A stretch of 13,504 nucleotides of DNA. Source: Candidatus Micrarchaeia archaeon (GTDB lineage: Archaea; Micrarchaeota; Micrarchaeia; Burarchaeales; JAVZCV01). A program made the position numbers and the translations under genes. The DNA is taken from the NCBI GenBank assembly GCA_038874215.1, contig JAVZCV010000027.1, positions 1-13,504 on the forward strand. Reading direction: 5' to 3'. Shown here piece by piece: positions 1 through 13,504 of the stretch (position 1 is its first letter; every line of letters begins with the position of its first letter). Below the pieces are notes generated by a model. It did no database searches. It was given only the letters and a program-made list of their open reading frames with translations, and had not been told where the DNA came from.

Positions 1-2
1 AT

Positions 3-824
3 GTTGTTAAAGAGGCTATTGAAAGCATGAAGGAGGGATCCGTTTTCATTGCCGATTCACTCTCCAGTCTTCTCTCTAAGTATGACGAGGGGATATTGGA
101 GGGCATTTCTTATTGGATAGAAAATGCAAAAGGCAAAAGGATAACTACGATTTTCCTTTTTACTAACTGGAATTATCCGCAGGATAGGATAAATAGGATT
201 GCGCGGATGTTTGACTACGTCGTCAACCTGAAAACTGTTGAAGAAAAGGTGCTGCTAAGAAACTATTTTTCTGTGGTTAAAGCGCCGAAAGAGGTATTAA
301 ATGCGAACGTGCCTTTTAGGATAGGGATGGATGGAATTTCAATATACATACCGAAGATACTCGTTACGGGTCCCTTTCACTCTGGAAAATCCACATTCAT
401 ACATAAGGTCAGCGTAAGGGCGGTTTCTGTGGATAGGATGGGCACGACGATAGCGCTTGACCATGGTTATATAGACTATGGGGGTCTGACTGCAGACCTT
501 TTCGGAACGCCTGGGCAGGAGCGTTTTGATTTCATGTTGGATATTCTGAATAAGGACACTTTTGGTGTTGTTTGCATAGTTGACTCAACCAATCCTGGTA
601 CGTTCCAAAGAGCAAAAGAGATGATAGAGCAGGTTGCTGGTTATGGCCTGCCGTATGTTATAGCTGCGAATAAGCAGGATTTAGAAGGTGCCCTCACGCC
701 AGAACAGGTCAGAGCTGAAATGGGATTACCGGAGAATATACCTGTTATGCCGACGGTAGCAACAACGGGCGAGGGTTGCGTTGAATGCGTGAAGAAGTTG
801 ATAGATTTGATAGTAACGCAGTGA
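3..824 (+). CDS. 5'-truncated fusion protein: C-terminal half of a KaiC/RecA-like domain plus MglA/CvnD-type small Ras-like GTPase
   Basis: The frame is open from the window edge (VVKEAIES before ATG 27). The N-part has a Walker B-like FIADS, MFDYVVNL and VPFRIG.DGI, typical of KaiC/RecA C-terminal strands. From ~354 the GTPase motifs are G1 GPFHSGKST, G2 TTIALDHG, G3 FGTPGQERF, G4 NKQD and G5 TVA. Confidence 0.88.
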   Translation, partial: VVKEAIESMKEGSVFIADSLSSLLSKYDEGILEGISYWIENAKGKRITTIFLFTNWNYPQDRINRIARMFDYVVNLKTVEEKVLLRNYFSVVKAPKEVLNANVPFRIGMDGISIYIPKILVTGPFHSGKSTFIHKVSVRAVSVDRMGTTIALDHGYIDYGGLTADLFGTPGQERFDFMLDILNKDTFGVVCIVDSTNPGTFQRAKEMIEQVAGYGLPYVIAANKQDLEGALTPEQVRAEMGLPENIPVMPTVATTGEGCVECVKKLIDLIVTQ

Positions 825-828
825 TTTG

Positions 829-1200
829 ATGACAGAGGAAGTGAAGCTTAAGCTTGAAGAGCTGCTTTCTGAGCTCGCCTCAACGGGAGATATAGAAGCA
901 AGCGCAATCGTGAGGAGAGATGGGTTGATGATAGCATCAAACCTTCCTTCACGGATAGATTCACGCACAATAGCGGCTATGAGCGCTGCCATGGTTGGGA
1001 CTGCAGAAACGTGCTCTTCTGAGTTGCAGAGAGGGAAGTTCATGCAGGTTATTGTGGAGAGCGAGCTGGGTAAGATAATAGCGACGGGTGCTGGGAGGCT
1101 CGCAATTCTCGTGTGCCTTGTAAAGCCGCATGGCAATCTGGGCCTTGTTCTGCTCGCTATGGGCAGGACTGCGAATAAGGTTGCGGCTATGCTGGAGTAG
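829..1200 (+). CDS. Roadblock/LC7 domain protein (MglB-like)
   Basis: ~123 aa with roadblock hallmarks IVRRDGLMIAS, IAAMSAAM.GTAE, VIVES..G, GAG and NLGLV. It lies directly after the GTPase. ATG 829 is preferred over TTG 826. Confidence 0.92.
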   Translation: MTEEVKLKLEELLSELASTGDIEASAIVRRDGLMIASNLPSRIDSRTIAAMSAAMVGTAETCSSELQRGKFMQVIVESELGKIIATGAGRLAILVCLVKPHGNLGLVLLAMGRTANKVAAMLE

Positions 1201-1205
1201 GTTTT

Positions 1206-1439
1206 ATGGTAAATGAGGGCAAGGCTGATGAGATAATAGAGAGGTTTAAGAAGGTAATGGGGCCTGTTGCCAACACGCTCGCCGCAGATGCGGGAAGGGA
1301 GGTAGGGGTGGTGATAATAGATGGAAGAGTGCAGCGAATAGAAAGCGAGGAGCAGTACAAAAAACTCGTTGAAAAACTTAGGGAGAAATTCAGCAGGATA
1401 ATGGGGCCAGCGATTACAGACTCGCTTATAACCGGATGA
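1206..1439 (+). CDS. Small hypothetical helical protein with duplicated E[RK]FxxxMGP motif
   Basis: 77 aa ORF filling the operon gap exactly (5 and 4 bp spacers), GGAG/AGGT upstream, amphipathic helices. Confidence 0.82.
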   Translation: MVNEGKADEIIERFKKVMGPVANTLAADAGREVGVVIIDGRVQRIESEEQYKKLVEKLREKFSRIMGPAITDSLITG

Positions 1440-1443
1440 TGCT

Positions 1444-1818
1444 ATGACTATGATTGAGAGGATGCATGATTACATTAAAAAGAATAGGGATGCAAGGGTC
1501 GACGGCTATGTCGTGGCGAGGAGAGACGGTATTAAATTAGTATCCACGATTGAAGAGTCTCCGCACATATCTGCGATAACAGCCGCCATTATAGGTTCTG
1601 CTGAATCATTCATACAGTCAATGGGCGCAGAGGTAAAAAGCGTTTCTGTTATAATAGAATCCGATAAGCTGAATGCGGTAATGATGGGGGCTGGCACGCC
1701 GATACTTGTCGCTGCAATAGCTAAACCAGGCGTTGAGCTCCACGGGCTTGTTCCGCATGTAAAGAAGCTTGTTGAAGAGCTTTCCAAGATGGTTGAGAAA
1801 GATGGAAGGAAGGAATGA
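1444..1818 (+). CDS. Second, divergent roadblock/LC7 domain protein
   Basis: Aligns by eye with 829..1200: VARRDG, ISAITAAIIGSAE, VIIES, GAG, AKP. Confidence 0.85.
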   Translation: MTMIERMHDYIKKNRDARVDGYVVARRDGIKLVSTIEESPHISAITAAIIGSAESFIQSMGAEVKSVSVIIESDKLNAVMMGAGTPILVAAIAKPGVELHGLVPHVKKLVEELSKMVEKDGRKE

Positions 1819-2536
1819 CGGGGTAACTGTGGGTAGAATAAAAACAGGCATACCCGGACTTGATGAGCTTATCAGTGGCGGCTTTGAAGAAAAGAGCGTG
1901 GTAATAGTTACTGGTCCTGCGGGTTCTGGAAAATCAACCTTGGCATTGCAGTTTCTTTACAATGGCGCAACCGTGTCTGGCGAGCCTGGGATTTACATAA
2001 CTTTTGAGGAGCAGAAAGCCATGCTATACAAACATATGATGAACTATGGATGGGACTTCGCAAAACTTGAGAAGGAGGGGAAATTTAGGCTTTTTGAGTA
2101 TCCTCCGCATGAAGTGGATAGGTTTCTTTCGGAGGGTGGCGCGATAGAAGACTGTATAGAAGAGATGAAGGCGAGGAGGTTGGTAATAGACAGCATAACA
2201 TCATTTATGCTTCTTTATGAGACGGAGTACAAGAGAAGGCAGGCTTTTCTCAACGCGATGCAAACGCTTAGAAAGTGGGGTTGCATGTGCCTCCTGACTG
2301 CTGAGGGGGAAACCGATGCGCATGGCAACGTGACGGCGCGTTTTGGGCTTGAGTTCCTTGCAGATGGGCTAATAGCAATACACATGATAAGGCGCGGGGA
2401 TATACGAGACTTGGCGATAGAAATAGTGAAGCTAAGGGGGATACCCCACCAGAGAAAGCTGAGCCCGATGATGATAACTGAGAGTGGTGTTGTCGTTTTC
2501 CCAAATCAGCCAGTTTTCGGCGAGGCAAAATTTTGA
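1802..2536 (+). CDS. Single-domain KaiC-like/RAD55 family RecA-superfamily ATPase (COG0467-type)
   Basis: RIKTGIPGLDELI.GG, Walker A GPAGSGKS, ITFEE, Walker B RLVIDS, EFLADG and an arginine finger VKLRG. The start is uncertain (ATG 1802 or GTG 1829; TTG 1769 is unlikely). Confidence 0.93.
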   Translation: MEGRNDGVTVGRIKTGIPGLDELISGGFEEKSVVIVTGPAGSGKSTLALQFLYNGATVSGEPGIYITFEEQKAMLYKHMMNYGWDFAKLEKEGKFRLFEYPPHEVDRFLSEGGAIEDCIEEMKARRLVIDSITSFMLLYETEYKRRQAFLNAMQTLRKWGCMCLLTAEGETDAHGNVTARFGLEFLADGLIAIHMIRRGDIRDLAIEIVKLRGIPHQRKLSPMMITESGVVVFPNQPVFGEAKF

Positions 2537-2538
2537 GC

Positions 2539-2554
2539 GGGAAATTTTTATATA
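2539..2554 (+). promoter_or_regulatory. Archaeal BRE/TATA promoter of the minor pilin operon (probably leaderless)
   Basis: GGGAAA followed by TTTTTATATA, ending 22 nt before ATG 2576; no SD present. Confidence 0.7.
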
Positions 2555-2575
2555 GAGAAAAACCAATCCAATAGC

Positions 2576-3289
2576 ATGAGGAAGGCGCAGAGCTCAACAG
2601 AACTCGTAGTCATACTCGCTGTATCGCTGCTCTTTCTTTCAGCCATAGTGATTTTTGCATACAACAACATCAAAAGCCTTGAGGAGATGATGCGTGTTTC
2701 AAAAACAAGGGAAGCGGTAGAAAAAATAGCAGATGCGTGCGAGCGCGTATATTATGCAGGGCTTGGCTCTAGAGAGATTGTAATGATAGAGATTCCATCG
2801 GGTGCTCTCCCTGAAAGAGTGTTCATAAGTGGGAACGTAATAAACATCGGTGTCGGCAGTAATGTCTCATATACGGATATAAACACGCGAGCAAATGTTC
2901 CTGTCATAGGCATTCTGCCAAACACGAGCGGTGTTCATGCGGTTCTCGTTGAGGCTAAGAACGGGTATGTGCGTGTTGGCAACGTTTCTCTTTCCCTATA
3001 CCCCTATTTCATATACGAGAATACGCCTGTAAGAACTTACAGGTACAGGAATATCACTTTGGCAAACTATGGAAAATCAAGGATACGTGTGGATGCACGG
3101 GTAACGGCGAGTTCCTCAAATTTGCAGGTAAGATGCACGCCAACATACGCTTACCTCAATCCAGGACAGAAGGTAAACATGACGCTGAGGTTTTACTCGA
3201 GGCAGGTTGGCTATTACTATGGCTTTGCAAACATAACTGCCAGCAACGGCGAGTGGGAAAAGGTGGATTTTGTGGTTGAGGCGGTTTGA
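2576..3289 (+). CDS. Class III signal peptide (DUF361-like) minor pilin with C-terminal Ig-like domain
   Basis: MRKA|QSSTE followed by a hydrophobic helix; six N-x-S/T sequons; the C-terminal pattern ITLANYG...LNPGQKVNMTL suggests a beta-sandwich. Confidence 0.85.
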   Translation: MRKAQSSTELVVILAVSLLFLSAIVIFAYNNIKSLEEMMRVSKTREAVEKIADACERVYYAGLGSREIVMIEIPSGALPERVFISGNVINIGVGSNVSYTDINTRANVPVIGILPNTSGVHAVLVEAKNGYVRVGNVSLSLYPYFIYENTPVRTYRYRNITLANYGKSRIRVDARVTASSSNLQVRCTPTYAYLNPGQKVNMTLRFYSRQVGYYYGFANITASNGEWEKVDFVVEAV

Positions 3290-3669
3290 TGCGTGCGCAG
3301 GTAAGTGCAGACTTTCTCATCGCAACGGTAATCGCATTCGCTATATTCTCTATCCTTCTCGGGCTGTACGTAACGAGGGTGGGCGTATTTCAGGAGATGG
3401 AGAAGAAAGTTGTCGCGGAAAGAAACGCATACAGAATTGCAGCCGCTATTAATGCGGTTTCGGAGGCACCTGACGGAACCGAGGTTGTGATGCGAATTGA
3501 TTTTGATGAGCCGCACCTAATCCGGTTCGTTGAAAGGCGTGTTGAGATTTTCATGAACAGCACGGGAGATAGCGTATCGGCACCTGTTTTGGCGAATCTT
3601 TCTTTTTACGAGACAGATGCAAACGAGGTGAGGATAGCGAATGAGAATGGGAGTGTTGTAGTAAGGTGA
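3289..3669 (+). CDS. Minor pilin-like protein, class III signal peptide
   Basis: MRA|QVSAD followed by a hydrophobic helix; TGATG overlap with the upstream stop; three sequons. Confidence 0.82.
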   Translation: MRAQVSADFLIATVIAFAIFSILLGLYVTRVGVFQEMEKKVVAERNAYRIAAAINAVSEAPDGTEVVMRIDFDEPHLIRFVERRVEIFMNSTGDSVSAPVLANLSFYETDANEVRIANENGSVVVR

Positions 3670-3673
3670 TTGG

Positions 3674-4117
3674 TTGAGGGGCCAGATGTTCTCCTACGAT
3701 ATAGTGTTCGCAGTTCTTTTGGTTACCGTTCTTCTTGTCGCATCTTTGCATGCATACCAGATGAAGATTTCTGGGTTTTATGAAAGGACAGAGAAGGAAC
3801 GAATTTTTGCATTGGCGAATTCCGCAATATCGCATATCGTGGTTTCTTCGCATGGATGCGGAATCGCGAAAACGCGCAACGTGCTTGATGAAAATAAGAC
3901 AGCGGAGCTTTTCAGCAAGATAAAAAACGATTACAACGAAACAAAAAAGCTTCTTGGTATTGTAGGATACGAGTTCAACATGAGCATTGAAATGATTGAC
4001 GGGAGGACGATTTATAGCGCTGGGAAAGTTGGAGTTGGTAGCGTTGTCGTATCAACAGAGAGATATGGCTTGCTCAATGGAAGCGTTGTGAGGGTGAGGC
4101 TTGTTGTCTGGAAATAG
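3674..4117 (+). CDS. Minor pilin-like protein, class III-like signal peptide
   Basis: TTG start after SD AGGTGAT (3664-3670); MRG|QMFSYD followed by a hydrophobic helix; four sequons. Confidence 0.82.
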   Translation: MRGQMFSYDIVFAVLLVTVLLVASLHAYQMKISGFYERTEKERIFALANSAISHIVVSSHGCGIAKTRNVLDENKTAELFSKIKNDYNETKKLLGIVGYEFNMSIEMIDGRTIYSAGKVGVGSVVVSTERYGLLNGSVVRVRLVVWK

Positions 4118-4460
4118 AAGGGGCTTTGTTTATACATCGGATGCCTTCGTTGCAGTTGCAGTATGCGTCCTTATACTTGCTGCCACTATGAACGTTGATT
4201 TGGCAGGCATGAGCATTGTGGATTATAAGGGTGAGGACCTTGCGACTTTGGCGGAGAAAGGCAGTATGAATGCTACGAGAGTGCTTGTTAGATTTGAGAG
4301 ATGCACGAGCATGCTTGTCAGATGCGAGAACGGCTCAATTCTCTATCCCGTAGATTCTGGATGCATCTGTGAATCATATTCCATTACGAGGAGAAGCCTC
4401 CTTATACAGAATAGGGGCAAGGTTGATGAGTGCTTTGTTGAGGTAATACGATGCAGATGA
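4101..4460 (+). CDS. Cysteine-rich pilin-like protein, class III-like signal peptide
   Basis: TTG start (4101 or 4104) after SD GGGTGAGG; RRG|FVYTSD followed by a hydrophobic helix; six Cys beyond the TM segment. Confidence 0.75.
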   Translation: MLSGNRRGFVYTSDAFVAVAVCVLILAATMNVDLAGMSIVDYKGEDLATLAEKGSMNATRVLVRFERCTSMLVRCENGSILYPVDSGCICESYSITRRSLLIQNRGKVDECFVEVIRCR

Positions 4461-5272
4461 AGGGATTCCTTTTCACGATATTGTTATCGATGCTTTTCCT
4501 ATCGGTTTTCATGTTTGCCGTTTTTTACAGCTCAAATTACGGCGGTGATGAGAGGAATAGGGGGGTAGAGAGAATTTCGTACGTATATGATGATATTTCC
4601 TCAGACATTATGTTTATGCTCGGGACTAATTCAAGCGTTGAAAAAGGGGGCGATTCTTTCAAGGTTGCGTGGGTGTTCTCTATCCCGTCAGAAATACAAG
4701 ACCCAGTAGCAGAATTTAGAGAATATGTCTCTTTCCTGAACAGCTCTTATTCTGAAAAGATTGGGGTAAAAACAACGATTCTGGATGACGCTCTTATAAA
4801 TGCGCCTGAGATTCGTGCGGATGATTTAAGGCTTAGGTATGGGGGTTTGAAAAGGTGGAGCGCACTTTTTTATGCGCCGAGATGCTCATCCCAGAACTAC
4901 TCTCTTGTAATTTATCTTAACGATTCATGCAAGAAAAAGTGCTCTAAATCCGTTGATTATAAATGGGTGGAAGAGGCAGATGGCACGCCTTTCTTCATTA
5001 AGATAGTGGATGCAGATGGCGATGTCGCATTTGGGCAGGACGGAAAAATAAAGCTCGGCAGTTGGGTGTCTGTTGAATTGAAAAAAGGCAGTTTTCTTGT
5101 TTCAACAGCAGAAGAACCAGCCGCATGCGTTTCTCTCGTACCTTCGGGAGAAAGCGGAGCTTGGGTTACGATGAATGTTTCTGCATCTGGCAGTGTCTCG
5201 GGGATTTATGTGCCTCTAGACATAGCAATAGACGGGCAGAGATATGAGAAAATAACGATAGAAGGGATTTAG
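4451..5272 (+). CDS. Pilin-like or membrane-anchored surface protein
   Basis: MKG|FLFT followed by a hydrophobic helix; five sequons. The start is 4451 (after GAGGT) or 4457 (ATGA overlap). Confidence 0.75.
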   Translation: MQMKGFLFTILLSMLFLSVFMFAVFYSSNYGGDERNRGVERISYVYDDISSDIMFMLGTNSSVEKGGDSFKVAWVFSIPSEIQDPVAEFREYVSFLNSSYSEKIGVKTTILDDALINAPEIRADDLRLRYGGLKRWSALFYAPRCSSQNYSLVIYLNDSCKKKCSKSVDYKWVEEADGTPFFIKIVDADGDVAFGQDGKIKLGSWVSVELKKGSFLVSTAEEPAACVSLVPSGESGAWVTMNVSASGSVSGIYVPLDIAIDGQRYEKITIEGI

Positions 5273-5277
5273 TTTTT
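5273..5277 (+). terminator. Possible oligo-T terminator between convergent genes
   Basis: TTTTT is the entire spacer between the two stop codons. Confidence 0.35.
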
Positions 5278-5757
5278 CTACTGGTACTGCCCTACAAGAG
5301 GAAGGCTGCCCGTGAAGGAGTATGTCATCGTGGTGTGCTCTGCATCGCGGTATTTTATTGTTACATCAAGCGAGTATTCCTCGCCTGCTGTACCAGATGG
5401 GTAGTTTGTACCAGAAGTTATATTGACTATTGCAGTATCCCCTGGTTCAAGACGCGTCGGGCTGACAGACTGAACGTTTGCGGGAGCTACACCTATACCA
5501 ATCTGATCTATGTTTATCGGGAATTTCTTGTTGTTTCTGACAATAAGCTGCCCGGCCTCCCCATTCGTGCCTTTTAGGGATGCACCTATAATGGCGACTT
5601 CTGCGACGCTCCAGTATGCATCGCTCTCGGCCTTTGTTACACCTCTCCCTATCCGTGGGAATCCGCCCATGACACCAACGACTATAAGGGCGATTATAAC
5701 TACTACTGCCAATATTATTAGATACTCGGTTGCTGCCTGTGCTCTTTTGAATTTCAT
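5278..5757 (-). CDS. Type IV pilin, probable major pilin (class III signal peptide, DUF361-like)
   Basis: MKFKRA|QAATEYLIILAVVVIIALIVVG with +5 Glu, a beta-rich head and strong SD AAGGAGG. Confidence 0.9.
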   Translation of the reverse strand: MKFKRAQAATEYLIILAVVVIIALIVVGVMGGFPRIGRGVTKAESDAYWSVAEVAIIGASLKGTNGEAGQLIVRNNKKFPINIDQIGIGVAPANVQSVSPTRLEPGDTAIVNITSGTNYPSGTAGEEYSLDVTIKYRDAEHTTMTYSFTGSLPLVGQYQ

Positions 5758-5760
5758 CTT

Positions 5761-5805
5761 ATCCCTCCTTCTCTTAATTCAGCAAGGATATTTTTATATC
5801 TTTCT
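5761..5805 (-). promoter_or_regulatory. BRE/TATA promoter and SD for the pilin gene
   Basis: The minus strand reads AGAAAG-ATATAAAAA (5805-5791), then AAGGAGGGAT (5770-5761) before ATG 5757. Confidence 0.65.
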
Positions 5806-6781
5806 AAACGATGAAGTAGGAGAGCAGGTATTCCTTTATCAGATGGAAGAGGAGAAGCGATGCGGCGAGTATGAGCGGGAAGAACTTTATTCCATTCATT
5901 TTCTTTCCATCATGAACAACTCCAAGGAGCATGCTCGCCATGAGCGAAGTAATTGCGAGGGTTATTAGGGACATGGCGTATACAAAATCTGTGCTGAGAA
6001 CCTTGCCAGGCGCAAGCCCGATTCTCGCCGCCATTTCTGTGCTCATCCCAGACTGCAACGATGAAACTATGCCGATGAATTTTATTGAGACGGCGAGAAG
6101 AAAGGGCATCGCTGCGATTATCGCAAAGAGTATGAAGATCATGTACATTGATGTACCTGCGATCAGTTCTCTTTTCAGCCTTTGCGATTCTTCTATTTCT
6201 TCGGCAAGGCTAACGAGCAACCTTGATATGCTGCCGCCGCTTTTGAGGCTTGTTGCGAAGAGAGAGACGGCCCTTTCAAGAACCTCGGAGTTTATCCTCT
6301 TTGATATTTCAAGGAGTGCTTCGTGAAGGGATGACGTGCCGAGGGACTTCGTTGTCGCATAGCGTATCTCCTCATCAAGAGGGCTGAACTCTGGCCGAGC
6401 TGACATGCGAAGCGCAAGAACGGGAGAAGCGCCTGCATCTATGTTTGATGCAACGAGCCTCAGCAAATCGGGCAGGATAGATTCAACCCTCTTCTTTCTG
6501 TCCTCAATCTCGCTGTGCAGGATTGCGTATCTCACGAAAATAAGGCAGAGGTAAACTAAAAAGCCGCATAGTAGCGCATAGGGAGTTTCTAGATTATAGA
6601 GGCGTGCGATCACGTAGGAAACGATGAAGCCAGCGATCGCTAATAAGAGTGTTTTGCCGACCCATTCTTCCGCGCTCTCGCGCTTTCCTGCATAGTTAAG
6701 CATTTTCTCTGCGGCGTTTATGAAACCCTTCGGAACGAATGAGCCGATTTTCCCTATGAAGGACGCCATTTCATCACGCAT
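5804..6781 (-). CDS. Type II secretion system F family membrane platform protein (TadC/ArlJ-like)
   Basis: ESILPDLLRLVASNIDAG, EFSPLDEEI and SLKSGG motifs, multiple TM helices, located downstream of the ATPase. Confidence 0.92.
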   Translation of the reverse strand: MRDEMASFIGKIGSFVPKGFINAAEKMLNYAGKRESAEEWVGKTLLLAIAGFIVSYVIARLYNLETPYALLCGFLVYLCLIFVRYAILHSEIEDRKKRVESILPDLLRLVASNIDAGASPVLALRMSARPEFSPLDEEIRYATTKSLGTSSLHEALLEISKRINSEVLERAVSLFATSLKSGGSISRLLVSLAEEIEESQRLKRELIAGTSMYMIFILFAIIAAMPFLLAVSIKFIGIVSSLQSGMSTEMAARIGLAPGKVLSTDFVYAMSLITLAITSLMASMLLGVVHDGKKMNGIKFFPLILAASLLLFHLIKEYLLSYFIV

Positions 6782-7661
6782 GTATCACTGGCCTTTTTAT
6801 ACGCACGAATTCTATGAGCACGAATTGGAGCACAAAGCATAGGATGAGAAGTTCTACATAGTGCATTTCGCTTATGCGTATGCCTGCGAAAGAGGAGAGT
6901 ATTATGAGGAGCGTTGTGCCGAGTGTTGGTATTACAACTGCAACCACTACATATATGAGGATCCATAGGTTCATCTCTTGAATATACGTTTTTATCTCAG
7001 AGCTTTGATACTGCTCCATGTTATGGACTATGCTCTGCAGGGCGCCCTGAAGGCTCGCTCCTGCTTTTAGCGTGTTTATTATCTGCCATAGCATCTTTTT
7101 TAGATGCCTGGACTCTGTCCTCAGAGCCATCCGCTCAAGTGCTTCTTCCTGCGATTTTCCTGCACTTATCTCCTGCACCGCTATCTTGAACTCCTTTGAA
7201 ACATCGCCATAGCTTGACTCAGAGATGTTCACCATTGAGTCATAAAGAGAAACGCCTGATGTTATCTGTACCATCATGTCCCTCACTGCATAAACGAGGT
7301 CCTTGTCTATTGCCTCAACCGCTTTGCCTACGAGTATGCGGGGATAAAAGATGAAAACGAAGAAGAAGAGAAGCAGGGAGCCGATAAAGGCGAGGATTAT
7401 GGAGTTATAATCAGTGGTTTTTGTTTTTGCGGGCTTTGCGTATAAGAGTGCGAGCATTAAAATTAATACAAGAAAGGCCCACGCAAGAGCATTGAAGATG
7501 GAGACAACAGCATACTCGCTGCTGTCGTATTTGCTCTTGAGCATTTTTAACTCGTATTTCAACGATGGGAAAAGCGAAGCAATCGGGACGCCGATGCCCT
7601 TAAGCTTGTGCGCAATCTTATCTGAAATCGCAGACGGCACGAGAAAAAGCGGGACTCTCAT
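6774..7661 (-). CDS. Type II secretion system F family membrane platform protein (TadB-like)
   Basis: IDKDLVYAVRDM..QI.SGVSL, YGDVSKEF and EEALERMA motifs; four TM helices; ATGA overlap with the ATPase stop. Confidence 0.92.
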   Translation of the reverse strand: MRVPLFLVPSAISDKIAHKLKGIGVPIASLFPSLKYELKMLKSKYDSSEYAVVSIFNALAWAFLVLILMLALLYAKPAKTKTTDYNSIILAFIGSLLLFFFVFIFYPRILVGKAVEAIDKDLVYAVRDMMVQITSGVSLYDSMVNISESSYGDVSKEFKIAVQEISAGKSQEEALERMALRTESRHLKKMLWQIINTLKAGASLQGALQSIVHNMEQYQSSEIKTYIQEMNLWILIYVVVAVVIPTLGTTLLIILSSFAGIRISEMHYVELLILCFVLQFVLIEFVRIKRPVIHA

Positions 7662-9409
7662 ACCAACCCCTTAAAATCCTCGTCCTTGCGTGCCATCTCC
7701 ACGATGGCATCGGCATTATTGTAGTATGTAGCCATCACTTTGCCGACAGAGTTAATGTCTGTTATTTTTTTCCTAAGCATCCATTCAAGTATCATCTGTT
7801 TTTCCTGCATGTCTTCAGCGAGCTCCTGCTCGCTCATTCCCGTATGCAGGTTCAGCTCATCAAATATCCTTATGCTTCTGTTCATCTTCTCAAACGAATC
7901 TCCTCGCGGGTGCCACTTGTAAAGCCTGTTCAAGGATACCGCTTCTGTTCCTGAGGATAGCACTTCGCTTATCTCATATGTTCTCCTTATTCCCCTTCTC
8001 CTGTCCCTGTACTGCACAACGATTAGGTGGAGGGAAACGAGCTCCTGCGGCGGAAGTTGTATGGGAGCATTAATCAGCCTTCTGAGAGTCTGCTCTGCCG
8101 TGTCTGCGTGCATAGTTGAGTATACCGCATGCCCAGTATGCATCGCCTCAAATAAAACTTCTGCCTCCTCTCTCCTCCTTATCTCGCCCACTATTATCCT
8201 GTCTGGCCTCATTCTAAGGGACGCAACCATGAGGTCAAGCATGCTGACCTGTCCTTTTCCTTCTGGGTTCGGGTTTCTCGTTGTAAGCGGTACCCAGTTC
8301 CATCTTAGGTAATCTGGAAGGTTTAGCTCGCGTGTATCCTCTATCGTAACGATGCGCTGGTGCGATGGGATTAGGGCGCAGAGGGTGTTAAGGGCGCTCG
8401 TCTTGCCGCTTGCAGTCCCTCCCACAACAAGCACGTTCATCTCGTATTGCATGCAGAGCCAGAGGAAAGCCGCAATCTCTGATGAAAACGTGTGTATTTC
8501 GCTTGAAATAAACGAGGTTATCGTCCATGGGGCACGGGCGAACCTCCTTATCGTCAGGGTACACCCGCTCGTAGAAATCGGGAAGAGGGTTGCGCAAACT
8601 CTGTCGCCAGTCACTAGGTGTGCGTCCATTATGGGCTCAAGGAGTGTTATCTCCCTGCCGCTCTTTCTGCCTATTTGCGACGCATAGTTGTATATCTCGC
8701 TTTCGGTTAGTTTGGGGAGGGTTGTTTTAAGCCATCCATATTTCTTGTGGTATACGGCTATGGGGGATGCAGAGCCGTTTATCCCTATTTCTTCTATGTA
8801 ATCGTCAGCCATGAGGAGCTCTATATCACCAAGCCCGTACATCGTATGGAGAAGTATGCCAGCCATCACATCCTTTTCTTTTTCCTCAATTTTTGGGATG
8901 GACTGCGATATAACTTCGGATGCCTTCGTATAGAACCTTTCCTTGAGCTCGCCAGTTTTTCTCTGGTCTATTATCTCTTCGGTTTCAATGGGCACGAGCC
9001 TCGCTATCTCGTCCCGAAGGTGATTCATAAAAACTTCTGTATAAGGTCCTATAACGGGTGATGCAAGATGGTAAAACGGCCTTCCCTCCCCACTAACTTT
9101 TATTATTTCAACAGCCCCCCTCACGTTGTTTGCCTCAACCGAGTATTTCTCAAGGACTTCTCCTTTTGGAGCCTCGACCGTATGCCATGCGAGCCTCTGC
9201 TGCACTCTTATCTGGGGTTTAGAAAGTATATTCGTAGGATATATCAGCGAGACAACGCCATATTCGCTGAGAATTTTGCCTATGTTCTCAATATGGGATT
9301 CGCTTTCGCCGAGCGCTTTTGATATTTCGTCTATGCCCGCACCGCCTTTCTCATAGGCATATTCACATATCCTATCAACTAACGTTTCTATCCTCTTCAT
9401 GCTTGCCAT
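7658..9409 (-). CDS. Type IV pilus assembly ATPase (VirB11/CpaF/ArlI family) with N-terminal winged-helix-like extension
   Basis: Walker A GGTASGKT, Asp box TIEDTREL, Walker B RPDRIIVGEIR, His box MHTGH..STMHA. Confidence 0.95.
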   Translation of the reverse strand: MASMKRIETLVDRICEYAYEKGGAGIDEISKALGESESHIENIGKILSEYGVVSLIYPTNILSKPQIRVQQRLAWHTVEAPKGEVLEKYSVEANNVRGAVEIIKVSGEGRPFYHLASPVIGPYTEVFMNHLRDEIARLVPIETEEIIDQRKTGELKERFYTKASEVISQSIPKIEEKEKDVMAGILLHTMYGLGDIELLMADDYIEEIGINGSASPIAVYHKKYGWLKTTLPKLTESEIYNYASQIGRKSGREITLLEPIMDAHLVTGDRVCATLFPISTSGCTLTIRRFARAPWTITSFISSEIHTFSSEIAAFLWLCMQYEMNVLVVGGTASGKTSALNTLCALIPSHQRIVTIEDTRELNLPDYLRWNWVPLTTRNPNPEGKGQVSMLDLMVASLRMRPDRIIVGEIRRREEAEVLFEAMHTGHAVYSTMHADTAEQTLRRLINAPIQLPPQELVSLHLIVVQYRDRRRGIRRTYEISEVLSSGTEAVSLNRLYKWHPRGDSFEKMNRSIRIFDELNLHTGMSEQELAEDMQEKQMILEWMLRKKITDINSVGKVMATYYNNADAIVEMARKDEDFKGLV

Positions 9410-9429
9410 GCTCTTATTTTTCGTTCTTG

Positions 9430-9446
9430 CTTAAAAAACATTAGCG
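9430..9446 (-). promoter_or_regulatory. Putative BRE/TATA promoter for the ATPase-TadB-TadC unit (T-tract may also terminate tldD)
   Basis: The minus strand reads CGCTAAT-G-TTTTTTAAG, ending ~21 nt before ATG 9409. Confidence 0.55.
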
Positions 9447-10784
9447 TCATTTCCCTGCAACAAAAACATCGGTAAGCCGAATGTGCGGCCCTCCATCGCC
9501 AACATTTATGTGCTTCCCATGCTTACCGCACACTCCAAGGCTGAATGTCCTTTCCTTTCCAAGCCCATCAACGTTGAGGAGGGTTTCAAGGATATTCCCG
9601 CTTATCATCGCATCCCTCAGCCTGCCCCTCAACTCGCCATTTTTAATCTCGTATCCATCTTCTGATGTGAATATGAACTCGCCCGTTTTGGGTGTGACCG
9701 CACCTCCCTGAACCCCGCAGAGATAAACGCCCTCTTTTATGTCTATAAGCTCATCAAACTCCATATCGCCAGCTTCAAAGAATGTGTTGCTCATTCTAAC
9801 TATGGGCATCTCTGCTGCATGCCCCCTCATGTTTCCCGTTGATTGAGTTCCCATGATAGCGGCAGTTTCCCTTGAATGCAAGTATGAATTTAGGATTCCG
9901 CCTTTTACTATATACGTCTTCCAAGCACGCACGCCCTCATCGTCAAAGGCAAAGCCGCCGAAGGCATTGACGAGTATGGGCTCGTCTACTATCGTGACGC
10001 TTTCATCAGCTATTTTTTTGCCAAGCATTCCCACAAAAGCCGATGTTTTCCCAACAACGCTATCCGCTTCCGATGCATGTCCCACTGCCTCGTGCGCAAG
10101 AACGCCCGCCATCTTTCCATCTATAACCACAGTCCTCCTCCCAGCCTTGGGAACGCTTGCATCAAGGAGGGAGATGGCTTTTTCGCGCGTCTCTTTTGCC
10201 TTCTCAAGGAAATTCGCAATCAATTCGTGTCCTCCATGCCCGCCCAACCTTGAAAAACCGTGTGCCATCTTCCCTGCTGATCTTGCAATCGTATAGAAAC
10301 GTATGTAGACGCTTGGCAGAACCTGGAATATCTCCGCACCTTCGGAGCTTAGGAAGGTTTTCTCAACAAAAGCGTCCCTGTATAAAACCGTTCTCGTCTT
10401 TATTCTGCTTTCTTGCATTTCTTTATCCGCTTCCAAAGCGAGCTTAACTTTCTCTTCAACGCACATCTCATACATGGGTCTCTTAGGCTTGATTATGAAC
10501 TTTTCTTTTACAACTTCCTCATCAGAAAGCCGTGCGTTTCCCTTGCCAGCATGTGCAAGCCTGAGCGCTCTTTCAAGCGCATCGGATAGGTTTCGTTCAT
10601 TATTCGTGCTCGCAAATCCCCAGCTTCCTTTATGAAGAACGCGGACGCCAGCCTCCCAGTCGTTCGCCTCAACAACATTCTCAACTTTGCCATCATTTAT
10701 CTCAACGATAACAAAGGAAATGTGTGTTATGCGCACGTCTGCGTAATCTGCTTCGCACGATTGAACGAGGTTTTGCAAATCCAT
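9447..10784 (-). CDS. tldD: TldD/PmbA family metalloprotease, catalytic TldD type
   Basis: YADVR, GVRVLHKGSWGFAS, HEAVGH.SEAD (HExxGH), FDDEG, PIVRMSN, CGK and VGDGGPH motifs. Confidence 0.95.
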   Translation of the reverse strand: MDLQNLVQSCEADYADVRITHISFVIVEINDGKVENVVEANDWEAGVRVLHKGSWGFASTNNERNLSDALERALRLAHAGKGNARLSDEEVVKEKFIIKPKRPMYEMCVEEKVKLALEADKEMQESRIKTRTVLYRDAFVEKTFLSSEGAEIFQVLPSVYIRFYTIARSAGKMAHGFSRLGGHGGHELIANFLEKAKETREKAISLLDASVPKAGRRTVVIDGKMAGVLAHEAVGHASEADSVVGKTSAFVGMLGKKIADESVTIVDEPILVNAFGGFAFDDEGVRAWKTYIVKGGILNSYLHSRETAAIMGTQSTGNMRGHAAEMPIVRMSNTFFEAGDMEFDELIDIKEGVYLCGVQGGAVTPKTGEFIFTSEDGYEIKNGELRGRLRDAMISGNILETLLNVDGLGKERTFSLGVCGKHGKHINVGDGGPHIRLTDVFVAGK

Positions 10785-10835
10785 GCTTCTGGGATACGAA
10801 GCCCAGATTATAAAGATTATCAGTGATATTTTATC
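10785..10835. promoter_or_regulatory. Divergent promoter with central TATA box
   Basis: ATTATAAA at 10807-10814 (TTTATAAT on minus) lies 22-23 nt from both start codons. Confidence 0.65.
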
Positions 10836-11726
10836 ATGATAAGAGTTGTAGTCCTAGGCTCTGGCGCAAGCATACCCAGTGTGGAGAGGAATCTCCCAGC
10901 AATAGCCATAAGGTATGGCGGGGATGTCTTTCTCTTTGACTGCGGTGAGGGAACGCAAAGGCAGATGATGAAATTTAAGGTAAGCTATTCGCGCGTAAAG
11001 GCTATTTTCATAACCCATTTGCATGCCGACCATTTCATAGGAATCGTTGGGCTCGTAAGAACGCTTGAGCTAGGCGGGAGAACAGAGCCGCTTTATATTT
11101 TTGGGCCAAGCGGAACCACGCGCATGATGAGGGCTTTTGGGGCAATTCGGGGGTTTGTTAAAACGGAGGACATAAATGAAAAATTCTGCTTCGCTGGGGA
11201 GGGATTTGTGGTTTCTGCGTTTAAAACAGAGCATGGTATTGAGAGCTATGGCTATGTTTTCAAGGAAAACGATAGGAGGAACTTTTATGAGGAGAGGGCA
11301 AAGGGTATGGGAATAAAGGGGAGGATGTTTAGCGAATTGCAGGAAAAAGGAGCGATCAAGGTAGAGGGGAGGGTGGTGAGAATTGAGGATGTTACGTATA
11401 TAAAAAAAGGGAAGAAAATTGCATACACAGGGGATACTATTTTTTCGGAGAGCACGGTTAAGGCATCGCAGGAAGCAGACATTCTGATGCACGATGCAAG
11501 CTTTTCTGACGATATGAAGGAGGAGGCCCTGAGCAGGATGCACTCAACCGCAACAGATGCAGCTCGTGTCGCTTTGCTCGCAAACGTAAAGAAACTCGTT
11601 CTTGTTCACATAAGCCCGCGTTATGGGGATGGGAAGATTCTTGAAGAGGAGGCGAAGAGGATATTCCAAAACACGCTTGTTGCGCAAGACGGAACAGAGA
11701 TAACGCTTACCTCACATGGAAAATAA
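10836..11726 (+). CDS. rnz: Ribonuclease Z (tRNA 3' endonuclease)
   Basis: LGSGASIPSVERN, LFDCGEGTQRQ, THLHADH, flexible-arm exosite, YTGDT, HDAS, HST and HISPRY motifs. Confidence 0.96.
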   Translation: MIRVVVLGSGASIPSVERNLPAIAIRYGGDVFLFDCGEGTQRQMMKFKVSYSRVKAIFITHLHADHFIGIVGLVRTLELGGRTEPLYIFGPSGTTRMMRAFGAIRGFVKTEDINEKFCFAGEGFVVSAFKTEHGIESYGYVFKENDRRNFYEERAKGMGIKGRMFSELQEKGAIKVEGRVVRIEDVTYIKKGKKIAYTGDTIFSESTVKASQEADILMHDASFSDDMKEEALSRMHSTATDAARVALLANVKKLVLVHISPRYGDGKILEEEAKRIFQNTLVAQDGTEITLTSHGK

Positions 11727-11740
11727 AGGCTAAAATCTGT

Positions 11741-13504
11741 TCATTCTTCTTTTTGACGTCGGTTCTGGAACTGGGCTGAAGATAGGTACGCCTGATTAAG
11801 GGTTTTTGTTGGGTCTGGTGCAACTTCTTCTCTCGCTGGCTGTCGTGCTTGGGGCGATACGCTTGTTTCTGGAGCAACACGGGTTTGCGCTCTTTCCTGT
11901 GCAGGGATGGGTGGCGATATCGCATCAAGAAAAGCGTCAGTAGCCCTAACAGCCCCGATACCTGCGTCGTATTCAGCTCTTGCGCTCTCAGAATTCGCTT
12001 TTCTGAAGAACTCTGCGCCGAAAAGTTTGTAGAGGGCGAGGGCAGATTCATCGTCCCTCAGGTGATAGAGTGTTCTTCCTTTCTCCGTTTTGACCATGAG
12101 AAGAACAGAACCGTCTTCTGAATGCTCAAACTGAATGACGCCGCGGCCTCCCTCCCTTACGCTCTTAGCCTCTGCCACGAGCTGGTCTATGAGGGCATCT
12201 CTTCTTTCTACAGCCACTACCCGCTTTCTAACAGCAAAAGCTTCTCCCTCTCTTTTAACTTCAAGCACGACTGAATTCCCATTCTCAACATCGCCCTTCA
12301 CTTTATTTTCCTTGAATATCCCTATCCTATCAAGGTCCTCAAGCTTTACCAAATAGTCTCTTGTTCTCTTCATGCCGTGGTCTGCATCGTAGTATTCCAG
12401 AGTAACCCTTGCATCGCCAGAAGCGGTTTTTGATACAGTTATTTTGCAGTCGCCAGCATTTTTTATTCTTGTAAGCACTGTCGCATAATCGGTCAGCCTC
12501 GTCTTATCAACCACCAGTTCATATGTTCCGTCCTCTTTCTTTCCGAATGCAAGCGTTATCTGCCTTACGCCATCTGAAAAATCAAGCATATCGGCATTTC
12601 CGAATACCCCTTGTAGAGCCTGCTTGGCATTATCAGTTGTCAGTATGTATGTTCTCATGCCCTGTGGAGTTGCAACCTGAAGTCTAACGAGATCCTTGCC
12701 TTCTTGGGATATCACTATCGTCCCGGCCTCAGCGCCTTTTATCTTCTCCGCTATCTCTGTCGGCTTGGGCAGTAGTGCCATGACACGATCAAGCGTTATT
12801 CTTCCTTTTCCTCCAACTGAATACTCCGCTCTTGCAAAATCAGCGTTGCTCACTGTGTAGAAAGTCTGGCGCATCTCGTCGGCCATTCTCCTTGCCTTTT
12901 CTTTTGCCCTGTGCCTCTGCCAAATACCGAAGAGGAGCAGAACAGCGCCGAACCAGTTAAATGTGAATGCGCCTTTTGCGTATGTTGCCAACGGTATTGG
13001 AAAACCACCAAGTCCCCGCACCCCTAAACTTACCCCAAAGGGATACGAAACTCCGAATGCGAAGTCTCCTGTCTGTTTCCACAGGTATGCTCGCAACTCT
13101 CCCCTGTCAACGCTTAAATCCCCTATAATTCCTCCTCTCGGGTCAAATTTATATCCGATATAATAGTTTGTACCCCCACCGCCAAGCGTAACTCCCGCCC
13201 TCCATCTCCCGCCCATATCATACGCCAATATGCCGATTTGATTTCCGATTGAGAGCTCGTATTGCACGTTTTCCACTCTTTTACCGACATGTACGGAAAC
13301 GTTGCCTCTGCTGTCAAAAGAGAAATCGTATCTCGTAGTTGGGTCGCTCTCACGCACATAATCGGCAAGCCTAACCCTATAACTTAACCCATTCCTATCA
13401 TATACTATTACTCCTTCTATGTTGTCAATTAGCTGTTTGGTAATCATTAAGCCGAAGCCGCCCGGCCCATACTTCCCTCCCACGCTCCATCCTTTCCGCA
13501 GGCG
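11741..13504 (-). CDS. 5'-truncated large hypothetical membrane protein (beta-hairpin-rich region, TM helix, three degenerate repeats, disordered tail)
   Basis: The frame stays open beyond GTG 13483 to the window edge (RLRKGWSV), giving at least 587 codons. WFGAVLLLFGIW is followed by QRHRAKEKARR. Confidence 0.85.
   Translation of the reverse strand, partial: RLRKGWSVGGKYGPGGFGLMITKQLIDNIEGVIVYDRNGLSYRVRLADYVRESDPTTRYDFSFDSRGNVSVHVGKRVENVQYELSIGNQIGILAYDMGGRWRAGVTLGGGGTNYYIGYKFDPRGGIIGDLSVDRGELRAYLWKQTGDFAFGVSYPFGVSLGVRGLGGFPIPLATYAKGAFTFNWFGAVLLLFGIWQRHRAKEKARRMADEMRQTFYTVSNADFARAEYSVGGKGRITLDRVMALLPKPTEIAEKIKGAEAGTIVISQEGKDLVRLQVATPQGMRTYILTTDNAKQALQGVFGNADMLDFSDGVRQITLAFGKKEDGTYELVVDKTRLTDYATVLTRIKNAGDCKITVSKTASGDARVTLEYYDADHGMKRTRDYLVKLEDLDRIGIFKENKVKGDVENGNSVVLEVKREGEAFAVRKRVVAVERRDALIDQLVAEAKSVREGGRGVIQFEHSEDGSVLLMVKTEKGRTLYHLRDDESALALYKLFGAEFFRKANSESARAEYDAGIGAVRATDAFLDAISPPIPAQERAQTRVAPETSVSPQARQPAREEVAPDPTKTLNQAYLSSAQFQNRRQKEE

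Follow-up and report, generated by a model that had tools for sequence, protein, structure and literature searches.

A GTPase-Roadblock-KaiC-like module adjoining a type IV pilus locus is a candidate pilus regulator in an uncultured Micrarchaeota archaeon

The stretch of DNA analysed here (the window; 13,504 nt) carried a five-gene signalling module next to a type IV pilus locus (Table 1). Bases 3-2536 formed a single tight operon of five genes, with intergenic gaps of 1-5 nt or a 17-nt overlap, and a 39-nt spacer, as originally predicted, separated this operon from a type IV pilus locus, which has six pilin-like genes, a TadC-like pair, and an ATPase. The first unit (unit A, 3-2536) is a signalling cassette widespread in archaea, here in its Micrarchaeota form. 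As judged from domains and motifs, it combines an MglA-type GTPase, joined to a dead KaiC domain, with one or more MglB-type Roadblock partners; its other two products are a 77-aa protein specific to the lineage and a KaiC-like ATPase with all catalytic residues. The second (unit B, 2576-9409) encodes an archaeal type IV pilus: five minor-pilin-like genes with their own predicted promoter are accompanied by one gene for the candidate major pilin, two for TadC-like platform proteins, and one for the PilB/FlaI-type assembly ATPase. Because the arrangement recurs in other families, it goes beyond chance. Gene content, motifs, and kept gene order make the module a reasonable candidate for a pilus regulator in this tiny uncultured archaeon. 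The KaiC-like ATPase is the hinge joining the two units, and we propose it as the dedicated regulator of the adjoining pilus. Overall, the original prediction of the module as a pilus switch was partly supported.

Table 1. Features of the module, spacer, and pilus locus in the window.
Feature	Coordinates	Strand	Evidence or remarks
Inactivated KaiC-like domain (C-terminal part only) fused to MglA-type small GTPase	3..824	+	Profile matches, alignment with orthologues
Roadblock/LC7 (MglB-type) protein 1	826..1200	+	PF03259 56.9 bits, cut-off 23
77-aa protein	1206..1439	+	Two MGP motifs (MGPVA, IMGP); family limited to Micrarchaeota
Roadblock-like protein 2, divergent	1444..1818	+	RDGI motif; PF03259 16.8 bits, below cut-off
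Single-domain KaiC-like ATPase	1802..2536	+	PF06745 192.5 bits
Spacer with TATA-like box 2545-2554	2537..2575		39 nt; box ends 21 nt before P1 ATG
P1, prepilin-like protein (MRKA-QSSTELVVILAV...), 237 aa	2576..3289	+	Homologues directly 3' of KaiC orthologues
P2, prepilin-like minor pilin, 127 aa	3286..3669	+	Class III signal; weak ComGG-type pilin match, E 0.0017
P3, prepilin-like minor pilin, 147 aa	3674..4117	+	Class III signal; homologues in L017, L018, L033
P4, prepilin-like minor pilin, 119 aa	4101..4460	+	Class III signal
P5, prepilin-like protein, 273 aa	4451..5272	+	Class III signal; homologues in L015, L025, L033
P6, candidate major pilin (MKFKRA-QAATEYLIILAVVV...), 159 aa	5278..5757	-	PF04021 class III signal 19.3 bits, below 23.7 cut-off
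TadC/PilC-like platform protein a	5804..6781	-	T2SSF PF00482 52.6 bits, cut-off 25.2; orthologues in relatives
TadC/PilC-like platform protein b	6774..7661	-	T2SSF PF00482 60.2 bits, cut-off 25.2; orthologues in relatives
PilB/FlaI-type secretion ATPase (T2SSE)	7658..9409	-	PF00437 120.7 bits

Profile searches, open reading frames, and signal motifs placed every gene of the original prediction where it had been described. The window starts at the contig end and the fusion gene is therefore cut, falling short of approximately 113 N-terminal residues relative to full-length orthologues (388-398 aa). The predicted fusion of a KaiC-like domain to a GTPase was real, but the KaiC-like part (PF06745 E-value 7e-4, below cut-off) belonged to a dead domain, its Walker A being degenerate in 8/8 full-length orthologues in the alignment. 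The GTPase part matched TIGR00231 (55.8 bits, cut-off 42.5) and Arf (44.9 bits), contained G1 (GPFHSGKS), G2 (GTT), G3 (GTPGQ), and G4 (NKQD) motifs, and had Thermus MglA 3t12 (E-value 1.8e-9) and Arf1 (4.7e-9) as its nearest solved structures.

Roadblock 1 contained the conserved Asp-Gly pair (RDGL), matched the Roadblock protein 9jue in the PDB (3.7e-19), and had orthologues adjoining the fusion gene at 75-80% identity. Roadblock 2 shared approximately 30% identity with Roadblock 1 (tblastn), and its orthologue at L015:8124-8483 reached 30 bits on PF03259. The description of the module as MglAB-like held at the level of signatures: the GTPase carried the signature of MglA groups 2-5 (Wuichet and Sogaard-Andersen 2015, PMC4316618), namely GTPGQ at G3 and Thr-Thr at G2, and both Roadblocks bore the Asp-Gly pair that is the MglB group 2-5 signature. 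It did not extend to group 1, the polarity MglAs, whose TVPGQ motif and intrinsic arginine finger were both absent from the window GTPase. The 77-aa protein matched no Pfam (DUF742 included) or NCBIfam family. It had 37 relatives, the named ones all Micrarchaeota/Burarchaeum, and its family formed 28 clusters among 1.84 billion representatives. An AF2 model predicted four helices and a beta-hairpin (pLDDT 95.8), for which structure comparison gave no convincing fold match.

The KaiC-like ATPase had an intact Walker A (GPAGSGKS), catalytic Glu-Glu (FEE), and Walker B (VIDS), with the residues that are invariant in the alignment in place. Its start had been set at 1769; this was not upheld, the ATG at 1802 being preferred. 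The protein scored 47.9 bits on the ArlH model (cut-off 215) and matched KaiC CI at 9e-101 and FlaH (4yds) at 7e-11 in the PDB, so that its resemblance to KaiC CI is much greater than that to ArlH.

The TATA-like box predicted in the spacer was real, and in 10/10 orthologous loci the distance from the end of an equivalent A/T box to the P1 ATG was 18-21 nt. By known archaeal promoter geometry, the spacer is probably the promoter of a leaderless pilin operon; it may also contain an oligo-T stop that ends the module operon. Since P1 owns a conserved promoter-like box, co-transcription of module and pilins is not required. All six pilin-like products of the locus had a class III signal ([KR][GA]-hydrophobic) at their start, five being encoded on the plus strand (2576-5272) and one on the minus strand. 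P6 had its own A/T box at 5791-5798, and its orthologues adjoining TadC showed 43-47% identity. The ATPase at the end of the locus was rejected as the archaellum motor ArlI (FlaI model 280 bits, cut-off 550); the true ArlI (689.5 bits) and ArlJ of the same genome sit on contig C2 as a separate archaellum.

The full arrangement, from fusion gene through ATPase to TldD, recurred in two other families, in one genome of f2 (L015) and two of f5 (L017 and L018). A P1-like pilin gene lay directly 3' of the KaiC orthologue in 10/17 orthologue loci, in families f1, f2, f5, f8, and f19, with the GTPase present or absent. The 5' neighbour of these pilin-linked KaiC orthologues was in some loci Roadblock 2, in others the 77-aa gene or a dead KaiC of DUF7504 type. 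In family f8 the KaiC orthologue headed the same pilus locus without any GTPase, in the order dead KaiC, KaiC, pilins P1-P5, then convergent TadC, TadC, and ATPase (at 12.6, 13, and 27 kb). The pilus ATPase lay 5 to 27 kb from KaiC, depending on the family. The KaiC orthologues formed one clade (support 94/88), and its pilus-linked members were placed on several sub-branches of the tree. In family f9, the fusion gene had three or four pilin-like genes directly 5' of it in 3/3 genomes; altogether, pilin-like genes abutted the module in 7/9 fusion-bearing genomes of the order. The conserved gene order suggests that the coupling of module and pilus is conserved mainly via the KaiC gene. Outside the order, an Archaeoglobus locus (L094) encoded T2SSE, TadC, pilin, dead KaiC, fusion, Roadblock, and KaiC on one strand and a 'Nanoarchaeia' locus (L103) likewise brought these genes together; these two linkages are not necessarily independent in origin.

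The neighbourhood survey proposed with the original prediction also returned exceptions to the linkage kept in L015, L017, L018, f8, and f9. Genome G009 retained the whole module beside TldD, but its pilus block was gone, and its best ATPase had only 50% identity to the pilus ATPase of its congener. Pilus loci without the GTPase occurred in f7, f8, f3, and f4, the f7 locus having no KaiC at its head, and the KaiC orthologues of f7, f9, and f14 had no pilins 3'. Across archaea, a T2SSE ATPase was found at only 5 of 80 loci with the GTPase-Roadblock-KaiC-like trio (up to 10 kb of flank), three of the five being close relatives of the window, and at 4 of the 33 trio loci having at least 5 kb on both sides. 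This frequency appears to be near the expected background. Within the class, the trio was found among housekeeping genes in families f14, f12, f23, and f6. By its neighbourhoods, the trio is a widespread general archaeal cassette, mostly away from pili.

That archaeal pilus loci can contain KaiC-like and Roadblock genes is already published. In the sections of Makarova, Koonin and Albers 2016 (PMC4858521) considered here, KaiC-family ATPases (arCOG01171, 01174, 01175) show a strong association with type IV pilus (T4P) systems, and T4P loci often include a gene for a Roadblock protein (arCOG02603). In the supplement, two Methanobacterium genomes have, after their clade 1 pilin genes, a Roadblock gene and then genes for proteins of approximately 390 aa and approximately 235 aa, the latter KaiC-like. 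The middle protein is labelled a RAD55-type ATPase in one genome and an SR-beta-like GTPase in the other; matched by size and labels only, this set is the same trio as in the window. Those sections contain no G-protein-switch reading of these genes, no experiment, no DPANN/Micrarchaeota genomes, no 77-aa protein, no second Roadblock, and no hinge role of an active KaiC. This kind of system is one predicted before and uncharacterised: the novelty claimed originally stood insofar as no experimental characterisation of such a module-pilus system was found in the literature searched, but the genomic association was not new.

Several characterised systems resembled the window in part. MglA/MglB of Myxococcus xanthus and Thermus thermophilus, and SofG, likewise have a small Ras-like GTPase encoded beside Roadblock partner(s). 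However, the window GTPase is archaeal, is fused to a dead KaiC unlike any polarity MglA, and is partnered by KaiC-like ATPases rather than RomR/RomX or Frz. No conserved neighbours were found for archaeal MglA group 4 (PMC4316618). The actinobacterial conservon (CvnA-D) is a single operon of sensor NTPase, Roadblock (CvnB), small protein (CvnC), and MglA-type GTPase (CvnD), and its CvnB5 (3leq) matched Roadblock 1 at 3.4e-8. The window differs in its archaeal lineage, in having KaiC-family proteins in place of the histidine kinase, and in a small protein without DUF742 or another Pfam family. ArlH (FlaH) and ArlI are also a single-domain KaiC-like ATPase encoded with a type IV filament ATPase. 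The parts of the ArlH literature considered describe autophosphorylation of ArlH, whose state controls ArlI binding; in contrast, the window KaiC fell below the ArlH cut-off and the window ATPase is not ArlI. CirA of Haloferax volcanii, in the portion of the published account considered, is a KaiC-like protein encoded beside arl genes, which it regulates: deletion resulted in hypermotility and higher arlA1, arlI, and arlJ transcripts. Unlike the window protein, CirA adjoins an archaellum cluster rather than a pilus, with neither GTPase nor Roadblock there in that portion.

That the module controls the pilus functionally in some way is slightly favoured. The GTP/GDP state of the GTPase would be set by the Roadblock dimer, and the dead KaiC domain would dock the GTPase onto the KaiC-like ATPase, altering its nucleotide, phosphorylation, or oligomer state. 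The KaiC-like ATPase might then bind the pilus ATPase, as ArlH does with ArlI, or, in the way that CirA acts on arl genes, might alter expression of the pilin operon. Of these routes, the ArlH-like one acting between proteins is tentatively preferred. That the GTPase instead marks a cell site (e.g., the face of a DPANN cell in contact with its host) to which the pilus machine is recruited or at which it is positioned would fit the MglA/MglB-type signatures, Thermus MglA as the best solved relative, and the positioning of PilB and PilT by SofG in Myxococcus (introduction of PMC4316618). The missing group 1 features and the dead KaiC fusion argue against such a role, domain-profile searches of the module revealed no RomR/RomX-like or membrane-targeting element, and localisation is not readable from sequence; this explanation is improbable.

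Unit A could also be a general-purpose G-protein/KaiC cassette with other or many outputs, its pilus adjacency reflecting a gene order passed on by descent, with no dedicated link in function. The 75/80 trio loci without a flanking T2SSE ATPase, the neighbours of the trio in other Micrarchaeia families (primase, GINS, eIF2-alpha, ABC transporter, PrsW), module retention in G009 after pilus block loss, and the separate box before the pilin operon all point this way, and with 13 KaiC-like genes in genome G000 some proximity is expected. Nevertheless, the KaiC-P1 pair was held in five families despite changing 5' neighbours, pilin-like genes abutted the other side of the module in f9, further linkages occurred in L094 and L103, and KaiC-like and Roadblock genes are enriched in T4P loci in the considered sections of PMC4858521. 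Adjacency alone is rated as rather unlikely. Somewhat less likely again is that the GTPase and Roadblocks set the KaiC-like ATPase, which alters transcription of the adjacent pilin operon in a CirA-like manner and leaves the motor ATPase untouched. The conserved partner of KaiC is indeed the promoter-bearing spacer and first pilin gene, not the distant ATPase, and the transcript increases on CirA deletion are consistent with this route. Yet domain-profile searches found no DNA-binding domain in the five module proteins, and the account considered gives no mode of action for CirA itself. Action between proteins is moreover favoured by another KaiC paralogue of the genome, whose gene is in translational coupling with that of a pilus-type ATPase. 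This second ATPase-KaiC pair (contig C8) overlapped by 7 nt, and a like pairing was found by coordinates in four f7 genomes. Also on the side of functional control, 4 of the 13 KaiC-like genes of G000 were within 10 kb of a T2SSE gene, a distance range that takes in 10.7% of the genome (P 0.04 by a rough binomial estimate).

Gene calls, Pfam/NCBIfam searches and motif checks confirmed the gene layout that had been predicted for the window, in which a five-gene module precedes a pilus locus. All five module genes were on the + strand, separated by 1-5 nt or overlapping by 17 nt. The contig (C27) begins at the window and belongs to an assembly (genome G000, family f1) of 1.13 Mb that is 91% complete. 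In total, this genome contained six T2SSE-type (PilB/FlaI-type) ATPases, 13 KaiC-like genes, one KaiC-GTPase fusion gene, and one prepilin peptidase. Homologues of the window proteins bore the names Candidatus Micrarchaeia, Micrarchaeota, and Burarchaeum. A sigma-70 promoter and intrinsic-terminator scan, which is unsuited to an archaeon, gave sites that were fewer or no more numerous than in shuffled sequences.

Genes of the window, with coordinates and strand
Feature	Position	Strand	Remark
KaiC-like domain (C-terminal part) then small GTPase (gene 1)	3-824	+	gene truncated by contig end
Roadblock 1	826-1200	+	
77-aa protein	1206-1439	+	
Roadblock 2, divergent	1444-1818	+	
KaiC-like ATPase	1802-2536	+	
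Five prepilin-like genes (P1-P5)	2576-5272	+	downstream of 39-nt spacer
Sixth pilin-like gene (P6)	5278-5757	-	convergent on + strand pilins
Two TadC-like genes	5804-7661	-	
T2SSE ATPase	7658-9409	-	
TldD-type metalloprotease	9447-10784	-	beyond ATPase
RNase Z			beyond TldD
587-aa open frame	11741-13504	-	runs off contig end; no Pfam/NCBIfam match

The pilus locus encoded an ATPase and platform of the type IV pilus/Tad-like kind, with 120.7 bits for the ATPase on PF00437 and 52.6 and 60.2 bits for the two TadC-like (T2SSF/PilC-like) proteins on PF00482. Class III prepilin features, namely a short basic stretch, [KR][GA], and a hydrophobic helix, were present in 6/6 pilin-like products; the Pfam class III signal matched only P6, below its cut-off (19.3 vs 23.7 bits). 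The prepilin peptidase was encoded outside the locus (contig C2, 63451-63774; 45.3 bits on PF01478, cut-off 26.5). The locus differed from that of an archaellum: the ATPase failed the ArlI model (280 vs 550 bits) and the TadC-like proteins did not exceed about 33 bits on the ArlJ equivalogs, for which the cut-offs are 550-570, whereas the true ArlI (689.5 bits) and ArlJ (575.8 bits) of this genome were encoded on contig C2. The TldD-type gene, whose stop lies 37 nt from the ATPase start in the window, adjoined the pilus ATPase in families f1, f2, and f5 (fetched loci L015 and L017) and the KaiC-like gene in G009 (L016).

The KaiC-like ATPase (192.5 bits on PF06745) had the features of an active single-domain KaiC. 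Residues G41, G43, K44, E69, E70, D130, and S131 were invariant in 18 aligned orthologues, and the Walker A, catalytic Glu-Glu, and Walker B motifs were kept in all 18. Circadian KaiC has two tandem KaiC domains, whereas the window protein has a single domain in 244 aa and missed both circadian models (147 bits vs a cut-off of 408 for NF006799; 117.6 vs 546 for TIGR02655). It also missed the ArlH/FlaH model NF052589 (47.9 bits vs 215), and among solved structures its sequence was far nearer to KaiC CI (9e-101) than to FlaH (4yds; only 7e-11).

Full-length orthologues of gene 1 were 388-398 aa long, with an N-terminal KaiC-like domain in which Walker A was degenerate in 8/8. The aligned GTPase motifs were G1 GPFHSGKS, G2 GTT, G3 GTPGQ, and G4 NKQD. 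Wuichet and Sogaard-Andersen (2015; PMC4316618) characterise MglA groups 2-5 by GTPGQ and a Thr at the arginine-finger position, and the coupled MglB by an Asp-Gly pair; they also describe archaeal group 4 MglA, for which they found no conserved neighbours. The window proteins carried each of these signatures: the G3 stretch DLFGTPGQERF was invariant in 9/9 aligned sequences, both threonines of G2 (R-[LM]-G-T-T) were invariant, Thr replacing the group 1 arginine finger, and the Asp-Gly pair occurred as RDGL in Roadblock 1 and RDGI in Roadblock 2. The predicted MglA/MglB-like identity of the GTPase and both Roadblocks was borne out by these signatures. The architecture differed, in that MglA of groups 2-5 is a single-domain GTPase, whereas in 8/8 full-length orthologues an inactivated KaiC domain (about 225 aa) precedes the GTPase. 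Inactivated KaiC (iKaiC) domains were reportedly defined by Makarova, Galperin and Koonin in their 2017 mBio article on KaiC-like hubs, as cited in PMC5847659, and that article may also cover an iKaiC-GTPase fusion.

The nearest solved sequence relatives of the GTPase were Thermus MglA (1.8e-9) and Arf1 (4.7e-9). On PF03259 (gathering cut-off 23 bits) Roadblock 1 scored 56.9 bits and Roadblock 2 only 16.8, with 30 bits for the orthologue of the latter. Solved matches to Roadblock 1 were archaeal Roadblock proteins and the conservon protein CvnB5; the actinobacterial conservon differs in having a CvnA-type histidine kinase and CvnC (DUF742), neither of which was detected among the five module products. 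A KaiC-like fragment opening contig C4 was rejected as the missing N-terminus of gene 1, its Walker A being intact and its alignment poor. The sole other Roadblock-like sequence in the genome (contig C33; L049 4807-7998, - strand) was 39% identical to Roadblock 1 and sat at the C-terminus of an open frame of 1063 aa with a signal/lipoprotein-like N-terminus; if one gene, this would be an unusual fusion.

The family of the 77-aa protein comprised 37 proteins in a collection of 5.8 billion clusters, all named members being Micrarchaeota, and 28 clusters among 1.84 billion representatives. Its predicted model had four helices and a hairpin (pLDDT 95.8). Foldseek against the PDB returned nothing at E <= 0.001 (weak top rows: H-NOX N-terminal subdomain and Af1502), the best Z in the wide VIA-align search was 6.8, inside that tool's stated noise, ESM Atlas scores were <= 0.82, and a PDB sequence profile search gave no credible match. 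One structural row from the ESM Atlas came from a PatA_N (PATAN) cluster, its aligned part lying outside that family. The modelled protein has no convincing structural relative and its fold is left unnamed. Two longer weak relatives had HTH hits, at sub-threshold scores only. A homologue lay between Roadblock and KaiC in family f14 too, and because it holds the same place there, Roadblock, small protein, and KaiC form a separate unit.

Neighbourhoods of KaiC orthologues, fusion genes, and ATPase orthologues were fetched from the 29 genomes of the order and from other families of the class, and were annotated by tblastn, Pfam, and local HMMs. The whole arrangement recurred in G001 (family f2) and in G004 and G014 (both f5), in the order fusion, (dead KaiC), Roadblock, 77-aa gene, (Roadblock 2), KaiC, and P1-P5, with convergent P6, TadC, TadC, ATPase, and TldD. 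A P1-like pilin gene lay immediately 3' of the KaiC orthologue in 10/17 orthologue loci: the window, G001, G004, G014, five f8 genomes, and G040 from another order. The seven loci without P1 were those of G009, G020, G017 (only 2.4 kb of sequence), G015, G006, G033, and G038. In all ten KaiC-P1 spacers an A/T box ended 18-21 nt before the ATG, the geometry expected of an archaeal TATA box with a leaderless transcript. Because of this conserved geometry the pilin operon probably has its own promoter, and the separate TATA suspected before it recurred at the equivalent place in 10/10 loci, its promoter role being predicted.

Neither GTPase nor Roadblock was found in any of the 10 f8 genomes, where the same pilus locus was headed by a DUF7504-type dead KaiC and a KaiC; where one contig spanned the distance, as in three f8 genomes, the ATPase followed 12.6, 13, and 27 kb further downstream. 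In f3 a collinear pilus locus was headed by a more distant KaiC paralogue, and in f7 the orthologous pilus locus lacked an upstream KaiC, the f7 KaiC orthologue adjoining CDC48. Sixteen KaiC orthologues formed one clade (support 94/88, unrooted tree) with pilus-linked members on several sub-branches, a pattern that fits an old linkage with later losses. The locus and its relatives identify the KaiC-like ATPase, rather than the GTPase, as the member of the module that remains with the pilus. About 2-3 kb upstream of the f8 KaiC pair, next to a PadR-type regulator, was a conserved 215-aa protein (L023 6727-7374; L033 3805-4455) with Pfam LIM-domain hits (1.4e-13 and 2e-12; no single stretch passes) and a double zinc ribbon.

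The fusion gene was present in 9/29 genomes of the order (f1; f2, 2/2; f5, 2/3; f6, 1/1; f9, 3/4), and the search of these 29 genomes did not recover it from f8, f7, f3, or f4. It headed the KaiC-pilus arrangement in four of the nine. In three f9 genomes, whose public records bear the name Burarchaeum, three or four small prepilin-like genes lay directly upstream of the fusion on the same strand (L021 10712-12571, L020 5949-7189, L019 1430-3190); this set differs from P1-P5 of the window. No pilus gene was close to the fusion in G005 (f6). In G009 the full GTPase/Roadblock/KaiC module was kept and the entire pilus block from P1 to ATPase was missing (L016, G009:C45, 36-2195; compare window 2537-9446), the stops of KaiC and the adjoining TldD being convergent and about 15 nt apart. 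The best G009 ATPase shared only 50% identity with the pilus ATPase of the congeneric G001 and is therefore a paralogue. An IS605-type OrfB gene inserted between KaiC and P1 in G001 suggests that the region is recombination-prone.

Class-wide, a full-length fusion occurred in 20/401 sampled genomes, and in f14, f12, and f23 it sat among housekeeping genes. In f14, a divergent T2SSE-like gene (783 aa) situated some 5 kb away from the Roadblock-small protein-KaiC trio was not counted as linkage, as housekeeping genes intervene. Across archaea the fusion family numbered 1362 proteins at E <= 1e-10 among 8000 candidates scored, with 272 loci in species-representative genomes of Methanoperedens, Methanocellales, Archaeoglobaceae, Altiarchaeota, Aenigmatarchaeota, and others. 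Of the best 80 of these 272 loci, 70 had a Roadblock within 3 kb, 62 had a DUF7504-type dead KaiC, and 55 had both. Only 5 of the best 80 carried a T2SSE ATPase in the flank (4 of the 33 whose flanks extended 5 kb or more on each side), and therefore the trio of fusion gene, Roadblock, and KaiC-like gene is a general cassette. Three of the five loci belonged to relatives of the window. The others were an Archaeoglobus locus (L094), with T2SSE, TadC, pilin-like gene, dead KaiC, fusion, Roadblock, and KaiC on one strand, and a locus from a 'Nanoarchaeia' record (L103 8-11215), with pilin, TadC, TadC, and T2SSE on one strand and, on the divergent side, a KaiC from outside the orthologue clade, two pilin-like genes, and the fusion gene. 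In L103 the gene set of the window is rearranged, and the genome is filed under a different DPANN phylum. From these neighbourhoods the trio-pilus link is lineage-specific but recurrent.

The KaiC-like ATPase most likely regulates the adjoining pilus, and the GTPase-Roadblock cassette most likely feeds this regulator in f1, f2, f5, and probably f9. For KaiC-family partners, the GTPase's dead KaiC domain would be a plausible docking piece, and the KaiC-like ATPase may act either on the pilus ATPase or on pilin expression. There is a precedent for each, in that ArlH autophosphorylation governs ArlH-ArlI binding and CirA reduces arl transcription. The coupling of module and pilus in the original prediction held in the 10/17 KaiC-P1 loci, those of G001, G004, and G014 included, and in f9, but not in G009, in f7, or, with T2SSE in the flank of 5/80, in archaeal loci at large. 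G009, f7, and the survey across archaea leave a substantial chance that module and pilus locus are merely neighbours.

A more specific form of the regulatory reading, which we consider rather improbable, is that a kinase-free G-protein relay gates an archaeal adhesion pilus. The dead KaiC domain would hold the MglA-type GTPase in one mixed ring together with the active KaiC-like ATPase, the ring would dock on the PilB/FlaI-type motor as ArlH does on ArlI, and GTP/GDP switching by the Roadblock pair would turn pilus assembly on or off. If true, such a relay could time host attachment by a DPANN cell, would be the first known mechanism of post-translational archaeal pilus control, and would parallel in function the way MglA/SofG control type IV pili in bacteria. 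To our knowledge, little is known of on/off switching in archaeal type IV pili and nothing of how DPANN symbionts control their attachment structures.

The locus and its relatives provide concrete candidates in a definite order: first GTPase and Roadblocks, next the KaiC-like ATPase, and then pilus ATPase or pilin promoter. They also provide natural comparisons among KaiC-only families, whole-module families, and one genome with the module and no pilus block. Since the trio is also present in better-studied archaea (Methanoperedens, Methanocellales, Archaeoglobaceae and, going by the published table, Methanobacterium), their proteins could serve for biochemistry. Among the papers returned by full-text searches on archaeal KaiC, Roadblock, GTPase, and MglB, none treated the module experimentally, in agreement with the original prediction, and none interpreted it as a pilus-directed G-protein switch. 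In the supplement of Makarova et al. 2016 (PMC4858521), two Methanobacterium genomes have clade 1 pilins with a Roadblock gene behind them, then a gene for a protein of roughly 390 aa that bears the label KaiC-like or GTPase, and one for a KaiC-like protein of roughly 235 aa. Because the general association is already in print, the gain is a sharper hypothesis and not a new class of system.

As further support for KaiC-ATPase pairing, 4/13 KaiC-like genes of the window's genome lay within 10 kb of a T2SSE gene, vs 10.7% of the genome (rough binomial P 0.04, with two of the four KaiC genes sharing one ATPase). On contig C8 (17930-20364; L046 5928-8407) a KaiC paralogue overlapped by 7 nt the 3' end of a second pilus-type ATPase, 44% identical to that of the window, and judged by coordinates the same ATPase-KaiC pair occurred in four f7 genomes too.
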